Shown here: positions 1 to 11,546 of the stretch, one piece after another
How the letters are laid out: every line of letters starts with the position of its first letter
How positions within the stretch are numbered: the first letter of the stretch is position 1
From: a virus
Lineage: Duplodnaviria > Heunggongvirae > Uroviricota > Caudoviricetes
Length of the DNA: 11,546 bases
Strand: one strand, 5' to 3'
IMG/VR virus record: IMGVR_UViG_2703718868_000005
Notes under the pieces: generated by a model
Database searches by the model: none
What the model saw: only the letters and a program-made list of their open reading frames with translations
What the model was told of the DNA's origin: nothing
Program-made: the position numbers and the translations under genes

Positions 1-4
1 TACC

Positions 5-34
5 ACAAATAAAAAAGCCTTCAGAACAGAAGGC
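5..34 (-). terminator. Rho-independent terminator downstream of the 21..218 gene
   Basis: Minus strand reads GCCTTC-TGTTCT-GAAGGC (plus 17-34) followed by TTTTTT (plus A-run 11-16). The hairpin overlaps the TGA stop at 21-23. Confidence 0.45.
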
Positions 35-218
35 GTCTGTAACAACCGAACTGATAGTCTGCCAGACCCGCCATAACAAGCTGGGTCAGTATTAGCTGGC
101 AGCGTTCGCGTGAAAGGTACGTATTCTGTGCAATCTCCCCGACAGTCGCCGGTTCGGTGGCACTTAATTCATTAAAAACCACTCTGGCGGTTTCGGTCAT
201 ATCCTGCTGTTTCAGCAT
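21..218 (-). CDS. Hypothetical small protein with a winged-helix/HTH-like segment (ATVGEIAQNTYLSRERCQLILTQL)
   Basis: ORF-track frame 21..311 begins with GTG. First ATG at 216-218 is preceded by AAGGGA about 7 nt upstream. Followed by a terminator. No family recognised. Confidence 0.45.
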   Translation of the reverse strand: MLKQQDMTETARVVFNELSATEPATVGEIAQNTYLSRERCQLILTQLVMAGLADYQFGCYRRLLF

Positions 219-391
219 GTCTTTTTCCCTTTTCCGGTTAACGTGACACACCAATAACTCTTGTCGAAAAAGCCAGCAAGCTGAAAGACCGGTATTAATA
301 ACCACCTGCACATTTTATGTACTGCACCATTTTTCTGGCATAAAAAAACCGCTCAATGCCGGGCAGTAAAATCTTTATTACTCAGGAAATT

Positions 392-664
392 TTAACGTAC
401 TCTGACAGTATTAATTTCAAAATCATTAATATTTCCGCTATTAAATATAACGAATTTCTTACCCCCACTCCTGTATGATTTCGATAACACCAGACGATCA
501 TCATAGCGCGCAATAATGTAATACCATACATTCTCATAGTGGACCGCCTGATATTCCCTCTTAAACTGTGGTTTGTACCAACCGGCAATAAGAGAGAATG
601 CCCAGAAATAAATCATAAACCCAGCCATCATGAACTCAATTCGGTGATGGCGAATAACAGACAT
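392..664 (-). CDS. Hypothetical small membrane-anchored protein (one predicted TM helix FMMAGFMIYFWAFSLIAGWY, K/N/I-rich C-terminus)
   Basis: ATG start at 662-664. Lies in very AT-rich DNA (about 30% GC) where long ORFs are unlikely by chance. No recognisable family and a weak RBS. Confidence 0.35.
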   Translation of the reverse strand: MSVIRHHRIEFMMAGFMIYFWAFSLIAGWYKPQFKREYQAVHYENVWYYIIARYDDRLVLSKSYRSGGKKFVIFNSGNINDFEINTVRVR

Positions 665-926
665 TTCCGAAAAACATTTGACTGAAACAAGTCTTCTTCC
701 AGACCTGACAAAAAGCGTGATTGCAAAGGCAGCAAGAACACAGAAAAACTGTCACAGCATAAAACAAACTTCGTGCCACATCATCGACACCAGCCCCGAC
801 AACCCACCATGGAAAGCCATAGTAAAATGAAGTACCCCATCCATAGAAATAAGCGCTCCCCCATCCGAGACAGCCCATATAAGCAACAAAAAGTGAAGAG
901 TTTCTGAGCAGAGCACTGTCATCCAT
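636..926 (-). CDS. Hypothetical Gly/aromatic-rich hydrophobic small protein
   Basis: ATG at 924-926 with GGTG about 6 nt upstream. Unusual G/W/F/Y-rich composition. Overlaps the alternative frame 752..994, so the coding assignment is uncertain. Confidence 0.25.
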   Translation of the reverse strand: MDDSALLRNSSLFVAYMGCLGWGSAYFYGWGTSFYYGFPWWVVGAGVDDVARSLFYAVTVFLCSCCLCNHAFCQVWKKTCFSQMFFGNVCYSPSPN

Positions 927-1068
927 AGTAACACCATTAACAACTCAAAAATATCAACACACATTACATAACAAATTGGATTCCATGCAGTCAAGGGGCG
1001 TCATTGATGGAGAAAGTATTGGCACAATCGTCATCACGTTTAATGTCTATGCCATTTTTTGGGGGGGT

Positions 1069-1094
1069 AAAAAACCCGCTCGGTCACGGGTTTT
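1069..1094 (-). terminator. tR'-like intrinsic terminator downstream of the Q-like gene
   Basis: Plus-strand AAACCCG (1072-1078) pairs with CGGGTTT (1087-1093), flanked by an A-run on one side and a T-run on the other, so it could act in either direction. Sits next to a G7 homopolymer at 1061-1067. Confidence 0.4.
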
Positions 1095-1139
1095 AGTGGC
1101 TTTGTCATCACGTATAATAACGGCAAAATATCAGATTTA

Positions 1140-1175
1140 CACGAAACATATGCCTTTTTATCTACTTTTGCAATA
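1140..1175 (-). promoter_or_regulatory. Candidate late promoter (pR'-like) immediately downstream of the Q-like gene
   Basis: On the minus strand: TTGCAA (plus 1167-1172), a 17-nt spacer, then TATGTT (plus 1144-1149). A hairpin terminator follows about 50 nt downstream. Identified by position and motif only. Confidence 0.3.
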
Positions 1176-1180
1176 CTTTG

Positions 1181-1846
1181 CTATGAAAATGCCGCCTTTT
1201 GTTTTGAACGTGTTCCCTCCACCAACAATAAAGCTTCACTATCCAGCCGATGAAAAATGTGTTTCATTGCAACCCAGTGACCAGTAAATGTCTTGGACCA
1301 GTTTTTGGTTGTTACTCCCACCAGTAACGCCAGTTCCTGGTATTCGTAACCTTCCCCACCAAAAAGCTCAGCTTTTACCGCCTGCGCCGCCAACCAGATC
1401 AACGTCTTCAGGCGCACCAGAGTTTTTCCTGCAATTTTTCTGGTACCGGATTGAGCATTAAATTCAGTCCACGCCCACTGCGTTATCGCGATCTGATGGT
1501 CCCAGCAAATGCTACCGCTGTAACACCACTGCAGCCAGGCTTTATGATGTTCTTCAAGAGACAGAACGGCGCGTCGCCATGATGATGTCGAAAACTCAAC
1601 CGGACTGACCAGCGCAATTGATGAGCCTTTCGCCAGTGATTGTTTACCCGGGATCGGTGGGTTATCCCGCGTGATCATTTTTCCGGTTACCTCATCGCGG
1701 TAACGAATTTTTTTGCGTCTGTAACGCCCTGTATCGAACAGGGCATTTTCCTGCCAGGCTTCCAGCTGGCCTTTTGTCGACCCACTGAGATCCGCAGTGG
1801 CAATCATGAGTTGCTCACGAACAAACTGTAAATACTGGTTATTCAT
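1181..1846 (-). CDS. Putative late-gene antitermination protein (Q-like), assigned by position
   Basis: 221 codons from ATG 1844-1846 with SD GAGGTGGG. ORF-track frame extends to GTG at 1852. Lies directly downstream of rusA and upstream of the promoter/terminator pair, as Q does in lambdoid phages. No sequence motif confirms the family. Confidence 0.55.
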   Translation of the reverse strand: MNNQYLQFVREQLMIATADLSGSTKGQLEAWQENALFDTGRYRRKKIRYRDEVTGKMITRDNPPIPGKQSLAKGSSIALVSPVEFSTSSWRRAVLSLEEHHKAWLQWCYSGSICWDHQIAITQWAWTEFNAQSGTRKIAGKTLVRLKTLIWLAAQAVKAELFGGEGYEYQELALLVGVTTKNWSKTFTGHWVAMKHIFHRLDSEALLLVEGTRSKQKAAFS

Positions 1847-1867
1847 GCACACCCACCTCTGTAATTC

Positions 1868-2200
1868 TTATCTCCAGCCGTCCACCAGATACTGGCTGCC
1901 ACGTACAATATTGATTTCATCAAACTGCTCATCGTCCATTAACAACCCCGCGTGCGTCAGCGCATCCAGCGGTGCTTTCAGAATATTGTCCAGGTCACGG
2001 CGGCGCTTATCCGGTGGCTCTGCAATAATTTTTATTGCCAGCCGTCCGGACAGGCTTAATTTCAGTCGCTGCTGGCGAACAATAAGCGCCACTGCCCGGC
2101 GATAACGCTCCCCGGCTTTTGATACAAAATATGTGCTGCCACGGCGTCGCCAGTAAGTGTTCACCGTCGGCGGGTAAGGTAAAACCAAATCTATGAGCAT
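1868..2200 (-). CDS. rusA: Holliday junction resolvase RusA
   Basis: 110 aa with the RusA hallmarks PPTVNTYW, YRRAVALIV and DKRRRDLDNILKAPLDALTHAGLLMDDEQ. Strong SD AGAGGTGA about 5 nt upstream of the ATG. Confidence 0.9.
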   Translation of the reverse strand: MLIDLVLPYPPTVNTYWRRRGSTYFVSKAGERYRRAVALIVRQQRLKLSLSGRLAIKIIAEPPDKRRRDLDNILKAPLDALTHAGLLMDDEQFDEINIVRGSQYLVDGWR

Positions 2201-2212
2201 CAGTCACCTCTT

Positions 2213-3262
2213 TTACCCGAGCACGCCAGTCGCAAAGGCGTGATCAAGAAAACGAAAAATTAACTCAATCTGAGAGCCGTACTTTTTCTCAAACTTCAGC
2301 GGGTCTGCATGAAGTTCGTTGTGGTGCTCCCGGCACAACGGTAGCGTGAAAATATCGTGGGCCTTTGTTCCCACTCCCCCCTGACCATGACCAATCAGGT
2401 GATGCGGATCGTCAGCTGGCTTACCACAACACGCACACGGCTGTGTCTTTACCCAGCGCGTGTATTTCTCATTAACCCAACGGCGACGTTTAGGCCGCCT
2501 CATGAACAATTCAGGAGACTCCGGATCAACGGCGATACTGACAACCGTTTTTTTCTGTGGTGGATTTTGTTGCTGGTGGACGTGAAGTGGCAGCGCAATA
2601 TTTTTTGTGCGCTGCTTCAGTATGCTGATGGCTGTCTGTTCTCCCGGTACGATGTCACTCTCACGGTATACGGAGCGGATTTTTTCCGCTGGTAATCCCA
2701 GCGAACGACGCGCTACTGCCTCAGGTAGTGCATCCACCACCTGATTGCAGGCCGCCCACCAGGATAATTCGGCCAGCGATAACTCCCTCTCCTGCGTACC
2801 GCTTATTGCGTGACGGATGACATCAATCATCCAGGCAACCAGATTCTGCTGAGCAAGTTGATCGAGTGATTCTGATGTCTGGTCGCGCAGCTGGTTGTCA
2901 CAGTGCCAGCACAACACCATCGCGCCGGTACCATAACGGTGAATGACGGTTTCGCTGTGATGATAATCGCCGTGTGGCCACTGGCAGGATTTCACGTGAC
3001 GTAATAACCAGTCAGACAGTGCACCTGCACCACCTGCTGCACGAATAACCCGCTCATCGCTGAAAAATGGCAGTAATGTTTTATCCTCTGCCAGCGGCTG
3101 GCGAACGGCAGGAACGACTCCGGACGGCAGACCGCGCATGTTTTTCGGTTCCGGCTCCACCAATATTCTGCCGTTATGGAATACTGACATTGATTCACGG
3201 CCTGGCTTAACGATAACCAGACCGAGTTCCGGTACCAGAACAGGTCGAAGTAATACCCGCAC
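2213..3262 (-). CDS. DUF968/YdfU-like prophage protein with a C-terminal HNH-like Cys/His motif (CACCGKP...HHLIGHG...CREHHNELH)
   Basis: 349-aa ORF (GTG start; alternative ATG at 3190). The C-terminal Cys/His cluster and the position upstream of rusA and Q match YdfU-type proteins of Qin-like prophages. Confidence 0.75.
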   Translation of the reverse strand: MRVLLRPVLVPELGLVIVKPGRESMSVFHNGRILVEPEPKNMRGLPSGVVPAVRQPLAEDKTLLPFFSDERVIRAAGGAGALSDWLLRHVKSCQWPHGDYHHSETVIHRYGTGAMVLCWHCDNQLRDQTSESLDQLAQQNLVAWMIDVIRHAISGTQERELSLAELSWWAACNQVVDALPEAVARRSLGLPAEKIRSVYRESDIVPGEQTAISILKQRTKNIALPLHVHQQQNPPQKKTVVSIAVDPESPELFMRRPKRRRWVNEKYTRWVKTQPCACCGKPADDPHHLIGHGQGGVGTKAHDIFTLPLCREHHNELHADPLKFEKKYGSQIELIFRFLDHAFATGVLG

Positions 3263-3263
3263 G

Positions 3264-3533
3264 TTACCTCCAGATGCGCTGCTGGAATGTGCGGGACGGA
3301 CGCGGTGGGCGTTCGGAATAAGGGAGCCTGACGGAGATTATCCAGTGACGACGATCGAAGCTGAGGGCTTTCTCAAACTCATATCCGCGCCTGCGGTAAC
3401 ACTGGATCAGCCATTCGGCCTGTTCTTCAGTGCATGGGGGATGCTGGAACCAGTCGGTTTTAAATACGTGCGAACACCGCCCTTGCCTACTGGCAAGGGC
3501 GGCAGAATTGTGCAATCTGCTATCGTGCGCCAT
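3264..3533 (-). CDS. Hypothetical protein with a possible CxH...HPPC metal-binding motif
   Basis: ATG at 3531-3533 with GGAG about 7 nt upstream. Stop abuts the start of the DUF968 gene, suggesting coupling. ORF-track frame extends to GTG at 3551. Confidence 0.5.
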   Translation of the reverse strand: MAHDSRLHNSAALASRQGRCSHVFKTDWFQHPPCTEEQAEWLIQCYRRRGYEFEKALSFDRRHWIISVRLPYSERPPRPSRTFQQRIWR

Positions 3534-3586
3534 CGGGATCTCCGGTGGCACGGTGTTTCTCAGCGACGGTTCAAGTCAGCCTGATT

Positions 3587-3814
3587 TTATAGCTGCTTCT
3601 GAATATCATCAACAGGTAATCCTGCCAACTCTCTTACCTCAGAAAGAAGAGAAAGGCTTACAACAACCTCATTACTTCGCATAACAAAACCACATTGAAA
3701 AGAACCATCACTGTTTCTGTAAACAACAACCGGGCGCATGCTCTCATAAAACCCCGGGATCAAACTGGCTGGGATTTTCACAACACCTCCTGACGTAAAG
3801 GAAATGAAATGCAT
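3587..3814 (-). CDS. Hypothetical small protein with an AbrB/MazE/SymE-like motif (GGVVKIPASLIPGF...SDGSF)
   Basis: 75 codons from ATG 3812-3814; ORF-track frame starts at GTG 3859. The motif resembles swapped-hairpin (AbrB-fold) proteins. Occupies the position of rem in K-12 Qin. Similarity not verified. Confidence 0.4.
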   Translation of the reverse strand: MHFISFTSGGVVKIPASLIPGFYESMRPVVVYRNSDGSFQCGFVMRSNEVVVSLSLLSEVRELAGLPVDDIQKQL

Positions 3815-3979
3815 TATCGCTTCTCTCGGACTATAACCATGAAAAGAGACGCATTTCACTCAGTAAATCTGAGGATTTTATGCGCAAGAACAATGACTTT
3901 TTCTGTCTGCCGTTTATACAATCTGAATTACGTCTGTTTTTTGAACACCGATAAATCAGCAAGCATTCTCAAATAAAGA

Positions 3980-4037
3980 TTGCCTCCATAGTCCACATGG
4001 TGTAACACTATGTGTTATATAAAATGCAGAGGCAGGT
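3980..4037 (+). promoter_or_regulatory. Putative promoter/operator of the type II TA operon
   Basis: TTGCCT -35-like element (3980-3985), TATAAA -10-like element near 4018-4023 and an imperfect inverted repeat GTAACAC-N3-GTGTTAT (4002-4018) lie just upstream of the toxin SD GAGG. Typical site for antitoxin autoregulation. Confidence 0.35.
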
Positions 4038-4410
4038 ATGCGAATTTTCAAAAACGCCTGGTTTGAACGTTTCGCCCGAAAACATCGGATTTCCGATAAA
4101 TCGCTGCGCAAAATCGTGGAACAGGCCGATAAGGGGGATCATATCCGCAAATTTGGGTAGTGGTGTCATTAAACAAAGATTAGCCCGAAGTGGTGGCGGA
4201 AAATCAGGCGGTTACCGGACAATAATTTTTTACCGCGTTGCAGAAAAAGCCTTTTTCATCTACGCATACGCAAAGAATGAACGAGAGAATATCACTGCTA
4301 TAGAGGAAAATGCTTTTCGAAAAGCCGCTCCCCATGTCCTCAATCTTACTGATGAACAGCTGGCACAATTGATTCAACAAGGCCAGTTCACGGAGGTACC
4401 CAATGAGTAA
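4038..4410 (+). pseudogene. RelE/ParE-superfamily (HigB-2-like) toxin gene, frameshifted at a G5 run (4133-4137)
   Basis: Frame from ATG 4038 gives MRIFKNAWFERFARKHRISDKSLRKIVEQADKG, then a TAG at 4158. The rest of the toxin (IISANLGSGVIKQRLARSGGGKSGGYRTIIFYR...FFIYAYAKNERENIT) continues in the +1 frame to the stop at 4408-4410. Removing one G restores a single ORF of about 123 aa. Confidence 0.7.
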
Positions 4411-4720
4411 AAATTACCGCAGTGATGCACTTGCATCTGTACATGAAATGATGGAGTCACTCCATGATATCGGTGCAATCACAAAACAAACTATGCGCGA
4501 ATTCGATGAAACTTGTCTTCAGCCTGCGCCGGTAATGTCTCCGGAAAGGATCCGTGCACTGCGAGAACGAGAGCATCTGTCTCAACCTGTTTTTGCCAGA
4601 TACCTCAACGTCAGTAAAAACCTGATATCAGACTGGGAACGAGGAGTGAAACGCCCGGGAGGTGCAGCTCTTCGGCTTCTTTCAGTTGTCGAGAAAAACG
4701 GGATCCAGGTAATATCCTGA
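4403..4720 (+). CDS. HTH-type antitoxin (HigA-2-like) partner of the upstream toxin
   Basis: 105 aa. ATG overlaps the toxin stop (ATGAGTAA) and SD GGAGG sits 6 nt upstream. Motifs SQPVFARYLNVS...DWERG...PGGAALRLL match antitoxins paired with HigB-2-type toxins. Confidence 0.85.
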   Translation: MSKNYRSDALASVHEMMESLHDIGAITKQTMREFDETCLQPAPVMSPERIRALREREHLSQPVFARYLNVSKNLISDWERGVKRPGGAALRLLSVVEKNGIQVIS

Positions 4721-4822
4721 TATTCTAATACAACAAAACCCGCCGAAGCAGGTTAAGTGCGGGTGCGTTGAGGATGCCTGACACATCAGAGGTGGCGAGG
4801 GATTTCTCCCTCGCCAGGTCTC

Positions 4823-4978
4823 TTACTCCTCAGGTTCGTAAGCTGTGAAGACAGCGACCTCCGTCTGGCCGGTTCGGATTCGTACCTCGCAGAGGTCTTT
4901 CCTCGTTACCAGTGCCGTCACTATGACGGTTAAACAGATGACAATCAGGGCGATTAACATCGCCTTTTGCTGCTTCAT
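4823..4978 (-). CDS. hokD: Hok-family type I membrane toxin (HokD/RelF-like)
   Basis: 51 aa, MKQQKAMLIALIVICLTVIVTALVTRKDLCEVRIRTGQTEVAVFTAYEPEE, matching HokD/RelF as I recall it. SD AAGGAG upstream. An in-frame upstream ATG at 5035 gives the 70-aa ORF-track frame, at the position of mok. Confidence 0.9.
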   Translation of the reverse strand: MKQQKAMLIALIVICLTVIVTALVTRKDLCEVRIRTGQTEVAVFTAYEPEE

Positions 4979-5026
4979 AGCCTGCTTCTCCTTGCCTTTC
5001 GGCACGTAAGAGGCTAACCTACATGT

Positions 5027-5095
5027 GCAAAGCATGAAATTGGCCTCAGATTAATGTTAAGCGTCCTGCAAGACGCGTAATGTTAACTGGGGCTT
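5027..5095 (+). ncRNA. Possible Sok-like antisense RNA opposite the hok leader (position approximate)
   Basis: Inferred from hok/sok locus architecture. Weak promoter-like TTGCCT-17-TAACCT at 4992-5020 and a hairpin GCGTC-CTGCAA-GACGC at 5061-5076 on the plus strand. Exact ends not determinable from sequence alone. Confidence 0.2.
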
Positions 5096-5249
5096 TTCTC
5101 TGTCTGCCTTACGGCGGCATGCCCGAGGCAGACAGCCTCAAGCACCCGCAGCAATTCTACTTAACTCTTCTTTCCCCGCAAATCATTTTATCCCCGATGG
5201 TAATGTTCTCCCGATATGGGAATTCCCATATCAAGGTTAACTCAATCGG

Positions 5250-5801
5250 TTAAAGCTCCATTAATTTTCCGGCCAGTTCATCTCGTGGCATTACCAACCA
5301 TCCGCGCGATTTAAGCAAAGCCAGGGCTTCTTCAACCGTCACCAGCTGGCCAGGCGCATCACTTCGGATGAAGGCGGTTTTATCGTCACGGATCGCCAGG
5401 TGAAAATCGATATTCATTTTTCCCATAGCCCGCTCTTTCTCGTACTGGTTGAAGTAACTGTCTTCGAGTTTTTCGAATACTTCCCACGCCTGATCGGTTT
5501 CGAGCATTTTTGCATGACGGGCTGCTCCGCGTTCTGTCCAGAGGATGAGAGTGCGGGTTTTGGGAGAAATTTTCACCTCATTTTGCGACTCGTTTAAAAC
5601 TAGTCGCAAATTTTTGAGCTCATCACCAACAGCTTTAAAGAAGTGTTTTCCCTCAATAAATCGAGATTTATTTTCATGGTGATTCTGCTGTATACGGATT
5701 GCTTCTGTTCCGTAAAGGCGGGCGAGTAACTCAGTTGTGATTACAGGAATCTGGTTATAAGTGACAGGGGAAAGGTTTTTGACAGTAACTTGAGTCGTCA
5801 T
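5250..5801 (-). CDS. ORF6N-domain (KilA-N/antirepressor-like) phage regulatory protein
   Basis: 183 aa. N-terminal motif IPVITTELLARLYGTEAIRIQQNHHENKSRFIEGKHFF and later LILWTERGAARHAKML resemble ORF6N antirepressor domains. SD GAGGG about 8 nt upstream of the ATG. Confidence 0.75.
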   Translation of the reverse strand: MTTQVTVKNLSPVTYNQIPVITTELLARLYGTEAIRIQQNHHENKSRFIEGKHFFKAVGDELKNLRLVLNESQNEVKISPKTRTLILWTERGAARHAKMLETDQAWEVFEKLEDSYFNQYEKERAMGKMNIDFHLAIRDDKTAFIRSDAPGQLVTVEEALALLKSRGWLVMPRDELAGKLMEL

Positions 5802-5962
5802 GATAACGCCCTCTGGTTGATGAATTTAACTATCACCACCTTCAGGTCTCAATCATCAGGTGGCGAGACGTACAGGGTTGAGACTACCGGATCAACCAAC
5901 CGGCCAGCCTTTCGGCTGCCCCATACGCCTCACCATAATTCAGATGTGCGTGCGCATACGAC

Positions 5963-5987
5963 AATAAAAAACACGCTCGCGGCGTGT
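5963..5987 (-). terminator. Rho-independent terminator ending the replication-side operon
   Basis: Minus strand reads ACACGC-CGCGA-GCGTGT followed by TTTTTATT. Confidence 0.6.
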
Positions 5988-6072
5988 GTCTGTCGCGGTT
6001 GAATATCCGGGGTCTCAATCCCGACGGTCAACTCGACCGTGCGGTGAATATAGCCCCGGATTAGTAATTACG

Positions 6073-6156
6073 TCAACCCCAGCGGCAAATCGAATAAACC
6101 ACCAGCGCTACCGCCATTGCAACTCCTACCGTTACGAATGCCTCAGGCCTAGTCAT
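6073..6156 (-). CDS. 27-aa hydrophobic small ORF (MTRPEAFVTVGVAMAVALVVYSICRWG), candidate membrane peptide
   Basis: Its ATG overlaps the TGA stop of the upstream HTH gene (ATGA), with AGGATAG as a possible SD. One predicted TM helix. Followed by a structured region and a terminator. Not in the ORF track because it is short. Confidence 0.35.
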   Translation of the reverse strand: MTRPEAFVTVGVAMAVALVVYSICRWG

Positions 6157-6340
6157 CGTAAACTATCCTCAGCGCCAATCAGTCCGTTTCGCTTCAGGCA
6201 GTCCATCGCTTTATACGGTAATTTGGCTGACAGGCGAAAATCACCCTGCAGCATCAGGCTTATTCCCTTATCCCGGGCTTTCGCTCTGACCGCTGCCTCG
6301 CTACGACCAATCAGACTGCCGATACTTTCGACAGTCATCG
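6153..6340 (-). CDS. Small HTH-domain protein (SIGSLIGRSEAAVRAKARDKGISL)
   Basis: First ATG after the stop of the upstream 253-aa gene is at 6338-6340 (61 aa). The ORF-track frame begins at GTG 6488 and would overlap the upstream gene by 90 nt. Confidence 0.5.
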
Positions 6341-6397
6341 TTCCCGCGCACTGCCGGAGTATCAGAATTTCAGCCCGGCACCACGTCTTCCACCCAC

Positions 6398-7159
6398 TCA
6401 CCGCAGCTGTTCTCTGGTGGCGGTAATATCCCGGAGAATATCCCGGCACTTGTTCAGCTCCCGCAGCGCGGCGCAGACTCGCTCCCACTTCTGAACCTGA
6501 CCTTTTACCCGGCGCAGCTCGCGGTTAGCCACATGCAGCGATGGTAGAATCAGGTCATCTGCTTTCGTTTCGGTGACCGATGGCTGTAACTTCACAATGT
6601 CTTCCACGATTTCTGTTTTCATTTCTTCCTGTGTCGTCGTTTCCTGGACTGGTAACGCAACACCTGCTGGCTGAGGAAAGGCTTTACCATCGGTTTCCGC
6701 TACGGATGCAGCTTCCGGCTCTGCCGGTAAATCAGCGCCCGGTATGCAGTAACGAAATTTACCGTTCTGATTTACGCGTGCCAGGCGCCCCGTTGCTGTT
6801 ACGACCGCCAACGTGGAAGCAACCTTGCGAATGCTAACACCGAACTTATCCGCCAGTTCCTCACACGTTTTAGCCCCATCCTGACAGATAAACTCAATCA
6901 TCATGTCCGCGGTAACTTTTTGTTCGACCTCCCCGGTCAGCACATCCGGTACTTCAGACTGTGCTGGCTGCTCTTCGGTTACCCCGGATTCACCTTCACC
7001 AGCCAGAAACCAGGTGTGACCCGTTTTATCAACAACGCCATTTTTTTGGAGTTCCCACAGTTCGTTGAGAACTTCTTCACGGCTGATATCAAGCCGCGCC
7101 GCCAGTTCAACAGAATTGGCTTTACCCATCGCTTTCAGTGCATGCAATACGGTTTCCAT
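6398..7159 (-). CDS. Hypothetical phage protein with two winged-helix-like segments separated by an acidic linker
   Basis: 253 aa with strong SD GGAGGAAA upstream of the ATG. Located after the DnaC-like gene in the same operon. Candidate HTH segments [28 protein letters not shown] and [19 protein letters not shown]. Confidence 0.8.
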
Positions 7160-7188
7160 TAAAATTTCCTCCGGATAAAAATTACTTC

Positions 7189-7929
7189 TCAGTTCCTGTG
7201 CTGGCTGACGTTCGGACGCCAGCTCTCCCAGTTAAACGTCACCCAGCGACCACCGTTCATGGACATGCGGTCCATTACCCGCTCGCCGAGAAGTGTATTC
7301 ATCGCTGCATGATTAAGATTTGTCAGCATCCCCACACTGAGTAACGATGCCGTTCTGCGGTCAACAATCTGATTAAGCGTGACCTGCTCATTACGCGTAT
7401 CCCGTTGCATGCCAATTTCATCCAGTACCAGCAGGTCAACGCCACACAATCCCTGCAAAAATTTTTCGCCCGAGTTTTTGTTGTCGTAGCTGCCATGTAA
7501 CGCCAGCATCACATCCGCCACTGTTATCACAATCACACTGCGACCTTTCGCCAGAAGGTGGTTGCCAATAGCCGCCGCCAGGTGGTTTTTTCCTGTGCCA
7601 GGCCGGCCACTGAACACAAAATTCGTACAGCCGCCTTCCAGCTCTGCCGCAATGGATTTCGCCTGACTCAGGGCATGGCGCTGACCATCGTTCTGCACCC
7701 GGTAGTTACCGAACGTACACTTCCGGTGAAGCGGCTGGATACCGGAGCGGTTAATGATTTTTTCAACCCGCGTCTGATGATTCAGACGATTAACCTCCTC
7801 GCTTCGCTTACGCCCTTCAGCAAGCTGCCATTCCCGCCACTCCGTCACCGTACGGTACGGAGGGATTGCATCCTGCGGCACAAATCTGCTGACTCTTGCC
7901 AGAACACCACCTGACGTAATGTTTTTCAT
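7189..7929 (-). CDS. DnaC-like replicative helicase loader (IstB-like AAA+ ATPase; lambda P functional analogue)
   Basis: Walker [18 protein letters not shown] and Walker B LLVLDEIG. Start lies 6 nt after the stop of the initiator gene. Confidence 0.92.
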
Positions 7930-7935
7930 GATGCG

Positions 7936-8943
7936 CTACCCCCTGAAACCCGGCGGAATTTCGGTATCCGGTTCAGAAATATGATTCACGCAACGCTGCG
8001 CGGGACCACGCCACAGTCGAATAACCAGTTCATCCCATTTCTCACGGAGTTTTTCCGGGCTCTTGATGTTTTTTATCCAGAACGGATCCCGTTGTGCCCG
8101 GCTGAACATTTCGCAAATTTGTCTGTGACTTCTTCCATCCAGCATCCGCATTGTGCGCACGTCATTGGCCCACGCCGTCCAGTTGGGCTCTTTCGGTCGC
8201 GTGATCTCACCATCGTCACTGGCAGCCTGTTCGTACAGGTTTACAACCCGCCCCCAGATCCACTGCGCACATGTCAAATCCTCCCGGGTTCCCCACTGGC
8301 GTTTTTTCACGCTGAACACAACAGCATCAGGATGGCGGGTTAAAAACGCCTGTTCAGCCGTCAACTCGTCCGGTTGCGAAGCGTCCGGACAAGAGAGTTT
8401 TTTATTCTCTGTTGTATTCTCTGTTGTATTCTCTGTAGGATCATCGGGCCATTTTGACCTGATGACATTGGGCCGTTTTGAACCAATGGAACGTTTCATT
8501 TTGACCTCTTCCATCGTGTCATTTTGACCTGATGGAGTGGCGCATTTTGACCCGATGGATTCGTTCACTTTGCCATCATCTAAAAGCGCGCTATCGTAGT
8601 TAATTGTGTAAAAATTAGTCATATCACGCTTCGATTTATTGAGCTTTTCGCTACGCAAAAGCCCCAGCGCTTTCAGACTTGCAAACGCACGCTTTAACGT
8701 TGACTCTGACCAGAACGGAAACTGTTCCAGCCATTGTTCCGTTGTGTTGTAAATCCAGCGAACGCCATCACATTCCATGCCGGAACTGGTATCCCTCAAC
8801 CAGTAATGCAGTTGCTGCAACACAATGGCTTCGTTTAAACCAATCTTCATCGCCAGCTGTGTGTTTATAACCAGCGGGCGTTCAGCAAAAAGAAGGCTCA
8901 TAATTCCATCCGGCTTTTTGTTGGTACTGGTGACGATAGGCAC
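7936..8943 (-). CDS. Phage replication initiator (O-like), with origin iterons inside the coding sequence
   Basis: 335-aa frame; start is GTG at 8943 or ATG at 8901. N-terminal domain resembles phage replisome-organiser proteins. Iteron array and AT-rich stretch lie within the gene. Followed by the DnaC-like gene. Confidence 0.85.
   Translation of the reverse strand: MPIVTSTNKKPDGIMSLLFAERPLVINTQLAMKIGLNEAIVLQQLHYWLRDTSSGMECDGVRWIYNTTEQWLEQFPFWSESTLKRAFASLKALGLLRSEKLNKSKRDMTNFYTINYDSALLDDGKVNESIGSKCATPSGQNDTMEEVKMKRSIGSKRPNVIRSKWPDDPTENTTENTTENKKLSCPDASQPDELTAEQAFLTRHPDAVVFSVKKRQWGTREDLTCAQWIWGRVVNLYEQAASDDGEITRPKEPNWTAWANDVRTMRMLDGRSHRQICEMFSRAQRDPFWIKNIKSPEKLREKWDELVIRLWRGPAQRCVNHISEPDTEIPPGFRG
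8403..8436. repeat. Tandem 12-bp repeat TATTCTCTGTTG, about 2.8 copies, in-frame within the initiator gene (encodes TENTTENTTEN)
   Basis: Direct repeats at 8403-8414 and 8415-8426, with a partial third copy at 8427-8436. Confidence 0.8.
8450..8580. repeat. Iteron array (candidate prophage ori): five to six copies of CATTTTGACCYGATGG-like repeats
   Basis: Copies near 8450, 8474 (degenerate), 8497, 8520, 8543 and 8567 (degenerate), spaced about 23 bp, followed by an AT-richer stretch at 8581-8640. Arrangement resembles ori-lambda inside O. Confidence 0.6.
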
Positions 8944-9403
8944 GCTTGAAAGCGATTGCTTTTTCTATAAGCTCGTCTGTCTCACGTTCCACAACAGCTG
9001 GATCTGCAAAAAGCAGCCTGGACTCCACCACATCGCCATATTCTTTGTTTAACCCGGCAATCATGTACGTAATGCTTTTTCCGTCAGTAATTTCGCGGTA
9101 CAACCTGAAATCACTAATCCGGATAGCCTCCATAATTGCCGGAATCAGCGCCGTGAATTTTTCACGCTTATCCCTGGTGTCGATAGCCTTCCAGCGTTCG
9201 AATATCTTCACCCGGTTAACGCCAAGCGCACGCTGATCAACCCCGCCATCATCAAGCGTGACACGCTGAACATCGATGTTCGGGCGTTCCTGTAGAGCCC
9301 AGAAGGCTTCAGTAATTAATATCGTCGCCTGCTCCTGCGTCATTCCTGGTCGGCTTATCCAGGCATCCAGGGCATCGCGTGCCTGCTCAAGGGTGATTTT
9401 CAT
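8882..9403 (-). CDS. YdaT-like protein (cII-position regulator of Rac-type immunity regions)
   Basis: 173 aa. ATG at 9401-9403 overlaps the end of the Cro-like gene. Family assignment rests on position and loose motif resemblance (ALIPAIMEAI). Confidence 0.65.
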   Translation of the reverse strand: MKITLEQARDALDAWISRPGMTQEQATILITEAFWALQERPNIDVQRVTLDDGGVDQRALGVNRVKIFERWKAIDTRDKREKFTALIPAIMEAIRISDFRLYREITDGKSITYMIAGLNKEYGDVVESRLLFADPAVVERETDELIEKAIAFKRAYRHQYQQKAGWNYEPSFC

Positions 9404-9614
9404 TGTTCAACCGCCCCGCCCGCTTCGTCTTACGATATTCGTCATAAACTTTGGGGTCATACTGAAGCTCCCCGCCGGATGCCTCTTGCAGGCGCATCGC
9501 GCGACCTTCAGGGACCAGTTTCCCCCATTGAGAAACAGCAGATGGATCAACACCAGCAGCTTTCGCTACTTTGGCTTTCGTCCCATAAAAATTAATTACG
9601 TCTGATTTAAACAT
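9387..9614 (-). CDS. Cro/YdaS-like HTH transcriptional regulator
   Basis: 75 codons from ATG 9612-9614 with SD GGAGGGG upstream. HTH FYGTKAKVAKAAGVDPSAVSQWGK. Divergent from the repressor gene. ORF-track frame starts at TTG 9641. Confidence 0.75.
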   Translation of the reverse strand: MFKSDVINFYGTKAKVAKAAGVDPSAVSQWGKLVPEGRAMRLQEASGGELQYDPKVYDEYRKTKRAGRLNNENHP

Positions 9615-9691
9615 CACCCCTCCAGGCTTGAGTTTTCTCAAAAGTAATCACCCAAGGAATCTCAAGCCAAGGGTTATTAAGATATCTAAAT
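9615..9691. promoter_or_regulatory. Divergent promoter/operator region of the immunity switch
   Basis: 77-bp intergenic region with inverted repeats TTGAG-TTTT-CTCAA (9628-9641) and GGCTTGAG (9626-9633) / CTCAAGCC (9661-9668). Confidence 0.5.
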
Positions 9692-10099
9692 ATGAACGAG
9701 AAAACTTTAGGTCAACGAATTAGAGAAAGACGCAAACAGGTTGGTTTAAGTCAAAACGATTTAAGCAAAGCTGCTGGTGTATCTGGCTCATCAATTTCAC
9801 TATGGGAAAGCGACCATACAGCCCCGCGCGGGCAAAATTTGCATCGCCTGGCTGAGGTATTGCAATGTTCACCAACTTGGATACTGTTTGGTGACGAGGA
9901 TAAAACACCAGATCCACCAGTTGCACTCAACAGCGCCTTAGACTTATCGGAAGATGAGTCGGAGATGTTGCGATTGTATCGCGCACTTCCAAAATCAGAG
10001 CAGCAAGCACAGATCAGCGAACTCCGTGCCCGCGTTGAGAATTTTAATCGCCTATTCACCGAGCTACTAGAAGCTCGCAAACGTAACAAACATCAATAA
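9692..10099 (+). CDS. dicA: DicA-like prophage repressor (XRE-family HTH)
   Basis: 135 aa. HTH QNDLSKAAGVSGSSISLWE. Segments LQCSPTWILFGDEDK and RARVENFNRLFTELLEARKRN resemble E. coli DicA as I recall it. Confidence 0.85.
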   Translation: MNEKTLGQRIRERRKQVGLSQNDLSKAAGVSGSSISLWESDHTAPRGQNLHRLAEVLQCSPTWILFGDEDKTPDPPVALNSALDLSEDESEMLRLYRALPKSEQQAQISELRARVENFNRLFTELLEARKRNKHQ

Positions 10100-10116
10100 C
10101 CCCCTTCACAAAATTT

Positions 10117-10150
10117 AAAGCCTTACATTTCAATGTATTGGCTTTGTTTT
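10117..10150 (+). terminator. Hairpin with T-rich tail downstream of the repressor gene
   Basis: AAAGCC (10117-10122) pairs with GGCTTT (10140-10145), with an inner stem ACATT/AATGT, followed by GTTTTGC. Confidence 0.35.
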
Positions 10151-10154
10151 GCAT

Positions 10155-10180
10155 TAAATATTGAGCTTTCTCATCAAAAA
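10155..10180 (+). promoter_or_regulatory. Operator-like motif TTGAG-CTTT-CTCA upstream of the ydfA-like gene
   Basis: Nearly the same inverted-repeat motif as in the 9615-9691 intergenic region, located at 10161-10173. Confidence 0.35.
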
Positions 10181-10288
10181 CACTTGGCCAGGCGCCATGA
10201 GAAAACCAAATTACAATCCATCAAGACACCGCACGGTGTTCTCAGCAAACAGTTCCGCTACCCGGCGTTAAGGGCAAATGAGGTCAAC

Positions 10289-10441
10289 ATGGATACACTC
10301 AATCTTGGCAACAACGAATCTCTGGTATGCGGTGTGTTCCCTAACCAGGACGGCACGTTTACCGCGATGACGTATACCAGAAGCAAAACGTTTAAAACTG
10401 AAGCTGGCGCGCATCGCTGGTTAGCCAGAAACACTGACTGA
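10289..10441 (+). CDS. ydfA: YdfA-like small protein (first gene of a dicB-operon-like unit)
   Basis: 50 codons from ATG 10289 with SD GAGG 5 nt upstream: MDTLNLGNNESLVCGVFPNQDGTFTAMTYTRSKTFKTEAGAHRWLARNTD. The longer ORF-track frame from 10133 runs through the terminator hairpin. Confidence 0.6.
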   Translation: MDTLNLGNNESLVCGVFPNQDGTFTAMTYTRSKTFKTEAGAHRWLARNTD

Positions 10442-10452
10442 TGAGGTTGACG

Positions 10453-10821
10453 ATGGAATTTAAAGATTTACCAGTACCATTCCAGGATATGGCAGCGAAT
10501 ATAGTTCGTTCTCAACTGGCGACTCTTGACCTGAGTACCGTAGAAAAAGAAACCATCGACAATATATCCCATAATGTGCGTAATGCCTTTATCAAGCTGT
10601 ACGAAGAGAAGCTGAGTTCTGAAAACAAAGATTATTCACCTAAATTCACCCCACACCCAGGTGGAGTGAGTGAGATTTATCATGAAACAATGGTTAAAGC
10701 ACTACGTATGCAAATAGCCGAACTTGAACATAAATTAAATTTAGTTAGTAAGTGCCAAAATCAGCACAAGGCAAAAGGGTTGCACTTTCATCATAAGGGC
10801 AAACAAAAATGTGAGCATTAA
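10453..10821 (+). CDS. Hypothetical protein in the ydfB/ydfC position
   Basis: ATG at 10453 with SD GAGG 6 nt upstream. The low-complexity basic C-terminal tail overlaps a convergent gene. Confidence 0.55.
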   Translation: MEFKDLPVPFQDMAANIVRSQLATLDLSTVEKETIDNISHNVRNAFIKLYEEKLSSENKDYSPKFTPHPGGVSEIYHETMVKALRMQIAELEHKLNLVSKCQNQHKAKGLHFHHKGKQKCEH

Positions 10822-11047
10822 CACCAACTGAATTAGCAACAGAAAAGGTTTGTTCAAGTATTTGATTCGAATTGAGCGTTGACTGAATAACGTATGCCCC
10901 TGGCAACAATTTATATTCAACGTCACCTTCATTAATCATCCTGGAGTATTTAAAATTTGGCATCAGAGTCTCGAACTTTTTCTCCTGTTCCATTGTTGCT
11001 TCAAATAACTGCACATGAACATAATATCGATTTGATTTAGAGTGCAT
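10745..11047 (-). CDS. Hypothetical protein encoded in an AT-rich island, function unknown
   Basis: 100 codons from ATG 11045-11047 with strong SD GGAGGA 5 nt upstream. AT-rich relative to its flanks. 3' end overlaps the ydfB/C-like gene by about 77 bp. Confidence 0.5.
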   Translation of the reverse strand: MHSKSNRYYVHVQLFEATMEQEKKFETLMPNFKYSRMINEGDVEYKLLPGAYVIQSTLNSNQILEQTFSVANSVGVNAHIFVCPYDESATLLPCADFGTY

Positions 11048-11389
11048 TTTATCCTCCATAGAGGTTCTGGGTTAAAAATGGAGACCAACACGCTGTCACG
11101 TGTGGTCGTGCGCCGGACACGGATAAGAATCCGGCACTGACAGTTTACTGAAAGAACATATCCCTGAAAAGTCAGGGCATAACACGAAAGCGCACGGCGA
11201 AGTTAGTCTCTCTGTATATGTCGTCGTTAAGTTTAATTCGATCGTGCGCTTCCGGTTGTGGCAATCCGCGAAATGGCGCGGCGGTAAGTATGGCTGGGGC
11301 TTCCTCCATTGCTCCAGAAAATGCACCGGGTTGTCAGGTTGACCATACGCCTGAGTGACAACACCGCCACAACAACCTCTGTTATCACT

Positions 11390-11428
11390 TTTCTGGTGAT
11401 TCGGCGGAAATGGATATCCGCCATTTTT
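11390..11428 (+). ncRNA. dicF: DicF-like small RNA (short variant)
   Basis: TTTCTGGTGA at the 5' end, then a GGCGGA-AATGGATA-TCCGCC hairpin (11403-11422) and a T5 tail. This matches the start and terminator of E. coli DicF as I recall it, but with a shorter central segment. Confidence 0.5.
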
Positions 11429-11546
11429 AAAGTGTATTTTGTGATGCGGTGAATGCGGCTAAGCGCACGCGGAACAGTTAAAACAAGCGGTCTTTTACTG
11501 GCGTAACAGACATCAACTAACAATCCGGCGTTAATTGTTAACTGGT

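Follow-up and report, generated by a model that had tools for sequence, protein, structure and literature searches.

A probable single moron of the TfpB/STM1630 family, broken by a 179-bp deletion, downstream of an 82-type late antiterminator gene

Results

Late control module and composition of the locus

The window, by which we mean the whole 11,546-nt stretch of phage DNA that was analysed, contains near its left end a gene for a late antiterminator of the 82 type, followed on the minus strand by a putative late promoter, a terminator, an AT-rich block and a short ORF of the late operon (Table 1). The antiterminator, named 'bacteriophage antitermination protein Q' in RefSeq, and its Q82-like counterpart in phage 434 share 77% identity. 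The pR'-like element after the Q gene aligns with TTGCAA-17-TATACT at the same place after Q in phage 434 and, judging from this alignment, probably acts as a promoter; it was not listed by the consensus scanner because its score was 8/12. The late leader of the window likewise aligns with the leader of phage 434, in which a terminator is annotated at the same place as the tR'-like hairpin. This hairpin consists of a 9-bp stem and a 6-nt loop followed by a U-tract, and RNA folding of a 71-nt stretch gave z = -3.6. The promoter/terminator pair proposed in the initial annotation is real on the grounds of this z value and of the alignment of the predicted, 82-type pR'-like hexamers with those of phage 434.

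The Q modules of PPompW/Stx-type phages are homologous to the window only as far as 1069-1071, which places a mosaic joint exactly at the end of tR'. A search of positions 1-1400 against Rfam revealed no family above threshold; a sub-threshold isrJ-like match spans the late leader. The 65-aa ORF at the far side of the block is regarded as a separate module, because some prophages have it behind the cargo gene and others lack it.

The GC content of positions 330-1068 was determined to be 40.2%, compared with 48.8% for the Q gene, 50.5% for positions 21-218 and 48.2% for the whole window. The description of this block as AT-rich holds, if in a moderate sense, while the wording 'far more AT-rich' was too strong, since the stretches at 3600-4400 and 10500-11100 are equally AT-rich. 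A strong excess of A on the plus strand of the block, with AT skew values of up to +0.43, is consistent with a gene for a membrane protein, whose coding strand is expected to be T-rich.

Table 1. Features identified in and around the AT-rich block of the window.
Feature	Position	Strand	Description
Hairpin terminator after the 65-aa ORF	17-34	-	Terminator scan and RNA fold
Next late-operon ORF, 65 aa, weakly winged-helix-like	21..218	-	phrog_331, E = 5e-37; weak TrmB/MarR-type matches
TfpB/STM1630-family inner-membrane protein pseudogene	392..926	-	535 of 714 bp remain; intact product, 237 aa
90-aa ORF	392..664	-	Residues 148-237 of the real protein, from an internal Met (translations)
96-aa ORF	636..926	-	Residues 1-60 of the real protein, then 36 out-of-frame residues (translations)
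Deletion junction	746..747		179 bp, gene nt 181-359, frame shifted; pairwise alignment and junction analysis
80-aa ORF	752..994	-	TTG start; off-frame overlap of 5' coding region and promoter; not a gene
Promoter-like motif of the cargo gene	965..994	-	-35 TTGACT 989-994, 18-nt spacer, extended -10 TGtTATGTA 965-973
tR'-like intrinsic terminator	1069..1094	-	AAAACCCGU-GACCGA-GCGGGUUUU + UU; ends short late leader
Putative pR'-like late promoter	1145..1173	-	-35 TTGCAA 1168-1173, 17-nt spacer, -10 TATGTT 1145-1150
Late antiterminator Q, 82-type, 221 aa	1181..1846	-	PF06323 Phage_antiter_Q, E = 7e-91; phrog_304

One interrupted gene in place of three open reading frames

The three ORFs that the initial annotation had listed for the block are all present on the minus strand, and their products of 90, 96 and 80 aa are all hydrophobic. 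Three independent, overlapping genes for small membrane proteins, representing novel cargo controlled by Q, would agree with every frame being open, with this hydrophobicity and with the position of the ORFs downstream of pR'/tR'. After restoring 179 bp, however, the 96-aa and the 90-aa ORF are collinear with one protein of 237 aa, and related genomes contain a single long ORF. The fragments match solely as parts of the full-length family, with phrog_17164 corresponding to residues 1-84 and phrog_3985 to residues 160-237. The 80-aa ORF is read in a frame different from that of the conserved N-terminus, and the main frame that it overlaps is under purifying selection; it is without RefSeq annotation both in the 100%-identical strain and in STEC1585. 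Instead of three separate novel genes, the block thus contains a single 714-bp gene with a 179-bp deletion, from which two fragments and an off-frame shadow result. The existence of three independent genes is extremely improbable and, as far as sequence comparison can tell, already refuted.

Pairwise alignment of positions 300-1200 with STEC1585 showed base-for-base identity apart from the 179-bp gap. The intact counterpart in that strain (WP_000342737.1; L002:6392-7105) is an intact CDS in RefSeq, and near-identical prophages in other STEC strains carry the intact gene, too; O104:H21 94-3024 is a further strain with an intact allele. In a strain 100% identical to the window, the RefSeq label is 'hypothetical protein, frameshifted'. 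The deletion removes codons 61-120 and, with them, most of helix 2, loop 2, helix 3 and the start of helix 4; an uninterrupted ORF of ~237 aa with five helices and a C-terminal beta domain is not present in the window copy. That the region might be a degraded remnant had been named beforehand as an outcome speaking against novel cargo genes, and the frameshifting deletion together with the RefSeq label confirms this for the present locus. Concerning the mechanism of the deletion, a search for repeats or microhomology at the junction revealed just 1 nt of microhomology.

When 5426 complete E. coli genomes were searched with a 44-nt junction probe, only two, which are independent assemblies, had the deletion allele; the two isolates are unrelated and originate from China and Canada. 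STEC1587, a second complete genome of independent origin, has exactly this junction. In the prophage copy of the window, rusA is frameshifted as well (1-bp indel) and other pseudogenes occur, and the broken cargo gene is a second sign, beside rusA, of decay in this copy.

An origin of the gap in sequencing or assembly, with a gene that is really intact, was considered, given that the chromosome in the 100%-identical record is labelled 'whole genome shotgun' and that the nearby 1-bp indel in rusA could be a sequencing error. Such an artefact is hardly credible, with the same junction occurring in the independent genome of STEC1587 and with the junction being devoid of assembly-collapsing repeats. 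A residual activity of the truncated gene is very unlikely, too; here, the 96-aa product would still be made and would keep or alter the activity of the family, for instance as a dominant-negative form or a minimal oligomerising helix. The promoter-like motif and the start codon are intact, as is a Shine-Dalgarno-like GGTG (932-935), the product retains helix 1, which is the best-conserved and best-modelled part of the protein (pLDDT about 90), and the allele is found in two unrelated isolates. Against this, the product loses most of helix 2, helices 3-5 and the C-terminal domain, the allele is rare, and the frameshifted rusA and other pseudogenes of the same prophage fit a general decay. We conclude that block 330-1068 is very probably one moron of the TfpB/STM1630 family, located after an 82-type Q-pR'-tR' module and broken by the 179-bp deletion. 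In the window, the gene is dead, and its DNA would now be just a transcribed spacer of the late operon.

Family and distribution

The restored protein matched phrog_1521 (E = 3e-85, residues 17-237), and searches against Pfam-A and NCBIfam assigned it to no family. All 104 homologues, of about 237-238 aa, carry PF27470 'TfpB', a membership that derives from precomputed labels on the homologues rather than from a direct HMM match; the RefSeq name is 'STM1630 family protein'. The family is already known from these three catalogue entries and is uncharacterised. It is small, with 71 representatives at 50% identity among 1.84 billion proteins. No significant defence match was obtained in PADLOC-DB, the best one being AbiC (E = 0.24, 8.9 bits). 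In 15 of 16 compared pairs, dN/dS values were between 0.05 and 0.22, with dS saturated in the sixteenth pair (Salmonella versus C. rodentium). These values indicate that the intact gene is under purifying selection and is a real gene.

Profile searches for distant homologues retrieved only proteins of the same architecture, from Enterobacterales, Pasteurellaceae and Neisseriaceae, and the neighbourhoods of these homologues share no partner gene. Intact members occur in non-phage settings, such as Salmonella and Citrobacter chromosomes, Shigella and ETEC plasmids, and housekeeping neighbourhoods in Pasteurellaceae and Neisseriaceae; on the ETEC plasmids, the gene is located beside eltAB, in Shigella it is on virulence plasmids, and in Salmonella it is next to sseJ. 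Among 50,697 phage records, only those of 434 and 2B8 contained a member. Decayed copies were found elsewhere, including CFT073-type remnants, one IS-truncated copy and many partial clusters. The gene is non-essential, and prophages have often lost it or carry a broken copy.

The NCBI name of the family is taken from STM1630 of Salmonella Typhimurium (SL1344_1560), which carries PF27470 and shares 46-47% identity over 238 aa with the restored protein. Points of likeness are its AT-richness, its horizontal acquisition, its location adjoining the virulence gene sseJ and a promoter of its own, for which a -10 box has been described (bioRxiv 10.1101/689075). In contrast to the window gene, STM1630 is chromosomal and is not part of a prophage late operon, being placed beside sseJ and frmR/alcohol-dehydrogenase genes, and its upstream region is unlike that of the window. 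Regulon analysis places STM1630 with SPI-2 genes, and the gene is induced in macrophages (PMC2639726, 10.1101/689075, 10.1101/450098), and its deletion caused no defect in macrophage replication (10.1101/689075). Hypermotility of the mutant was reported from one screen (PMC4219756) and was re-tested (PMC4534456).

In phage 434, the homologue is gp68, a 'putative membrane protein' (UMO75332.1, OL657226) that is 56% identical over the full length and is also encoded by phage 2B8. As in the window, its ORF comes first behind a Q82-like Q and a terminator, and the same promoter-like motif is found upstream. It differs in being intact and residing in a plaque-forming phage, and in having TciB and a SASA esterase behind it in place of the 65-aa ORF and a methyltransferase. 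The genome announcement treats the morons of these phages in general terms only (PMC9119081). A CII-binding site, annotated upstream of 434 gp68, was rejected as a shared feature, the pattern TTGY-N6-TTGY not being kept in the window.

Cargo slot and expression signals

The intact gene is conserved between Q and the lysis genes in related prophages and in phage 434, which supports the view that the block occupies a cargo slot. As the first gene, it stands behind late antiterminators of at least three annotated kinds (PF06323-type Q, a 273-aa 'antitermination protein' and a DUF1133 protein) and is usually followed by tRNA-Ile/Arg and lysis genes. In every context, its GC content is 36-42%, compared with about 49-55% for the flanks. 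Two hallmarks of a moron, presence or absence between conserved modules and deviant composition, were found.

In lambdoid phages, the Q-to-lysis interval carries cargo, namely stx in Stx phages, tRNA genes and nanS-p esterases. The present gene shares with this cargo the slot and the expected read-through by Q-modified polymerase, and the prophage resembles Stx phages in its order of Q, methyltransferase, tRNA-Ile/Arg and, further downstream, SASA esterase. Unlike the cargo of Stx phages, it does not encode a toxin and has a putative promoter of its own; stx is annotated neither in the slot of this prophage nor after the gene in the related STEC strains examined. Classical morons are bor and lom of lambda and gp15 of HK97. 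The window gene is like them in being accessory, of deviant composition, placed between conserved modules, dispensable for phage growth and coding for an envelope protein; no sequence or fold relationship between these morons and the window family was detected, and the window gene differs in being without a detected terminator of its own and in that it is not known to confer exclusion or serum resistance.

Upstream of the gene, the blocks CTCTTGAC and TTTGTTATG are conserved in the homologues from phage 434, E. albertii, four other E. coli prophages and an ETEC plasmid, and the sequences flanking these blocks diverge. The motif TTGAC(T/G)-18-TGtTATG travels with the gene even without Q upstream. 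The element at 965..994, which the consensus promoter scanner did not report, is a candidate for the cargo gene's own promoter, as suggested by this pattern of conservation. Control by Q alone, implied in the proposal of Q-controlled cargo, is unlikely, given that the promoter-like motif is kept without an upstream Q and that the Salmonella homologue has its own promoter (10.1101/689075). Downstream of the gene, no significant hairpin was found at 320-400(-) (fold z = 0.15), and the next good terminator is that at 17-34(-), beyond the 65-aa ORF. Because a clear terminator after the gene is missing, it is not a textbook self-contained moron. When intact, the gene would be expressed in the lysogen from its own putative sigma-70-type promoter (TTGACT-18-TGtTATGTA) and, after induction, would also be transcribed by Q-modified RNA polymerase proceeding past tR' toward the tRNAs and lysis genes.

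Predicted architecture of the intact protein

A membrane-type product unlike holin, endolysin or spanin, as had been suggested for the block, was supported by five predicted helices and by the lack of any such match in Pfam, PHROG and NCBIfam. The AF2 model of the intact protein (pLDDT 79.4, pTM 0.73) comprises five helices and a five-strand C-terminal domain; for the protein, a structure search revealed no PDB fold match. Analysis of loop charges over 51 members showed loop 1 to be acidic and loops 2 and 4 to be basic. The predicted topology is that of a protein with a cytoplasmic N-terminus, five membrane helices and a periplasmic C-terminal beta domain of ~60 aa.

Helix 1 is almost invariant and aromatic-rich and displays a stripe of small residues (S11, A15, G21, A25, G29, S33 and G37) that is conserved across the 51 members. 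The motif of this N-terminal helix, A..LGWGSAYFYGWG.S.YYGFPWW, is present in the product of the 96-aa ORF. No polar or catalytic residue is conserved family-wide, which, together with the lack of a conserved partner gene, hints that the protein may act alone and in a non-enzymatic manner in the envelope.

Discussion

For the intact protein, we tentatively propose a role as a lone, non-enzymatic envelope factor, probably oligomeric, that would act in lysogenic conversion by protecting the envelope or by exclusion and would have no part in lysis or in the virion. A helper function in the lytic cycle, for example in lysis timing or as a holin accessory, would suit the first gene of a late operon coding for a small multi-helix membrane protein, the more so as the glycine-zipper-like helix is of a kind found in many pore formers. 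Yet tRNAs and other cargo lie between the gene and the holin/endolysin cassette, each prophage has its own holin, and the gene is frequently lost or broken in prophages; moreover, the family is intact on chromosomes and plasmids and is represented among the phage records searched just by 434 and 2B8. With these observations, a lytic helper is improbable.

Returning to the envelope factor, it is a rather doubtful but conceivable extension that the intact family represents an unrecognised stand-alone factor captured repeatedly by lambdoid phages, by ETEC and Shigella virulence plasmids and by Salmonella islands. If this were true, the factor might be an oligomeric inner-membrane protein of a novel, non-enzymatic type, serving to exclude phages or toxins or to adapt the envelope to the host; the prophage copies, in the stx slot, would be expressed by way of a lysogen promoter as well as by Q read-through. 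The window copy would be dead also in that case, yielding at most a 96-aa peptide with the first helix.

For the window itself, the significance is slight, with three supposed novel genes corrected to one annotated pseudogene. The family, being small and strongly conserved, is a modest lead, found in the stx-type slot, beside the LT toxin genes of ETEC plasmids, beside sseJ in Salmonella and on Shigella virulence plasmids. The naturally occurring broken and intact alleles in otherwise near-identical prophages provide ready-made strain pairs for studying the function of the gene.

In Moraxella bovis and M. lacunata, tfpB designates an ORF of the pilin-gene inversion region. The profile searches yielded no member from Moraxella, and no consistent pilus-gene neighbourhood was seen among family members. 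One distant metagenomic member is located three genes away from a gene coding for a prepilin-type N-methyl domain.

Identification of the cargo gene

The three small ORFs that the initial annotation had read as possibly novel genes in an AT-rich block after Q are present on the minus strand, and were found to correspond to one gene that is already catalogued. Upon alignment of window positions 300-1200 with strain STEC1585, full identity was revealed save for one 179-bp gap at 746|747; the corresponding stretch of STEC1585 holds one 714-bp CDS encoding a protein of 237 aa (WP_000342737.1). In most near-identical genomes, window 1-2300 was matched in two pieces spanning ~2480 bases. The deletion removes gene nucleotides 181-359, corresponding to codons 61-120, and shifts the frame, with a microhomology of 1 nt only at the junction. 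RefSeq describes this allele as "hypothetical protein, frameshifted". Among 5426 complete E. coli genomes, a 44-nt junction probe matched exactly two, CFIAFB20190157 from food in Canada and STEC1587 from a human in China, which shows the lesion to be genuine as well as rare. We conclude that the copy in the window is a pseudogene, a degraded remnant of the kind set down beforehand as speaking against the cargo proposal, and that the feature is already known and annotated. The block is indeed AT-rich, with 40.2% GC at 330-1068 versus 48.8% in Q and 48.2% in the window, but only moderately so, two further stretches of the window being equally AT-rich. Taken together, the observation on the block is partly confirmed and its interpretation partly supported.

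Within 1.2 kb of the disrupted cargo gene, there is a second inactivating lesion: rusA (1839-2200, minus strand) carries a 1-bp deletion at ~1898 relative to STEC1585 and is "frameshifted" in RefSeq, which fits a decaying prophage.

Features of the window, with strand and supporting evidence
Feature	Position	Strand	Evidence or remark
Hairpin terminator	17-34	-	Next terminator after the cargo gene; follows 65-aa ORF
65-aa ORF	21-218	-	phrog_331; weak TrmB/MarR-type winged-helix matches below cut-off, best E = 1e-3
ORF	392..664	-	Residues 148-237 of the 237-aa protein; internal Met start
ORF	636..926	-	Residues 1-60 of the 237-aa protein plus 36 out-of-frame residues
ORF	752..994	-	Off-frame overlap of 5' coding region and upstream DNA of the cargo gene
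Shine-Dalgarno-like GGTG	932-935		Upstream of start codon 926
Promoter-like motif	989-994 (TTGACT), 18 nt, 965-973 (TGtTATGTA)		Upstream of start codon 926
tR'-like terminator	1069-1094	-	9-bp stem, 6-nt loop, U-tract
pR'-like promoter	1145-1173	-	TTGCAA-17-TATGTT, 5' of terminator
Q	1181..1846	-	PF06323, E = 7e-91
RelE/ParE-family toxin and HTH partner	4012-4720	+	Transferred from identical RefSeq record
hokD type I toxin	4823-4978	-	Transferred from identical RefSeq record
sok antitoxin RNA	4973-5147	-	Rfam, above gathering score; next to hokD
C4 antisense RNA	5856-5940	-	Rfam, above gathering score
isrK Hfq-binding RNA	5966-6040	-	Rfam, above gathering score

Prophage setting and late-control module

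The window comes from a lambdoid E. coli prophage with its early-to-late genes on the minus strand. Over positions 1-2300, identity is 100% with CFIAFB20190157 and 99-99.9% with many LEE-negative STEC genomes. For the matching records, RefSeq gives the order DUF968 protein, RusA, antiterminator Q, "hypothetical protein" and 65-aa hypothetical protein, followed past the left edge of the window by a DNA methyltransferase, tRNA-Ile/Arg, more genes and a SASA-family esterase. The toxin genes lie in the prophage early region, with ORF6N and DUF1627 genes further on.

Q shares 77% identity with the Q82-like antiterminator of phage 434. The promoter/terminator pair postulated after it proved to be real: the hairpin has a fold z of -3.6, none of 200 shuffles being equally stable, and the promoter hexamers align with TTGCAA-17-TATACT at the same spot after Q in phage 434, whose record has a terminator annotated at the corresponding place. 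Similarity to Q modules of sequenced phages (PPompW, Stx2a-type records) stops at 1069-1071, the terminator end, which therefore marks a mosaic joint between late-control module and AT-rich block. A sub-threshold Rfam match to the Salmonella island sRNA isrJ (1070-1141, minus strand; 20.1 bits versus a gathering score of 37, E = 0.67) almost coincides with the predicted pR' leader RNA (start near 1138 to tR' end at 1069); it may be a chance match, or isrJ-like sRNAs may derive from prophage late leaders.

In agreement with the suggested cargo slot, the gene comes first among the ORFs behind the late antiterminator in all lambdoid prophages examined, usually with tRNA-Ile/Arg and then lysis genes next. 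The antiterminators are differently annotated, being a PF06323-type Q in the prophage of the window and strains A35, 135 and TUM9803, a 273-aa "antitermination protein" in OkiPb01705, a DUF1133 protein in E7-1N7 and a Q82-like Q in phage 434. In some prophages, the 65-aa ORF is found beside the cargo gene; it does not accompany the gene in 434, strain 135 or E7-1N7 and thus forms a small module of its own. No stx was found after the cargo gene in the STEC strains checked. Past the left edge of the window (4609-4770 and 3902-4330 of the compared loci L001 and L002), the order is Stx-phage-like (Q, methyltransferase, tRNA-Ile/Arg, SASA esterase further downstream), with a 142-aa ORF annotated 'TolA', a methyltransferase pseudogene and an HTH gene at the usual place of stx.

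Expression signals

The motif upstream of the start codon resembles a sigma-70 promoter with an extended -10. Phage 434, E. albertii, four other prophages and an ETEC plasmid keep CTCTTGAC and TTTGTTATG 5' of their homologues, with differing DNA around these blocks; chromosomal copies of Salmonella and Citrobacter have unlike upstream DNA. No convincing terminator follows the cargo gene in the window (fold z = 0.15). The intact allele would have two transcriptional inputs: in lysogens a promoter of its own, and upon induction Q-dependent transcription past tR'.

Salmonella STM1630 has its own -10 box, disrupted in ST313, is macrophage-induced and groups with SPI-2 genes in regulon analysis; its deletion did not impair macrophage replication (10.1101/689075, 10.1101/450098, PMC2639726). 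Hypermotility was scored in one screen (PMC4219756), and the mutant was remade without its resistance cassette in a further study (PMC4534456).

Family distribution and protein function

Homologues of the intact gene number 104, nearly all complete ones being 237-238 aa long, and pairwise dN/dS among 13 copies is 0.05-0.22 where dS is unsaturated; judged by these sequence comparisons, the gene in its intact form is genuine and conserved. The family is small, with 71 matches among 1.84 billion representative proteins in a profile search and six loci in 185,579 species genomes. Members occur in Enterobacterales (E. coli, Shigella, Salmonella, Citrobacter, Enterobacter, Klebsiella, Cronobacter, Yersinia), Pasteurellaceae (H. 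ducreyi, Avibacterium, Actinobacillus, Gallibacterium, Pasteurella, Mannheimia) and Neisseriaceae, the hosts being nearly all animal-associated. The protein matched phrog_1521 (function unknown) with E = 3e-85; homologues carry the precomputed Pfam label PF27470 "TfpB", and some copies are named "STM1630 family protein" in RefSeq.

An AF2 model of the intact protein built with 51 homologues (pLDDT 79.4, pTM 0.73) comprises five long helices (10-36, 47-78, 89-111, 116-138, 155-181) and a five-stranded C-terminal domain (184-235), in line with the presumed membrane-type product. Hydrophobicity and the family-wide mean net loop charges (-1.6, +2.0 and +2.4 for loops 1, 2 and 4) fit a topology with cytoplasmic N-terminus, loop 1 outside, loops 2 and 4 inside and the C-terminal domain outside. 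Helix 1, rich in Tyr, Trp and Phe, is best conserved and displays small residues (S11, A15, G21, A25, G29, S33, G37) in a stripe typical of tight helix packing. Across the family, near-invariance is confined to small or aromatic residues (A15, A25, Y26, G37, P39, F167, G175, Y195), which gives no hint of a catalytic site.

A stand-alone, non-enzymatic, probably oligomeric inner-membrane protein acting as lysogenic-conversion or envelope factor is tentatively proposed, as a reading still open to considerable doubt. A role in the lytic cycle, to which the position behind the late antiterminator might point, is less likely, since many non-phage carriers retain an intact copy, prophage copies are often disrupted, and almost all sequenced phages lack the gene, only 434 and 2B8 among 50,697 phage records having a homologue. 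Non-phage carriers include ETEC plasmids (divergent from eltAB, near STb, IS elements around) and virulence plasmids of Shigella and EIEC (106 Shigella plasmid records). On the chromosome, the member adjoins sseJ and frmR/alcohol-dehydrogenase genes in Salmonella, and lpxR at the corresponding place in Citrobacter rodentium. In CFT073-like strains, a remnant with a frameshift adjoins a phage-type tRNA-Arg in the vicinity of iro. Pasteurellaceae and Neisseriaceae loci lie in unrelated housekeeping neighbourhoods, where no conserved partner gene was found. The TfpB/STM1630 family makes a reasonable, modest target for experiments.

Chromosomal members in Salmonella, C. rodentium and other Enterobacteriaceae (loci L012, L013, L029, L031) share one conserved place, flanked on one side by genes for an frmR-like repressor and a class III alcohol dehydrogenase and on the other by a variable gene, sseJ in Salmonella and lpxR in C. 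rodentium; lpxR is also present in phage 434, just upstream of Q. In Moraxella, tfpB is an ORF of the pilin inversion region. One very distant PF27470 member, from a metagenome (locus L027, 5001-9048), is surrounded by unknown genes and precedes by three genes a prepilin-type N-methyl-domain protein, the sole pilus-related neighbour seen for the "TfpB" family.

Follow-up and report, generated by a model that had tools for sequence, protein, structure and literature searches.

A probable phage-82-type late-gene control region with an IsrJ-like leader downstream of the Q gene of an E. coli prophage

The prophage and its Q gene

The window analysed here is the whole 11,546-nucleotide stretch of viral DNA IMGVR_UViG_2703718868_000005, which matched the genome of E. 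coli CFIAFB20190157 at 99.95% identity and without gaps. All genes in the window lie on the minus strand, and coordinates written from high to low in this text refer to that strand. The early region is Qin/Rac-like, with dicB, cI/cro-like genes, hokD, a relE-like gene, DUF968 and rusA. The late region is of the kind seen in Stx phages: Q and a gene for a hypothetical membrane protein are accompanied by those for a DNA methyltransferase, tRNA-Ile/Arg and a nanS-like esterase, and by the lysis genes (holin, lysozyme and Rz). The prophage has no stx gene.

The Q antiterminator gene (1846..1181) encodes a protein of 221 aa and ends in a TAG stop codon at 1183..1181. The ORF matched Pfam family PF06323 (Phage_antiter_Q) across its entire length (E 7.4e-91) and PHROG 304, 'anti-termination protein Q-like' (E 4.6e-106). 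Its product is 77% identical to the Q protein of phage 434, which is annotated 'Q82-like', and 66% identical to STM2617 of Gifsy-1, which is annotated as similar to REGQ_BP82. Phage 82 itself was absent among the matches listed for this protein, the best 60 of 73 phage-collection records, and no solved structure among those searched was related to it by sequence. On the strength of these similarities, the ORF is assigned to the phage-82 family of Q antiterminators. An earlier analysis of this DNA, made without database searches and referred to here as the sequence-only reading, had proposed that a Q-antiterminated pR'/tR' pair lies behind a Q-like gene, and had regarded clear homology of the 1181..1846 protein to a non-Q family as a finding that would speak against the proposal. 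The protein is instead clearly a Q by both PF06323 and PHROG 304, and since it falls in the phage-82 family this objection is removed.

In the lineage of the window, Q ends 8 codons earlier than in most relatives. In the latter, AAG replaces the TAG at 1183..1181 and the Q ORF continues for 8 codons across the -35 hexamer of the promoter described below, to a TGA within the promoter spacer, such that the late promoter overlaps the Q coding sequence (window 1181-1207 region).

Other parts of the prophage show signs of decay. The first gene after the tR' terminator is broken by a 178-bp deletion at window position 747 (between 746 and 748, relative to positions 4655-4832 of the related locus L003). 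Many other E. coli genomes have this first late gene intact, with a product of 237 aa (PHROG 1521, function not known), whereas the window has it as two ORFs, 926..636 and 664..392. The rusA homologue (1868-2212) gives a further sign of prophage decay: its ORF, 2200..1868, encodes 110 aa (PF05866) compared with 120 aa for the intact form in STEC1585, and the annotation of NZ_CM143728.1, the record with 99.95% identity, gives the gene as frameshifted. In a prophage decayed in this way, the late operon driven by the control region described below may no longer be complete.

A hok/sok-type toxin-antitoxin locus is located at 4823-5147 on the minus strand, with a sok RNA at 4973-5147 (117 bits), and hokD is annotated at this locus in the matching genome record. 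The minus strand of the segment 5250-6080 carries isrK (5966-6040, 51 bits), a C4 antisense RNA (5856-5940, 69 bits) and an ORF6N-domain antirepressor-like gene (5801..5250), with a promoter, TTGACG-17-CTATAT, at about 6076. This isrK-C4-antirepressor module (6080..5250) is P1 immI-like. It is part of the early region in the window, whereas in Gifsy-1 it is found between Q and isrJ.

Promoter, pause element and terminator behind Q

A sigma70-type promoter could be read from the minus-strand sequence behind Q, with the -35 hexamer TTGCAA at 1173..1168, a 17-nt spacer, AAGTAGATAAAAAGGCA, at 1167..1151, and the -10 hexamer TATGTT at 1150..1145. The sequence-only reading had described the same promoter, TTGCAA-17-TATGTT, and it is present at 1173..1145, except that it begins 7 nt rather than 9 nt from the Q stop codon (TAG 1183..1181 to TTGCAA 1173). 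The -10 hexamer is followed in order by TCGTGT, AAA (1138..1136), TCTGATATTTTGCC, an A/T-rich stretch and the terminator hairpin. The AAA, 7 nt past the -10 hexamer, is the predicted start site, with +1 at A1138. The spacer is a putative Q-binding element (QBE), positioned by reference to the QBE of phage 82, which lies between -35 and -10 within the 82PR' segment -31..+30 (Wells et al., PMC4914094). The spacer motif RAYTRAA shows partial conservation among relatives; the window has GATAAAA where most relatives have GATTRAA. The -10 hexamer of most relatives is TATATT, and the TATGTT of the window is weaker.

Taken alone, the promoter hexamers are no better than chance. They match the consensus at 8 of 12 positions, and a simple promoter scan of the window with a threshold of 9/12 listed neither the pR' promoter nor its terminator hairpin. 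The scan returned 5 sites in the window, compared with 3.6 +/- 1.9 in shuffled sequence. Matches at 8/12, missed by a scan that gives similar numbers of sites in shuffled sequence, would be expected if the hexamers were fortuitous and the hairpin were simply the terminator of the early operon that contains Q, with no separate transcription unit behind it.

Conservation argues strongly against such an arrangement. Regions downstream of Q homologues were collected from one genome per species, giving 13 loci (E. coli, Shigella, four Citrobacter, Klebsiella, Raoultella, Buttiauxella and one further Enterobacteriaceae), and further regions were taken from 80 IMG/VR loci and the phage records 434, Gifsy-1 and vB_EcoM-606R7. 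From -35 to +17, there were zero gaps in all aligned loci, behind Q homologues of 57-92% identity, and this gap-free architecture recurs behind Q homologues in six or more genera, with terminators at about +27 to +111. The -35 sequence was TTGCAA in every variant among the approximately 90 loci. In 16 diverse relatives, the -35 hexamer had a mean column identity of 0.99 and the -10 hexamer one of 0.91; the value was 0.90 both for +1..+5 and for the pause element, TGATATTNT, and 0.64 for +18..+40. It is this conservation across genera, together with the covariance-model match described below, that carries the observation of a promoter and terminator beyond chance. An early-operon terminator next to fortuitous hexamers does not account for -35, -10, AAA and TGATAT remaining gap-free across genera while the neighbouring non-coding sequence diverges. 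Nor does it account for Gifsy-1, in which the promoter and IsrJ leader are located about 870 bp from Q, past an inserted module, and yield the experimentally mapped IsrJ RNA. We consider that explanation extremely unlikely.

Some other candidates were scrutinized in the same region. A promoter-like site on the + strand at 1102-1129, found by the simple scan, has no conserved partner features, and a + strand ORF (976..1287) that overlaps the region was considered spurious, with no family match. On the minus strand at 965-994, TTGACT (994..989) is followed after 18 nt by TG-T-TATGTA. This sequence, which the simple scan did not list, is a possible weak promoter for the downstream gene starting at 926.

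Downstream of the predicted start, the window could be placed in register with phage 82 pR'. Given +1 = A1138, an extended -10-like sequence, TGATATTTT, with the composition TG-A-TATTTT, lies at +6..+14 and is followed by GCC at +15..+17; together (1133..1122) they form a predicted sigma70-dependent pause-inducing element. With the same +1, GTTATTAT occupies +18..+25, with U at +25, and a promoter-proximal pause is predicted from the phage 82 register at +25 (U) and +26 (A), 1114..1113. In the published description of 82 pR' (Bird, Strobel and Roberts, PMC5001585), the pause element has an extended -10 and is closer to TATAAT than that of lambda, a GCC 'discriminator' occupies +15-17, and an A/T-rich segment precedes the pause at +25 (U) and +26. 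The elements of the window match this description, the match being to features given in the published text and not an alignment. The predicted start within an A-run also fits the slippage at initiation that is reported for 82 pR' in the title of a study cited in PMC5001585. In addition to the extended -10-like pause element, the GCC at +15-17, the U at +25 and the A-run start, the window shares with 82 pR', as known from the Roberts and Hochschild laboratories, a Q protein in PF06323, a promoter located directly after or overlapping the 3' end of Q, and an intrinsic terminator shortly downstream. It differs from the phage 82 type in its -10 sequence, TATGTT, and its putative QBE spacer differs from that of most relatives. 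Of the components that define the phage 82 type, a Q gene, a sigma70 promoter after Q, a pause element and a downstream intrinsic terminator can be recognized in the window.

The intrinsic terminator, tR' (1094..1069), is a 9-bp hairpin with U6 at +44..+70. The hairpin, AAAACCCG / TGACCGAG / CGGGTTTT, is located at 1094..1071 and U6 at 1074..1069; the stem pairs AAAACCCG(U) with (G)CGGGUUUU around a loop of 6-8 nt. It starts 50 nt past the -10 hexamer, in agreement with the distance of about 50 nt given in the sequence-only reading. The hairpin has a dG of -11.6, and the fold of 1140..1055 (86 nt) has an energy of -17.6 kcal/mol, which is moderately unusual relative to shuffles (z = -2.7). The predicted RNA is 68-71 nt long and ends at about +68 to +71. 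When leaders were scanned for a hairpin and then a T-run between +27 and +111, such an arrangement was found in 46 of 48 distinct variants, and most of these were convincing terminators. In the other two variants (L042 and L067) a terminator is present that the scan missed, and in one of the 46 (L040) the early hairpin reported by the scan is spurious, with the genuine terminator visible elsewhere in the leader. The E. coli relatives keep the stem CCCG/CGGG while their loops vary (TGACCGAG, CCCACAAG, CGACCGAG and CCGCCAAG). Citrobacter, Klebsiella and one further Enterobacteriaceae have terminator hairpins of unrelated sequence at the same place. The terminator of phage 434 begins as early as +27, which indicates that a short leader is normal for Q82-type leaders.

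Taken together, we consider it very probable that the minus-strand segment 1173..1069 controls the late genes of a lambdoid E. coli prophage of the phage 82 type. In the mechanism that we propose, the sigma70 promoter TTGCAA-17-TATGTT would start transcription at about A1138, and by analogy with lambda, the Stx phages and Gifsy-1 it is probably constitutively active. The sigma70 still bound to the polymerase would then rebind TGATATTTT (+6..+14) and bring about a pause at about +25/+26. Q, when present, would bind the spacer DNA between -35 and -10 and join the paused complex, giving a terminator-resistant polymerase that reads through into the late region, with its membrane-protein gene, DNA methyltransferase, tRNAs, and lysis and morphogenesis genes. 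When Q is absent, transcription would stop at the hairpin and U6 (1094..1069), and an IsrJ-homologous RNA of about 68-71 nt would be released. The Q-antiterminated pR'/tR' pair with a short transcript, as originally proposed for this DNA, is therefore supported by the Q82-family ORF and by elements conserved in many genera, as well as by a register equal to that of the published phage 82 features and by the detection of the Salmonella homologue, IsrJ, as a 74-nt RNA.

On this interpretation, the unit is the usual switch by which a lambda-like E. coli prophage controls its late genes, with a logic that appears similar to that of lambda pR'/6S RNA and of the StxS-producing leader of Stx phages. 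Short terminated pR' RNAs have been reported for lambda, 21, phi80, 82, P22 and Stx phages (PMC7547250). The logic shared with lambda 6S RNA and Q-lambda consists of a constitutive promoter, a sigma70-dependent pause, loading of DNA-bound Q, and a short terminated RNA in the lysogen. However, the lambda Q belongs to another protein family, the lambda pause is at +16/17, the leader is 194 nt long, and the sequences show no similarity. None of the 151 complete E. coli genomes with the locus has it annotated, and for annotators the unit marks where late transcription would start and stop. In prophages with a Stx-phage-like late region, the promoter and terminator are expected to set both basal and induced expression of downstream cargo.

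A predicted IsrJ-type leader RNA

A permissive Rfam scan of the region matched isrJ (RF01393) at 1141..1070, over the full length of the model (1-75), with a score of 20.1 bits (E 0.07-0.14); this score is below the gathering threshold of 37. The isrJ scores obtained at the same position behind Q are graded, from 100.3 bits in Gifsy-1 through 70.5, 69.4, 38.3, 36.6 and 27.3 in relatives to the 20.1 of the window. A covariance model was then built from non-E. coli leaders (Gifsy-1 IsrJ and seven others, eight in total), and its sole match in the window was at 1141..1067, with a score of 55.9 bits (E 7e-13). This match and the graded isrJ scores indicate that the unit in the window is a divergent homologue of IsrJ, that is, as judged from its sequence, a divergent IsrJ-type leader. 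The Rfam isrJ model begins 3 nt upstream of the predicted +1 (A1138), and the start of its consensus, UGUAAAUCUGAUAU, corresponds to the conserved start region plus the pause element. Since the Rfam model at its threshold misses this locus, a broader covariance model could be used to annotate Q82-type late promoters and leaders across the Enterobacteriaceae.

Gifsy-1 IsrJ (RF01393; Padalon-Brauch et al. 2008) shares with the window the promoter layout, which in Gifsy-1 reads TTGCAA-17-TATATT-6-AAA, the first 14 aligned nucleotides, UGUAAAUCUGAUAU, which are identical, the presence of a terminator hairpin, and a length of about 70-75 nt. The two diverge in their middle part and in the sequence of the terminator, and these differences account for an Rfam score in the window of 20.1 against the threshold of 37. 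The genetic arrangement differs as well: in the window the unit directly follows Q, while in Gifsy-1 the isrK-C4-antirepressor module intervenes between Q and isrJ. In the Gifsy-1 segment 7515-7625, isrJ lies behind its TTGCAA-17-TATATT-6-AAA promoter and begins with the TGATAT pause element. IsrJ resembles a terminated leader transcribed from the late promoter of Gifsy-1, and the isrJ promoter has the appearance of the cognate site at which the antiterminator AntQ (STM2617) of Gifsy-1 would load; both assignments are strongly supported by the sequence comparison. A statement that IsrJ is the leader of a Q82-type late promoter was not found in the literature searched and may be made elsewhere. 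In the literature searched, IsrJ is described as an independent sRNA and the site of AntQ is not located. A link of IsrJ to a Q82-type pR' could help to explain the phenotypes that have been published for IsrJ and AntQ in Salmonella. An RNA of 74 nt with a promoter of its own has been detected by experiment for IsrJ (PMC2330248), and this is the strongest indirect evidence to hand that the architecture shared with the window initiates and terminates transcription at the places predicted.

Ahead of the terminator, the RNA could form a leader hairpin (+11..+39, 1128..1100) in which UUUUGCC, at the end of the pause element, pairs with GGCAAA. This hairpin is weak in the window (dG -5.0 kcal/mol, z = -0.8), where an A at +35 weakens the pairing. 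In the closest relatives, which have G rather than A at +35, the corresponding values are -12.2 kcal/mol and z = -3.2. The hairpin is strong in Citrobacter and Buttiauxella also, where it is formed by different sequences. When leaders were folded lineage by lineage, z ranged from -3.0 to -3.7 in some lineages and was +0.3 in Gifsy-1. The Rfam isrJ consensus has a hairpin at the same place, and the hairpin is thus recurrent without being universal. A search for covariation with RNAalifold on MAFFT alignments recovered the terminator only, with the lineages in different registers. Since the leader hairpin is insignificant in the window and in Gifsy-1, we do not claim it as a conserved functional part of the unit. 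A weak match of the leader to Rfam isrK (16 bits) was rejected as a chance similarity driven by the terminator, the genuine isrK being that at 5966-6040 (51.2 bits). Sub-threshold Rfam matches to a snoRNA, a Trp leader and sroD were considered to be noise.

The homology to IsrJ also raises the question whether the unit is mainly a stand-alone sRNA gene of the IsrJ or StxS kind, possibly Hfq-binding and acting in trans on host mRNAs, for which the position behind Q would be secondary. Such a role would not conflict with the pR'/tR' reading. In Salmonella, IsrJ has an effect on invasion and on the translocation of effectors (PMC2330248), and in Stx phages the Hfq-binding sRNA StxS arises by processing of the pR' leader (PMC7547250). 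The predicted 3' end of the RNA in the window, a G+C hairpin followed by U6, is the usual Hfq-binding end. The prophage from which StxS derives has a different, 933W-type Q. StxS resembles the RNA predicted here in being a short RNA from tR' termination in STEC prophage lysogens (PMC7547250), and is a 74-nt 3' fragment produced by RNase E processing of a longer leader, with cleavage at +173 (PMC7547250). However, the strongly conserved RNA positions of the unit are limited to +1..+17 and are explained by a pause element acting at the DNA level, whereas beyond +17 the sequence differs between lineages (identity 0.64) and no conserved seed is evident; the leader hairpin, as described above, is weak in the window. 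An sRNA gene in its own right is for these reasons an unlikely description of the unit, and the late-gene control region remains the reading that we prefer. We are similarly doubtful of the broader proposition in which the leader of about 70 nt in this widespread E. coli/STEC prophage lineage acts in trans as an E. coli equivalent of IsrJ and StxS; that the virulence-linked IsrJ would itself be a Q82-type leader expressed from an AntQ-loading promoter is, as described above, the strongly supported half of this proposition.

The C7 tract and the module junction after the terminator

Directly after U6 and a single A (1068), the minus strand has a C7 tract (1067..1061), which is followed by an A6 tract (1060..1055) with a length of A6-A7 among relatives. 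The G7 that had been noted on the + strand at 1061-1067 is thus present as C7 on the sense strand. It had been described as abutting the terminator stem; it in fact adjoins the U-tract side, with the A at 1068 between, and the G+C stem is untouched. The tract is located about 60 nt downstream of the pause element and about 100 nt downstream of the putative QBE spacer. The suggestion that slippage in this tract could change the geometry of the terminator or of the Q site was borne out as regards variation in length, which ranges from C3 to C7 in relatives, but the tract lies 3' of the U-tract and at such a distance from the putative QBE that it cannot alter the geometry of the Q site.

The length of the tract in related prophages, which the sequence-only reading had proposed to survey, was examined in IMG/VR contigs and complete E. 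coli genomes, and the range C3-C7 was found. In 33 IMG/VR contigs, the longest C-run was C4 in 17, C6 in 13, C3 in 2 and C5 in 1. Of 151 complete E. coli genomes with the locus, 61 had exactly C6 and three had C7 (STEC1585, STEC1587 and CFIAFB20190157); C8 was found in none. By this comparison, the G7 of the window is a rare +1 variant of the common C6 allele, and the pattern fits occasional replication slippage that has become fixed in lineages rather than a switch. The adjacent homopolymers at 1055-1074 all vary in length (T5-T8, C3-C7 and A6-A7), with T9 in one locus that also carries a G-to-T change in the stem. Variation in the T-run alters the U-tract of the terminator, and is more likely than variation in the C-run to affect termination.

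Phase variation was considered, in which the length of the G7/C7 tract would act as a slippage switch by altering either terminator efficiency, and with it basal expression of late genes and cargo, or the loading of Q. The lengths of the C-tract and of its flanking T and A runs do differ among close relatives, and in vitro the sequence just downstream of a U-tract can modulate the efficiency of intrinsic termination. Of the features expected of a phase-variable tract, length polymorphism is therefore present, but the tract is in no sense-strand ORF and is not situated between the -35 and -10 elements. It is outside the hairpin, 3' of the U-tract and far from the putative QBE, and the occurrence of one dominant allele (C6, with 61 genomes against 3 for C7 and 0 for C8) has a lineage-stable appearance rather than that of a rapid on/off change. 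In addition, related lineages are non-repetitive at the same spot, with ATGCCTGA, ATGCCCTGA or GTGCCACT, and seven residues are few for high-rate slippage in E. coli. A slippage switch is accordingly very unlikely in our view; a small effect of C7 on termination efficiency through the downstream duplex is conceivable but speculative. Within the late-gene control region that we favour, the C7 tract, being past the expected point of RNA release, would drift in length as replication slips, and this drift would affect regulation little if at all.

The homology of the region to phage 606R7 and to PPompW phages stops just before the C7 tract, which places the tract at the boundary between a Q-pR'-tR' module and an exchangeable downstream module. 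Lineages that have the same downstream module show ATGCCTGA, ATGCCCGA or ATGCCCTGA in place of the C-run, and these non-C sequences at the same spot indicate that the C-run is a derived low-complexity stretch. In Klebsiella sp. BIGb0407 (locus L041, approximately 2280-2315), five tandem copies of GTGGTA are found directly after tR', so that low-complexity sequence marks this module junction in another genus too.

Follow-up and report, generated by a model that had tools for sequence, protein, structure and literature searches.

A divergent Rem-like antirepressor candidate and a nuclease-coupled small gene beside a toxin-antitoxin operon in a Qin/Gifsy-like prophage of Shiga-toxigenic Escherichia coli

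[quoted passage not shown] Those of the Gifsy group are encoded outside the immunity region, adjacent to dinI, and are controlled by LexA; they bind repressors that are short and non-cleavable, also cross-reacting with those of heteroimmune prophages, and DicA was named as a member of this Gifsy-type repressor group (Lemire et al., 2011, PMC3121763). Rem of Qin, which was identified through PSI-BLAST searches started from the antirepressors of Gifsy-1 and Fels-1, lifts the repression of dicBp by DicA 165-fold, while deletion of rem in K-12 changes neither spontaneous nor stress induction (Ragunathan et al., 2023, PMC10448788). In this work, we compare with these systems a short interval of an 11,546-nt viral stretch of DNA (IMG/VR record IMGVR_UViG_2703718868_000005; hereafter, the window), which belongs to a lambdoid prophage of the Qin/Gifsy kind from Shiga-toxigenic E. 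coli. Over positions 3200–4050, the window is 100% identical to a prophage of the E. coli strain STEC1585.

The minus strand of the window carries Q (1181–1852), the RusA gene (1868–2200), a GTG-initiated DUF968 gene for a nuclease of the YdfU type with a His-Me finger (2213–3262), two small genes which we refer to as gene A (3264–3533) and gene B (3587–3781), hokD/sok (4823–5147) and a gene encoding an ORF6N protein (5250–5801), beyond which the replication, YdaT and Cro genes are found. Encoded on the plus strand are a RelE-family toxin/XRE antitoxin (TA) operon (4038–4720) and a DicA-family HTH repressor of 135 aa (9692–10099), which is of the same length as K-12 DicA and 55% identical to it. 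The resulting order is hokD, TA cassette, gene B, gene A, DUF968, RusA and Q.

The initial annotation had recognized two unassigned minus-strand genes between the DUF968 gene and the TA operon. Both are real, and they are prophage genes unrelated to each other. They are annotated by PGAP as WP_024199763.1 (gene A, 89 aa) and WP_000701092.1 (gene B, 64 aa), fall into phrog_1212 (E 1.7e-36) and phrog_31309 (E 8e-47), respectively, and are labeled in RefSeq as hypothetical proteins with no functional name. Their maximal ORFs (3264–3551 and 3587–3859) are longer than the RefSeq extents. For gene A, the family alignment supports the ATG start at 3533. For gene B, in-frame starts also exist at 3814 (ATG, 75 aa) and 3859 (GTG, 90 aa), yet its homologues begin with M-(I/Y)-IP, which corresponds to the GTG at 3781. 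This codon is preceded at a 4-nt spacing by the Shine-Dalgarno (SD) sequence AGGAGG (3786–3791, minus strand), of which GGAGG is also kept in E. coli loci with a gene B variant of cluster P0204.

We found that gene B is homologous to Rem, a relationship that we regard as near certain from comparison of the protein families. Taken alone, gene B matches the Rem family phrog_340 weakly (E 0.002–0.004, as against 4.4e-21 for K-12 Rem), and the two proteins as single sequences show no significant similarity (BLASTP E 0.27). At the level of families, phrog_340 is matched by six of nine gene B family members (best E 7.8e-10), and the gene B family profile aligns with the C-terminal 33–35 residues of Rem (hhalign 95.4%, E 1.9e-8, and 96.7%, E 3.9e-10). 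K-12 Rem in turn retrieves the relatives of gene B from other genera directly by tblastn (E 4e-8 to 5e-4). The homology is confined to the C-terminal half, where Rem and gene B share the module GF(V/I)(L/M)R..E(F/V)V.SL....E....AG(L/F); the N-terminal halves remain unaligned. The two proteins also differ in length (64 aa for gene B and 83 aa for Rem) and are placed in separate PHROGs families (31309 and 340).

Searching 1.84 billion representatives exhaustively with phmmer yielded a few relatives of 60–80 aa, at 41–53% identity. When the family profile was run against 5.8 billion proteins, 153 Enterobacterales proteins were matched (E down to 3e-29), with Serratia, Pantoea, Erwinia, Cronobacter, Citrobacter, Klebsiella, Salmonella and Enterobacter among the genera named. 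Many of them bear a precomputed assignment to PF27490, named ‘Rem’, while the gene B clusters P0121–P0125 and P0204 have no precomputed Pfam assignment. Early Pfam results for gene B were blank because the model of PF27490 was missing from the Pfam set that we searched, in which K-12 Rem itself is unmatched. Neither this Pfam set nor NCBIfam and PADLOC returned a match for gene A, gene B or a 24-codon ORF discussed below. The PDB sequence search with the family profiles of genes A and B gave no match, and gene B and the adjoining intergenic region had no match in 50,697 GenBank phages (tblastn/blastn). The structure model of gene B was too poor for a fold search (pLDDT 66, pTM 0.29).

The genetic context of gene B resembles that of rem. 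In K-12 and 13 other loci, a small Rem-like gene stands outside the immunity region, with the replication/hok genes on one side and the nin/Q region on the other; in Qin, the order is hok, rem, the ortholog of gene A, ydfU/DUF968 and Q. The claim that the two genes of the window occupy the interval where Qin carries rem thus holds for gene B, but not for gene A, which has its own K-12 ortholog between ydfU and rem. Like rem, gene B is accompanied in the same prophage by a 135-aa DicA-family repressor and has no LexA box upstream, although in the window it is neighbored upstream by the divergent TA cassette, in which it differs from rem. No upstream motif common to K-12 rem and gene B was found.

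Across the loci with gene B relatives, we determined the order repressor/Cro/YdaT, hok, (RecA)-DinI-Rem, DUF1367 or DUF968 and, finally, Q; in Citrobacter and Klebsiella, the gene directly follows dinI. The accompanying repressors are of the DicA type and count 133–135 aa. A DicA-family repressor (49–98% identity) is present in 12 of 13 such loci, and each of the four E. coli loci examined for gene B has one as well. In the relatives from other genera, both the dinI-antirepressor arrangement and the LexA boxes of the Gifsy systems are seen. The boxes agree with the consensus at 14–18 of 20 positions, where chance alone would give 0.11 boxes per 117 kb. In Enterobacter, Pantoea, Erwinia, Pseudescherichia, Superficieibacter, Citrobacter and Klebsiella, they either precede the start codon of the relative by 30–145 nt or are situated ahead of its dinI or recA-dinI operon. 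By contrast, the window lacks dinI, and no LexA box is found in the whole window, in the P0204-type E. coli loci (L224–L226) or upstream of K-12 rem. Among these E. coli prophage loci, the sole site resembling a LexA box agrees with the consensus at 16 of 20 positions and is located outside the window, at 2463–2482 of locus L001 and also at 4854 of locus L015; it lies upstream of a DNA methyltransferase gene that is itself downstream of Q, away from gene B.

GfoA, GfhA, GftA and Fels-1 FsoA are likewise small proteins, whose genes lie beyond the immunity region, downstream of those for replication. Their targets are short, non-cleavable repressors of the GfoR/DicA type, and GfoA and GftA displace the Gifsy repressors. 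As for Gifsy-1, its gene order (dinI, a gene for a 73-aa protein, nin-like region, Q) is the same as the layout of the gene B relatives. A direct link of gene B to this 73-aa protein of Gifsy-1 (strain LT2) was considered and rejected, since hhalign against the gene B family gave 0.2%; the protein belongs to phrog_4847 rather than to phrog_340 or phrog_31309.

By analogy with these systems, the gene B product probably binds the 135-aa, non-cleavable DicA-type repressor of the window (9692–10099), which would then be displaced from its operators, so that the early lytic promoters would become derepressed. In other genera, expression of the relatives is under LexA (SOS) control; the E. coli lineage of gene B, like K-12 rem, has no LexA box, and its upstream region in the window adjoins the RelE/XRE cassette. 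An antirepressor function of gene B appears to us the likelier case, judged from its family membership and surroundings. We grade homology above function because of the allele pairing and the ORF6N module described below, and because of the lack of similarity with the 73-aa protein of Gifsy-1. Should gene B work as an antirepressor, it would constitute the induction switch for a group of Qin-like prophages with repressors that RecA does not cleave; the Shiga-toxigenic E. coli that carry such prophages include O26:H11 11368 and some O157:H7 strains. The Rem family would then extend to a subfamily currently annotated as “hypothetical protein”. The presence of LexA boxes in other genera and their absence for both E. 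coli rem and gene B bear on the question of the inducing signal raised in the study of Rem.

The gene B allele of the window occurs also in loci L015–L017, where it is paired with a second repressor allele, the two repressors being 54% identical to each other. In the same manner, an identical Rem allele of Citrobacter (locus L219 compared with L220 and L221) is accompanied by repressors showing 51% and 70% identity to DicA. Such sharing of one antirepressor-like allele among divergent repressors fits cross-reactivity but also the absence of functional pairing. The occurrence of identical alleles with DicA-family repressors of only 51–70% mutual identity recalls the cross-reacting antirepressors of the Gifsy prophages.

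This observation bears on another explanation, which we consider unlikely though deserving of attention, namely that gene B is a relic of the Rem fold or has some other role and does not act on the resident repressor; induction would then proceed via the ORF6N module or by bistable switching, as in the Rem-independent induction of dicBp in K-12. It agrees with the lack of a LexA box or an evident regulated promoter for gene B, with the association of one allele with repressors only 54% identical, with the nearby ORF6N gene and its C4/IsrK-like RNAs, with the unchanged spontaneous and stress induction of the K-12 rem deletion (PMC10448788) and with the rarity and near-invariance of gene B: the region 3552–4037 is contained, at an identity of at least 98.8%, in 169 of 5426 complete E. 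coli genomes (about 3%), and gene B is an accessory insert in prophages. A relic, however, is hard to reconcile with a Rem-like family kept at 35–55% identity over at least eight genera, whose members retain their position, LexA boxes and the company of a DicA-type repressor within one prophage, or with the fact that in every copy examined the gene B ORF is intact and preceded by a strong ribosome-binding site.

The ORF6N gene, located 1.4 kb from gene B, encodes a protein of the type named ‘anti-repressor’. We observed Rfam matches upstream of it on the minus strand, to C4 antisense RNA (5856–5940), isrK (5966–6040) and the c4 target a1b1 (6004–6053); together with these C4/IsrK-like RNAs, the gene looks like an RNA-controlled antirepressor module of the P1/Gifsy-1 kind. 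The Ant proteins of P22 and P1 and the ORF6N/KilA-N proteins achieve the same end effect as proposed for gene B, i.e., inactivation of the prophage repressor, but are unrelated to it in sequence and size and are controlled by antisense RNA. The prophage may, therefore, encode two antirepressor systems.

Between gene B and the TA operon, positions 3828–4037 of the window show 68% identity with the sequence that precedes the same TA pair in prophages of the SLK172 type, which do not carry gene B. Positions 3782 to about 3945 are homologous to what lies upstream of a variant of gene B in loci devoid of the TA cassette. Common to these three contexts, which differ on one or both sides, is a 30-nt core (3876–3905, TTTTATGCGCAAGAACAATGACTTTTTC in the window, given here with no strand assigned) of the pattern TTTTATG.G.AA..ACAATGACTTTTT, which also occurs at about 3049–3078 of the SLK172 locus (L003) and, on the opposite strand, at about 8876–8905 of locus L224. 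The core was not found upstream of K-12 rem. It overlaps the 24-codon ORF and the −35-like ATGACT of a promoter-like site on the plus strand (3893–3922, recognized by a promoter scan), and is probably a cis-regulatory element. Toward gene B, a second promoter-like site (GTGAAA, 18 nt, TATAGT; 3830–3859, minus strand) was recognized by its match to the consensus, which is not above chance; its hexamers are kept in SLK172. Directly upstream of the toxin start, there is an inverted repeat, TAACAC-TAT-GTGTTA (4003–4017), largely conserved in the SLK172-type homologue, which could be a candidate operator of the XRE antitoxin. Other analyses of this region gave no signal: promoter and terminator scans stayed at the chance level, no Rfam families were matched in 3782–4037, the repeats in 3780–4045 were unremarkable, and RNA folding of 3925–4045 was no better than that of shuffled sequences (z = −0.57). 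The 16-mer scan of IMG/VR returned mostly chance matches, and the intergenic region is represented by two sequence groups only.

Given this arrangement, one may imagine that in the E. coli lineage the SOS-box promoter is missing and gene B is fed from the conserved divergent region shared with the RelE/XRE cassette, so that the TA antitoxin, through its state, or some other signal independent of SOS would gate antirepressor synthesis and with it induction; gene A, as a separate part of the same proposal, could be an inhibitor dedicated to the DUF968/YbcO-type nucleases or else their specificity subunit. Taken as a whole, we regard this combination as improbable.

Within the same intergenic region, the initial annotation pointed to a 24-codon plus-strand ORF (3880–3954, MRKNNDFFCLPFIQSELRLFFEHR) with a near-ideal SD sequence. 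The ORF is indeed present, with its ATG at 3880, stop codon at 3952–3954 and the motif GAGGA at 3871–3875; the spacing, however, is 4 nt and not 5 nt as stated, and the occurrence of such an ORF does not exceed chance. In the window, there are two ATG-initiated ORFs of 20–60 codons with a strong SD sequence, i.e., the 24-codon ORF and hokD, while first-order Markov simulations expect 2.17 ± 1.5 per window. Conservation, which had been put forward as a check, speaks against a gene: in the SLK172-type homologue the ATG is kept while the SD sequence and stop codon are lost, and locus L019 carries a 1-nt insertion. The near-identical group shows three nonsynonymous and two synonymous variants in the ORF, and the mismatches by codon position (8/2/7 and 10/7/8) show no third-position excess. 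No family match was obtained in PHROGs, Pfam, NCBIfam or PADLOC, and the plus-strand promoter-like site is situated inside the ORF, downstream of its ATG. Most likely, the 24-codon ORF is incidental and untranslated, and we judge it to be no gene.

That this ORF, or a small minus-strand ORF overlapping it, is instead a genuine micro-protein or leader peptide controlling the TA operon or gene B seems to us quite improbable. Such a view could draw on the ATG and first eight codons, which are kept in the SLK172-type and P0204-type sequences, with a synonymous double change from CGC to AGA among them, and on a 56-aa ORF called on the gene B strand in L224. Against it stand the unconserved SD sequence and stop codon and the frame-breaking insertion in L019, the mismatches with no excess at third positions, the position of the best plus-strand promoter-like site past the ATG, and the lack of family matches for the small ORFs; moreover, a frameshift disrupts the 56-aa ORF in both L225 and L226. 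In one E. coli genome, this 56-aa ORF (8795–8965 of L224) directly precedes the variant of gene B, and it has the motif R.KKSL(W/F)L.IK..DL in common with a 43-codon minus-strand ORF of the window (3831–3962).

Gene A, unlike gene B, belongs to the DUF968-RusA-Q block. Its stop codon lies 1 nt ahead of the GTG of DUF968, and its last codons (ATC TGG AGG TAA) hold the ribosome-binding site GGAGG of the DUF968 gene; the DUF968 gene follows at a fixed offset in all of the 75 IMG/VR loci with gene A. Gene A is thus translationally coupled to the DUF968 gene. In our search, gene A pooled 137 clusters, every named one of which comes from Escherichia or Shigella, and the conserved core of the family reads FK.DWFQHPPCTEEQAEWLIQ.YRRRGYE..K.LS.D.RHWIISVRLPYSERPPRPSRTFQQRIWR. 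A homologue of 66 aa in Superficieibacter overlaps the start of a 98-aa YbcO/DUF968-like gene. Qin of K-12 encodes an intact ortholog of 92 codons between ydfU and rem with 71% identity; it is located at 3307–3585 of locus L005 (about 1644306–1644584 of NC_000913.3, minus strand) and is not listed in the RefSeq feature table.

DUF968 and YbcO represent one group of His-Me finger nucleases (PMC5714182). Gene A resembles the small genes of the nin region in that it is positioned directly upstream of such a group-7 nuclease gene (DUF968, or YbcO-like in locus L014) and lies within the nuclease-RusA-Q block. A possible parallel is offered by DLP12, where ninE, a small nin-region gene, precedes ybcO, a His-Me finger nuclease gene. 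The structure model of gene A (moderate, pLDDT 70) consists of a beta-alpha-beta-beta unit with a basic tail and matches generic folds only, with a single structural lead to Orf QD1 of phage N15, itself uncharacterized, and no functional homologue was found in Pfam, NCBIfam or PDB. From its coupling and position, the most likely role of the gene A product is that of a partner or modulator of the DUF968 nuclease, with which it would act within the DUF968-RusA-Q block. As gene A is widespread, missing from the annotation of K-12 MG1655 and strictly coupled to the uncharacterized YdfU/DUF968 nuclease, the pair forms a natural unit for joint study.

The first description of the interval went further, envisaging a small regulatory or defense-associated module. 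Its proposed metal-binding motif in gene A (CxH...HPPC) is contradicted by the alignment of 25–34 homologues, in which two of the four proposed ligands vary: H31 and C34 are near-invariant, whereas the first cysteine alternates among R, Y, H and C and the later one among C, N, S, A and G. The AbrB/SymE-like motif did not find support either, as gene B and eight relatives are unmatched by the SpoVT_AbrB and SymE_toxin Pfam profiles at E ≤ 10. PADLOC models matched none of gene A, gene B, the 24-codon ORF and DUF968 at E ≤ 1. What can be retained is the regulatory part in a broad sense, with gene B as a candidate antirepressor of the Rem family, but neither the defense association nor the three-part module.

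The notion that a metal-binding protein, a protein resembling AbrB/SymE and a translated peptide of 24 residues make up a regulatory or defense module is, in our view, largely refuted and highly improbable. It could appeal to the adjacency of the three features beside two toxin-antitoxin loci and to the start of gene B (V/M-x-IP-x-x-L-I-x-G), which superficially resembles AbrB-type strands. In addition to the lack of PADLOC matches, of AbrB/SymE Pfam matches in nine members and of conserved metal ligands, the components do not travel together: gene A is found without gene B in 69 of 73 loci, gene B variants exist with no TA cassette and the TA cassette exists with no gene B, and gene A is part of the DUF968-RusA-Q block while gene B is an accessory insert. 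We thus favor, with reasonable though not strong confidence in the combination, gene B as a divergent Rem/PF27490 antirepressor, gene A as a nuclease-coupled partner or modulator, and the 24-codon ORF as an untranslated chance occurrence. So read, the interval adds a divergent Rem-family member, a nuclease-coupled small gene and a chance ORF to a kind of system that is already known.

The slot between hokD and gene A is variable. In most loci it is empty, with about 170 nt separating hokD from gene A; elsewhere, the slot is occupied by rem (K-12), by gene B or, in SLK172, by a phrog_1813 gene. The latter is an unannotated 70-aa ORF (2755–2967 of locus L003, minus strand; phrog_1813 E 7e-16) beside the same TA cassette. 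In the window, type I and type II TA loci are adjacent as in K-12 Qin, where the type II pair is relBE instead. The type I locus, hokD/sok, is supported by matches to Hok in Pfam (E 3e-23) and to sok in Rfam (117 bits). The RelE-family (PF06296) toxin gene (4038–4410) of the type II pair contains an extra G at 4133–4137 (GGGGG, compared with GGGG in O26:H11 11368), which splits it into 4038–4160 and a second frame ending at 4410, and its RefSeq annotations differ; the toxin is probably inactivated in the strain of the window and in RM10466.

Follow-up and report, generated by a model that had tools for sequence, protein, structure and literature searches.

The toxin gene of a HigB-2-like toxin-antitoxin (TA) pair, located in a lambdoid prophage of Escherichia coli, is split between two reading frames by one additional G in a homopolymer, and the antitoxin gene next to it is intact. 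The run of five Gs (G5) derives from a run of four (G4), is inherited, and has spread among E. coli genomes. The locus very probably represents a toxin pseudogene with a retained, live antitoxin-repressor; it appears to be an ordinary case of toxin-gene decay, caused by a lesion of a common kind. We examined the locus within the window, i.e., the whole 11,546-nt stretch of DNA analysed here (IMGVR_UViG_2703718868_000005), to which all coordinates refer.

Layout of the locus and its prophage setting

The window corresponds to the early and nin regions of a lambdoid prophage. The genes are arranged in the order of CI-like repressor, Cro, YdaT/CII-like, O-like replication gene, DnaC-like ATPase, DUF1627, ORF6N antirepressor-like, hokD, the TA pair, two small genes, DUF968, RusA and Q, and the layout downstream of Q is Stx-phage-like (a methyltransferase, tRNA-Ile, tRNA-Arg, an esterase of the SASA/NanS-p type and the lysis cassette). 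The phage early-right genes and the TA pair, which adjoins hok/sok, occupy opposite strands, and the pair therefore has the look of an accessory cassette with transcription of its own. All 781 nt of the locus match E. coli CFIAFB20190157 (NZ_CM143728.1), isolated from food in Canada, with 100% identity; megablast detected a single copy of the locus in this genome, and its prophage has no annotated stx genes. Two other origins were considered and rejected, as a plasmid origin yielded no megablast match in PLSDB, and a free-phage origin yielded only one phage record, at 79.7% identity. The module thus appears to be known almost only from chromosomal prophages. The following features were recognised in the region read (3980-4760).

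4001-4019, no strand assigned: imperfect inverted repeat, candidate operator, TGTAACAC-TAT-GTGTTATA, with the perfect core TAACAC/GTGTTA, 19-37 nt upstream of the toxin start
4012-4410, plus strand: chimeric 132-aa ORF with a GTG start, 41 unrelated residues followed by toxin residues 33-123
4029-4032, plus strand: Shine-Dalgarno motif GAGG, 5 nt 5' of the toxin start ATG 4038
4038-4160, plus strand: N-terminal toxin fragment, native residues 1-33, then DHIRKFG, then TAG 4158-4160
4133-4137, plus strand: G5 homopolymer, the frameshift site; G4 in intact alleles and G3 (GGGA or CGGG) in more distant alleles
4135-4410, plus strand: C-terminal part of the toxin, read in the +1 frame and comprising native residues 33/34-123, ending at TAA 4408-4410
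4153-4410, plus strand: 85-aa ORF from TTG 4153, its start overlapping the TAG of the first fragment (TTGGGTAG)
4392-4396, plus strand: Shine-Dalgarno motif GGAGG, 6 nt 5' of the antitoxin ATG
4403-4720, plus strand: intact antitoxin of 105 aa, HigA-2-like

An earlier, sequence-only reading had placed the split between the two toxin frames at a run of five Gs, and both its coordinates and its description proved correct, as GGGGG was read directly at 4133-4137. The ORF starting at ATG 4038 encodes 40 aa (MRIFKNAWFERFARKHRISDKSLRKIVEQADKG followed by DHIRKFG) and matches positions 1-35 of the PF06296 model (E 5.8e-10, 39.9 bits). The +1 frame reads GIISANLGSGVIKQRLARSGGGKSGGYRTIIFYRVAEKAFFIYAYAKNERENIT from 4135 onward, and the 132-aa ORF, which contains ...GIISANLGSGVIKQRLARSGGGKSGGYRTIIFYR...FFIYAYAKNERENIT... 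in this frame, matches positions 31-120 of the same model (E 7.8e-33, 113.7 bits). Since the two pieces match adjacent parts of one Pfam model, the frameshift is not a product of chance. The 132-aa chimeric ORF proposed earlier does exist, but its start codon at 4012 is GTG and not ATG; an ATG at 4024, in frame with this GTG, would give 128 aa. By reading the sequence, we found no Shine-Dalgarno motif comparable to that of the toxin start 5' of GTG 4012, ATG 4024 or TTG 4153.

The toxin gene comes first and the antitoxin gene follows downstream on the same strand, which is the organisation of a higBA2-type type II TA operon. The two genes had been described as start-stop coupled with an intact antitoxin. 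The antitoxin is indeed intact and the toxin stop does overlap the antitoxin start, but the overlap is 8 nt long (ATGAGTAA, 4403-4410) and is not the classic 4-nt ATGA.

We interpret the locus as a higBA2-type type II TA module that the nin region of a lambdoid, Stx-phage-like prophage carries as an accessory cassette, and in which an expansion by one base, from G4 to G5, after codon 33 has shifted the remaining toxin codons into another frame. Ribosomes starting at ATG 4038 would make a 40-residue peptide and stop at TAG 4158, and the part with the four catalytic residues and the beta-sheet core would lack a credible start site of its own, so that the toxin gene would be a loss-of-function pseudogene. 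The antitoxin gene, which has its own strong ribosome-binding site and encodes an unaltered protein, is probably still expressed, and its product probably represses the operon promoter via the conserved inverted repeat at 4001-4019.

The toxin family, the catalytic core and the antitoxin

Deletion of one G gives a continuous toxin of 123 aa, as had been anticipated, and the product covers positions 1-120 of the 120 in PF06296 (PF_RelE / HigB-2) with 161.3 bits, the Pfam cutoff being 27. In the window, the domain is not contiguous, as the additional G splits it between two frames, and we regard the locus as a homologue of the PF06296 family but as a pseudogene, not a functional member. The database search with the repaired protein returned 1418 relatives, the best 120 of which are mostly 122-130 aa in length, and the exact repaired 123-aa sequence is found on at least 1000 public contigs. 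We aligned 13 homologues down to 59% identity (59-85%), including those of Salmonella, Halomonas, purple sulfur bacteria and a cyanobacterium, and all of them are contiguous and gap-free through the junction, for which the consensus is ...AE(K/Q)G(L/I)I(D/S)A(D/N)LG(G/S)GVIKQR.... Homologues that naturally share the split frames had been named as one observation that would speak against a frameshift. The arrangement was confined to copies of this very allele (identity of 99% or more) and was absent from divergent homologues, so the frameshift interpretation is not refuted.

PF06296 contains HigB-2 of Vibrio cholerae, has the gene order of toxin followed by antitoxin, and comprises ribosome-dependent mRNA endonucleases (PMC11980606). 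The HigB-2-like nature of the toxin, suggested earlier from the sequence, was supported by the PF06296 match and by the best matches among solved structures, which are HigB-2 for the toxin (E 4e-4, the closest by sequence) and HigA-2 for the antitoxin. The V. cholerae system (VCA0468/VCA0469; PDB 5JA8, 5JAA, 8A0X) and the E. coli module share PF06296, the toxin-first order and the overlapping antitoxin gene; nevertheless, the identity between the two toxins is only ~25%, the E. coli toxin is ~13 residues longer and frame-split here, and the setting is a lambdoid prophage rather than the superintegron of V. cholerae. HigB/HigA of Rts1 and RelE/RelB of K-12 belong to the same RelE/ParE (BECR-fold) superfamily of ribosome-dependent mRNA endonucleases (PMC11980606, PMC5416850). 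The order in Rts1 higBA is also toxin-first, whereas relBE is antitoxin-first, and their Pfam families (PF05015 and PF05016) differ from that of the E. coli module, whose toxin gave no significant direct match to either of the two in the Pfam search. No model in NCBIfam covers the toxin. Membership in a known defence system was rejected, as PADLOC returned no match for the toxin and only generic HTH matches for the antitoxin. We found no paper on this specific module in the literature; the module belongs to a known family, and its E. coli member is uncharacterised in the literature found.

Mutagenesis of V. cholerae HigB-2 (VcHigB2) demonstrated the importance of Arg51, Arg64, Tyr82 and Lys84 (PMC5416850). 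These residues align to R47, R60, Y77 and K79, respectively, of the E. coli toxin, and all four lie downstream of the frameshift. Across 40 homologues, R60 and K79 are invariant and R47 is nearly so; position 77 is F in most of them, and an invariant Y75 is found nearby. The most invariant motif of the family comprises R2 and F4-R11 (RxFKNAWFER), F12, R14 and K15, which fall within strand 1 and helices 1-2. The AlphaFold (AF2) model of the intact allele, of medium confidence (mean pLDDT 69.2), places a strand at residues 2-6 and helices at 7-15 and 20-31, all upstream of the shift, followed by a low-confidence Gly-rich stretch at 38-59, strands at 60-67 and 70-78, and two C-terminal helices. 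The disordered beta2-beta3 loop of VcHigB2 aligns to residues 49-59, and a Gly/Lys-rich loop is common to both toxins. The Foldseek search of the PDB placed VcHigB2 in all of the top six matches, which are weak (probability up to 0.97, TM 0.36-0.50, best E 6e-3). The shift after residue 33 cuts strand 1 and helices 1-2 off from the catalytic sheet and, with these modelled elements upstream and the catalytic residues downstream, neither fragment would make a whole domain.

The antitoxin carries an HTH_3 domain (PF01381; 32.3 bits, cutoff 23) in its C-terminal part, at residues 50-94, and matches HigA-2 (5JAA) over residues 45-99 by phmmer (E 6.7e-8). An N-terminal extension of ~40 residues followed by a C-terminal HTH is common to the E. 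coli antitoxin and VcHigA2, of which the N-terminal segment neutralises the toxin (PMC5416850). The extension of the E. coli protein (44 residues) bears no detectable similarity to residues 1-36 of VcHigA2. The whole antitoxin matches phrog_2104 end to end, and all of its NCBIfam matches are far below the cutoffs. The protein is identical to WP_000042395.1, which also adjoins intact toxins, and its own GGAGG should allow translation uncoupled from the toxin frame. The substitution 4392 G>A, silent in the toxin frame, alters this motif to the weaker AGAGG in 11 G5 genomes (six read directly, the other five deduced from the numbers of mismatches).

The inverted repeat at 4001-4019, recognised by direct reading and by its conservation with no report from the inverted-repeat finder, is nearly unchanged in 84%-identical alleles, in which the sequence upstream of the repeat has diverged. 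The repeat is the likely, though putative, operator for the HTH antitoxin, and GTG 4012 of the 132-aa ORF falls inside it. The sigma-70 promoter scan detected no strong site at the conserved repeat, but only a 9/12 site at 3893-3922; as the number of such sites equalled the shuffled expectation, we claim no promoter.

Distribution and ancestry of the G4 and G5 alleles

Among the 5,426 complete E. coli genomes searched, 168-169 carry the allele at about 95% identity or more. An 80-nt G4 probe found exact matches in at least 113 complete genomes, and an 81-nt G5 probe was spanned gap-free in 53 of the ~169 carrying the locus, or about one third; a 316-nt probe confirmed G5 in 52 of them, MFDS1006657 being ranked lower owing to extra mismatches. 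All G5 carriers for which a serotype is given are non-O157 STEC (O113:H21, O91, O104:H21, O22:H8, O178:H19, O43), and the carriers come from the USA, Canada, Japan, China, Korea, Italy and Argentina. G4 carriers include O157:H7, O26 and O145, and the named serogroups split cleanly by the G4/G5 state among the matches listed. The 40-aa and 85-aa fragment proteins are each found on at least 1000 contigs, and strain ST130 carries one G4 and one G5 copy in two prophages of the same assembly. G5 is thus a real, inherited variant as judged from its occurrence across genomes.

The intact allele in enterohaemorrhagic strains (EHEC; O157:H7, O26, O145), consisting of the toxin WP_001217944.1 and the antitoxin WP_000042395.1, is flanked, like the G5 locus, by hokD and small hypothetical genes, matches that locus with 99.7% DNA identity across 781 nt and encodes the same antitoxin protein, but has G4 and a contiguous 123-aa toxin. 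The homologous position is G4 in the 95%-identical allele (JNEC-KY176) and CGGG or GGGA in the 84%-identical alleles, and G5 is therefore derived and G4 ancestral, in agreement with the ancestral state expected by the sequence-only reading for comparison with intact homologues. We aligned 13 copies over 1.48 kb and found G5 on at least three haplotypes, distinguished from one another at 3399, 3405, 3738, 3949, 3999, 4106, 4121 and 4543. When the 95% allele is taken as the outgroup/reference, the four-gamete test fails for the state of the G-run paired with 4106, 4121 and 4543. This homoplasy would be explained by prophage recombination or by recurrent slippage, of which the former is what one would ordinarily invoke for lambdoid prophages.

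Among the 53 G5 genomes, only two sites vary in the 273 nt that follow the shift, one synonymous and one a singleton non-synonymous, which are too few for a dN/dS test of selection. Such near-invariance fits a recent origin of G5, and constraint on the C-terminal ORF is compatible with it as well; its occurrence on several haplotypes could be a sign that G5 persists and not that the locus decays. In one G5 genome, 4217 G>A changes the catalytic, family-invariant Arg60 to Gln (R60Q), a hint of what relaxed constraint would produce.

Toxin lesions are not confined to G5. Many strains have an intact version of the 84%-identical sister allele (a 123-aa toxin on 654 contigs; also WP_001217946.1), but the copy in O104:H4 C227-11 has two separate 1-nt deletions in the toxin, aligned to ~4089 and ~4325 of the window, and in O10:H32 NMBU-W12E19 the toxin is truncated beside an IS66-family tnpA gene. 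The antitoxin (WP_000042397.1) is intact in both strains. These lesions are events independent of G5 and at other positions, and at least three independent events that would inactivate the toxin, including G5, can be counted from the alleles compared, the antitoxin being kept each time. Orphan antitoxins were reported to be highly abundant in a survey of 950 E. coli genomes, in which anti-addiction or regulatory roles were proposed for them (PMC10790755).

Alternative readings and implications for annotation

Of the three options offered by the sequence-only reading, namely an inactivated toxin with an orphaned antitoxin, slippage-dependent expression and a sequencing error, the first is the best supported. 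If the additional G were an error of sequencing or assembly in the record, the real gene would be an intact G4 allele. Homopolymer indel errors are conceivable in the assembly of NZ_CM143728.1, since several other genes of its prophage (those for RusA, a hypothetical protein, the portal, the major capsid and a tail protein) are flagged as 'frameshifted'. Nevertheless, the same G5 recurs in 52 further complete genomes, which stem from unrelated projects and countries, many of the contigs with the fragment proteins have draft-assembly style accessions, and G5 is linked to several distinct SNP haplotypes. The 53 genomes, the contigs and the G4/G5 pair of ST130 together exclude a sequencing artefact, and we give this reading virtually no chance. 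Slippage would make the frameshift a throttle on expression, with full-length toxin produced at a low level through +1 slippage of tRNA-Gly on GGG-G or through transcriptional slippage. GGG G does permit +1 re-pairing in the P-site, the product would equal the wild-type toxin, and the C-terminal ORF has stayed open, with hardly any change among the 53 genomes. The arrangement also recalls the +1 frameshifting of prfB, in that the frame would be restored by a +1 shift and the site includes a G-rich, SD-like sequence. In prfB, the stimulatory SD-like element lies 3 nt upstream of the shift site, whereas the SD-like AGGGGG here overlaps the shift site and so lacks the stimulatory spacing. Nor does the A site present an in-frame stop or a hungry codon, the 0-frame codon after GGG being GAU (Asp), which is neither a stop nor rare. 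The predicted RNA fold of 4120-4220 is no better than that of shuffled sequences (z = +0.56), so no downstream structure supports a shift, and a run of five Gs is too short for efficient slippage of RNA polymerase. Finally, the arrangement occurs in no divergent homologue (59-85% identity), all of which are contiguous, and most carriers have plain G4. With no positive support, slippage-dependent expression is very unlikely.

It is also conceivable that a truncated or chimeric product is active, be it the 85-aa piece made from TTG 4153 by re-initiation at TAG 4158, the 128/132-aa chimera, or a toxin in which the 40-aa and 85-aa pieces associate non-covalently. The C-terminal piece includes the counterparts of all four catalytic residues, and the break falls after the model helix 20-31 and just before the low-confidence stretch 38-59, in which the VcHigB2 loop (49-59) is included; the start/stop overlap TTGGGTAG and the calling of these ORFs as CDSs in RefSeq would be in keeping with such products. 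On the other hand, TTG 4153, GTG 4012 and ATG 4024 have no Shine-Dalgarno motif, GTG 4012 is inside the putative operator/promoter block, the C-terminal pieces are devoid of strand 1 and helices 1-2, the site of the most invariant family motif, and one G5 genome has R60Q at the catalytic Arg. We therefore consider an active product extremely unlikely. The same low probability, in our judgement, applies to phase variation, in which G4 and G5 would interconvert repeatedly in prophage populations as a reversible ON/OFF switch. The presence of G5 on at least three haplotypes and the failure of the four-gamete test do need either recombination or recurrent indels, but free recombination of lambdoid prophages explains the haplotype pattern without recurrent slippage. 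Moreover, neither G3 nor G6 was seen in the near-identical (95% or more) copies inspected, the serogroups named among the matches listed divide cleanly by state, and known contingency loci have tracts well above five Gs.

One may speculate that G4/G5 is a recurrent, possibly reversible toxin-off switch, and that G5 has been selected because the orphan HigA2-like antitoxin protects the host (i.e., anti-addiction) against superinfecting or co-resident prophages with an intact module. We regard this scenario as very unlikely. As a rarer alternative, the 40-aa and 85-aa pieces may reassemble into a two-piece toxin. The several G5 haplotypes, the three toxin losses with the antitoxin intact and the double copy in ST130 allow the switch/anti-addiction scenario and do not require it.

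The reading of a toxin pseudogene with a retained antitoxin has a direct bearing on annotation. RefSeq presents the G5 locus in two incompatible forms. The first is a single 132-aa 'RelE/ParE family toxin' (WP_231200891.1, which is the 132-aa CDS in NZ_CM143728.1, WP_236940275.1 and WP_239909257.1), and the second consists of two CDSs of 40 aa (WP_001365959.1) and 85 aa (WP_024173694.1), the latter being found in many G5 genomes. None of the G5 RefSeq records inspected carries a pseudogene flag. As a broken gene is annotated as an ordinary toxin CDS, toxin counts in TA surveys would be inflated and orphan antitoxins hidden.

The locus provides a population-scale example of the decay of a prophage TA module, in which the toxin is lost first and the antitoxin kept, through three independent lesions in one family. 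The scientific weight of this finding is modest, and its practical point is the annotation. The G4/G5 polymorphism could serve as a small marker of prophage lineages, and the two states constitute matched natural alleles for assaying the toxicity of the E. coli HigBA2-type module or its role in phage biology.

Variants and broken alleles of the toxin

Two further changes were found among the 53 complete genomes carrying the five-G, frameshifted form of the toxin gene (G5). In one of them, MFDS1006657 (L021, 234-491), a CGG>CAG change at window position 4217 replaces R60 with Gln (R60Q); this residue is the equivalent of the catalytic Arg64 of Vibrio cholerae HigB-2 and is invariant in 40 homologues. 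The other, 4392 G>A, appears to be present in 11 of the 53 genomes, six having been fetched and the others inferred from mismatch counts. Silent in the toxin frame, it alters the first base of the Shine-Dalgarno motif of the antitoxin, from GGAGG to AGAGG, and may reduce antitoxin translation.

Strain ST130 (L011 and L012) carries both an intact copy of the module with four Gs (G4) and a frameshifted G5 copy, which reside in two different prophages ~175 kb apart. A sister toxin allele of 84% identity is disrupted by two 1-nt deletions in O104:H4 C227-11 (L014, 490-747), and the sister allele of O10:H32 NMBU-W12E19 (L016, 1-760) is truncated and adjoins an IS66-family tnpA gene. The toxin breaks in these two strains are independent, and the antitoxin is intact in both. 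The sister allele has a Doc-family toxin gene as its neighbour.

Other genes of the prophage annotated as frameshifted

In the genome that matches the window exactly, RefSeq marks two more genes as frameshifted:

1839-2200, minus strand: RusA gene
392-926, minus strand: hypothetical gene (ORFs 392-664 and 636-926)

The RusA region of STEC1587 is 100% identical to that of the window, and the RusA lesion, too, is therefore shared and not private. Outside the window, the portal, major capsid and one tail gene of the same prophage (L017, NZ_CM143728.1 380000-408700) are annotated as frameshifted, which reflects either a decaying prophage or indel errors in the NZ_CM143728.1 assembly. In the stretch of this prophage that runs from the tRNAs after Q to the SASA (NanS-p-like) esterase, no stx genes are annotated.

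Immunity-like and type I toxin genes beside the module

The region following the antitoxin carries these features:

4737-4754, minus strand: hairpin with T-tail, between the antitoxin and hokD
4823-4978, minus strand: hokD, a type I toxin gene convergent with the antitoxin and lying immediately downstream of it
4973-5147, minus strand: sok match adjoining hokD (Rfam RF01794, 117 bits)
5250-5801, minus strand: ORF6N antirepressor-like gene, with the next two matches just upstream
5856-5940, minus strand: C4 antisense RNA (Rfam RF01695, 69 bits)
5966-6040, minus strand: isrK (Rfam RF01394, 51 bits)

The C4 RNA, isrK and the ORF6N gene resemble an immunity and antirepressor cassette of the P1/P7 c4-ant or Gifsy isrK type, here inside a lambdoid prophage. 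The hairpin is probably the terminator of hok transcription. With hokD next to the antitoxin and the sok match next to hokD, type I and type II toxin-antitoxin modules stand side by side in the nin region of this prophage.

Follow-up and report, generated by a model that had tools for sequence, protein, structure and literature searches.

A hok locus in a lambda-like prophage of Shiga-toxin-type Escherichia coli very probably retains a complete hok/mok/sok cassette

The question raised by the hok gene described here was whether it is accompanied by the RNA elements of a type I toxin–antitoxin cassette or is a remnant like hokD of E. coli K-12. The gene lies on the minus strand of an 11,546-nt stretch of DNA (IMG/VR record IMGVR_UViG_2703718868_000005, hereafter the window), which belongs to a lambda-like prophage of Shiga-toxin-type E. 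coli, and occupies its early-right (replication-to-Q) region. An earlier note made from the letters alone had described the hok leader as apparently intact, with an in-frame ATG in the mok position, and had suggested that this copy may be a functional hok/sok module. Every feature listed there was recovered in the minus-strand reading and the ORF listing, and the intact leader was borne out by an Rfam match, alignment and folding, which on sequence grounds supports an intact and probably functional module. We concluded that the minus-strand locus at approximately 5189–4737 is very probably a complete hok/mok/sok type I toxin–antitoxin cassette. It falls in the HokD/HokW subgroup and would be a moron of a decaying lambdoid prophage. 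Its elements are collected in Table 1.

Table 1. Elements of the hok/mok/sok cassette and of the neighbouring type II pair in the window
Feature	Position	Strand	Description	Differences from 933W
hok promoter	5154–5182	−	−35 TTTGCG 5182–5177 (weak), 17-nt spacer, −10 TAGAAT 5159–5154; +1 lies 7 nt downstream
Full-length hok mRNA, ~411 nt	4737–5147	−	GGGUGCUUGAGG to terminator; predicted transcript ends
tac (translational activator element)	5136–5147	−	GGGTGCTTGAGG; pairs with fbi (full-length) and ucb (trimmed)
5′ hairpin	5100–5135	−	10-bp stem CUGUCUGCCU/AGGCAGACAG, variable loop with GGCATGCC; predicted folds	7 in the loop
ucb / anti-SD	5089–5093	−	GCCCC; pairs with mok SD region (full-length) and tac (trimmed); matches the published R1 model
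mok Shine-Dalgarno	5044–5047	−	GAGG; placed by folds; same mok SD motif in R1
mok SD-to-codon-3 segment (Sok tail)				7
mok reading frame, 70 codons	4823–5035	−	In frame with hok; encodes N-terminally extended Hok
Sok-recognition loop	5026–5032	−	CUUUGCA, target hairpin of trimmed mRNA; complementary to Sok nt 1–6
dcb	5010–5014	−	GCCUC; pairs with mok SD region in trimmed mRNA; agrees with the R1 model; invariant alignment block
hok toxin gene, 51 aa	4823–4978	−	ATG 4978, SD GGAG 4991–4988	9 in the coding region; 4 amino-acid changes, all C-terminal
3′ hairpin	4794–4815	−	GGCGAGGGA-GAAA-TCCCTCGCC, 9 bp perfect; predicted last stem-loop of processed mRNA	5
fbi (fold-back inhibitory element)	4761–4773	−	CCTCAACGCACCC; pairs with tac in MFE and centroid
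Intrinsic terminator	4737–4754	−	Hairpin then T-run; terminator prediction; present in K-12 hokD, outside 933W homology
sok promoter	4992–5020	+	−35 TTGCCT 4992–4997, 17-nt spacer, −10 TAACCT 5015–5020
Sok antisense RNA, predicted 71 nt	5027–5097	+	15-nt single-stranded 5′ tail, long hairpin, UUUU tail
Sok hairpin apical loop				3
RelE-family toxin	4012–4410	+	PF06296; profile match
HTH antitoxin	4403–4720	+	MqsA-like C-terminal similarity; profile match

All elements of the Hok/Gef family, that is, the toxin, the leader, mok, a sok gene, tac/fbi and the alternative pairings, were found at the level of sequence or fold. The Hok protein matched PF01848 (Pfam HOK_GEF) with 82.9 bits against a cut-off of 22 (E 1e-23) and phrog_251, 'MokW-like host killing' (E 3e-33); it is identical to HokD of K-12 and shares 47 of its 51 residues with HokW. 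The NCBIfam Hok models scored below their curated cut-offs (48.5 vs 73), thus the name 'HokD' given by PGAP probably comes from protein identity and not from an HMM. The upstream ATG at 5035, earlier placed in the mok position, is there and is in frame with hok. The 57-nt in-frame offset between mok and hok is the same in mokC/hokC and mokW/hokW, and by this comparison an in-frame mok is not unusual. Relative to MokW, Mok carries N3C plus the C-terminal changes of Hok. The Tyr47 codon of hok is UAC followed by G (4837–4840, minus strand), which makes up the TadA editing motif UACG, while Cys30 is hard-coded; A-to-I editing of hokD mRNA that turns the equivalent Tyr into Cys has been published.

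The leader was recognized by RF01794, the Rfam sok/hok-leader family (gathering score 59), at 5147–4973 of the minus strand with 117.3 bits (E 8.4e-27) over the full model (1–157 of 157), well beyond what chance would give. This model represents the hok-mRNA strand and stops at the hok start region, so the match certifies the hok leader and the Sok target, not the Sok RNA; taking the minus-strand match for Sok itself was rejected, as the model spans the whole leader in the sense of the mRNA. The leader elements were placed by a six-way alignment of the window, hokW of 933W, hokC, hokB and hokD of K-12 and the R1-type hok of IncF plasmids. All leader blocks are common to the window, 933W hokW, hokC, hokB and R1-type hok, with no deletion of the K-12 hokD type in the window. 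The 5′-end of the hok mRNA was set by the start of RF01794 and by alignment with the 5′-ends of R1-type, hokC and hokB mRNAs, the 3′-end by the predicted terminator. Given this element placement and the exact coordinates, the transcribed leader measures 169 nt (5147 to 4979), not about 250 nt as had been estimated. Likewise, the interval proposed for the locus (4794–5249) contains the core of the cassette, but the 3′-end runs on through fbi and the terminator to 4737, and 5190–5249 belongs to the 3′ flank of the upstream gene. BLAST against the 933W locus gave 4751–5189 as the part common to both. The hok promoter region comprises 5148–5189, where the −10 box TAGAAT aligns with TAGAAT of 933W, TATAAT of hokC and TAGGAT of hokB; we infer the promoter from its position and this conservation. 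The structured repeat reported at 5100–5136 is present as an inverted repeat of CTGTCTGCC (5135–5127) and GGCAGACAG (5108–5100, both on the minus strand), but its coordinates were off by one and the predicted stem has 10 bp. The palindrome GGCATGCC also exists (5123–5116, minus strand), but it is probably incidental, lying in the most variable loop of the leader.

The same order of elements and the same mechanism (tac, ucb, mok, Sok, dcb, hok, 3′ hairpin, fbi) are known from hok/sok (parB) of plasmid R1 and IncF plasmids, which share the conserved blocks GCTTGAGGCT, AGCCCC, AGCCTCTTAC and CAAGGAGAA with the window. The R1 system differs from the prophage copies in its plasmid context, its proven PSK role and its toxin (Hok of R1 is 44% identical to HokW; Takada et al., 2021). 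By our own count the ATGs of R1-type mok and hok are 58 nt apart, against 57 nt in the window, so that R1-type mok is in another frame. The K-12 loci hokC/mokC/sokC, which is flanked by IS186, and hokB/mokB/sokB are chromosomal, and their Sok RNAs are annotated; mokC extends hokC in frame, as mok does hok in the window.

Folding of the full-length RNA (412 nt, 5147–4736) gave −179.4 kcal/mol with a z-score of −7.9, and none of the 100 shuffled sequences was as stable. Both in the MFE and in the centroid structure the molecule was closed by pairing between fbi and the first 12 nt (tac), and ucb paired with the mok SD region. In the fold of the trimmed RNA (5147–4780), tac re-paired with ucb (G1–3/C57–59, G5–U8/A53–C56), the mok SD region paired with dcb and the post-AUG mok sequence formed the 7-nt loop CUUUGCA (5032–5026). 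The predicted folds thus reproduce the closed full-length and open truncated conformations published for the R1 hok mRNA (PMC9841398). The perfect 9-bp 3′ hairpin pointed out earlier is also present, and by analogy with mutagenesis of R1 it is predicted to block 3′ exonucleases in the processed mRNA.

The tac/fbi pairing was analysed for covariation in loci collected by scanning one genome per species for a pattern built around the invariant GCCTCTTAC...CAAGGAGAA block. The scan gave 120 stretches; 107 pattern sites were far enough from a contig end for extraction, and 79 of the 107 had a Hok-like ORF; with three reference loci and the window added, 71 passed the tac and 3′-UTR filters, of which 66 were non-redundant. 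Matches in non-enterobacterial MAGs (Alistipes, Euryarchaeota and others) had no hok ORF and were discarded as chance hits. In most of the 66 loci the best partner of the 5′ 14-mer was located 44–57 nt past the hok stop, and the mean energy of the tac/fbi duplex was −20.5 kcal/mol compared with −15.1 kcal/mol for shuffled 3′-UTRs. The covarying pairs included GGGUGC/GCACCC, GGGCGCC/GGCGCCC, GGCGC/GCGCC and GAGA/UCUC, with two-sided changes at tac positions 4 (U-A in 41 loci, C-G in 23), 7 (U-A 54, C-G 6) and 12 (G-C 42, A-U 14). When cognate and swapped tac elements were compared as a control, the cognate one had the lowest energy in 49 of the 66 loci and on the diagonal of every class. The tac/fbi pair of the window is the commonest variant in this set. 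In Escherichia whittamii, Atlantibacter, Franconibacter helveticus and L074, tandem hok loci encoding identical or nearly identical Hok peptides were seen approximately 500–770 bp apart.

At the sequence level the locus also has a cis-encoded Sok gene, which has a promoter of its own and is complementary to the mok translation initiation region. Its coordinates were transferred from the annotated 71-nt sokW of 933W and from SokC, which begin 8 nt inside mokW (in the 933W GenBank record) and mokC, respectively; the predicted RNA folds with −27.6 kcal/mol (z −4.4). The putative sok promoter, including −35, spacer and −10, is 100% identical to the sokW promoter of 933W/Sp5. The 'pro-less' mutant of Sp5 constructed by Takada et al. 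(2021) replaced TAGGTTA in the mRNA sense (primers YO-421/422), which reads TAACCT(A) on the Sok strand, the hexamer assigned here as the sok −10 box. This mutation released HokW toxicity and was partly rescued by sokW in trans (Takada et al., 2021). A consensus sigma-70 scan of 4600–5400 found no promoters; this was not taken as absence, because each promoter here has one hexamer with only 3/6 matches, below the threshold, and the validated, identical sokW promoter would fail as well. While the promoter and the hairpin arms are identical, the first 17 nt of Sok (5027–5043, plus strand) differ from SokW at 7 positions, and so do three of the six positions of the Sok-recognition loop (5027–5032). 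The first 9 nt, GUUCAGCAU, are common to SokW and SokC of K-12. As far as the sequences tell, the divergent tail may confer a specificity of its own and so restrict cross-talk between the hok/sok copies of a genome. The Sok/sokT hairpin (5055–5080) of the window, as that of the 71-nt sokW, has 16–19 extra nt compared with SokC, SokB, R1 Sok and the Rfam consensus, and this extension accounts for the length of Sok against the 59 nt of SokC and 57 nt of SokB, which both lack it.

With these elements, the cassette would work as follows. The weak promoter with its −10 box TAGAAT would drive the synthesis of the approximately 411-nt hok mRNA, in which tac at the 5′-end pairs with fbi at the 3′-end and ucb sequesters the mok SD; owing to this closure and sequestration, the full-length mRNA would be neither translated nor bound by Sok. 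Slow 3′ trimming to the 9-bp hairpin would remove fbi, whereupon tac would switch to ucb and a hairpin loop would expose the mok start region. The short-lived 71-nt Sok (−10 TAACCT, start at about 5027) would bind this loop via its single-stranded 5′ tail and block the translation of mok and hence the coupled translation of hok, the duplex being marked for RNase III. When the supply of Sok stops, the stable trimmed mRNA would be translated and the membrane toxin Hok could act. We infer the transcripts, their processing, RNase III cleavage, killing and the biological role, be it prophage retention or help in lysis on induction; structural integrity is no guarantee of a phenotype.

The nearest characterized relative is mokW/hokW/sokW of the Stx2 phages 933W and VT2-Sakai (Sp5), which is 91% identical at the nucleotide level over 4751–5189 of the window and has genes of the same size (mok 213 nt, hok 156 nt, in frame). 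The 933W GenBank record annotates mokW, hokW and sokW, and hokW-sokW has been established experimentally as a type I TA system (Takada et al., 2021), thus the cassette of the window is a near-copy of an annotated and validated system and is already known in this sense. The 40 differences over 439 nt are distributed unevenly: tac, ucb, both arms of the Sok hairpin, the whole sok promoter, the SD of hok and fbi have none, while the loops, the Sok tail and the coding region vary (Table 1). Compensatory changes were found in the stem of the 5′ hairpin (5133/5102, G-C to A-U) and in the 3′ hairpin (4811/4798, A-U to G-C). Such a pattern, with fixed boxes and variable loops and tail, is the one to be expected of a functional RNA under purifying selection, and from the sequences the cassette is real and probably working. 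The two systems differ in the C-terminus of the toxin (TAYEPEE in the window, VDYESEK in HokW), in the 3′ region, where a terminator follows fbi in the window whereas the 933W homology stops before it, and in their place in the genome, which is a nin-like region in the window and the right end near tail-fibre genes in 933W.

That the locus might instead be a degenerate remnant like hokD of K-12, with the toxin gene kept and the regulatory RNA elements lost or mutated, could be suggested by RefSeq, where in the records inspected PGAP annotates only the hokD CDS at this place, with no mok, no sok ncRNA and nothing under the leader. The comparison with K-12 itself makes this barely credible. K-12 hokD (relF, in the cryptic prophage Qin) is 98% identical at the nucleotide level, but only over 4735–4992 of the window, from the hok SD to the terminator; it aligns only from AGGAGAAGCAGGCTATG on, with the end of relE standing upstream in place of the sok promoter, Sok, mok, ucb, tac and the hok promoter. 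In K-12 the end of relE lies 71 nt upstream, and hokD belongs to the relBEF transcript; relBE is absent from the window, where 155 nt of leader remain on the 5′ side of the K-12 breakpoint at 4992. Rfam, alignment and folding all show a complete leader, and the reading as a remnant or pseudogene was rejected on the full-length RF01794 match and the alignment. The statement in the earlier note that K-12 hokD lacks functional mok/sok elements was right, since homology starts only at the hok SD and both relBEF co-transcription and inactivity have been reported: the former is published, and hokA, hokC, hokD and hokE are given as inactive in a passage of a paper citing Pedersen & Gerdes (1999). An explicit statement that K-12 hokD lacks mok/sok was not found in the open-access literature, so that the alignment made here is the evidence for it; nor was relevant literature on a 'sokD' found.

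A complete cassette can still be physiologically silent, with a single chromosomal copy held in check and showing no killing, retention or lysis phenotype, like hokA, hokB and hokC tested earlier. The state of the host speaks for this, as the prophage seems to be decaying: the genes at 392–926 (hypothetical), 1839–2200 (RusA) and 6222–6401 (DNA-binding) are annotated as frameshifted or partial in a 99.9%-identical RefSeq record. We nevertheless regard silence as unlikely, because the single prophage copy of hokW-sokW is active, with effects on lysis timing and phage yield (Takada et al., 2021), and because of the evident selection on the regulatory boxes; by analogy with hokW-sokW, this STEC 'hokD' copy is likely to be active as well. 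The main role of an active cassette could be the one that hokW-sokW has in Sp5, namely that on SOS induction Sok is lost, Hok is made and lysis and phage release are accelerated, rather than post-segregational retention. This is possible though doubtful. The hok gene is co-oriented with the early-right operon (cro, replication genes, anti-repressor, hok and Q, all on the minus strand), so that induced read-through would be expected to cross the sok promoter head-on; however, the 933W cassette is placed by tail-fibre-region genes and not in the nin region, so its context differs, and a prophage with frameshifted genes may not be inducible.

The type II system next to hok, which the earlier note had distinguished from relBE, is indeed a different one. 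It consists of the RelE-family toxin and the HTH antitoxin, in toxin-first order with an 8-nt gene overlap, and is convergent with hok. The further suggestion of module swapping at a conserved prophage position did not hold, as synteny puts the two type II systems on opposite sides of hok. The Qin hokD has the same type of neighbourhood (DUF968/ydfU, dicC-like immunity) and the same orientation as the window, but relBE of K-12 is upstream of hokD and co-directional, whereas the pair in the window is downstream and on the opposite strand, filling the interval between the hokD- and ydfU-homologous blocks where K-12 has rem. On this synteny, the two are independent insertions flanking hok. The type II operon (4012–4720, plus strand) stops 16 nt short of the hok terminator, and as no plus-strand terminator was predicted through 5400, its transcript may run antisense into hok. 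That such read-through, antisense to fbi, the 3′ hairpin and hok, could modulate the folding or processing of the hok mRNA and so couple the type II to the type I system, and that the divergent Sok tail may separately make this copy orthogonal to the other hok/sok copies of its genome, is highly improbable in our estimate.

Immediately upstream of hok, on the same strand, lies an ORF6N-domain gene (5801–5250) matching the PHROG anti-repressor phrog_2379 (E 1e-77). Upstream of it are Rfam matches to C4 antisense RNA (5940–5856, minus strand, 69 bits) and isrK (6040–5966, minus strand, 51 bits, just above the gathering score of 50); the layout is similar to that of an anti-repressor control module of the P1 immI or Gifsy-1 isrK/anrP kind. 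Between the anti-repressor stop and the hok promoter there is a perfect 20-bp palindrome, GATATGGGAATTCCCATATC (5213–5232), with no T-run after it, which is unrelated to the cassette and may serve as a binding site for a protein or terminate transcription weakly.

Many STEC genomes (O157:H7, O26:H11 and others) carry a 561-bp query sequence at 100% identity; 147 records match it at 99% or more, and places covering at least 80% of it were found in 2181 of 5426 complete E. coli genomes, with up to 10 places per genome. The leader alone had matches in 4147 genomes, with nothing annotated beneath it in the five records listed, while the K-12-type relE-hokD junction occurred in 1174 of the 5426 complete genomes. 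Over its whole length the window matches, at 99.9% identity, a prophage present in a Canadian food isolate as well as in clinical STEC strains, and a recent survey found Hok enriched in prophages. Being identical across many sequenced genomes and 91% identical to the tested hokW-sokW, the cassette is ordinary, and the locus matters little as a discovery. Its significance is in what the RefSeq label 'hokD' covers, which is two things: the truncated K-12-type gene behind relBE and complete hok/mok/sok cassettes. This matters for counting functional type I TA systems or for deleting 'hokD' in STEC, where the copy carries its own predicted antitoxin RNA.

Follow-up and report, generated by a model that had tools for sequence, protein, structure and literature searches.

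The locus and its gene neighbourhood

The stretch of DNA analysed here (the window; 11,546 nucleotides, IMG/VR record IMGVR_UViG_2703718868_000005) was compared over its segment 5800-6500 (701 nt), which has 100% identity with a lambdoid prophage of the Shiga-toxigenic Escherichia coli STEC1585. The early-right operon, encoded by the minus strand, has the order cro-like, YdaT-like, replication O-like, DnaC-like and DUF1627 (7159-6398) genes, followed by a chimeric ORF and a small ORF of 27 codons, and further downstream lie an ORF6N antirepressor gene, a hokD/sok pair (about 1 kb from the small ORF), a RelE/ParE-HTH pair, DUF968, RusA and Q. The features on which the following sections draw are:

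6398 to 7159, minus strand: DUF1627 gene, whose stop overlaps GTG 6401 of the chimeric ORF (GTGA)
6153 to 6401, minus strand: chimeric 82-codon ORF, with an HTH N-terminal part (6401 to about 6225) and its last approximately 22 codons (about 6221 to 6153) from a phrog_660-type gene
6221 to 6225, minus strand: approximate recombination/deletion junction, ..GDFRLSAK joined to LPYKAMDCLKRNGLIGAEDSLR and the stop
6166 to 6170, minus strand: Shine-Dalgarno core GAGGA, 9 nt 5' of the small-ORF ATG and inside the final codons of the upstream ORF
6153 to 6156, minus strand: ATGA start/stop overlap with the upstream ORF, ATG 6156-6154 over TGA 6155-6153
6073 to 6156, minus strand: small ORF of 27 codons, product MTRPEAFVTVGVAMAVALVVYSICRWG, stop TGA 6075-6073, single TM helix predicted at residues 6-24, allele W3R
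6047 to 6076, minus strand: sigma-70-like promoter TTGACG-18-TATATT, 10 of 12 matches, with the small-ORF TGA stop inside the -35 hexamer
5966 to 6040, minus strand: IsrK-like sRNA (Rfam RF01394, model 1-77, E = 8.3e-9; 51.2 bits against a gathering threshold of 50, a small margin)
5856 to 5940, minus strand: C4 antisense-like RNA between the IsrK-like sRNA and the antirepressor gene (Rfam RF01695, model 1-87, 69.4 bits against a gathering threshold of 45)
5250 to 5801, minus strand: ORF6N-domain antirepressor-type gene (PF10543, E = 1.9e-20), start 5801 within ATGA

The initial annotation had pointed to a hydrophobic ORF of 27 amino acids whose ATG overlaps the TGA of a preceding gene, and this is what the window contains, at 6156..6073 on the minus strand, with the overlap taking the form of an ATGA at 6156-6153. 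Its further suggestion of a small membrane peptide agrees with the hydropathy profile, from which a single TM helix is predicted: the Kyte-Doolittle value reaches 2.35 at residues 6-24 for the window allele (19-residue window) and 2.11-2.42 over the same residues in four divergent variants of the peptide. These values exceed the Kyte-Doolittle threshold of 1.6 for a hydrophobic stretch of about 19 residues, and the flanks are polar or aromatic, the hydrophobic core lying between W3-P-E and R25-W26.

Conservation of the 27-codon frame

Among 5426 complete E. coli genomes, 1631 (about 30%) carry the 84-nt ORF, at 3104 places in all and in up to 7 copies per genome, and O157:H7, ST131 and APEC O1 are among the carriers. 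Translated searches (tblastn) recovered it in 94 phage records, among them 933W, where it lies after L0139 and before sokW/hokW, BP-4795, where it lies 5' of DUF4222-xis-int, VT2-Sakai, ArgO145 and lytic Vequintavirinae. It is further present in 181 plasmids from E. coli, E. albertii, E. fergusonii and Salmonella, 174 of them non-mobilizable; among the matches listed the plasmid carriers are mostly 90-100 kb in size, and one that we inspected is an IncY plasmid. The CPS-53 prophage of E. coli K-12 (yfdT-ypdJ-torI) has no copy.

The initial annotation had also expected that an ORF of this size would fall below the usual length cut-offs, and it is accordingly unannotated in every RefSeq or GenBank locus inspected. 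A small number of older GenBank entries do list the exact peptide, under the name 'bacteriophage protein' or 'hypothetical protein'. Searches with the peptide gave no family match in Pfam, NCBIfam or PADLOC and only weak ones in PHROGs, of which phrog_4612 aligned residues 1-23 of the peptide with positions 33-54 of its 57 profile positions at E = 0.019-0.45. The peptide strings were not found in the supplements of the Sakai Ribo-seq study or of the enterobacterial microprotein catalogue (the 'Cryptic Bacterial Microproteome' preprint), nor were the sequence motifs of the small ORF found in the literature searched.

A length of 27 codons is in itself unremarkable by chance, and it is through its conservation that the small ORF exceeds chance. 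The evidence for this is as follows: 1) A degenerate pattern that covered codons 1-7 only returned 120 loci from viral contigs of IMG/VR, and exactly 27 codons were kept in 103 of these. The same pattern run on GTDB genome contigs gave nearly exclusively chance matches, which served as the null control, and here 27 codons were found in 1 of 120 cases, the single true copy. Mean hydropathy of residues 8-24 was 2.06 in the viral matches against 0.02 in this control. 2) Among the approximately 110 family members of the phage scan, length changes were confined to one in-frame deletion of two codons, one copy that stops early at 25 aa and one that reads through to 40 aa. 3) All of the 63 unique nucleotide variants, which encode 40 peptide variants, have 27 codons. 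The 40 peptides share M-x-W-[PS]-[ED]-[AV]-[FLI], Y21-[SV]-[ILV]-[CF] and W26, of which the N-terminal motif and W26 were required by the pattern used to collect them. When the window allele is added to the 40 variants, Y21 is present in 41/41 distinct peptides, A15 in 39/41 (38/40 without the window) and G11 in 35/41 (34/40), and the G11-xxx-A15 motif forms a small-xxx-small face of the predicted helix. 4) On a minimum spanning tree of 64 unique nucleotide variants, the 247 changes are distributed over codon positions 1, 2 and 3 as 58, 56 and 133 (binomial p = 2.8e-11), and 104 of them are synonymous where 25.6% would be expected (p = 1.3e-8). The absence of coding constraint, which the initial annotation had named as grounds for giving up its reading, is thus not what the codon positions display, and the other such ground, loss of the ORF from homologous loci, does not apply either, as it is kept there. 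Two further short peptides of 19 and 20 aa in the phage scan may be accounted for by contig ends.

The borders of the conserved segment coincide with those of the ORF. Alignments with four other E. coli loci show near-identity through the small ORF and a collapse directly after its stop, which alternates between TGA and TAA among the aligned loci with the frame kept. In one E. coli locus (L008) the DNA homology to the window comprises query 255-338, that is window 6156-6073, precisely from ATG to stop, and the gene 5' of it is an unrelated DUF551 gene ending in PEPPQEVNQ. Hence, the small ORF appears to be a mosaic cassette bounded by its own start codon and its own stop. At least five unrelated C-termini precede it, including those ending in LISxEDxLR, in PEPPQEVNQ (DUF551) and in KNIEQEVNR (933W L0139), that of EaA of Vequintavirinae, and others; irrespective of the upstream gene, the ATGA overlap was found at every copy examined. 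Even the MMNWPEAF subfamily typified by BP-4795, which has an extra ATG one codon earlier (28 aa), preserves it. A Shine-Dalgarno-like core is present in 134 of 136 family copies (AGGAGG in 74 and GGAGG in 49), and the GGAGG or GAGGA element lies 7-9 nt 5' of the ATG. The translational coupling proposed at the outset, for which conservation of the overlap across homologous prophages had been suggested as a check, is thus favoured by an invariant sequence arrangement. An obligate partnership with DUF551 was considered and rejected, as only 13 of 80 DUF551 loci have the small ORF directly 3' of them; clusters at 90% that join the peptide to DUF551 proteins of 121 and 185 aa are a clustering artefact, these proteins being devoid of the peptide.

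Two readings that deny the peptide any role of its own bear on these data. In the first, the 84 nt are a non-coding 'boundary sequence', kept as a recombination linker of lambdoid mosaic modules with the ORF as an incidental feature; in many phages the small ORF is found precisely where two modules meet, and in many of these its sequence is near-identical, as would fit such a role. However, the nucleotide variants differ at up to 35 of 84 positions, a divergence too great for homologous recombination, and such copies still keep the 27 codons, the ATGA, the Shine-Dalgarno element and the hydrophobic pattern. Together with the third-position excess and the rarity of length changes described above, this makes the linker very improbable. 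In the second, the coding unit lies on the other strand, either as a plus-strand ORF of 146 aa (5986-6426), which is open across the region, or as an antisense frame that shares third positions with the small ORF. Pairwise pN/pS is only moderately low in the sense frame (0.43) and is equalled in the antisense +1 frame (0.41), and since the substitution pattern alone is therefore not decisive as to strand, the strand assignment rests on the conserved ATG, Shine-Dalgarno element, stop and boundaries. The antisense +1 frame, however, offers no ORF of 20 aa or more within the window, and its start would need to lie in the non-homologous flank, and the 146-aa frame is rejected as coding on its 35 synonymous against 212 non-synonymous changes, with first codon positions the most variable. 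We regard an opposite-strand gene as barely credible. We hold it to be very probable that the 27-codon ORF is a true and conserved phage gene, overlooked in nearly all annotations, which, judged by its sequence, encodes a tiny single-helix membrane protein.

Unrelated neighbours on either side

The small ORF had initially been viewed as the partner of an upstream HTH gene of 61 aa. An ORF of that length does exist, as the ATG-6338 version of a frame open from GTG 6401, the point at which PGAP starts the feature, but as a gene it does not hold up: PGAP calls it a pseudogene ('incomplete; missing C-terminus') both in the STEC1585 genome and in O26:H11 strain 11368. A BLAST search of 6410-6040 against the 5426 E. 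coli genomes yielded two separate homology blocks, of which query 1-190 matches a 'DNA-binding protein' that follows DUF1627, and query 186-334/364 falls on the small ORF and on the 3' end of genes for unrelated 'hypothetical proteins'. Profile searches divide the ORF likewise, with matches to phrog_323 over residues 5-55 and to phrog_660 over residues 58-82, besides one to phrog_30109. Intact DNA-binding homologues are 93-105 aa long and align with the chimera only over residues 1 to about 58, up to ..GDF(R/H)xSAK; their approximately 35 C-terminal residues are replaced in it by the phrog_660-type C-terminus given above. The two homology blocks, the truncated alignment and the PGAP pseudogene call point to a deletion in which several genes were lost and two ORFs became one, with the junction at about 6221-6225; it has joined a truncated HTH gene to the last 22 or so codons of the usual upstream neighbour of the small-ORF cassette. 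DUF1627, the chimera and the small ORF now form a chain of coupled overlapping ORFs (GTGA, ATGA), and the adjacency of chimera and small ORF is common to 147 of the 5426 genomes. As the upstream ORF is a deletion chimera, this adjacency is accidental. In two loci with an intact HTH gene (L006 and L007) that gene is followed by DUF4406, ead/Ea22-like and other genes, and the small ORF does not adjoin it, being located several genes downstream after a DUF551 gene; a functional pairing of the two is therefore not borne out.

The window copy of the small ORF carries the codons ACT AGG where ACC TGG is found elsewhere, resulting in W3R. Residue 3 is W in 40/40 of the other collected peptide variants and R only in the window allele; the O26:H11 copy lies behind the same chimera, yet retains W3. 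Given this change at an otherwise invariant tryptophan and the pseudogene directly upstream, the window copy may be weakened or impaired.

On the downstream side the nested inverted repeats and the strong terminator reported earlier are both present. The outer UCCGGGG..CCCCGGA encloses ACGGUC..GACCGU (MFE -42.5 kcal/mol, z = -3.9, 0 of 200 shuffles folding as well), and the terminator consists of a stem at 5987-5971 followed by a T-run. The Rfam match to IsrK begins at 6040, 7 nt past the -10 hexamer of TTGACG-18-TATATT, which is likely to be the promoter of the IsrK-like sRNA, and this sRNA contains the inner ACGGUC..GACCGU hairpin, a CGGGA..CCCCG hairpin and the intrinsic terminator. A block that is 85-90% identical in many Stx phages starts at about 6061, past the small ORF. 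Thus, the hairpins and terminator are part of an independent module of IsrK-like and C4-like sRNAs and an antirepressor; the ORF6N antirepressor-type gene, which lies outside the small-ORF cassette, is the probable target of the IsrK/C4 pair. As a peculiarity of this locus, a read-through transcript could fold the outer UCCGGGG..CCCCGGA stem, which is missing from the sRNA initiated at the promoter.

This arrangement bears on the proposal that the ORF is a regulatory leader or uORF, whose translation would control the downstream hairpins, the terminator and the antirepressor and whose peptide would be irrelevant. In the window its stop codon does fall within the -35 hexamer of the IsrK-like promoter, the read-through hairpin begins 14 nt past the stop and would compete with the sRNA's own fold, and the Gifsy-1 locus uses uORF coupling, though via a different ORF, orf45 (PMC4825925). 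Against this, the IsrK-type block follows only 5 of 136 small-ORF copies, and 34 distinct downstream contexts were found, which include hok/sok, toxin-antitoxin pairs, DUF4222-xis-int and an opposite-strand KilA-N gene, among others. What has been conserved is therefore not a role as leader peptide, and the amino-acid sequence and physico-chemical pattern are kept in a manner for which a pure leader has no need. With the hairpins assigned to an sRNA that has its own promoter, a leader is very hard to sustain as an explanation of the small ORF.

Possible function and comparison with known systems

In the pL 'ea' region as well as in the pR 'nin' region, the small ORF closes arrays of accessory early genes; early phage genes are repressed in lysogens. 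This position, together with its retention by temperate lambdoid, P1-like plasmid and lytic rV5-like lineages, argues for a host-modulating or exclusion role rather than a structural or lysis function, and retention in three such different phage and plasmid lineages points to a useful membrane function. We consider it probable that the small ORF is a stand-alone, mosaic-cassette phage gene for a translationally coupled, TM-only peptide that acts on a membrane protein. Ribosomes terminating on the upstream early gene would reinitiate at the overlapping AUG, the 27-mer would insert into the inner membrane as one helix, and helix-helix contact with a host or phage membrane protein could then confer a modulator or exclusion-type role during early phage gene expression.

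A more drastic action on the membrane, in which the 27-mer behaves like a type I toxin and depolarises or permeabilises the inner membrane in a host shut-off or abortive function, appears distinctly unlikely to us. In size and hydrophobicity the peptide does resemble those of the TisB, DinQ, ShoB or Ibs class. Moreover, 48 of 136 small-ORF copies lie directly 5' of one of two related sequences, which the inspected copies in 933W and in one further locus (L002) identify as a hok/sok module, with L008 as another case; toxic peptides are therefore tolerated in this neighbourhood. Several observations run counter to such a toxin: no promoter-like site was detected on the opposite strand within 5700-6500 and no Rfam match over the small ORF; the conserved segment extends no further than the ORF itself, so that neither a conserved antisense RNA nor a 5' UTR fold could be accommodated; the small ORF is the last, coupled cistron of an operon and not the product of its own tightly repressed mRNA; and up to 7 copies occur in one genome.

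The peptide may have relatives beyond the E. coli family. In viral contigs outside this family, pattern matches are often short hydrophobic ORFs starting with M[NT]WPEAF, which come from contigs with GC of 0.40 to 0.66; several have 4-nt overlaps on both sides and one lies near a DUF551-like gene. TM-like sequences were found in 4 of 13 such matches as against 3 of 87 in the control (p = 0.005), small numbers that hint at a wider M[NT]WPEAF family beyond E. coli phages. As a speculation that we think more doubtful than not, the peptide might found an undescribed, widespread family of TM-only phage effectors, possibly within a larger 'M-x-W-P-E-A-F + TM helix' group, which binds a specific inner-membrane protein early in infection. 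If this were so, the outcome could be, for example, a block to superinfection or a retuned host transporter, sensor or protease, and the retention of the gene by lambdoid, P1-like and lytic rV5-like coliphages would be explained.

A conserved gene that about 30% of complete E. coli genomes carry in 1-7 copies, and that is described by no family database, offers a cheap and well-defined target for small-protein work. The locus also illustrates that a deletion chimera may pass for an 'operon partner', and the adjacent hairpins are reassigned to an antirepressor switch of a known kind, controlled by an sRNA, in a prophage of the Shiga-toxin type.

Several TM-only modulators of membrane proteins are known, namely KdpF (29 aa), MgtS (31 aa), AcrZ (49 aa), CydX (37 aa) and YohP (27 aa). 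With these the small-ORF peptide has in common its length, a single hydrophobic helix without a soluble domain, interfacial aromatic or charged residues, a small-xxx-small face and its absence from automatic annotation; it differs from them in being phage-borne, mosaic and coupled at the end of early phage operons. It is not related to them in sequence: with the KdpF model TIGR02115 it scores 13.9-14.7 bits, below the NCBIfam cut-off of 26.85. The type I toxins Hok, TisB, DinQ, ShoB and Ibs are likewise short hydrophobic peptides, but the small ORF has no evident antisense RNA, dedicated promoter or 5' UTR, and is operon-internal and coupling-dependent.

The downstream module, as opposed to the 27-aa ORF itself, has the layout of isrK-orf45-anrP of Gifsy-1, where a short sRNA acts in trans to switch on translation of the longer, read-through form of its own transcript (Hershko-Shalev et al. 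2016, PMC4825925). The two share an IsrK-like sRNA with its own promoter and terminator, a short conserved stretch that is not protein-like and an antirepressor ATG within ATGA, whereas in the window the region between sRNA and antirepressor matches the C4 antisense RNA, the frame equivalent to orf45 is broken by stops and the antirepressor is of the ORF6N type. Small proteins of phages have been reviewed (PMC11323111), and among the catalogued enterobacterial 'Entero67K' microproteins (PMC11188072) there are short hydrophobic ORFs which, like the present one, are under purifying selection and start within a few nucleotides of an upstream stop, although the small-ORF sequence was not found in the supplementary text of that catalogue. 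The small ORF is hence a further example of a well-known class, the hydrophobic small ORFs overlooked by annotation (PMC11188072), within which unusually clean evidence and a wide distribution set it apart.

Residue 3 of the small ORF and the antisense frame

Codons 2 and 3 of the small ORF (6151-6153 and 6148-6150, minus strand), which encodes a 27-aa peptide with a predicted single trans-membrane helix, read ACT AGG (T-R) in the window, whereas every other copy shows ACC, AAT or AGC followed by TGG (x-W). Among the loci compared, this W3R allele is confined to the window and the identical STEC1585 prophage locus; in an O26:H11 prophage that matches the 371-nt query almost completely (98.9%), residue 3 is W. 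The other strand carries a further reading frame:

5986-6426, plus strand: 146-aa ORF that overlaps, in antisense, both the small ORF and the chimeric HTH gene upstream of it

Counted within the 84-nt small ORF, the substitutions among homologues are synonymous for this frame in 35 cases and non-synonymous in 212, with codon position 1 varying most, a pattern that rules the frame out as coding within these 84 nt.

Database naming and other tiny hydrophobic ORFs

The 27-mer is named "DUF551 domain-containing protein" in the database, being grouped at "90% identity" with DUF551 proteins of 121 and 185 aa (the clusters of the collection entries P0001 and P0016). This grouping is a database artefact that could misdirect annotation transfer: the co-clustered proteins do not contain the peptide, and partial or frameshifted calls, GGESMTWPEAF.. 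and MDTITLDAATGTAAGGEMMNWPEAF... among them, apparently form the link. Two other small hydrophobic ORFs lie in this same neighborhood at compared loci:

L007, 5026-5130: 34 aa, MSDDISLAMEGALAVIAVVGVYCLVVFLMDRLGN, annotated
L307 and L311, directly after the DUF551 stop: 40 aa, MNKCNALLYAMVIGFGLAAG..., unannotated

Tiny, predicted membrane proteins seem to gather at this end of the ea/nin arrays of accessory early genes. Further, five IMG/VR phage contigs (L022, L031, L076, L110 and L124; GC 0.40-0.65) encode short hydrophobic ORFs of 24-34 aa that begin with M[NT]WPEAF and are otherwise unrelated to the small ORF, several of them overlapping both neighbors via ATGA or GTGA. Of the viral pattern hits outside the E. 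coli family, 4 of 13 are TM-like versus 3 of 87 in the chance control (p = 0.005), and these ORFs may represent a wider small-protein family. The window also contains two toxin-antitoxin-type loci:

4823-5147, minus strand: hokD toxin gene and sok antitoxin RNA (Rfam RF01794, 117 bits; hokD annotated in the identical genome)
4012-4720, plus strand: RelE/ParE-family toxin (132 aa) and HTH antitoxin-like protein (105 aa), by annotation

The genes of the latter pair overlap each other and are encoded antiparallel to the early operon.

IsrK-like and C4-like RNAs and proposed control of the antirepressor

Two minus-strand elements lie downstream of the small ORF or at its end:

6047-6076, minus strand: likely IsrK promoter, -35 hexamer TTGACG
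5856-5940, minus strand: C4 antisense RNA match (RF01695, full-length, 69.4 bits), between the IsrK-like sRNA and the ORF6N antirepressor-type gene

The TGA stop of the small ORF falls inside the -35 hexamer. The outer stem UCCGGGG (6059-6053, minus strand) precedes the start of the IsrK-like sRNA, and hence read-through transcripts arriving from the small ORF would adopt another fold than the sRNA initiated at the promoter. In Gifsy-1, the position of the C4 match is occupied by orf45, whose nucleotides are reported to be conserved while its amino acids are not (PMC4825925). The equivalent frame in the window is interrupted by stops, leaving just ~13-16 codons ahead of the antirepressor ATGA. 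The broken frame, together with the C4 match at the orf45 position, suggests that the antirepressor is under putative joint control by IsrK and a P1-immI-like (c4-icd-ant) system.

Follow-up and report, generated by a model that had tools for sequence, protein, structure and literature searches.

In the 11,546-nt stretch of Caudoviricetes DNA analyzed here (the window; IMG/VR record IMGVR_UViG_2703718868_000005), positions 8369-8580 probably represent the replication origin of a lambdoid E. coli prophage, built in the manner of ori-lambda, in which an array of 12-bp repeats serves as the unwinding or helicase-loading element. Judging from the sequence and its comparison with homologues, we put the probability of this reading at about 0.7. 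In its overall design the origin is of the lambda type, a well-understood kind. What came as a surprise was the 12-mer: the equivalent of the AT-rich tract of lambda here has a defined repeat, with bases fixed at synonymous sites, and nowhere in the region is the constraint on the DNA stronger. The 12-mer has been retained beside unrelated iterons and in hosts of high GC content, it is read in two frames and, as variants, it occurs across phyla.

The initiator and its iterons

All the origin elements lie within the gene of an O-like replication initiator (7936..8901, minus strand; 321 aa, ATG at 8901), which matches PHROG 391 ('replication initiation O-like', E 7.8e-91) as well as PHROG 277, also 'O-like', and has the same coordinates as the RefSeq CDS WP_000054520.1 of E. 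coli RM10466. No Pfam family matches the initiator at the default cut-off. According to the AF2 model, the protein consists of an N-terminal winged-helix domain that presumably binds the iterons (aa 10-105; 8587..8874, minus strand; pLDDT 70-87), a linker predicted to be disordered (aa 109-177; 8371..8577, minus strand; pLDDT ~25) and a helical C-terminal domain (aa 183-297; 8011..8355, minus strand), and it is the linker between the two folded domains that coincides with the origin elements. The C-terminal domain is a homologue of that of lambda O (BLASTP E 7e-25, 35% identity, residues 140-294). It is followed by a C-terminal tail (aa 299-321; 7939..8007, minus strand; QRCVNHISEPDTEIPPGFRG) nearly identical to the tail of E. 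coli DnaT; this tail, which matches the PDB sequences 6aep, 2ru8 and 9zbt (E 8.5e-5), is the only part of the initiator for which a solved structure was found by sequence. The N-terminal domain has no detectable similarity to the lambda O N-terminus (hhalign profile probability 0.05%); Pfam Phage_rep_O does not match it, the BLASTP alignment with lambda O being confined to residues 140-294, and its winged-helix matches in Pfam are all below threshold. The modeled topology is helix/helix/beta-hairpin, and the top PDB matches found by Foldseek, weak ones (E 0.02-0.07, TMt 0.55), are the complexes of the RepA NTD with iteron DNA, 5kbj and 4pql.

An earlier note on this DNA had counted five to six repeats at about 23-bp spacing, and these proved to be four exact copies, one variant and one relic, located where the note had placed them. 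The exact sequence CATTTTGACC occurs four times in the window (at 8450, 8497, 8520 and 8543), always on the plus strand, while 0.06 copies are expected by chance from dinucleotide shuffles and four copies were seen in none of 200 shuffles. The variant fifth copy, CGTTTTGAAC, is at 8474, and a degenerate sixth one, TCACTTTGCC (8566-8575), occupies the next 23-bp register. Repeat finding delineated five 23-nt copies starting at 8442, 8466, 8489, 8512 and 8535 (spacing 24/23/23/23). In gene orientation, these five units (iterons 2-6; 8442..8557, minus strand) have the core GGTCAAAATG with partial dyad symmetry and are centered at gene nt 356, 379, 402, 425 and 449; in iterons 3 and 6, arm pairing extends over 9 of 12 positions, making them partly palindromic. 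Iteron 1 (8558..8580, minus strand) is degenerate, with the core GGCAAAGTGA, and keeps the same register. At a lag of 23, the self-identity of the iteron stretch reaches 0.55-0.62, the strongest periodicity of the window for lags of 8-40; the background has a mean of 0.26 (sd 0.055), and values of at least 0.5 occur nowhere outside this stretch. Since 23 nt is not a whole number of codons, the repeats encode differing peptides.

Homologous initiator genes carry repeats phased at 22-24 bp, at gene nt ~320-460 and with lineage-specific cores, in Enterobacterales, Pseudomonas, Photobacterium, Acinetobacter, Lactobacillales, Staphylococcus, Clostridia and others. The position of iteron 1 is occupied by a good iteron (GAGGTCAAAGTGACC) in the Citrobacter and Enterobacter homologues, and the Pantoea-type iteron is GGGCAAATTGCCC. 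The architecture is thus kept across the homologues while the iteron sequences turn over. The suggestion of the earlier note that an iteron array is embedded in an O-like initiator gene in the ori-lambda layout therefore holds: phased repeats at the same gene position are present in most homologues, although these homologues are linked by descent and recombination, and counts among them do not represent independent events. Across 52 alleles, diversity at third codon positions amounts to 0.12-0.18 in the domains but drops to 0.025 in the iterons, about five-fold lower, and to 0.0225 in the 12-mers; in both elements the usual excess of third-position over first- and second-position diversity is abolished.

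The 12-mer array

The second element follows the iterons in gene orientation (12-mer array at gene nt 466-502, iterons at gene nt 328-467), starting 18 nt past the center of the last iteron. The unit TATTCTCTGTTG is repeated 2.8 times at 8403-8436, with 100% identity between copies and a TRF score of 68; in gene orientation, the array (8400..8436, minus strand) reads ACAGAGAATACA ACAGAGAATACA ACAGAGAATAAAA. Its coding strand is 75-77% purine and its GC content 0.33, and with z 2.5 it is less stable than all other segments of the gene but one. The repeat is in frame on the minus strand and encodes TENTTENTTEN, which the earlier note took for a linker prone to slippage. A perfect in-frame repeat of varying length it is, and the predicted variation in copy number was found (2-5 units among homologues; 4.8 copies in a gene 98% identical, L010; an extra TENT in P0100), but it is not merely a linker, as its synonymous sites are fixed. 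This is most evident from codon usage in the arrays of 38 species-level loci, selected by peptide pattern alone: glutamate is encoded by GAG in 105 of 105 cases, as opposed to 48% outside the arrays (p 2e-30), threonine by ACA or ACT in 230 of 231, asparagine by AAT in 42 of 42 and isoleucine by ATT in 37 of 37. Moreover, in six loci one gene reads the 12-mer unit in two frames. On the strength of codon invariance and two-frame use, conservation of the TENTTEN peptide was rejected as the cause. An overlapping plus-strand ORF at 8153-8527 was rejected as a source of the constraint too, being an unsupported mechanical ORF that leaves the turnover of iterons with conserved phasing unexplained.

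The 12-mer consensus is (A)CAGAGAWTAC(W), in which C2, G4, G6, T9, A10 and C11 are invariant, although the sequence logo is partly determined by how the arrays were detected. Variants of the unit include CCAGAGACTAC and CCAGATA. Among named phages, variants were found in those of Pseudomonas, Staphylococcus, Lactobacillus, Flavobacterium and Bacteroides. In Proteobacteria, the array accompanies at least 14 iteron types, and it also adjoins the genes' iterons in initiators with N-domains for which phmmer finds no link to that of the window. Upstream of the array, 23-nt periodicity is present in 124 of 147 distinct contexts. The dominant class of distances from the last iteron to the array across contexts is 15-18 nt, and only this class and the 18 nt of the window itself were used, because automated palindrome-center distances are noisy, inter-iteron palindromes being sometimes picked. 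Array GC stays near 0.33 even where the GC of the locus is 59-63%, a constancy partly fixed by the array detection criteria. By the criterion used, 33 of the 80 species-level loci with homologues are without an array, nor is one obvious in Vibrio phage SSP002. We read the array as the sequence-constrained unwinding or helicase-loading element of the putative origin.

An imperfect palindrome (GTCCGGTTGC/GCGTCCGGAC; 8369..8391) comes directly after the array, where lambda ori has its own. It is weak in the window: its 8 matched pairs were reached in 6 of 200 shuffles, and its fold is only weakly better than those of shuffles (z -1.55). Of 54 homologous loci, 28 have a significant palindrome, with a sequence that varies between them. 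As for other signals in the region, the single weak promoter match (8570-8597, plus strand) is no better than shuffles, a search for terminators found none, and no known RNA family was detected by Rfam, whose matches are elsewhere in the window.

Weighing the alternatives

The earlier note had paired the iterons with an AT-richer stretch, and one may suppose, accordingly, that the iterons form the origin, that 8580-8640 unwinds and that the 12-mer is just a flexible linker drifting by slippage. The stretch (8580..8640) is indeed AT-rich (GC 0.32-0.35), more so than any other part of the gene, and holds its least stable 31-mer (nearest-neighbor, z 3.0), without a purine bias; the higher z value than that of the array is a point against the array as the opening site. 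Variation in 12-mer copy number would suit a drifting linker as well. For a partner of the iterons, however, it has the wrong location: in gene orientation it lies 5' of them, opposite to the AT-rich region of lambda. As DNA it is ordinary coding sequence, specifying the conserved wing of the N-domain (KRDMTNFYTINYDSALL). Its third-position diversity is normal (0.125 versus 0.025 in the iterons), and the GC content of homologous stretches tracks that of the locus (r = 0.67, range 0.22-0.62), so that they are GC-rich in GC-rich genomes. Despite its low stability, 8580-8640 was rejected as the main unwinding candidate on these two grounds. Nor would fixed synonymous sites, GAG never replaced by GAA and reading in two frames be expected of a pure linker, which makes this explanation very unlikely. 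Still less credible is the view that the repeats have no function in replication today, being nothing more than repetitive coding sequence or what is left of a dead origin. Many E. coli prophages are defective, and there are natural alleles (P0025/L289) that have lost four iterons by in-frame deletion; this prophage may be defective as well, and its origin may then be unused in this strain. Yet the non-repeating peptides that result from the 23-nt period, the constraint at the DNA level, the conservation of architecture despite sequence turnover and the intact state of all replication genes in the window argue against a dead origin.

It might also be that the array is kept as a recombination joint, at which modules consisting of an N-domain plus iterons and of a C-domain plus loader are swapped, and has no direct role in initiation. 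The array is situated exactly at the boundary of exchanged modules. In Klebsiella phage ST147-VIM1phi7.2 and many viral contigs, a shared N-domain, iterons and array are combined with unrelated C-domains, and megablast identity to Klebsiella phages stops near the array. On the other hand, neutral joints should decay, whereas this motif, with variants, persists from Proteobacteria to phages of Firmicutes and Bacteroidota whose proteins are 25-50% identical; in addition, the position of the array beside the last iteron is fixed and the tandem 11-12-nt structure is retained. We consider a joint without any initiation role unlikely; a role in recombination is, for its part, compatible with one in initiation. 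A better case, though one still short of even odds, can be made for the array as a set of specific single- or double-stranded binding sites for a conserved protein, rather than a tract that just melts easily. The protein could be the initiator superfamily itself, through a second surface that binds DNA, a DnaB-family helicase or its loader, or a primase. The invariant positions include G and C, GAG is always chosen over the more AT-rich GAA, and the array keeps a fixed distance from the last iteron. Furthermore, each unit has CTG on the complementary strand, CTG being the start triplet of E. coli DnaG, and the unit length equals primer length. There are precedents for sequence-specific recognition of ssDNA in an unwinding region, namely the DnaD recognition element (PMC10201434) and, as cited in PMC5043065, Rep proteins on the AT-rich regions of plasmids (Wegrzyn 2014). 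Against specific sites stands the variation of helicase and loader types among the phages that share the array; the primer idea, for its part, draws only on the specificity of DnaG and would have no simple transfer to Firmicutes primases.

Taking the 12-mer array as the unwinding or loading element, initiation could proceed as follows. Winged-helix dimers of the N-domain would bind the five good iterons and one relic, giving a bent nucleoprotein complex. The stress of this complex, together with early transcription through the gene, would open the adjacent three-unit array. It would be 8400-8436, not 8580-8640, that unwinds and loads the helicase, its exact sequence counting and not AT content alone. 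Finally, the lambda-O-like C-domain and the DnaT-like tail would recruit host DnaB with the DnaC-like loader of the phage.

Known origins and the spread of the module

The closest kin of the putative origin is ori-lambda, grouped with which are the 6-iteron origins of the Stx phages 933W and P27. In ori-lambda, the iterons occupy nt 349-433 of the O gene, and the least stable segment, which is purine-rich, comes after them at 446-476. Both origins lie midway along the initiator gene and have dyad-symmetric iterons at ~20-24-bp spacing from gene nt ~330-350 and an AT-rich tract 3' of them with a purine-rich coding strand; beyond it, lambda has a palindrome and the window a weak candidate for one. 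It is because of its place 3' of the iterons and the purine-rich strand being the coding one that we regard the array as the lambda AT-rich counterpart. The homologous C-domain and the gene order cI / cro / cII-like / O / loader are shared as well. The differences are an N-terminal DNA-binding domain unrelated in sequence, another iteron sequence, a DnaC-like loader instead of lambda P, a DnaT-like tail of the initiator and the AT-rich tract, which in the window is a defined 12-bp tandem array to which lambda has a loose resemblance (ACAAAAGA...ATTACAAAAGA...AAGAAAAGA). The lambda 'AT-rich region' is usually regarded as a compositional feature. It is strand-asymmetric and the site of opening, with O, P and DnaB binding ssDNA (PMC5043065), and the minimal unwinding unit comprises the AT-rich tract and two adjoining iterons (PMC7466680).

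Iterons in the center of the initiator gene that encode a linker are likewise a feature of the RepA_N plasmid initiators, with which the DnaD-like 'replisome organizers' of phages are grouped. In pSK41 Rep, the winged-helix N-domain binds iterons central in the rep gene, the origin-encoded central segment is a dispensable linker and the C-domain is host-specific (PMC5703833). RepA NTD-DNA complexes are the best, weak structural matches of our N-domain model (E 0.02), and several relatives of the initiator are labelled by PHROG as DnaD-like. Neither RepA_N nor DnaD_N of Pfam reaches threshold in the window initiator, and DnaD_N matches 2 of 19 relatives, weakly (E 0.04). The DNA-unwinding element of oriC, with its three AT-rich 13-mers, and RK2 oriV, which also carries 13-mers, similarly have about three AT-rich units of 12-13 bp beside the initiator sites, and in them exact sequence matters besides AT content (PMC5043065). 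The resemblance is functional only: the window unit ACAGAGAWTACW differs from the 13-mer consensus GATCTnTTnTTTT, the element is within a coding region, and no DnaA-box array was seen in the window sequence.

The gene directly downstream of the initiator (7189..7929, minus strand) encodes a DnaC/IstB-like AAA+ helicase loader (Pfam IstB_IS21 6.6e-16 and Bac_DnaA ATPase 8e-7; PHROG 50 'DnaC-like helicase loader' 4.4e-79). Upstream are a YdaT/cII-like gene (8882-9403, minus strand; Pfam YdaT_toxin 8.4e-6, PHROG 163 cII-like), a cro-like gene (9387-9641, minus strand; Pfam P22_Cro 2.6e-17) and a divergent cI-like HTH gene found by Pfam search (9692-10099, plus strand); from this arrangement we infer that early rightward-type transcription from the cI/cro region passes through the origin. 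The prophage family is present in 1783 of 5426 complete E. coli genomes, about a third. The O genes of mEp460, HannyBb and PhiR42_1 are 88-89% identical over the whole gene; in mEp460, PhiR42_1 and a prophage of E. coli B, no DnaC-like gene follows the O gene. Lambdoid modules of the DnaC type (Sp4, Sp10 and Sp12 of O157 Sakai, CP-933O, mEp460) are of the same O-plus-DnaC kind (PMC2669165), and we found no origin description for any of them. Searches of the literature with the 12-mer DNA and peptide strings returned unrelated primers and words only, older papers on lambdoid origins being beyond their reach; we found no published description of the 12-mer as an origin element, and an earlier one is conceivable.

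A bolder and more tentative proposal, which we rate as doubtful, is that the (A)CAGAGAnTAC units are an undescribed sequence-specific origin element common to a very large group of phage and prophage origins in Proteobacteria, Firmicutes and Bacteroidota, read by a conserved protein surface and marking exactly the first placement of helicase or primer. Under this proposal, the reader might be the helicase/primase machinery or else a further DNA-binding site, probably for single strands, in the winged-helix initiator superfamily, and the element would remain constant through changes of iterons, of initiator domains and of helicase systems.

The DnaT-like tail suggests how relatives with no loader of their own may recruit host DnaB-DnaC. 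If our reading of the array is right, the 12-mer would offer a simple sequence marker for phage origins in genomes, and synonymous recoding, by separating the function of the DNA from that of the protein, would allow one to ask cleanly what makes an unwinding or helicase-loading site. It would also explain why the domain boundary of the initiator is a favored point of module exchange.

Repeats and layout of the initiator gene

All of the repeat elements described here lie inside the O-like initiator gene (7936-8901, minus strand; 321 codons; PHROG 'replication initiation O-like', E 7.8e-91), which has a DnaC/IstB-like ATPase gene downstream (7189-7929) and YdaT/cII-like and cro-like genes and a divergent cI-like repressor gene upstream. 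The initiator ATG (8901) overlaps the 3′ end of the YdaT/cII-like gene by 20 nt (8882-8901); a mechanical ORF list places the start at a GTG at 8943. The YdaT/cII-like gene itself contains a 9-bp tandem repeat, ATCCAGGGC, in 2.3 copies with one indel (9357-9376).

The iteron array proposed in the earlier note is clearly present, as five 23-nt direct repeats on the plus strand (8442-8557; spacing 24, 23, 23 and 23). Exact copies of CATTTTGACC occur four times in the window, all within this interval (0.06 expected; 0 of 200 shuffles reach four). The fifth core, at 8474, differs from it at two positions, and a degenerate sixth copy (8558-8580) is in register with the other five. Self-identity at lag 23 is the top periodicity of the whole window (lags 8 to 40 scanned). 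The adjoining 12-bp repeat is likewise real, being perfect over 2.8 copies at 8403-8436, directly left of the iterons, and the stretch on their right (8580-8640) is AT-rich as described.

Read 5′ to 3′ along the gene, the elements are the AT-rich stretch (gene nt ~260-325), the iterons (328-467), the 12-mer array (466-502; 77% purine on the coding strand, GC 0.26-0.33) and a weak palindrome (~511-533). In the lambda O gene, the annotated iterons (nt 349-433) precede the least stable, purine-rich tract (446-476), beyond which lies a palindrome. The lambda unwinding tract is strand-asymmetric (PMC5043065), and the minimal unwinding unit consists of the AT-rich tract and the two nearest iterons (PMC7466680). 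Given this order, the positional equivalent of the lambda AT-rich region is the 12-mer array. The AT-rich stretch at 8580-8640, previously taken as the partner of the iterons, lies 5′ of them in gene direction, on the opposite side from lambda's tract. A palindrome past the array is significant in 28 of 54 loci, its sequence varying between loci.

The C-terminal half of the initiator is homologous to the lambda O C-domain (E 7e-25). For the N-terminal domain, comparison found no relationship to lambda O, and there was no Pfam match at threshold. In the AlphaFold model, residues 10-105 form a winged-helix N-domain and the C-domain is helical; pLDDT between them (aa 109-177) is about 25, and the DNA encoding this low-confidence linker holds the iterons, the 12-mers and the small palindrome. 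Structure comparison matched the N-domain model best, if weakly, to RepA N-terminal domains in complex with iteron DNA.

Iterons among relatives

A prophage adjoining ompW in E. coli RM10466 matches the window at 100% identity. Of 5426 complete E. coli genomes, 1783 carry related copies, as do the phages mEp460, HannyBb and PhiR42_1. DnaC-type lambdoid replication modules have been described in O157 prophages (PMC2669165). The window also has Rfam matches above gathering score, all on the minus strand, to sok antitoxin RNA (4973-5147, adjoining hokD in the RefSeq annotation), C4 antisense RNA (5856-5940) and the Hfq-binding RNA isrK (5966-6040). Host labels are doubtful for one group of initiator-carrying contigs (L090, L093, L148, L150 and L152). 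E. coli-type copies (88-98% identity) occur on contigs labelled as Bacillota, Veillonella or Collinsella MAGs, and a Staphylococcus-phage-like initiator on two identical 41.2-kb contigs labelled Nocardioides and Micromonospora; such labels probably reflect misbinned or contaminated source assemblies.

Among 52 distinct 966-nt alleles, third-position diversity is 0.025 in the iterons and 0.0225 in the 12-mers, compared with 0.12 in the N-domain, 0.125 in the 5′ AT-rich stretch and 0.18 in the C-domain. First/second-position diversity is higher in the iterons (0.037) than in the N-domain (0.011). This combination indicates that in the iterons DNA-level constraint replaces the coding signature.

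Phased repeats also occur in homologous initiators: with one genome per species (80 loci), a 9-mer finder detected 22-24-bp-spaced repeats at gene nt ~320-460 in most loci. Their cores are lineage-specific (GGTCAAAATGACC, GGGCAAATTGCCC, GGACAATTTGTCC, CATGTGATC, GATCCAACG, TGGACAAAATGACC and others), and several are clear palindromes; in iterons 3 and 6 of the window, 9 of 12 arm positions pair. Judged from sequence, palindromic cores would fit dimer binding. One natural allele (P0025; locus L289, 1380-2252) has lost exactly 93 nt in frame between iterons 2 and 6, which joins two iterons into one hybrid; the relic iteron remains and the 12-mer array is intact. This allele may carry an inactivated origin, as part of a cryptic prophage, and its deletion resembles the in-frame ori-minus deletions of lambda.

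Constraint on the 12-mer array

As the earlier note anticipated for a slippage-prone linker, 12-mer copy number varies, from 2 to 5 units across relatives (4.8 copies in locus L010, for example). The sequence of the unit is nevertheless exceptionally constant. In 38 species-level loci picked solely by peptide pattern, Glu within the array is encoded by GAG in 105 of 105 cases, versus 48% outside (p 2e-30, the compared sequences not being independent), and Thr by ACA or ACT in 230 of 231, versus 41% outside; Asn is always AAT (42/42) and Ile always ATT (37/37). Since GAG is always used over the more AT-rich GAA, the constraint acts on sequence and not on composition alone. In six loci, mostly from Firmicutes, the unit is read in two frames inside one gene, with 11-nt and then 12-nt spacing. 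Array GC is ~0.33 even where locus GC is 59-63%, a value that, like the array logo, is partly fixed by the detection pattern; the codon and two-frame tests were designed to avoid this. GC of the 5′ AT-rich stretch tracks genome GC (r 0.67).

A pattern scan found the array in at least 120 viral contigs, where at least 14 different iteron cores precede it among the 69 distinct contexts listed. A 23-nt periodicity lies just 5′ of the array in 124 of 147 distinct contexts. Named Pseudomonas, Staphylococcus, Lactobacillus, Flavobacterium and Bacteroides phages have array variants (CCAGAGACTAC, CCAGATA) after their iterons. By the criterion used, 33 of the 80 homologous loci have no array, nor is an obvious one seen in Vibrio phage SSP002. 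The array is present, too, in initiators with N-domains that phmmer fails to connect to the one encoded in the window, some of them in Stx-converting phages.

No account of the 12-mer element emerged from the literature that could be searched, a set without the early lambdoid-origin papers. These reportedly noted an AT-rich region conserved among lambdoid phages, and we therefore claim novelty for the 12-mer with caution.

Proposed initiation and helicase loading

By analogy with the lambda pathway, initiator dimers would bind the iterons, the adjoining 12-mer array would open, and the helicase would be loaded via the initiator C-domain. In this scheme the array might simply melt passively, or it might be a site for a specific single-strand reader, for which there are precedents (PMC10201434, PMC5043065). 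Reading by primase and a role as a recombination joint are further candidates.

The initiator ends in 23 residues (7939-8007, minus strand; GPAQRCVNHISEPDTEIPPGFRG) that are almost the same as those at the C-terminus of E. coli DnaT (E 8.5e-5). DnaT acts in replication restart, handing over DnaB-DnaC (PMC13220808). Relatives annotated as 'primosomal protein I' probably owe that name to this DnaT-like tail. A Klebsiella phage relative retains a similar tail, DYSVPAGFRS, while the rest of its C-domain differs. In mEp460, PhiR42_1 and E. coli B C2566, where the initiator gene is 88-89% identical, no DnaC-like gene follows it, LygF or DUF977 genes being found instead; a phage-encoded loader thus seems dispensable in this module. 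Together, the tail match and these loader-less relatives suggest that the DnaT-like tail can recruit the host complex.

Near its N-terminus the initiator carries a helix motif, A-x-[LIV]-[LF]-x-Q-[LI]-x-Y-W (8800-8838, minus strand; NEAIVLQQLHYWL). The same motif is present in array-bearing initiators that phmmer cannot link to it. Common possession of this motif suggests, at the level of sequence, that the initiators found with the 12-mer array belong to a single large winged-helix superfamily.

An origin inside the initiator gene is the textbook arrangement of lambda, probably shared by the window, and is also known from RepA_N plasmids (PMC5703833). Unlike lambda, the window combines a non-lambda winged-helix domain with a lambda-type C-domain, a DnaT-like tail and a DnaC-like loader. 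Its predicted origin is thus a new version of the origin-in-initiator-gene design.

Follow-up and report, generated by a model that had tools for sequence, protein, structure and literature searches.

Two promoter regions flank the repressor gene of the prophage analysed here, and each carries a similar short palindrome. This raises the question of whether one repressor recognises one operator sequence at both promoters, and, if so, to which known immunity system such a switch would belong. An earlier note on this DNA had proposed a shared recognition sequence, with copies at 9628-9641 and 10161-10173, and both are present in the window, that is, the whole stretch of 11,546 nucleotides that was analysed, as TTGAGTTTTCTCAA (9628-9641) and TTGAGCTTTCTCAT (10161-10174). 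The window, an IMG/VR contig, is part of a lambdoid E. coli prophage, and it is 99.8% identical to the prophage adjoining ompW in strain CFIAFB20190157. In our view TTGAG-N4-CTCAA is, with a probability of about 0.88, the operator of a DicA-like repressor at both promoters, in a heteroimmune member of the DicA/DicC immunity system of Qin, which resembles immC of P22. This operator reading is carried by comparative evidence, namely, the invariance of the half-sites, their covariation with the regulators, and their location within one swapped cassette.

Gene order and regulators of the immunity region

The repressor gene (plus strand) and the cro-like gene (minus strand) are divergent and separated by 77 bp (Table 1). 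The early 'rightward' operon, on the minus strand, consists of the Cro-like gene, the YdaT-family gene and replication genes, with the antiterminator Q gene further on. On the other side, the ydfA-like gene is the first of an operon at the predicted sites O1 and O2, which continues past ydfA with dicB, an exonuclease gene, xis and int in the 99.8% identical genome. Since this ydfA...dicB-exo-xis-int operon lies downstream of the repressor gene, the region after that gene is the positional equivalent of lambda PL/OL, and lambda OR has its counterpart in the 77 bp that precede the gene.

Table 1. Positions of genes, predicted operators and transcription signals in and around the immunity region.
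Feature	Position	Strand	Sequence or characteristics
YdaT-family cII-like gene	8882-9403	-	Part of the early 'rightward' operon
Cro-like gene, DicC homologue	9387-9614	-	75 aa; HTH-encoding 5' third within the immunity cassette
Immunity cassette, ~700 bp	about 9520-10220		Encodes the HTH portions of Cro and repressor and contains every operator site
Predicted Oc-equivalent operator	9628-9641		TTGAGTTTTCTCAA; perfect 5-4-5 palindrome TTGAG-TTTT-CTCAA
Inferred cro promoter	9641-9670	-	-10 TACTTT (9646-9641), 18-nt spacer, -35 TTGGCT (9670-9665)
Tentative middle operator, Om-equivalent	9651-9664		CCAAGGAATCTCAA; placed by position
Predicted Oa-equivalent operator	9677-9690		TTAAGATATCTAAA; 2 mismatches to the motif
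Immunity repressor gene, DicA homologue	9692-10099	+	135 aa; P22 c2-like N-terminal HTH domain
Probable repressor-gene terminator, hairpin and T-run	10117-10151	+	Fold -13.2 kcal/mol, z -3.6
Predicted O1 operator	10161-10174		TTGAGCTTTCTCAT; TTGAGTTTTCTCAT in most relatives
Inferred dicBp-equivalent promoter	10184-10212	+	-35 TTGGCC (10184-10189), 17-nt spacer, -10 CAAATT (10207-10212)
Predicted O2 operator	10197-10210		ATGAGAAAACCAAA; ATGAGAAAACTAAA in relatives; fills the spacer and overlaps the -10
ydfA-like gene (DUF1391)	10289-10441	+	PF07151, 102 bits

The three regulators were assigned to families as follows. First, the repressor (PF01381, HTH_3) has the same length as K-12 DicA, with 55% identity over the full 135 residues, and its N-terminal domain matches that of P22 c2 (PDB 1adr/2r1j, E 2e-15). 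It lacks an S24 peptidase domain, its family matches covering the HTH alone, and its C-terminus is of the DicA type; DicA itself has been described as having no cleavage site, its repression being lifted by the antirepressor Rem (PMC10448788). Second, the Cro-like protein belongs to the P22_Cro family (PF14549, 63.2 bits against a cut-off of 30.2), matches P22 Cro (PDB 1rzs, E 7e-12), and is 72% identical to K-12 DicC, with the divergence confined to residues 1-32, the HTH part. Its score against YdaS_toxin, 22.2 bits, falls under the cut-off of 30. Third, the protein at the cII position is of the YdaT family (PF06254, 26.6 bits against a cut-off of 21).

These assignments do not agree with the description of the region, in the earlier note, as a DicA repressor joined to a Rac-like YdaS/YdaT unit. 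The Cro is of the P22_Cro/DicC type, and Qin of K-12 also has a YdaT-family remnant, ydfX, directly after dicC. Thus, DicA-DicC-YdaT is the normal layout of this phage group, and a YdaT-family gene is no marker of Rac origin because Qin holds the same family next to dicC.

A promoter and terminator consensus scanner made no calls within 9300-10500 at its threshold, and the promoter hexamers were therefore obtained from alignment to relatives, and the terminator from its fold. All promoter hexamers and start sites are predictions made in this way; binding, the order of affinities and the ligand of Oa, which are discussed below, are likewise predicted from sequence. The hairpin with its T-run is kept in same-type loci and is the probable intrinsic terminator of the repressor gene.

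Predicted operators between the repressor and cro genes

In the intergenic region, Oc and Oa are clear and invariant, and a middle site has one good half-site only. The position of Oc matches that of K-12 Oc (TTGTTAGTCATAACTAACAA), and the site is near-invariant among the 64 distinct sequences that share this immunity type, with variable positions on either side. The hexamers of the cro promoter were read from the sequence and aligned with the layout of K-12 PdicC; its -35 is TTGGCT in the window as compared with TTGACT in relatives. The predicted Oc covers the putative cro start, at about 9634, together with the end of the -10, so that a repressor bound there would block the cro promoter, as it does in K-12.

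The Oa site ends 1 nt before the ATG of the repressor and overlaps the only plausible -10 of a repressor promoter, TAAGAT (9678-9683). It is invariant across the 64 same-type sequences, it is the third-best match of a position weight matrix (PWM) although it was left out of the training of that matrix, and it is identical to the P22 operator core TTAAGATATCTTAA at 13 of 14 positions. Upstream of the repressor start there is neither a Shine-Dalgarno sequence nor a good -35, which suggests a weak, probably activator-dependent promoter and a leaderless or nearly leaderless mRNA with a predicted start at about 9690-9692. In this the putative repressor transcript can be likened to that of lambda PRM, and a leaderless mRNA has also been suggested for dicA (PMC3441716).

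The middle operator is tentative. The Om candidate lies within the spacer of the cro promoter, its centre being 23 bp from that of Oc and 26 bp from that of Oa, and it combines one good half-site (CTCAA) and a poor one with moderate conservation; in the PWM scan it is outside the top 15. This site bears on another claim of the earlier note, which had seen half-sites, GGCTTGAG (9625-9632) and CTCAAGCC (9661-9668), flanking the palindrome. Both sequences are present, but their conserved parts are TTGAG and CTCAA only, the GGC/GCC extensions being specific to the lineage of the window, since relatives have AAG, AAA or ATA before TTGAG, and CTCAAGTC. Because the GGC before TTGAG and the C after CTCAAG are variable, these 8-nt sequences are no conserved element, and CTCAA at 9661-9665 is better understood as belonging to a weak middle site of its own, of which it would form the right half.

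Two further candidates for extra operators were set aside. One is GAGAAAACT at 9698-9706, in the first codons of the repressor; the other, TTGAGAATTTTAAT at 10035-10048, codes for the conserved RVENFN. Their conservation is uninformative because both are coding sequence.

Predicted operators and promoter upstream of ydfA

Upstream of ydfA, O1, which may be read as TTGAGCTTTCTCA(T) at 10161-10173/4, has 1 mismatch to TTGAGN4CTCAA. It lies at about -52, with 9 nt between it and the -35 of the promoter of the ydfA/dicB operon, and its positional equivalent in K-12 is TTAGCTATAGCATA at dicBp. The second site on this side, O2 (10197-10210), had been missed in the earlier note. It pairs with O1 as an inverted repeat, it is near-invariant, and it is the fourth match of the PWM; the equivalent site of K-12 is TTAGTCATGGCTAA. 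Together, O1 and O2 bracket the -35 of a conserved promoter. As O2 overlaps the predicted core promoter, it is the site most likely to cause repression. The distance between the centres of O1 and O2 is 36 bp, or about 3.4 helical turns, and offers no obvious phasing for cooperative binding.

The hexamers of this dicBp-equivalent promoter are conserved between hypervariable spacers, and they align with K-12 dicBp, TTGACC-17-TAATCT. Relatives and functional phages have TTGACC/G-17-TAAATT at this position; the functional phages include mEp460_ev081 and HannyBb, where the same sites surround a near-consensus TTGACG-17-TAAATT. The predicted start is at about 10219-10220, and the transcribed leader that follows is conserved between the window and K-12.

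The location of O1, 10 nt past the hairpin and T-run, together with its inverted repeat with 10197-10211, which could pair in RNA, might indicate that the downstream copy (10161-10174) acts in RNA or termination, either as part of a terminator or as an attenuator of read-through into ydfA. We consider this very improbable. The conservation follows a promoter pattern, with TTGAC(C/G) kept between the arms, TAAATT 17 nt further on and other bases free; the K-12 equivalent is the mapped dicBp (PMC10448788); and the arms match the intergenic Oc, not merely each other.

The motif within the window and within its immunity type

Taken by itself, the repeat within the window gives a modest, weakly significant signal. 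The motif search that the earlier note had proposed, TTGAGN4CTCAA with up to 1 mismatch, returned 2 matches in the window against 0.39 expected, a count reached by 10 of 200 shuffles and thus weakly above chance; with up to 2 mismatches there were 3 matches, below the expectation of 5.5, each of them located in one of the two intergenic regions on either side of the repressor gene. When Oc was compared with the 75-nt promoter region, the best agreement was 9/10, which was equalled by 51 of 20000 shuffles. In a PWM scan of the 11.5-kb window, the top four matches all lie in the two regulatory regions. It is the comparative data that make the motif signal strong.

For this comparison, 81 loci of the same immunity type, which came from IMG/VR contigs, from two genomes and from two contigs of the species-genome set, were reduced to 64 distinct sequences. 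None of 40 half-site positions is polymorphic (minor allele at least 5%), as compared with 24 of 57 spacer positions (Fisher, 3e-7), and the four strong sites stand out as invariant islands among hypervariable spacers. The central 4 bp of the operators, which are A/T-rich, are conserved too, and this fits the indirect read-out known for P22 c2 (PMC5175364).

Covariation of operators and regulators among heteroimmune relatives

Heteroimmune relatives were gathered in E. coli genomes and in a set with one genome for each species. Each type, including those of K-12, T7Express, O157, Citrobacter, Rahnella, E. whittamii and others, is characterised by a palindrome of its own, which occupies the same places in each of the two regions. 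The T7Express type has TTAGACTTTTCTAA on the cro side, and TTAGATCAATCTAA and TTAGGTTATTCTAA on the ydfA side; the O157 type has TTAGATTTTCCTAA, and TTAGGTTTTTCTAC and TTAGGCTATTCTAA, respectively; and the E. whittamii and LSJC7 types have TAAC-N4-GTTA on both sides. In Buttiauxella, which belongs to the helix class of the window, the cro-side site CTGAGTTTTCTCAA recurs as an identical 14-mer on the ydfA side.

We then arranged 14 representative DicA-like loci in a covariation matrix, using position-anchored sites and their 10 outer positions. Agreement of Oc with the downstream promoter region of its own locus is 9-10/10 in 11 of the 14 loci and 7-8 in the other three, as compared with 6-7/10 against the promoter regions of other recognition-helix classes, which makes the matrix block-diagonal. 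The motif changes along with the recognition helix of the repressor across these loci. None of 100000 permutations reached the observed diagonal sum, a p-value that overstates independence because related types share ancestry. Two other procedures were abandoned: letting a program select the best palindrome upstream of each repressor gave spurious sites in half of the loci, hence the position-anchored sites, and the best 14-mers shared between the two regions, compared all against all, had too high a background (10-12/14).

The same relatives reveal how the region is mosaic. In a sliding comparison with the K-12, T7Express-type and O157-type loci, identity stays near 90% as far as about 9500-9540, drops to 25-70% over the HTH part of Cro, the intergenic DNA, the repressor gene and the promoter downstream of it, and returns to 97-100% exactly at 10220, just past the -10. 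The actual mosaicism is thus a swapped immunity cassette between flanks that are about 90-100% identical, and its right edge coincides with the predicted transcription start of the ydfA operon. As both regulatory regions lie inside one swapped block, both operator sets travel with the two regulators, as in a classical imm region.

These data allow a first alternative to be weighed, namely, that two A/T-rich intergenic regions share a short palindrome by chance, with no common binding protein. The weak enrichment within the window and the high background of the 14-mer comparisons are what such coincidence would look like, but it becomes extremely improbable once it has to account for half-sites that form invariant islands in 64 sequences, for a motif that every heteroimmune type has exchanged for another in both regions at once, and for site positions that match the published K-12 operators. 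The claim that one recognition sequence is used at both regions is thereby upheld, as a conserved island within the type that is replaced as a pair between types.

A second alternative accepts the operators as real and assigns them, mainly or exclusively, to the Cro-like protein or to another factor such as YdaT. Because the swapped cassette includes the HTH of Cro as well, covariation does not tell Cro and repressor apart, and in four types that share the Cro helix SAVSQW Oa is constant while the Oc sites differ. In K-12, however, both the binding of Oc and the repression of dicBp are due to DicA (PMC3441716, PMC10448788), and among types with the same Cro helix Oc varies with the helix of the repressor. 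As for YdaT, it is conserved between heteroimmune types that have different motifs, and the published CP-933P YdaT site, TTGATTN6AATCAA, is different in form and not enriched in the window (7 matches against 8.3 expected). We therefore regard a main ligand other than the repressor as unlikely.

The behaviour of Oa may point to two operator dialects, with the repressor helix matched to TTGAG-type sites and Cro to a P22-like Oa. In the window, the repressor helix SGSSISLWES goes with Oc, O1 and O2 of the TTGAG type, and Cro keeps the P22-Cro-like helix SAVSQW; in the four related types, Oa and this Cro helix are constant, and Oc and the repressor helix change. Shared ancestry could give the same constant pattern, and for this reason we hold the two-dialect reading to be doubtful, with about one chance in four. 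If it were true, the specificities of repressor and Cro would be partly separated, beyond differences in the order of affinities on one family of sites, and the DicA-like family would offer a natural series linking positions 32, 33 and 37 of P22 c2 to operator bases 3 and 12.

Comparison with known immunity systems

The preferred reading, a DicA-like repressor acting at both promoters, finds its closest precedent in Qin. In K-12, DicA binds the 20-bp inverted repeat Oc in vivo, a single base change abolishing binding, and this Oc adjoins dicC and overlaps the dicC -10 (PMC3441716). DicA also represses dicBp, upstream of ydfA, and operator-like sequences have been described in the interval between dicA and dicC as well as at dicBp (PMC10448788), so that the proposed sharing agrees with the published Qin operators in both places (PMC10448788, PMC3441716). 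The window and Qin have the same order of a ydaT-family gene, cro/dicC, repressor/dicA and then ydfA...dicB, a strong palindrome next to the cro start, and two sites that bracket the -35 upstream of ydfA. Comparison with the known DicA operators, another suggestion of the earlier note, thus gives the same positions, but a different sequence. The Oc of DicA is TTGTTAGT-CATA-ACTAACAA (TTAGT-CATA-ACTAA), as compared with TTGAG-N4-CTCAA, and none of the window sites is an operator of the K-12 type, TTAGT-N4-ACTAA. At dicBp, K-12 has TTAGCTATAGCATA ... TTGACC ... TTAGTCATGGCTAA-TCT, and the window TTGAGCTTTCTCAT ... TTGGCC ... ATGAGAAAACCAAA-TT. Outer positions of the window Oc agree with the K-12 promoter region at 6/10, and those of K-12 Oc with the region of the window at 7/10. 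Given that the recognition helices also differ (VSGSSISLWES in the window repressor, ISHVSVSQWER in K-12 DicA), the two systems are expected to be heteroimmune. A further difference is that the YdaT-family and replication genes are intact in the window, K-12 having only the ydfX remnant. It should also be noted that K-12 Om and Oa were not bound by DicA when tested singly (PMC3441716), and the three-site picture may thus overstate what the repressor binds.

The likeness to P22 immC concerns the 5-4-5 operator geometry with its A/T-rich centre, the homologous repressor N-terminal domain and Cro, and the use of the same operators at the rightward and leftward early promoters. The P22 consensus, ATTTAAGATATCTTAAAT, has TTAAG half-sites around 4 bp, TTAAG-N4-CTTAA (PMC5175364), and therefore differs from the TTGAG of the window by one base per half-site. 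In P22 c2, the operator is read by V33, which lies among the thymine methyls of TTAA, and by Q37, nearby (PMC5175364); N32, V33 and Q37 of c2 are G, S and L in the window repressor, changes that would fit an altered specificity. Unlike c2, with its S24 autocleavage domain, the window repressor has a short DicA-type C-terminal domain.

The logic of lambda OR/OL recurs in the window, with putative repressor and cro promoters that diverge over a proposed set of three sites, the middle one tentative, another set of predicted operators at the leftward promoter beyond the repressor gene, and a repressor start codon that lacks a Shine-Dalgarno sequence. The window differs from lambda in that its operator sequence is unrelated, its sites are of 14 bp instead of 17 bp, its leftward promoter has only two clear sites, 36 bp apart, and no N gene is evident downstream. 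Finally, the RacR (PaaR2)-YdaS-YdaT module of Rac and CP-933P resembles the window in having a YdaT-family, cII-like gene after a cro-like gene, and differs from it in that the Cro of the window is not of the YdaS family and its repressor is of the DicA/P22 c2 type.

A model for the switch

From these comparisons we propose the following mechanism. A dimer of the 135-aa repressor would recognise the 14-bp TTGAG-N4-CTCAA through its two 5-bp half-sites, as P22 c2 does on TTAAG-N4-CTTAA. Oc would be the strongest site, and repressor bound there would shut off cro-ydaT-replication transcription. The weak middle site and Oa, which lies over the putative repressor promoter and next to the start codon, may complete a three-site switch like that of lambda OR. 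At the other promoter, the same repressor at O1 and O2 would silence ydfA...dicB-exo-xis-int, with O2 occluding the core promoter. The Cro-like protein most likely uses the same set of sites with another preference, plausibly Oa first, which would turn the repressor off.

Since the repressor has no autocleavage domain, induction is expected to proceed through an antirepressor and not through RecA. At the position equivalent to K-12 rem, no Rem-like antirepressor could be assigned, the ORF of the window at 3587-3859 matching Rem with an E of only 0.27.

Significance of the operator assignment

The sharing of operators at both promoters is ordinary lambdoid design, known from Qin and P22, and, as both the principle and the protein family are known, the understanding of such switches is unchanged. 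What may be new here is the operator word that is specific to this immunity group; the 14-mer was looked for in the literature on both strands, and none of the papers searched contained it. A predicted operator sequence and promoter layout are thereby assigned to a common group of E. coli prophages, in which the predicted operators would control the toxic dicB/dicF operon as well as the lytic genes. The assignment should aid the prediction of co-immune prophages and the annotation of such regions, and it adds natural pairs of repressor helix and operator for specificity studies of P22 c2-like HTH proteins. The immunity group is found in roughly 800 of 5426 complete genomes, 797 having a match that spans 80% or more of the 1,071-bp query. 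The functional phages mEp460_ev081 and HannyBb also belong to it.

Promoter changes in the window lineage and the sequences around the predicted operators

Comparison with relatives showed that, in the window lineage, both inferred promoters of the immunity cassette, that of the cro-like gene and that of the ydfA operon, carry substitutions away from consensus. The −35 elements read TTGGCT (9665-9670) and TTGGCC (10184-10189), respectively, whereas TTGACT and TTGACC/G occur at these positions in nearly all relatives as well as in the functional phages; and the −10 element at 10207-10212 is CAAATT, versus TAAATT. A further T-to-C change lies at position 10166, in the centre of O1, a predicted operator of the ydfA promoter. 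In the 99.8% identical genome, the rusA and exonuclease genes are frameshifted. Judged from sequence comparison, the substitutions of the window lineage are possibly promoter-down changes of a decaying prophage.

Oa, the predicted operator at 9677-9690 (TTAAGATATCTAAA), is identical to the operator core of P22 (TTAAGATATCTTAA) at 13 of 14 positions. This site is common to four immunity types with a P22-Cro-like Cro helix (SAVSQW), among which the repressor helices and the sites at Oc, the predicted operator at 9628-9641, differ. Two operator-like words were also considered, namely, GAGAAAACT, found again at 9698-9706, where it spans repressor codons 3-5, and TTGAGAATTTTAAT at 10035-10048, which ranks fifth among the PWM hits and falls within the conserved RVENFN codons. 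Their location within the coding region makes a role as operators improbable for either word.

Beyond the operators, the transcribed leader of the ydfA operon (CATCAAGACACCGCACGGTGTTCTCAGCAAACAGTTCCGCTACCCGGCGTTAAGGG, 10221-10276) begins exactly where the immunity cassette ends, is 97-100% identical across all E. coli immunity types, K-12 included, and contains a small hairpin, CACCGCACGGTG. The hairpin and T-run that precede O1 (Table) are likely to form an intrinsic terminator, which would shield the ydfA promoter from read-through of the repressor gene; a simple terminator scan made no call at this position.

Accessory elements of the early operon and the nin-like region

The C4 and isrK RNAs, together with the ORF6N-domain gene, look like an antirepressor module within the early operon, resembling either P1 c4/ant or Salmonella isrK/anrP. 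Inactivation of the non-cleavable repressor may proceed via this putative module. In the nin-like region, the position of hokD and the RelE/ParE-family pair matches that of hokD with relBE in Qin of K-12.

Table. Elements located in the window outside the predicted operators.
Feature	Coordinates	Strand	Remarks
RelE/ParE-family toxin and HTH antitoxin pair	4012-4720	+	Adjacent to sok/hokD
hokD	4823-5035	-	Nin-like region, with sok RNA
sok RNA	4973-5147	-	117 bits; nin-like region, with hokD
ORF6N-domain gene	5250-5801	-	C4 and isrK RNAs directly upstream
C4 antisense RNA	5856-5940	-	Rfam, 69 bits
isrK RNA	5966-6040	-	Rfam, 51 bits
Hairpin, then T-run	10117-10151		Between repressor stop codon and O1

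Database records of relatives

Two genome contigs from MAGs labelled 'Bacillota bacterium' and 'Veillonella parvula' (L009 and L010) carry this E. coli-type immunity region, with a repressor identity of 96%, which most likely reflects metagenome binning contamination. Two annotations differ from the present reading and are probably mis-calls: the repressor of phage HannyBb (L112) is annotated at 561-1019, with its start 51 nt upstream, in the operator region, and in mEp460_ev081 (L111) a 38-aa minus-strand ORF (1097-1213) is annotated over the O1/O2 promoter.

Follow-up and report, generated by a model that had tools for sequence, protein, structure and literature searches.

The YmfI proteins form a small family (about 90-113 aa) that is encoded by prophages of Enterobacterales and takes its name from b1143, a gene of the e14 prophage of Escherichia coli K-12. 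In e14, ymfI opposes the early-left operon (ymfK repressor, ymfJ, ymfH, xisE, intE) and is convergent with ymfJ, the two genes overlapping by 63 bp. The data obtained in K-12 are compatible with a regulation of ymfI separate from that of the ymfJ operon: ymfI lies outside the YmfT iModulon, which holds ymfJ, ymfH, xisE and intE (PMC12132413), and during the late SOS response its log2 fold change is 2.0 versus 4.8 for ymfJ (PMC11002266). No experimental work on YmfI proteins was found in the searched literature, in which 'ymfI' mostly designates an unrelated enzyme from Bacillus subtilis and E. coli ymfI is mentioned in gene lists only. The immunity genes of pore-forming colicins are transcribed opposite to the colicin gene. 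Furthermore, GhoS is a type V antitoxin, an endoribonuclease that cuts the ghoT mRNA and whose key residue is R28 (PMC4010927).

The window analyzed here is a stretch of 11,546 nt from a virus (IMG/VR record IMGVR_UViG_2703718868_000005), whose bases 10400-11546 match the chromosome of E. coli STEC1587 at 100% identity. The reverse ORF under study belongs to a lambdoid prophage of the Qin/DicB type, integrated beside ompW, and lies in its immunity and early region. The genes around it encode a YdaT-like protein (8882-9403, minus strand), a Cro/DicC-like protein (9387-9614, minus strand), a DicA/cI-like repressor (9692-10099, plus strand), YdfA (DUF1391; 10289-10441, plus strand), which is 84% identical to K-12 YdfA, and a hypothetical protein (10453-10821, plus strand; PGAP CDS WP_001365839.1). 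This last gene is the convergent partner of the reverse ORF. It is followed by 785 bp without annotation and then by dicB, just beyond the end of the window. The leftward early operon is thus ordered as dicA-like repressor gene, ydfA, plus-strand gene, dicF leader and dicB, and the reverse gene does interrupt it, as the original prediction made from the sequence had stated. The members then proposed for this operon were a repressor, a ydfA-like gene, a ydfB/C-like gene and a DicF-like RNA. The first two stand, and the last one is a truncated derivative described below. The identity of the third as ydfB or ydfC was rejected: BLASTP of the partner gave no significant match to YdfB or YdfC (best E 3.2 over 17 aa). 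The true ydfC precedes the partner gene in E423 and EDL933.

The ORF listing gives a minus-strand ORF of 104 aa (10745..11059), in which the ATG at 11047-11045 is codon 5. Since a Shine-Dalgarno (SD) sequence GGAGGA (11052..11057, minus strand) stands ahead of this ATG with a 4-nt spacer to position 11047, the 100-aa protein is the likely product. Another in-frame ATG, at 11059-11057, shares bases with the SD sequence and is probably not the start. The ymfI-like CDS then extends over 10745..11047 on the minus strand (100 aa, with the stop at 10745-10747) and encodes the protein MHSKSNRYYVHVQLFEAT... The start retained by PGAP in O157:H7 E32511 (WP_000555741.1) is the same ATG. The listing, the GGAGGA sequence and this PGAP start all agree with the opposite-strand ORF of 100 aa with a strong SD that had been predicted. 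Its composition, which had been said to be unlike that of its flanks, is indeed so: the GC content is 36.3% in the ORF and in the segment 10634-11060, against 45.7% in the left flank (9692-10441), 49.0% in the right flank (11061-11546) and 48.2% in the whole window. In first-order Markov simulations of the AT-rich segment, 86 out of 5000 (1.7%) contained an ATG-initiated ORF of at least 100 aa. The length of the ORF on its own is only modestly significant, or suggestive, and homology decides. On this ground, the reverse ORF is a genuine protein-coding gene. PGAP does not annotate it in the strain identical to the window.

The reverse protein matches the NCBIfam profile NF051477 ('YmfI family phage protein') with an E value of 8.1e-32, its residues 6-93 aligning with positions 2-89 of the 89 positions of the profile. 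It also matches phrog_8894 (E 6e-34; residues 6-96 on positions 2-93 of 94). Moreover, BLASTP against K-12 e14 YmfI (b1143) aligns 91 aa with 56% identity and 76% positives (E 2e-37), and ten invariant columns of a 25-sequence alignment are common to the window protein and the YmfI family. H11, K24, S56 and C83 are among the residues that are invariant, or almost so, in this alignment. The original prediction recognized no family for this protein. These matches lead to a different conclusion: the reverse gene belongs, as a divergent member, to the YmfI family, which is already named but uncharacterized. Its NF051477 bit score of 109.6 lies under the curated 140-bit equivalog cut-off, and the window protein belongs to a divergent YmfI subgroup. 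This is why PGAP calls the protein 'hypothetical protein' or leaves it out.

All the YmfI proteins that we found come from Enterobacterales (E. coli, Salmonella, Klebsiella, Enterobacter, Raoultella, Scandinavium and Edwardsiella), and none from outside this order. The family comprises 41 clusters, all from Enterobacterales, in a profile search of 5.8 billion proteins and 11 representatives in a HMMER scan of 1.8 billion. A word-indexed protein search retrieved only four near-identical matches, so that a full HMMER scan and a profile search were required to delineate the family. The scan of species-representative genomes yielded only three YmfI loci. No Pfam family was found for the reverse protein or for its partner at E <= 0.1, and tblastn of the reverse protein against 50,697 GenBank phage records gave no match at E <= 1; the family is present in PHROGs. 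In comparison with K-12 YmfI, synonymous sites are saturated and dN is 0.39, and dN/dS among close copies is 0.42 and 0.70. Judging from these substitutions, the YmfI family is clearly under purifying selection. For window-type copies, constraint is weaker, or poorly resolved.

The partner gene (10453-10821, plus strand), which encodes 122 aa, is a chimera. Its N-terminal part of about 58 aa (10453 to about 10633, plus strand) corresponds to the domain (MEFKDLP...) that is constant in prophages of the Qin type. phrog_6937/1363, which are common in these prophages, match residues 1-72 only, and the blastn homology of the gene to other prophages ends at query base 193. Residues 65-95 (10645-10737, plus strand) correspond to a YmfJ-like C-terminal domain, the C-terminal part of the protein showing 47% identity with the YmfJ C-terminus over 34 aa (E 4e-8). 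The partner gene and the reverse ORF overlap by 77 bp (10745-10821) in the window. The predicted overlap of about 77 bp with the upstream gene is therefore real for the window, and it is 14 bp in E32511-type copies. Cassette copies that are 96.5% identical, including the one of O157:H7 E32511, have TAA for the CAA found at 10756-10758 in the window, and the partner is 101 aa long in E32511. The 77-bp overlap is thus a polymorphism. Alignment with O157 E32511 delimits a 21-codon tail, QNQHKAKGLHFHHKGKQKCEH (10759..10821, plus strand), which is probably a read-through extension resulting from a TAA-to-CAA change that creates the 77-bp overlap. YmfJ homologues stop 6-9 aa past the conserved helix.

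The YmfJ-like 3' part of the partner and the ymfI-like gene make up an AT-rich exchangeable cassette (10634..11060; 36.3% GC). Among 5426 complete E. coli genomes, 65 carry the reverse ORF, most of them being Shiga-toxin-producing strains, and the 3' third of the partner gene is found in exactly the same 65 genomes and in no others. The first 193 nt of the partner gene are found in about 1590 genomes and the ydfC-dicF leader located downstream of the cassette in 4420. The comparison with related prophages that had been proposed as a check shows that the reverse gene is absent from K-12 Qin, where ydfC leads directly into the dicF leader and the slot is empty. Compared with K-12 Qin, E423 has a 650-bp indel that contains both the whole partner gene and the reverse gene. 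In EDL933, the slot harbors a different C-terminal half and a reverse gene of 77 aa (phrog_10348). This type of cassette is found in 656 genomes, 650 of which have both halves together. In AVS0096, the slot contains a third C-terminal half and a reverse gene of 91 aa. The three reverse genes found in this slot (window, EDL933 and AVS0096) begin at the same point, behind a GGAGG SD and an upstream sequence common to all three. Their common start places the right recombination junction at the SD/start codon, and the left one lies inside the partner gene, near codon 60. In the window, the module has recombined into an accessory slot of a Qin/DicB-type prophage (ydfA-dicF leader), where it took the place of the C-terminal half of the plus-strand gene that was resident there. 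In doing so, the ymfI-like gene swapped its native upstream element for the upstream sequence of the slot, its SD and a new 5-codon N-terminus.

Patchy presence among close prophages and deviant GC content, two of the features of a moron, are both found here (65 of 5426 genomes; absence from K-12 Qin; 36.3% versus 48.2%). The original prediction of a moron or cargo insertion holds in so far as the gene is accessory cargo, being present in 65 of 5426 genomes versus thousands for its flanks, but not in taking the reverse gene alone as the unit. The cargo is a two-part cassette, consisting of the YmfJ-like 3' part of the partner and the reverse gene. With 65 of 5426 genomes and 36.3% GC, we saw neither a gene present in all related prophages nor a uniform composition, which had been named as observations that would speak against an insertion. 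The same prediction suggested that the gene could serve in defense or exclusion. In such a reading, it would be a lysogenic-conversion moron for superinfection exclusion or anti-phage defense, expressed against the repressed early operon. In lambdoid prophages, exclusion genes are known from this accessory part of the early-left operon. The reverse orientation, the AT-richness, the patchy distribution and the alternative small reverse genes that the slot houses in other prophages would all fit such a role. However, neither the reverse protein nor its partner matches any model of PADLOC-DB v2 at E <= 0.1, and the protein bears no likeness to proteins of known exclusion function. Furthermore, the promoter and terminator scan presented below found none for the window copy, and a stand-alone exclusion factor does not account for the pairing with a YmfJ-type domain. 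We therefore consider a defense moron unlikely.

The region that precedes the window ymfI-like gene is the reverse complement of the ydfC-dicF leader (11061..11388, plus strand), a sequence conserved in Qin-type prophages that could be aligned with those of K-12, EDL933 and AVS0096 up to the SD. It contains two strong hairpins (fold z-score -4.6). A sigma-70 consensus scan of the minus strand detected no usable promoter for the window copy, the sole promoter-like match overlapping the start codon of the ymfI-like gene, a position from which it could not express the ORF. The terminator scan found no terminator-like site after the reverse ORF of the window. A moron in the strict sense is an independent transcription unit with a promoter and a terminator of its own, and these scans revealed no convincing one of either kind for the window copy. 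An upstream element of about 70 nt is common to ymfI genes of the e14 type, even to distant ones (Edwardsiella, metagenomes); it contains two inverted repeats and hexamers resembling those of a promoter (TTTTCA, 18 nt, TGgTATGCT). This element is absent from the window copy.

The window copy might then be a decaying, unexpressed remnant, which lost its native promoter and 5' region by recombination and which drifts under relaxed constraint. Besides the missing upstream element and the lack of a consensus promoter in the scan, this is favored by the dN/dS values of 0.42-0.70 among close copies, by a 1-bp deletion at codon 6 (frameshift) in strain 2014C-3097 and by the fact that PGAP skips the ORF in most genomes that have it. 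Nevertheless, the ORF is intact in three of the four haplotypes examined, 2014C-3097 being the exception, and in six IMG/VR contigs, and the 51 genomes that are at least 99% identical to the window should have the same intact frame. The most divergent copy (90% nucleotide identity) is still open. In addition, the substitutions that distinguish the O157 copy (V/I, S/A, V/A, G/S) are conservative and its indel is in frame, and the gene has gained a new start, with a strong SD, at the very position where the other cargo genes of the slot begin. Overall, we judge it improbable that the window copy is a remnant.

Beyond the leader, positions 11389..11428 (plus strand) carry a truncated DicF derivative, in which the 5' UUUCUGGUGA and the terminator hairpin are kept and a 17-nt inner hairpin is missing. 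A terminator-like site lies inside it, at 11403-11422. No match to the Rfam DicF model (RF00039) was obtained in the window, either at the gathering threshold or at E <= 10, and the canonical DicF found at the homologous site scores 76.7 bits in K-12 and 75 bits in E32511. The DicF-like RNA of the original prediction is thus derived from DicF, but it is a deletion derivative and not a DicF in the sense of the covariance model. AgvB was also considered at 11359-11428 and rejected, its score (15 bits, for a threshold of 56 bits) being at chance level.

The convergent arrangement is conserved well beyond the window. We gathered 50 loci encoding YmfI homologues from IMG/VR, assemblies and genomes, 49 of them being informative. 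In 48 of these 49 loci, a convergent partner gene overlaps ymfI by 14-77 bp and carries the YmfJ C-terminal motif TPxPxxGxxVxR(V/I)(Y/F)H(D/E)TMVKALR within its last 40 residues or so. This count takes in five loci with minor variants of the motif that a regular expression missed. The single exception, L013, also encodes the most divergent YmfI. The partners have N-termini of at least three unrelated types, and the motif is preserved across many synonymous codon changes, which indicates that it is selected as protein. Since a partner with the motif is found in almost all the informative loci and the partner N-termini are unrelated, the linked unit is the YmfJ C-terminal domain plus YmfI, that is to say a conserved two-part module in which the N-terminus of the partner is interchangeable. 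The linkage between the YmfJ C-terminus and ymfI could reflect adjacency and coding overlap rather than function.

Conservation of this layout, together with the toxic genes located downstream in the operon, could also mean that the convergent transcription or an antisense RNA matters rather than the protein, by damping leaky read-through into dicF and dicB. However, the protein is conserved while synonymous sites are saturated in comparison with K-12 YmfI, and its fold is confidently predicted. The protein itself is therefore under selection. We consider it very unlikely that an antisense role is the explanation; such a role could nonetheless coexist with a function of the protein.

An AlphaFold (AF2) model built from the 25-sequence alignment (pLDDT 80.7, pTM 0.70) has the topology beta-alpha-beta-beta-beta-alpha-beta, followed by a disordered tail. 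In a Foldseek search of the PDB, GhoS (2LLZ) is the top match and the only one at E <= 0.001 (E 3.4e-4, TM 0.70). No match was found among viral predicted structures at the same threshold, and a profile search of PDB sequences returned nothing meaningful. The reverse protein has no match to the Pfam GhoS family (PF11080) at E <= 0.1, for which K-12 GhoS scores 6e-41. Moreover, hhalign of the YmfI profile with GhoS or with a GhoS alignment gives probabilities of 0.3% and 0.6%. The GhoS homologues retrieved are all at least 64% identical to the query, most of them more than 80%, which makes the GhoS profile shallow. The predicted model thus has the Cas2-like ferredoxin fold of GhoS, and YmfI would resemble GhoS in fold alone. 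Ferredoxin-like folds are widespread and have many functions. YmfI may work like GhoS without belonging to the GhoS family.

The next gene in the direction of the operon after ymfI often encodes a Kil-type or small membrane protein. For instance, KilR-like proteins follow ymfI in L013, L015 and L036, YmfH with its two predicted membrane helices follows it in e14, and pairs of 36-aa single-helix peptides are found after ymfI in five loci. None of the small neighbors of ymfI homologues matches the GhoT/OrtT toxin family (PF10753), which K-12 GhoT does match, and no ORF of this type is found within positions 10400-11546 of the window. As candidates for GhoT/OrtT-like proteins, YmfH and the small membrane peptides located beside ymfI were ruled out by Pfam.

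Taken together, we favor the view that the reverse gene is a YmfI-family gene, one half of a convergent YmfJ-C module that has recombined into the Qin/DicB slot; we hold this overall explanation to be probable. As to the mechanism, the predicted GhoS/Cas2-type ferredoxin-like fold suggests that YmfI would most likely bind or cleave RNA. As ymfI is transcribed against the repressor-controlled early-left operon, the protein would be able to act independently of this operon. Its activity would be linked either with the C-terminal domain of the YmfJ type or with the transcript of the operon, on which small genes for toxic products come next (DicF/DicB in this prophage, KilR or membrane peptides at other loci). 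YmfI could thus behave as a type V (GhoS-like) antitoxin or as one member of an effector-immunity pair, while remaining outside the GhoST family. Taken as a whole, this mechanism of an RNA-directed YmfI is proposed tentatively, and we regard it as possible but doubtful.

A bolder proposal is that YmfI and the YmfJ-type C-terminal domain constitute an unrecognized prophage two-component system, built around a GhoS-like protein that binds or cleaves RNA. YmfI would then be made in the lysogen, from a gene opposed to the repressed early-left operon, and would neutralize either the YmfJ-type domain or the operon transcript with its Kil-type toxic genes (DicF/DicB, KilR, small membrane peptides). 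In our opinion, this is rather unlikely. If true, it would add a second family of type V-like antitoxins, structurally related to GhoS but unrelated in sequence, and the polymorphic slot would swap a variable C-terminal domain together with its cognate reverse gene.

YmfI (b1143) and YmfJ (b1144) belong to the y-ome of K-12, i.e. genes with no known function, and our results provide testable hypotheses for them. The leads for YmfI are its predicted GhoS/Cas2-like fold, its near-constant pairing with YmfJ-C and its location just upstream of Kil-type toxic genes. Furthermore, the analysis defines a swap site in the DicB/DicF prophages of Shiga-toxin E. coli, where exchange affects a reverse gene and, along with it, the C-terminal half of another gene. 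It also reveals an annotation gap, PGAP missing the gene in most carrier genomes. We found no description of a link between YmfI and GhoS or of the YmfJ-C/YmfI module in searchable papers, a statement that covers that literature alone and does not prove absence.

Among described genes, e14 ymfI of K-12 is the closest to the window copy. Besides the 56% identity over a core of 91 residues, both proteins share the same predicted beta-alpha-beta-beta-beta-alpha-beta core. Both genes are in reverse orientation within an early-left operon, between the repressor and xis/int, and the 3' end of both is convergent and overlapping with a gene that ends in the YmfJ motif. However, the window copy lacks the 18-residue C-terminal tail GNDFVHxDLTPKPIKLDS and the conserved upstream element of e14-type genes, and it has a new 5-residue N-terminus, MHSKS. 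In addition, it belongs to a Qin/DicB-type prophage rather than to an e14-type one, and its partner carries another N-terminal domain.

With GhoS (YjdK; 2LLZ, PF11080), YmfI shares a size of about 100 aa, a predicted ferredoxin-like fold with an extra hairpin and an origin in enterobacteria, the only group in which we found either family. The two proteins differ in that they have 12-13% identity with no profile-level homology and that ymfI has no adjacent GhoT/OrtT membrane toxin gene. Moreover, ymfI is convergent with a YmfJ-type partner, whereas ghoS and ghoT form a co-directional operon. Cas2, the ferredoxin-like small nuclease of CRISPR adaptation, is more distant, with no CRISPR context, no sequence similarity and structural scores below those of GhoS. 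In its layout, the locus recalls the immunity genes of pore-forming colicins: in both cases, a small opposed gene converges on an SOS- or repressor-controlled gene, with a variable C-terminal domain that co-varies. Nevertheless, the two are related neither in sequence nor in fold, and YmfI is predicted to be a soluble protein and not a membrane one.

In prophages of the Qin/DicB type, the reverse gene of the window belongs to an exchangeable slot that spans positions 10453-11060 of the window, 1501-2119 of the EDL933 locus and 1501-2074 of the AVS0096 locus, and that is empty in Qin of K-12 (4042-4095). The plus-strand gene of the slot has a constant N-terminus of about 58 aa (MEFKDLP...) followed by alternative C-terminal halves, each accompanied by its own small reverse-strand gene. 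All these reverse genes share one start point, preceded by a common upstream sequence and Shine-Dalgarno (SD) sequence. The EDL933-type cassette was found in 656 genomes, and its C-terminal half and reverse gene are both present in 650 of them.

Codons 4-7 of the reverse gene include an indel hot spot at the run AAATCAAATCGA (window 11027-11033; around 2790-2800 in the locus of strain 2014C-3097). The O157 and E423 copies carry a 3-nt insertion at this run, adding one Ile, and the 2014C-3097 copy a 1-nt deletion that causes a frameshift.

The plus strand of the window holds a truncated DicF derivative at 11389-11428. It retains the initial 10 nt of DicF (UUUCUGGUGA) and a terminator, GGCGG...CCGCC-U5, and lacks a 17-nt inner hairpin. 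The Rfam DicF model makes no call at this position; at the homologous site it gives 75-77 bits in K-12 Qin and in O157 E32511. Immediately upstream of the derivative is a CACAACA motif, and an AgvB match beside this motif was rejected, its 15 bits being at chance level.

In e14 of K-12, ymfI is preceded by a conserved element of about 70 nt (5425-5497 of this locus), also present in other loci encoding YmfI homologues (L024-L063, L011 and L013). This element, which the ymfI-like copy of the window lacks, includes a promoter-like sequence (TTTTCA-18-TGgTATGCT) and two inverted repeats, ACCAC-N9-GTGGT and GCTGG-N13-CCAGC. In Edwardsiella, both arms of the second repeat are altered (GCTAG...CTAGC), and in L011 and L013 this repeat pairs with the SD. 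The element may serve as an operator or form a hairpin in the 5' UTR.

In the operon direction, ymfI is often followed by a gene for a small membrane peptide or for a KilR-like inhibitor of division; in the window, this position is occupied by DicF/DicB. Examples near ymfI include e14 ymfH, whose product has two predicted TM helices and which contains an internal 62-aa ORF (5070-5258), pairs of 36-aa single-TM peptides upstream of ymfI (L032, L051, L055, L058 and L061), and KilR-like genes (L013, 410-616; L015, 4602-4904). None of these following genes matches the GhoT/OrtT family.

Elsewhere in the window, two genes are flagged as frameshifted by PGAP in the identical record of STEC1587, one for a RusA-family resolvase and a hypothetical one beside it (1839-2200 and 391-926), and the prophage may thus be partly defective. 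The same annotation gives a pair of overlapping genes, one for a RelE/ParE-family toxin and one that is HTH antitoxin-like (4012-4720, plus strand). Since this pair adjoins hokD (4823-4978), itself beside sok (4973-5147, minus strand; Rfam, 117 bits), two toxin-antitoxin loci lie side by side in the prophage. Furthermore, Rfam detects on the minus strand a C4 antisense RNA (5856-5940, 69 bits) and isrK (5966-6040, 51 bits), both upstream of an ORF6N-domain gene (5250-5801), an arrangement that suggests a c4-ant immunity module of the P1/P7 type within this lambdoid prophage.

Follow-up and report, generated by a model that had tools for sequence, protein, structure and literature searches.

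A short dicF allele with the 5' end and the terminator of DicF but without its ftsZ-pairing segment

The stretch of DNA analysed here (the window, 11,546 nt of the IMG/VR record IMGVR_UViG_2703718868_000005) carries a short element at 11390-11428 on the plus strand which, judged by alignment and gene order, is the positional and evolutionary counterpart of dicF in an early-left dicBF-type operon. It is a natural separation-of-function variant: the 5' end and the terminator are kept, and the whole segment that pairs with ftsZ, pykA, manX and pch is gone. We think it rather likely that this short allele is a disarmed DicF, whose remaining role would be termination and processing in front of dicB. 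It is probably a DicF without a grip on cell division and not a new kind of regulator.

The short element shares both ends with K-12 dicF

The window region 11060-11546 (487 nt) was aligned pairwise with the ydfC-dicB spacer of K-12, with L002 3383-3435 as the dicF reference. The mean column identity was 81%, and long identical blocks were found on both sides of dicF. Because these flanks of about 487 nt align with the K-12 ydfC-dicF-dicB spacer, the resemblance is not a matter of chance. The initial annotation had seen a DicF-like 5' end and terminator at 11385-11430. This range encloses the whole element, and the alignment to K-12 bears the assignment out, with identity at both ends of the element, homologous flanks and the same position in the operon.

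Read directly, the element is TTTCTGGTGA TTC GGCGG AAATGGATAT CCGCC ATTTTT. The decamer TTTCTGGTGA (11390-11399), UUUCUGGUGA in the RNA, is identical to the start of K-12 DicF at 10 of 10 positions and is invariant across all copies of the short allele that were collected by flank anchors only. It is followed on the plus strand by TTC (11400-11402), where K-12 has CGTTT at nt 11-15, by the left stem half GGCGG (11403-11407) and the right half CCGCC (11418-11422), and by the terminator tail ATTTTT (11423-11428). Both stem halves and the T-run are the same in K-12, whereas the 26-nt hairpin top of K-12, TATCAGTTTTACTCCGTGACTGCTCT, is replaced by the 10 unrelated nucleotides AAATGGATAT. Measured to the point where the K-12 annotation ends (11390-11423), the short allele has 34 nt compared to 53 nt in K-12 and is 19 nt shorter. 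The centre had been described as shortened, which holds for its length but does not cover the change as a whole, since the interior is replaced and nt 11-15 are altered as well. Since the 10 nt of the interior do not occur as a subsequence within the 26 nt of K-12, an origin by simple internal deletion of K-12 dicF was rejected. The junction peculiar to the short allele reads GGUGAUUCGGCGGAAAUGG.

The alignment with K-12 dicF and the folding predict a short DicF-type RNA of 39 nt including the U-run (11390-11428, plus strand), its 5' end being set by the RNase E end of K-12. The predicted fold (-11.1 kcal/mol) consists of a 13-nt single-stranded 5' tail, UUUCUGGUGAUUC, a 6-bp hairpin with an 8-nt loop and a U-tail. 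The hairpin, GGCGGA-AAUGGAUA-UCCGCC at 11403-11422 on the plus strand, was returned by the folds and, together with the tail, by a consensus scan for terminator-like sites. Five of its 6 bp are G-C and ATTTTT follows directly. It differs from the K-12 hairpin in its small size and in its stability, -11.1 kcal/mol versus -15.9 kcal/mol. The base of the hairpin is common to every dicF allele and its top is peculiar to the short allele. The terminator tail is AUUUUU in the window and CUUUUU, the same as in K-12, in the O157:H7 and E. albertii copies.

In K-12, an RNase III cut of the dicBp transcript yields a 190-nt DicF, RNase E generates the 53-nt form and DicF's own terminator makes the 3' end (Ragunathan et al.). 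The K-12 5' end made by RNase E falls in the loop of a small precursor hairpin. When the precursors of the alleles were folded, an equivalent small hairpin was obtained around the RNase E site of the short allele, AUCACU/GGUGAU with the loop UUUCU (11384-11400, plus strand). The helix is in a shifted register relative to K-12 and uses two allele-specific substitutions, A->C at -2 and C11->U, which result in a perfect AUCAC/GUGAU helix and leave the U-rich RNase E site in the small loop. By analogy with K-12, RNase E would cut at this hairpin.

The element lies in a dicBF-type operon

The dicBF operon of K-12 is governed by the dicA/dicC immunity region. Over its last 647 nt the window matches E. 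coli STEC1585 (NZ_CP129252.1, coordinate offset 1101) at 100% identity; in that record the window is part of a lambdoid prophage whose integrase adjoins ompW. In the PGAP annotation of this identical record, a Cro/DicC-like gene (9387-9614, minus strand) is divergent from a gene for a DicA-like helix-turn-helix repressor (9692-10099, plus strand), a layout as in K-12. The first gene of the operon is a ydfA-like DUF1391 gene (10289-10441, plus strand; PGAP; Pfam PF07151, E 6e-29). It is followed in NZ_CP129252.1 by a hypothetical gene, about 600 nt of unannotated sequence and then dicB, which starts at the window-equivalent position 11606, 60 nt beyond the end of the window.

The short element is preceded by a non-coding structured leader (11100-11383, plus strand), which the alignment identifies as homologous to the untranslated region between ydfC and dicF in K-12, the source of the RNase III-made 190-nt DicF precursor there, and is followed by a conserved spacer up to dicB (11429-11546, plus strand; annotation of NZ_CP129252.1 and alignment). 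The region 11096-11435 folds more stably than its shuffles (z = -2.55). The leader (about 290 nt, highly conserved with K-12) has a long hairpin at about 11190-11250 that could be a substrate of RNase III. The dicBF operon of the Qin prophage of K-12 has the same layout, from dicA/dicC through ydfA and the long leader to dicF, which is located 174 nt upstream of dicB.

The arrangement was the same at most of the other loci. At the short-allele loci, dicB was present downstream in 37 of 39 cases and the ydfA-like gene upstream in 38 of 40. The corresponding values for the canonical loci were 126 of 129 and 124 of 132.

The segment pairing with most DicF targets is absent

DicF is toxic via ftsZ, has the metabolic targets xylR, pykA and manX, and plays a virulence role in EHEC via pchA. 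Balasubramanian et al. 2016 (PMC5069750) located the pairing with ftsZ and pykA in the 3' part of DicF and that with xylR at its 5' end. Duplexes were analysed in 20 x 24-nt windows and compared to composition-matched shuffles; full-length duplexes were over-extended and contained giant loops. Canonical DicF was better than the shuffles with pykA (DicF nt 26-43, -22.5 kcal/mol), manX (nt 35-54, -33.4 kcal/mol), the early coding region of pchC (nt 32-51, -21.0 kcal/mol) and xylR (nt 6-18, -20.4 kcal/mol). The sites for pykA, manX and pchC are all inside the segment that is absent from the short allele, so that the predicted site for the early pchC coding region has no counterpart there, and the xylR site is outside. 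When the short allele was analysed in the same windowed test, its best duplexes with pykA, manX and pchC were no better than the shuffles.

With xylR, the canonical run GGUGACGUUU/AAACGUCACC is reduced in the short allele to GGUGA/UCACC plus flanking G-U pairs, and 5 of the 10 contiguous Watson-Crick pairs are kept; the altered nt 11-15 belong to the xylR seed. The duplex of the short allele with xylR at -31..-9 was above chance, with 2 of 40 shuffles as good, and would require the melting of the terminator stem.

The ftsZ-pairing region had been suspected to be missing, and this is confirmed by the K-12 alignment. The stretch assigned to ftsZ (PMC5069750) is absent; TATCAGTTTTACTCCGTGACTGCTCT with its anti-Shine-Dalgarno motif ACUCCG is missing, and so is the GACUGCUCUGCC stretch. 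The full-length duplex with ftsZ changed from -40.8 kcal/mol for canonical DicF to -21.4 kcal/mol for the short allele and was shifted off the ribosome-binding site. Since the windowed test is insensitive to the long discontinuous pairing with ftsZ (z = 0.2 for canonical DicF), the loss of ftsZ control is concluded from the absent segment and not from the energies. We infer from these comparisons that the short RNA could not carry out the canonical DicF regulation. The 13-nt 5' tail might address a new set of targets.

Reassorting alleles at the dicF position

The alleles at this position were collected by scanning IMG/VR with the flank anchors GTCAGGTTGACCATACGC ... GGTGAATGCGGCT alone. This gave 79 distinct sequences with spacers of 90-121 nt. 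They fall into at least 7 allele classes, each built from a 5' tail and a hairpin top. The 5' tails are of the A-type (TTTCTGGTGA...), the D-type (CCATGTGTAGTCTTT), the E-type (CCCATGTTGATTACCTTTT), the G-type and the I-type, and the hairpin tops are A, B, C, E, F/H and I, where A is the canonical and B the short allele. Example loci are L131 for C, L231 for D, L235 for E, L256 for F, L254 for G, L241 for H and L264 for I. Allele C combines the canonical 5' tail with a different hairpin top and is mostly found in O157:H7, and allele D combines a new 5' tail with a DicF-like hairpin. Invariant in all classes are the GGCGG/CCGCC base, the U-run and the downstream block TTTTTAAAGTG...GGTGAATGCGGCT.

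The two parts are reassorted. The A tail occurs with the tops A, B and C, the E tail with the tops E and F/H, the top E with the tails E and G, and a near-canonical top A with the tail D. When the precursor segments were folded, a terminator hairpin of -16 to -24 kcal/mol was present in every class except a 90-nt deletion derivative. Because all other intact alleles keep the hairpin base and the tail, termination is the function shared by the dicF locus. Of all classes, the short allele is the one with by far the smallest hairpin; its 5' tail is A-like. The 90-nt derivative, allele J (L262), has lost the 5' half of the hairpin.

The hairpin of the short allele was always paired with the TTTCTGGTGATTC tail. 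It was found on at least three upstream haplotypes; in the 27 nt ahead of the RNA, up to a third of the positions differ between them. Variation within the 39-nt core is confined to one loop base (T/C), the base after the stem (A/C) and two rare stem changes. These values were taken from the anchor-only collection, as a diversity profile based on regular expressions is partly circular for the seed and is inflated by indels in the distant flanks.

For the origin of the short hairpin, its interior was compared with those of the other alleles. The reverse complement of the E. albertii-type loop, ATATCCGTTT, agreed in register with 9 of the 10 bases that open the interior of the F/H hairpin; as a control, 253 of 20,000 shuffled 10-mers reached 9 of 10 anywhere. 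The best forward match of the short interior to the hairpin interior of any allele was 7 of 10. This points to a possible mosaic or inverted origin of the short hairpin, in which an F/H-type hairpin was inverted, truncated and joined to an A-type tail.

The short allele is widespread in Escherichia

The allele classes were counted in 5,426 complete E. coli genomes by megablast, with queries (63-78 nt) specific to each allele. This collection is rich in O157:H7 and the counts are not population frequencies. The canonical allele A was found at 6,701 places in 3,976 genomes and the short allele B at 528 places in 442 genomes. They were followed by allele D (317 places, 296 genomes), allele C (294 places, 290 genomes), the alleles F/H (170 places, 158 genomes) and the alleles E/G (144 places, 108 genomes). 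The short allele is thus the second most common allele class of the dicF locus in the complete E. coli genomes.

It is present in O157:H7 86-24 and in the prophage Sp14 of Sakai, where it is located at 2,707,678-2,707,710 between ECs_2767 and the dicB gene ECs_2768, and it also occurs in E. albertii (L125). We conclude that the short allele is old or widely spread and no one-off lesion, because there are 528 copies, it occurs in E. albertii too, it is found on at least three upstream haplotypes and its 39-nt core is near-invariant. Among 50,697 deposited phage genomes the short allele was absent, and a canonical-type locus was found in several isolated phages. Within IMG/VR, the hairpin sequence of the short allele was found only in the dicF context, except for one unrelated GC-rich match.

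Sakai and 86-24 are said to carry four dicF copies (review, PMC7873438). This count seems to omit the short copy and possibly allele C too. Counts of dicF copies are incomplete, since annotation based on the Rfam model RF00039 misses the short allele and at least four other classes at the locus.

Two side observations concern the carriers of these alleles. The Sp14 prophage of Sakai with the short allele (L004 22473-22787, 39678-39710) also encodes pchC, espJ and tccP. Metagenome bins labelled Veillonella parvula and Collinsella (L135, L138) contain a canonical-type E. coli dicF on short contigs, most likely mis-binned Escherichia prophage DNA.

A probable terminating and processed RNA without most of the DicF pairing residues

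Since the leader, the hairpin at the RNase E site and the terminator are all kept, the short allele would follow the K-12 pathway and give an RNA of about 39 nt. Transcripts would start at the DicA-controlled promoter, RNase E would cut in the small loop just upstream of the element as in K-12, and the transcripts would stop at the 6-bp terminator. The resulting RNA would lack the pairing residues for pykA, manX and pch and, according to the literature, for ftsZ. The main job retained would be to terminate and process transcripts ahead of the toxic dicB, and the 13-nt 5' tail would be the sole source of any remaining riboregulation. An inert short RNA would show that prophages can shed a toxic regulator and keep the terminator guarding dicB.

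A different reading, which we hold to be possible but not likely, is that the element encodes an active minimal Hfq-dependent sRNA of about 39 nt that has been re-targeted via the 13-nt tail, and perhaps via the 8-nt loop, with ftsZ not among its targets. Selection on an active RNA could account for the near-invariant tail and the rebuilt precursor hairpin, and so could selection on a terminator. This reading gains from the near-invariance of the core on three upstream haplotypes and in two species, from the two allele-specific substitutions that rebuild the hairpin at the RNase E site, and from the rank of the allele as the second most common class of dicF locus. In addition, a two-module cassette with swapped tails and tops recalls the prophage RNAs AgvB and AsxR (PMC4104026). 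However, the conservation could stem from a recent horizontal spread, as O157:H7 dominates the copies with 97% identity, and xylR, the sole validated target of the DicF 5' end, keeps only half of its contiguous pairs.

One Hfq dataset also weighs slightly against an active sRNA. Table S2 of Tree et al. 2014 (PMC4104026) has no orphan Hfq-CRAC peak at 2,707,678-2,707,710 of Sakai, where the short copy lies. This says little, because laboratory cultures keep the operon repressed and canonical DicF is also missing from the 27 top-ranked known sRNAs of that study.

With similar reserve we consider that the dicF position might be a two-module sRNA cassette, in which the short allele makes a minimal ~39-nt RNA that acts on host targets of its own in place of ftsZ, and in which the alleles C, E/G, F/H and I are likewise distinct regulators. 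If active, the short RNA would be among the shortest Hfq-type regulators. The reassorting allele series at the dicF position, mostly missed by annotation, may outweigh the single allele in value.

AgvB and the covariance models

It is very improbable that the element is an AgvB-like anti-sRNA that acts as a GcvB sponge via the CACAACA at 11368-11374. The motif is the R1 target consensus of GcvB (PMC4104026), and the AgvB model RF02702 gave the only weak match on the strand of the element (11359-11428, 15.2 bits, E = 3.4). This score is far from the gathering score of 56, and a snoRNA model on the opposite strand matched about as weakly. CACAACA lies 16 nt upstream of the predicted 5' end and would be part of the long precursor, outside the short RNA. 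The E. albertii-type short allele has CTGCAACGCCC in its place, and the motif varies with haplotype and allele. By chance alone, 11.5 kb of DNA should contain a given 7-mer about 1.4 times when both strands are counted.

The locus differs as well. AgvB genes occupy the moron site, downstream of the late promoter PR', whereas the element is in an early-left operon, and AgvB and AsxR are primary transcripts with their own promoters (PMC4104026). AgvB identity was rejected because of the wrong locus and the sub-threshold score, with no significant match here. What the element has in common with AgvB and AsxR is that they are very short prophage RNAs with a variable 5' part and a conserved 3' part bearing the terminator; their variable 5' ends are placed on a conserved 3' body and they are 51-60 nt long (PMC4104026).

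The assignment to DicF was not supported by the Rfam covariance model. RF00039 had no match in the window at the gathering score (48 bits) and none at E<=10 on a 547-nt slice or on a 66-nt slice around the element, whereas K-12 dicF scores about 77 bits. When representative loci were scanned in one run, the canonical copies scored 76.7-77 bits and allele D 61.1 bits, and the O157:H7 and E. albertii-type short copies were missed together with the alleles C, E, F, G, H and I. Among the classes at the dicF position, RF00039 therefore recognises A and D only. The short element is, by its alignment, a homologue by position and descent and not a member of RF00039 as defined by the curated model.

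The failure of the model at any threshold would suit an ordinary terminator unrelated to dicF, with the likeness in TTTCTGGTGA and GGCGG/CCGCC arising by chance, but this is hardly tenable: the flanks are homologous to those of K-12 dicF over about 490 nt, the position upstream of dicB is the same, and the hairpin is confined to the dicF context in IMG/VR, one unrelated GC-rich match aside. The initial annotation had allowed for an unrelated terminator of an upstream gene, which does not apply, as the terminator is that of dicF itself. A protein-coding function has practically no chance, although ORFs at 11233-11523 (minus strand) and 11309-11452 (plus strand) are on the mechanical list and a mini-ORF, ATGGATATCCGCCATTTTTAA, is found at 11410-11430: coding is ruled out because the spacers (90, 97, 102, 104, 106-109, 111, 114-116, 118 and 121 nt) differ by non-multiples of three, the K-12 counterpart bears a non-coding RNA annotation, and the ATG of the mini-ORF is ACG in the E. 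albertii-type allele.

Other features of the window

An ORF of 104 aa on the minus strand (10745-11059) converges on the operon. It matches phrog_8894 over nearly its full length (E 7e-34), has GGAGG just before its second ATG and was left unannotated by PGAP in the identical record. An ORF on the plus strand (10441-10821), which matches phrog_6937 over its first 70 aa only, overlaps with it at the 3' end of the plus-strand ORF. The gene at 10745-11059 was found upstream in 5 of 40 short-allele loci and in 1 of 132 canonical loci.

Three Rfam families were matched at the gathering score, all on the minus strand: the sok antitoxin RNA (4973-5147, 117 bits) beside a hok-type ORF, the C4 antisense RNA (5856-5940, 69 bits) and isrK (5966-6040, 51 bits). 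The latter two are located just upstream of a gene with an ORF6N domain (5250-5801, minus strand), and the C4 RNA, isrK and the ORF6N gene look like a P1-like c4/ant immunity module inside the lambdoid prophage. A type II toxin-antitoxin pair on the plus strand (4012-4720), made up of a gene for a RelE/ParE-family toxin and, behind it, a helix-turn-helix gene (PGAP, identical record), is situated between the replication genes and the hok/sok locus.
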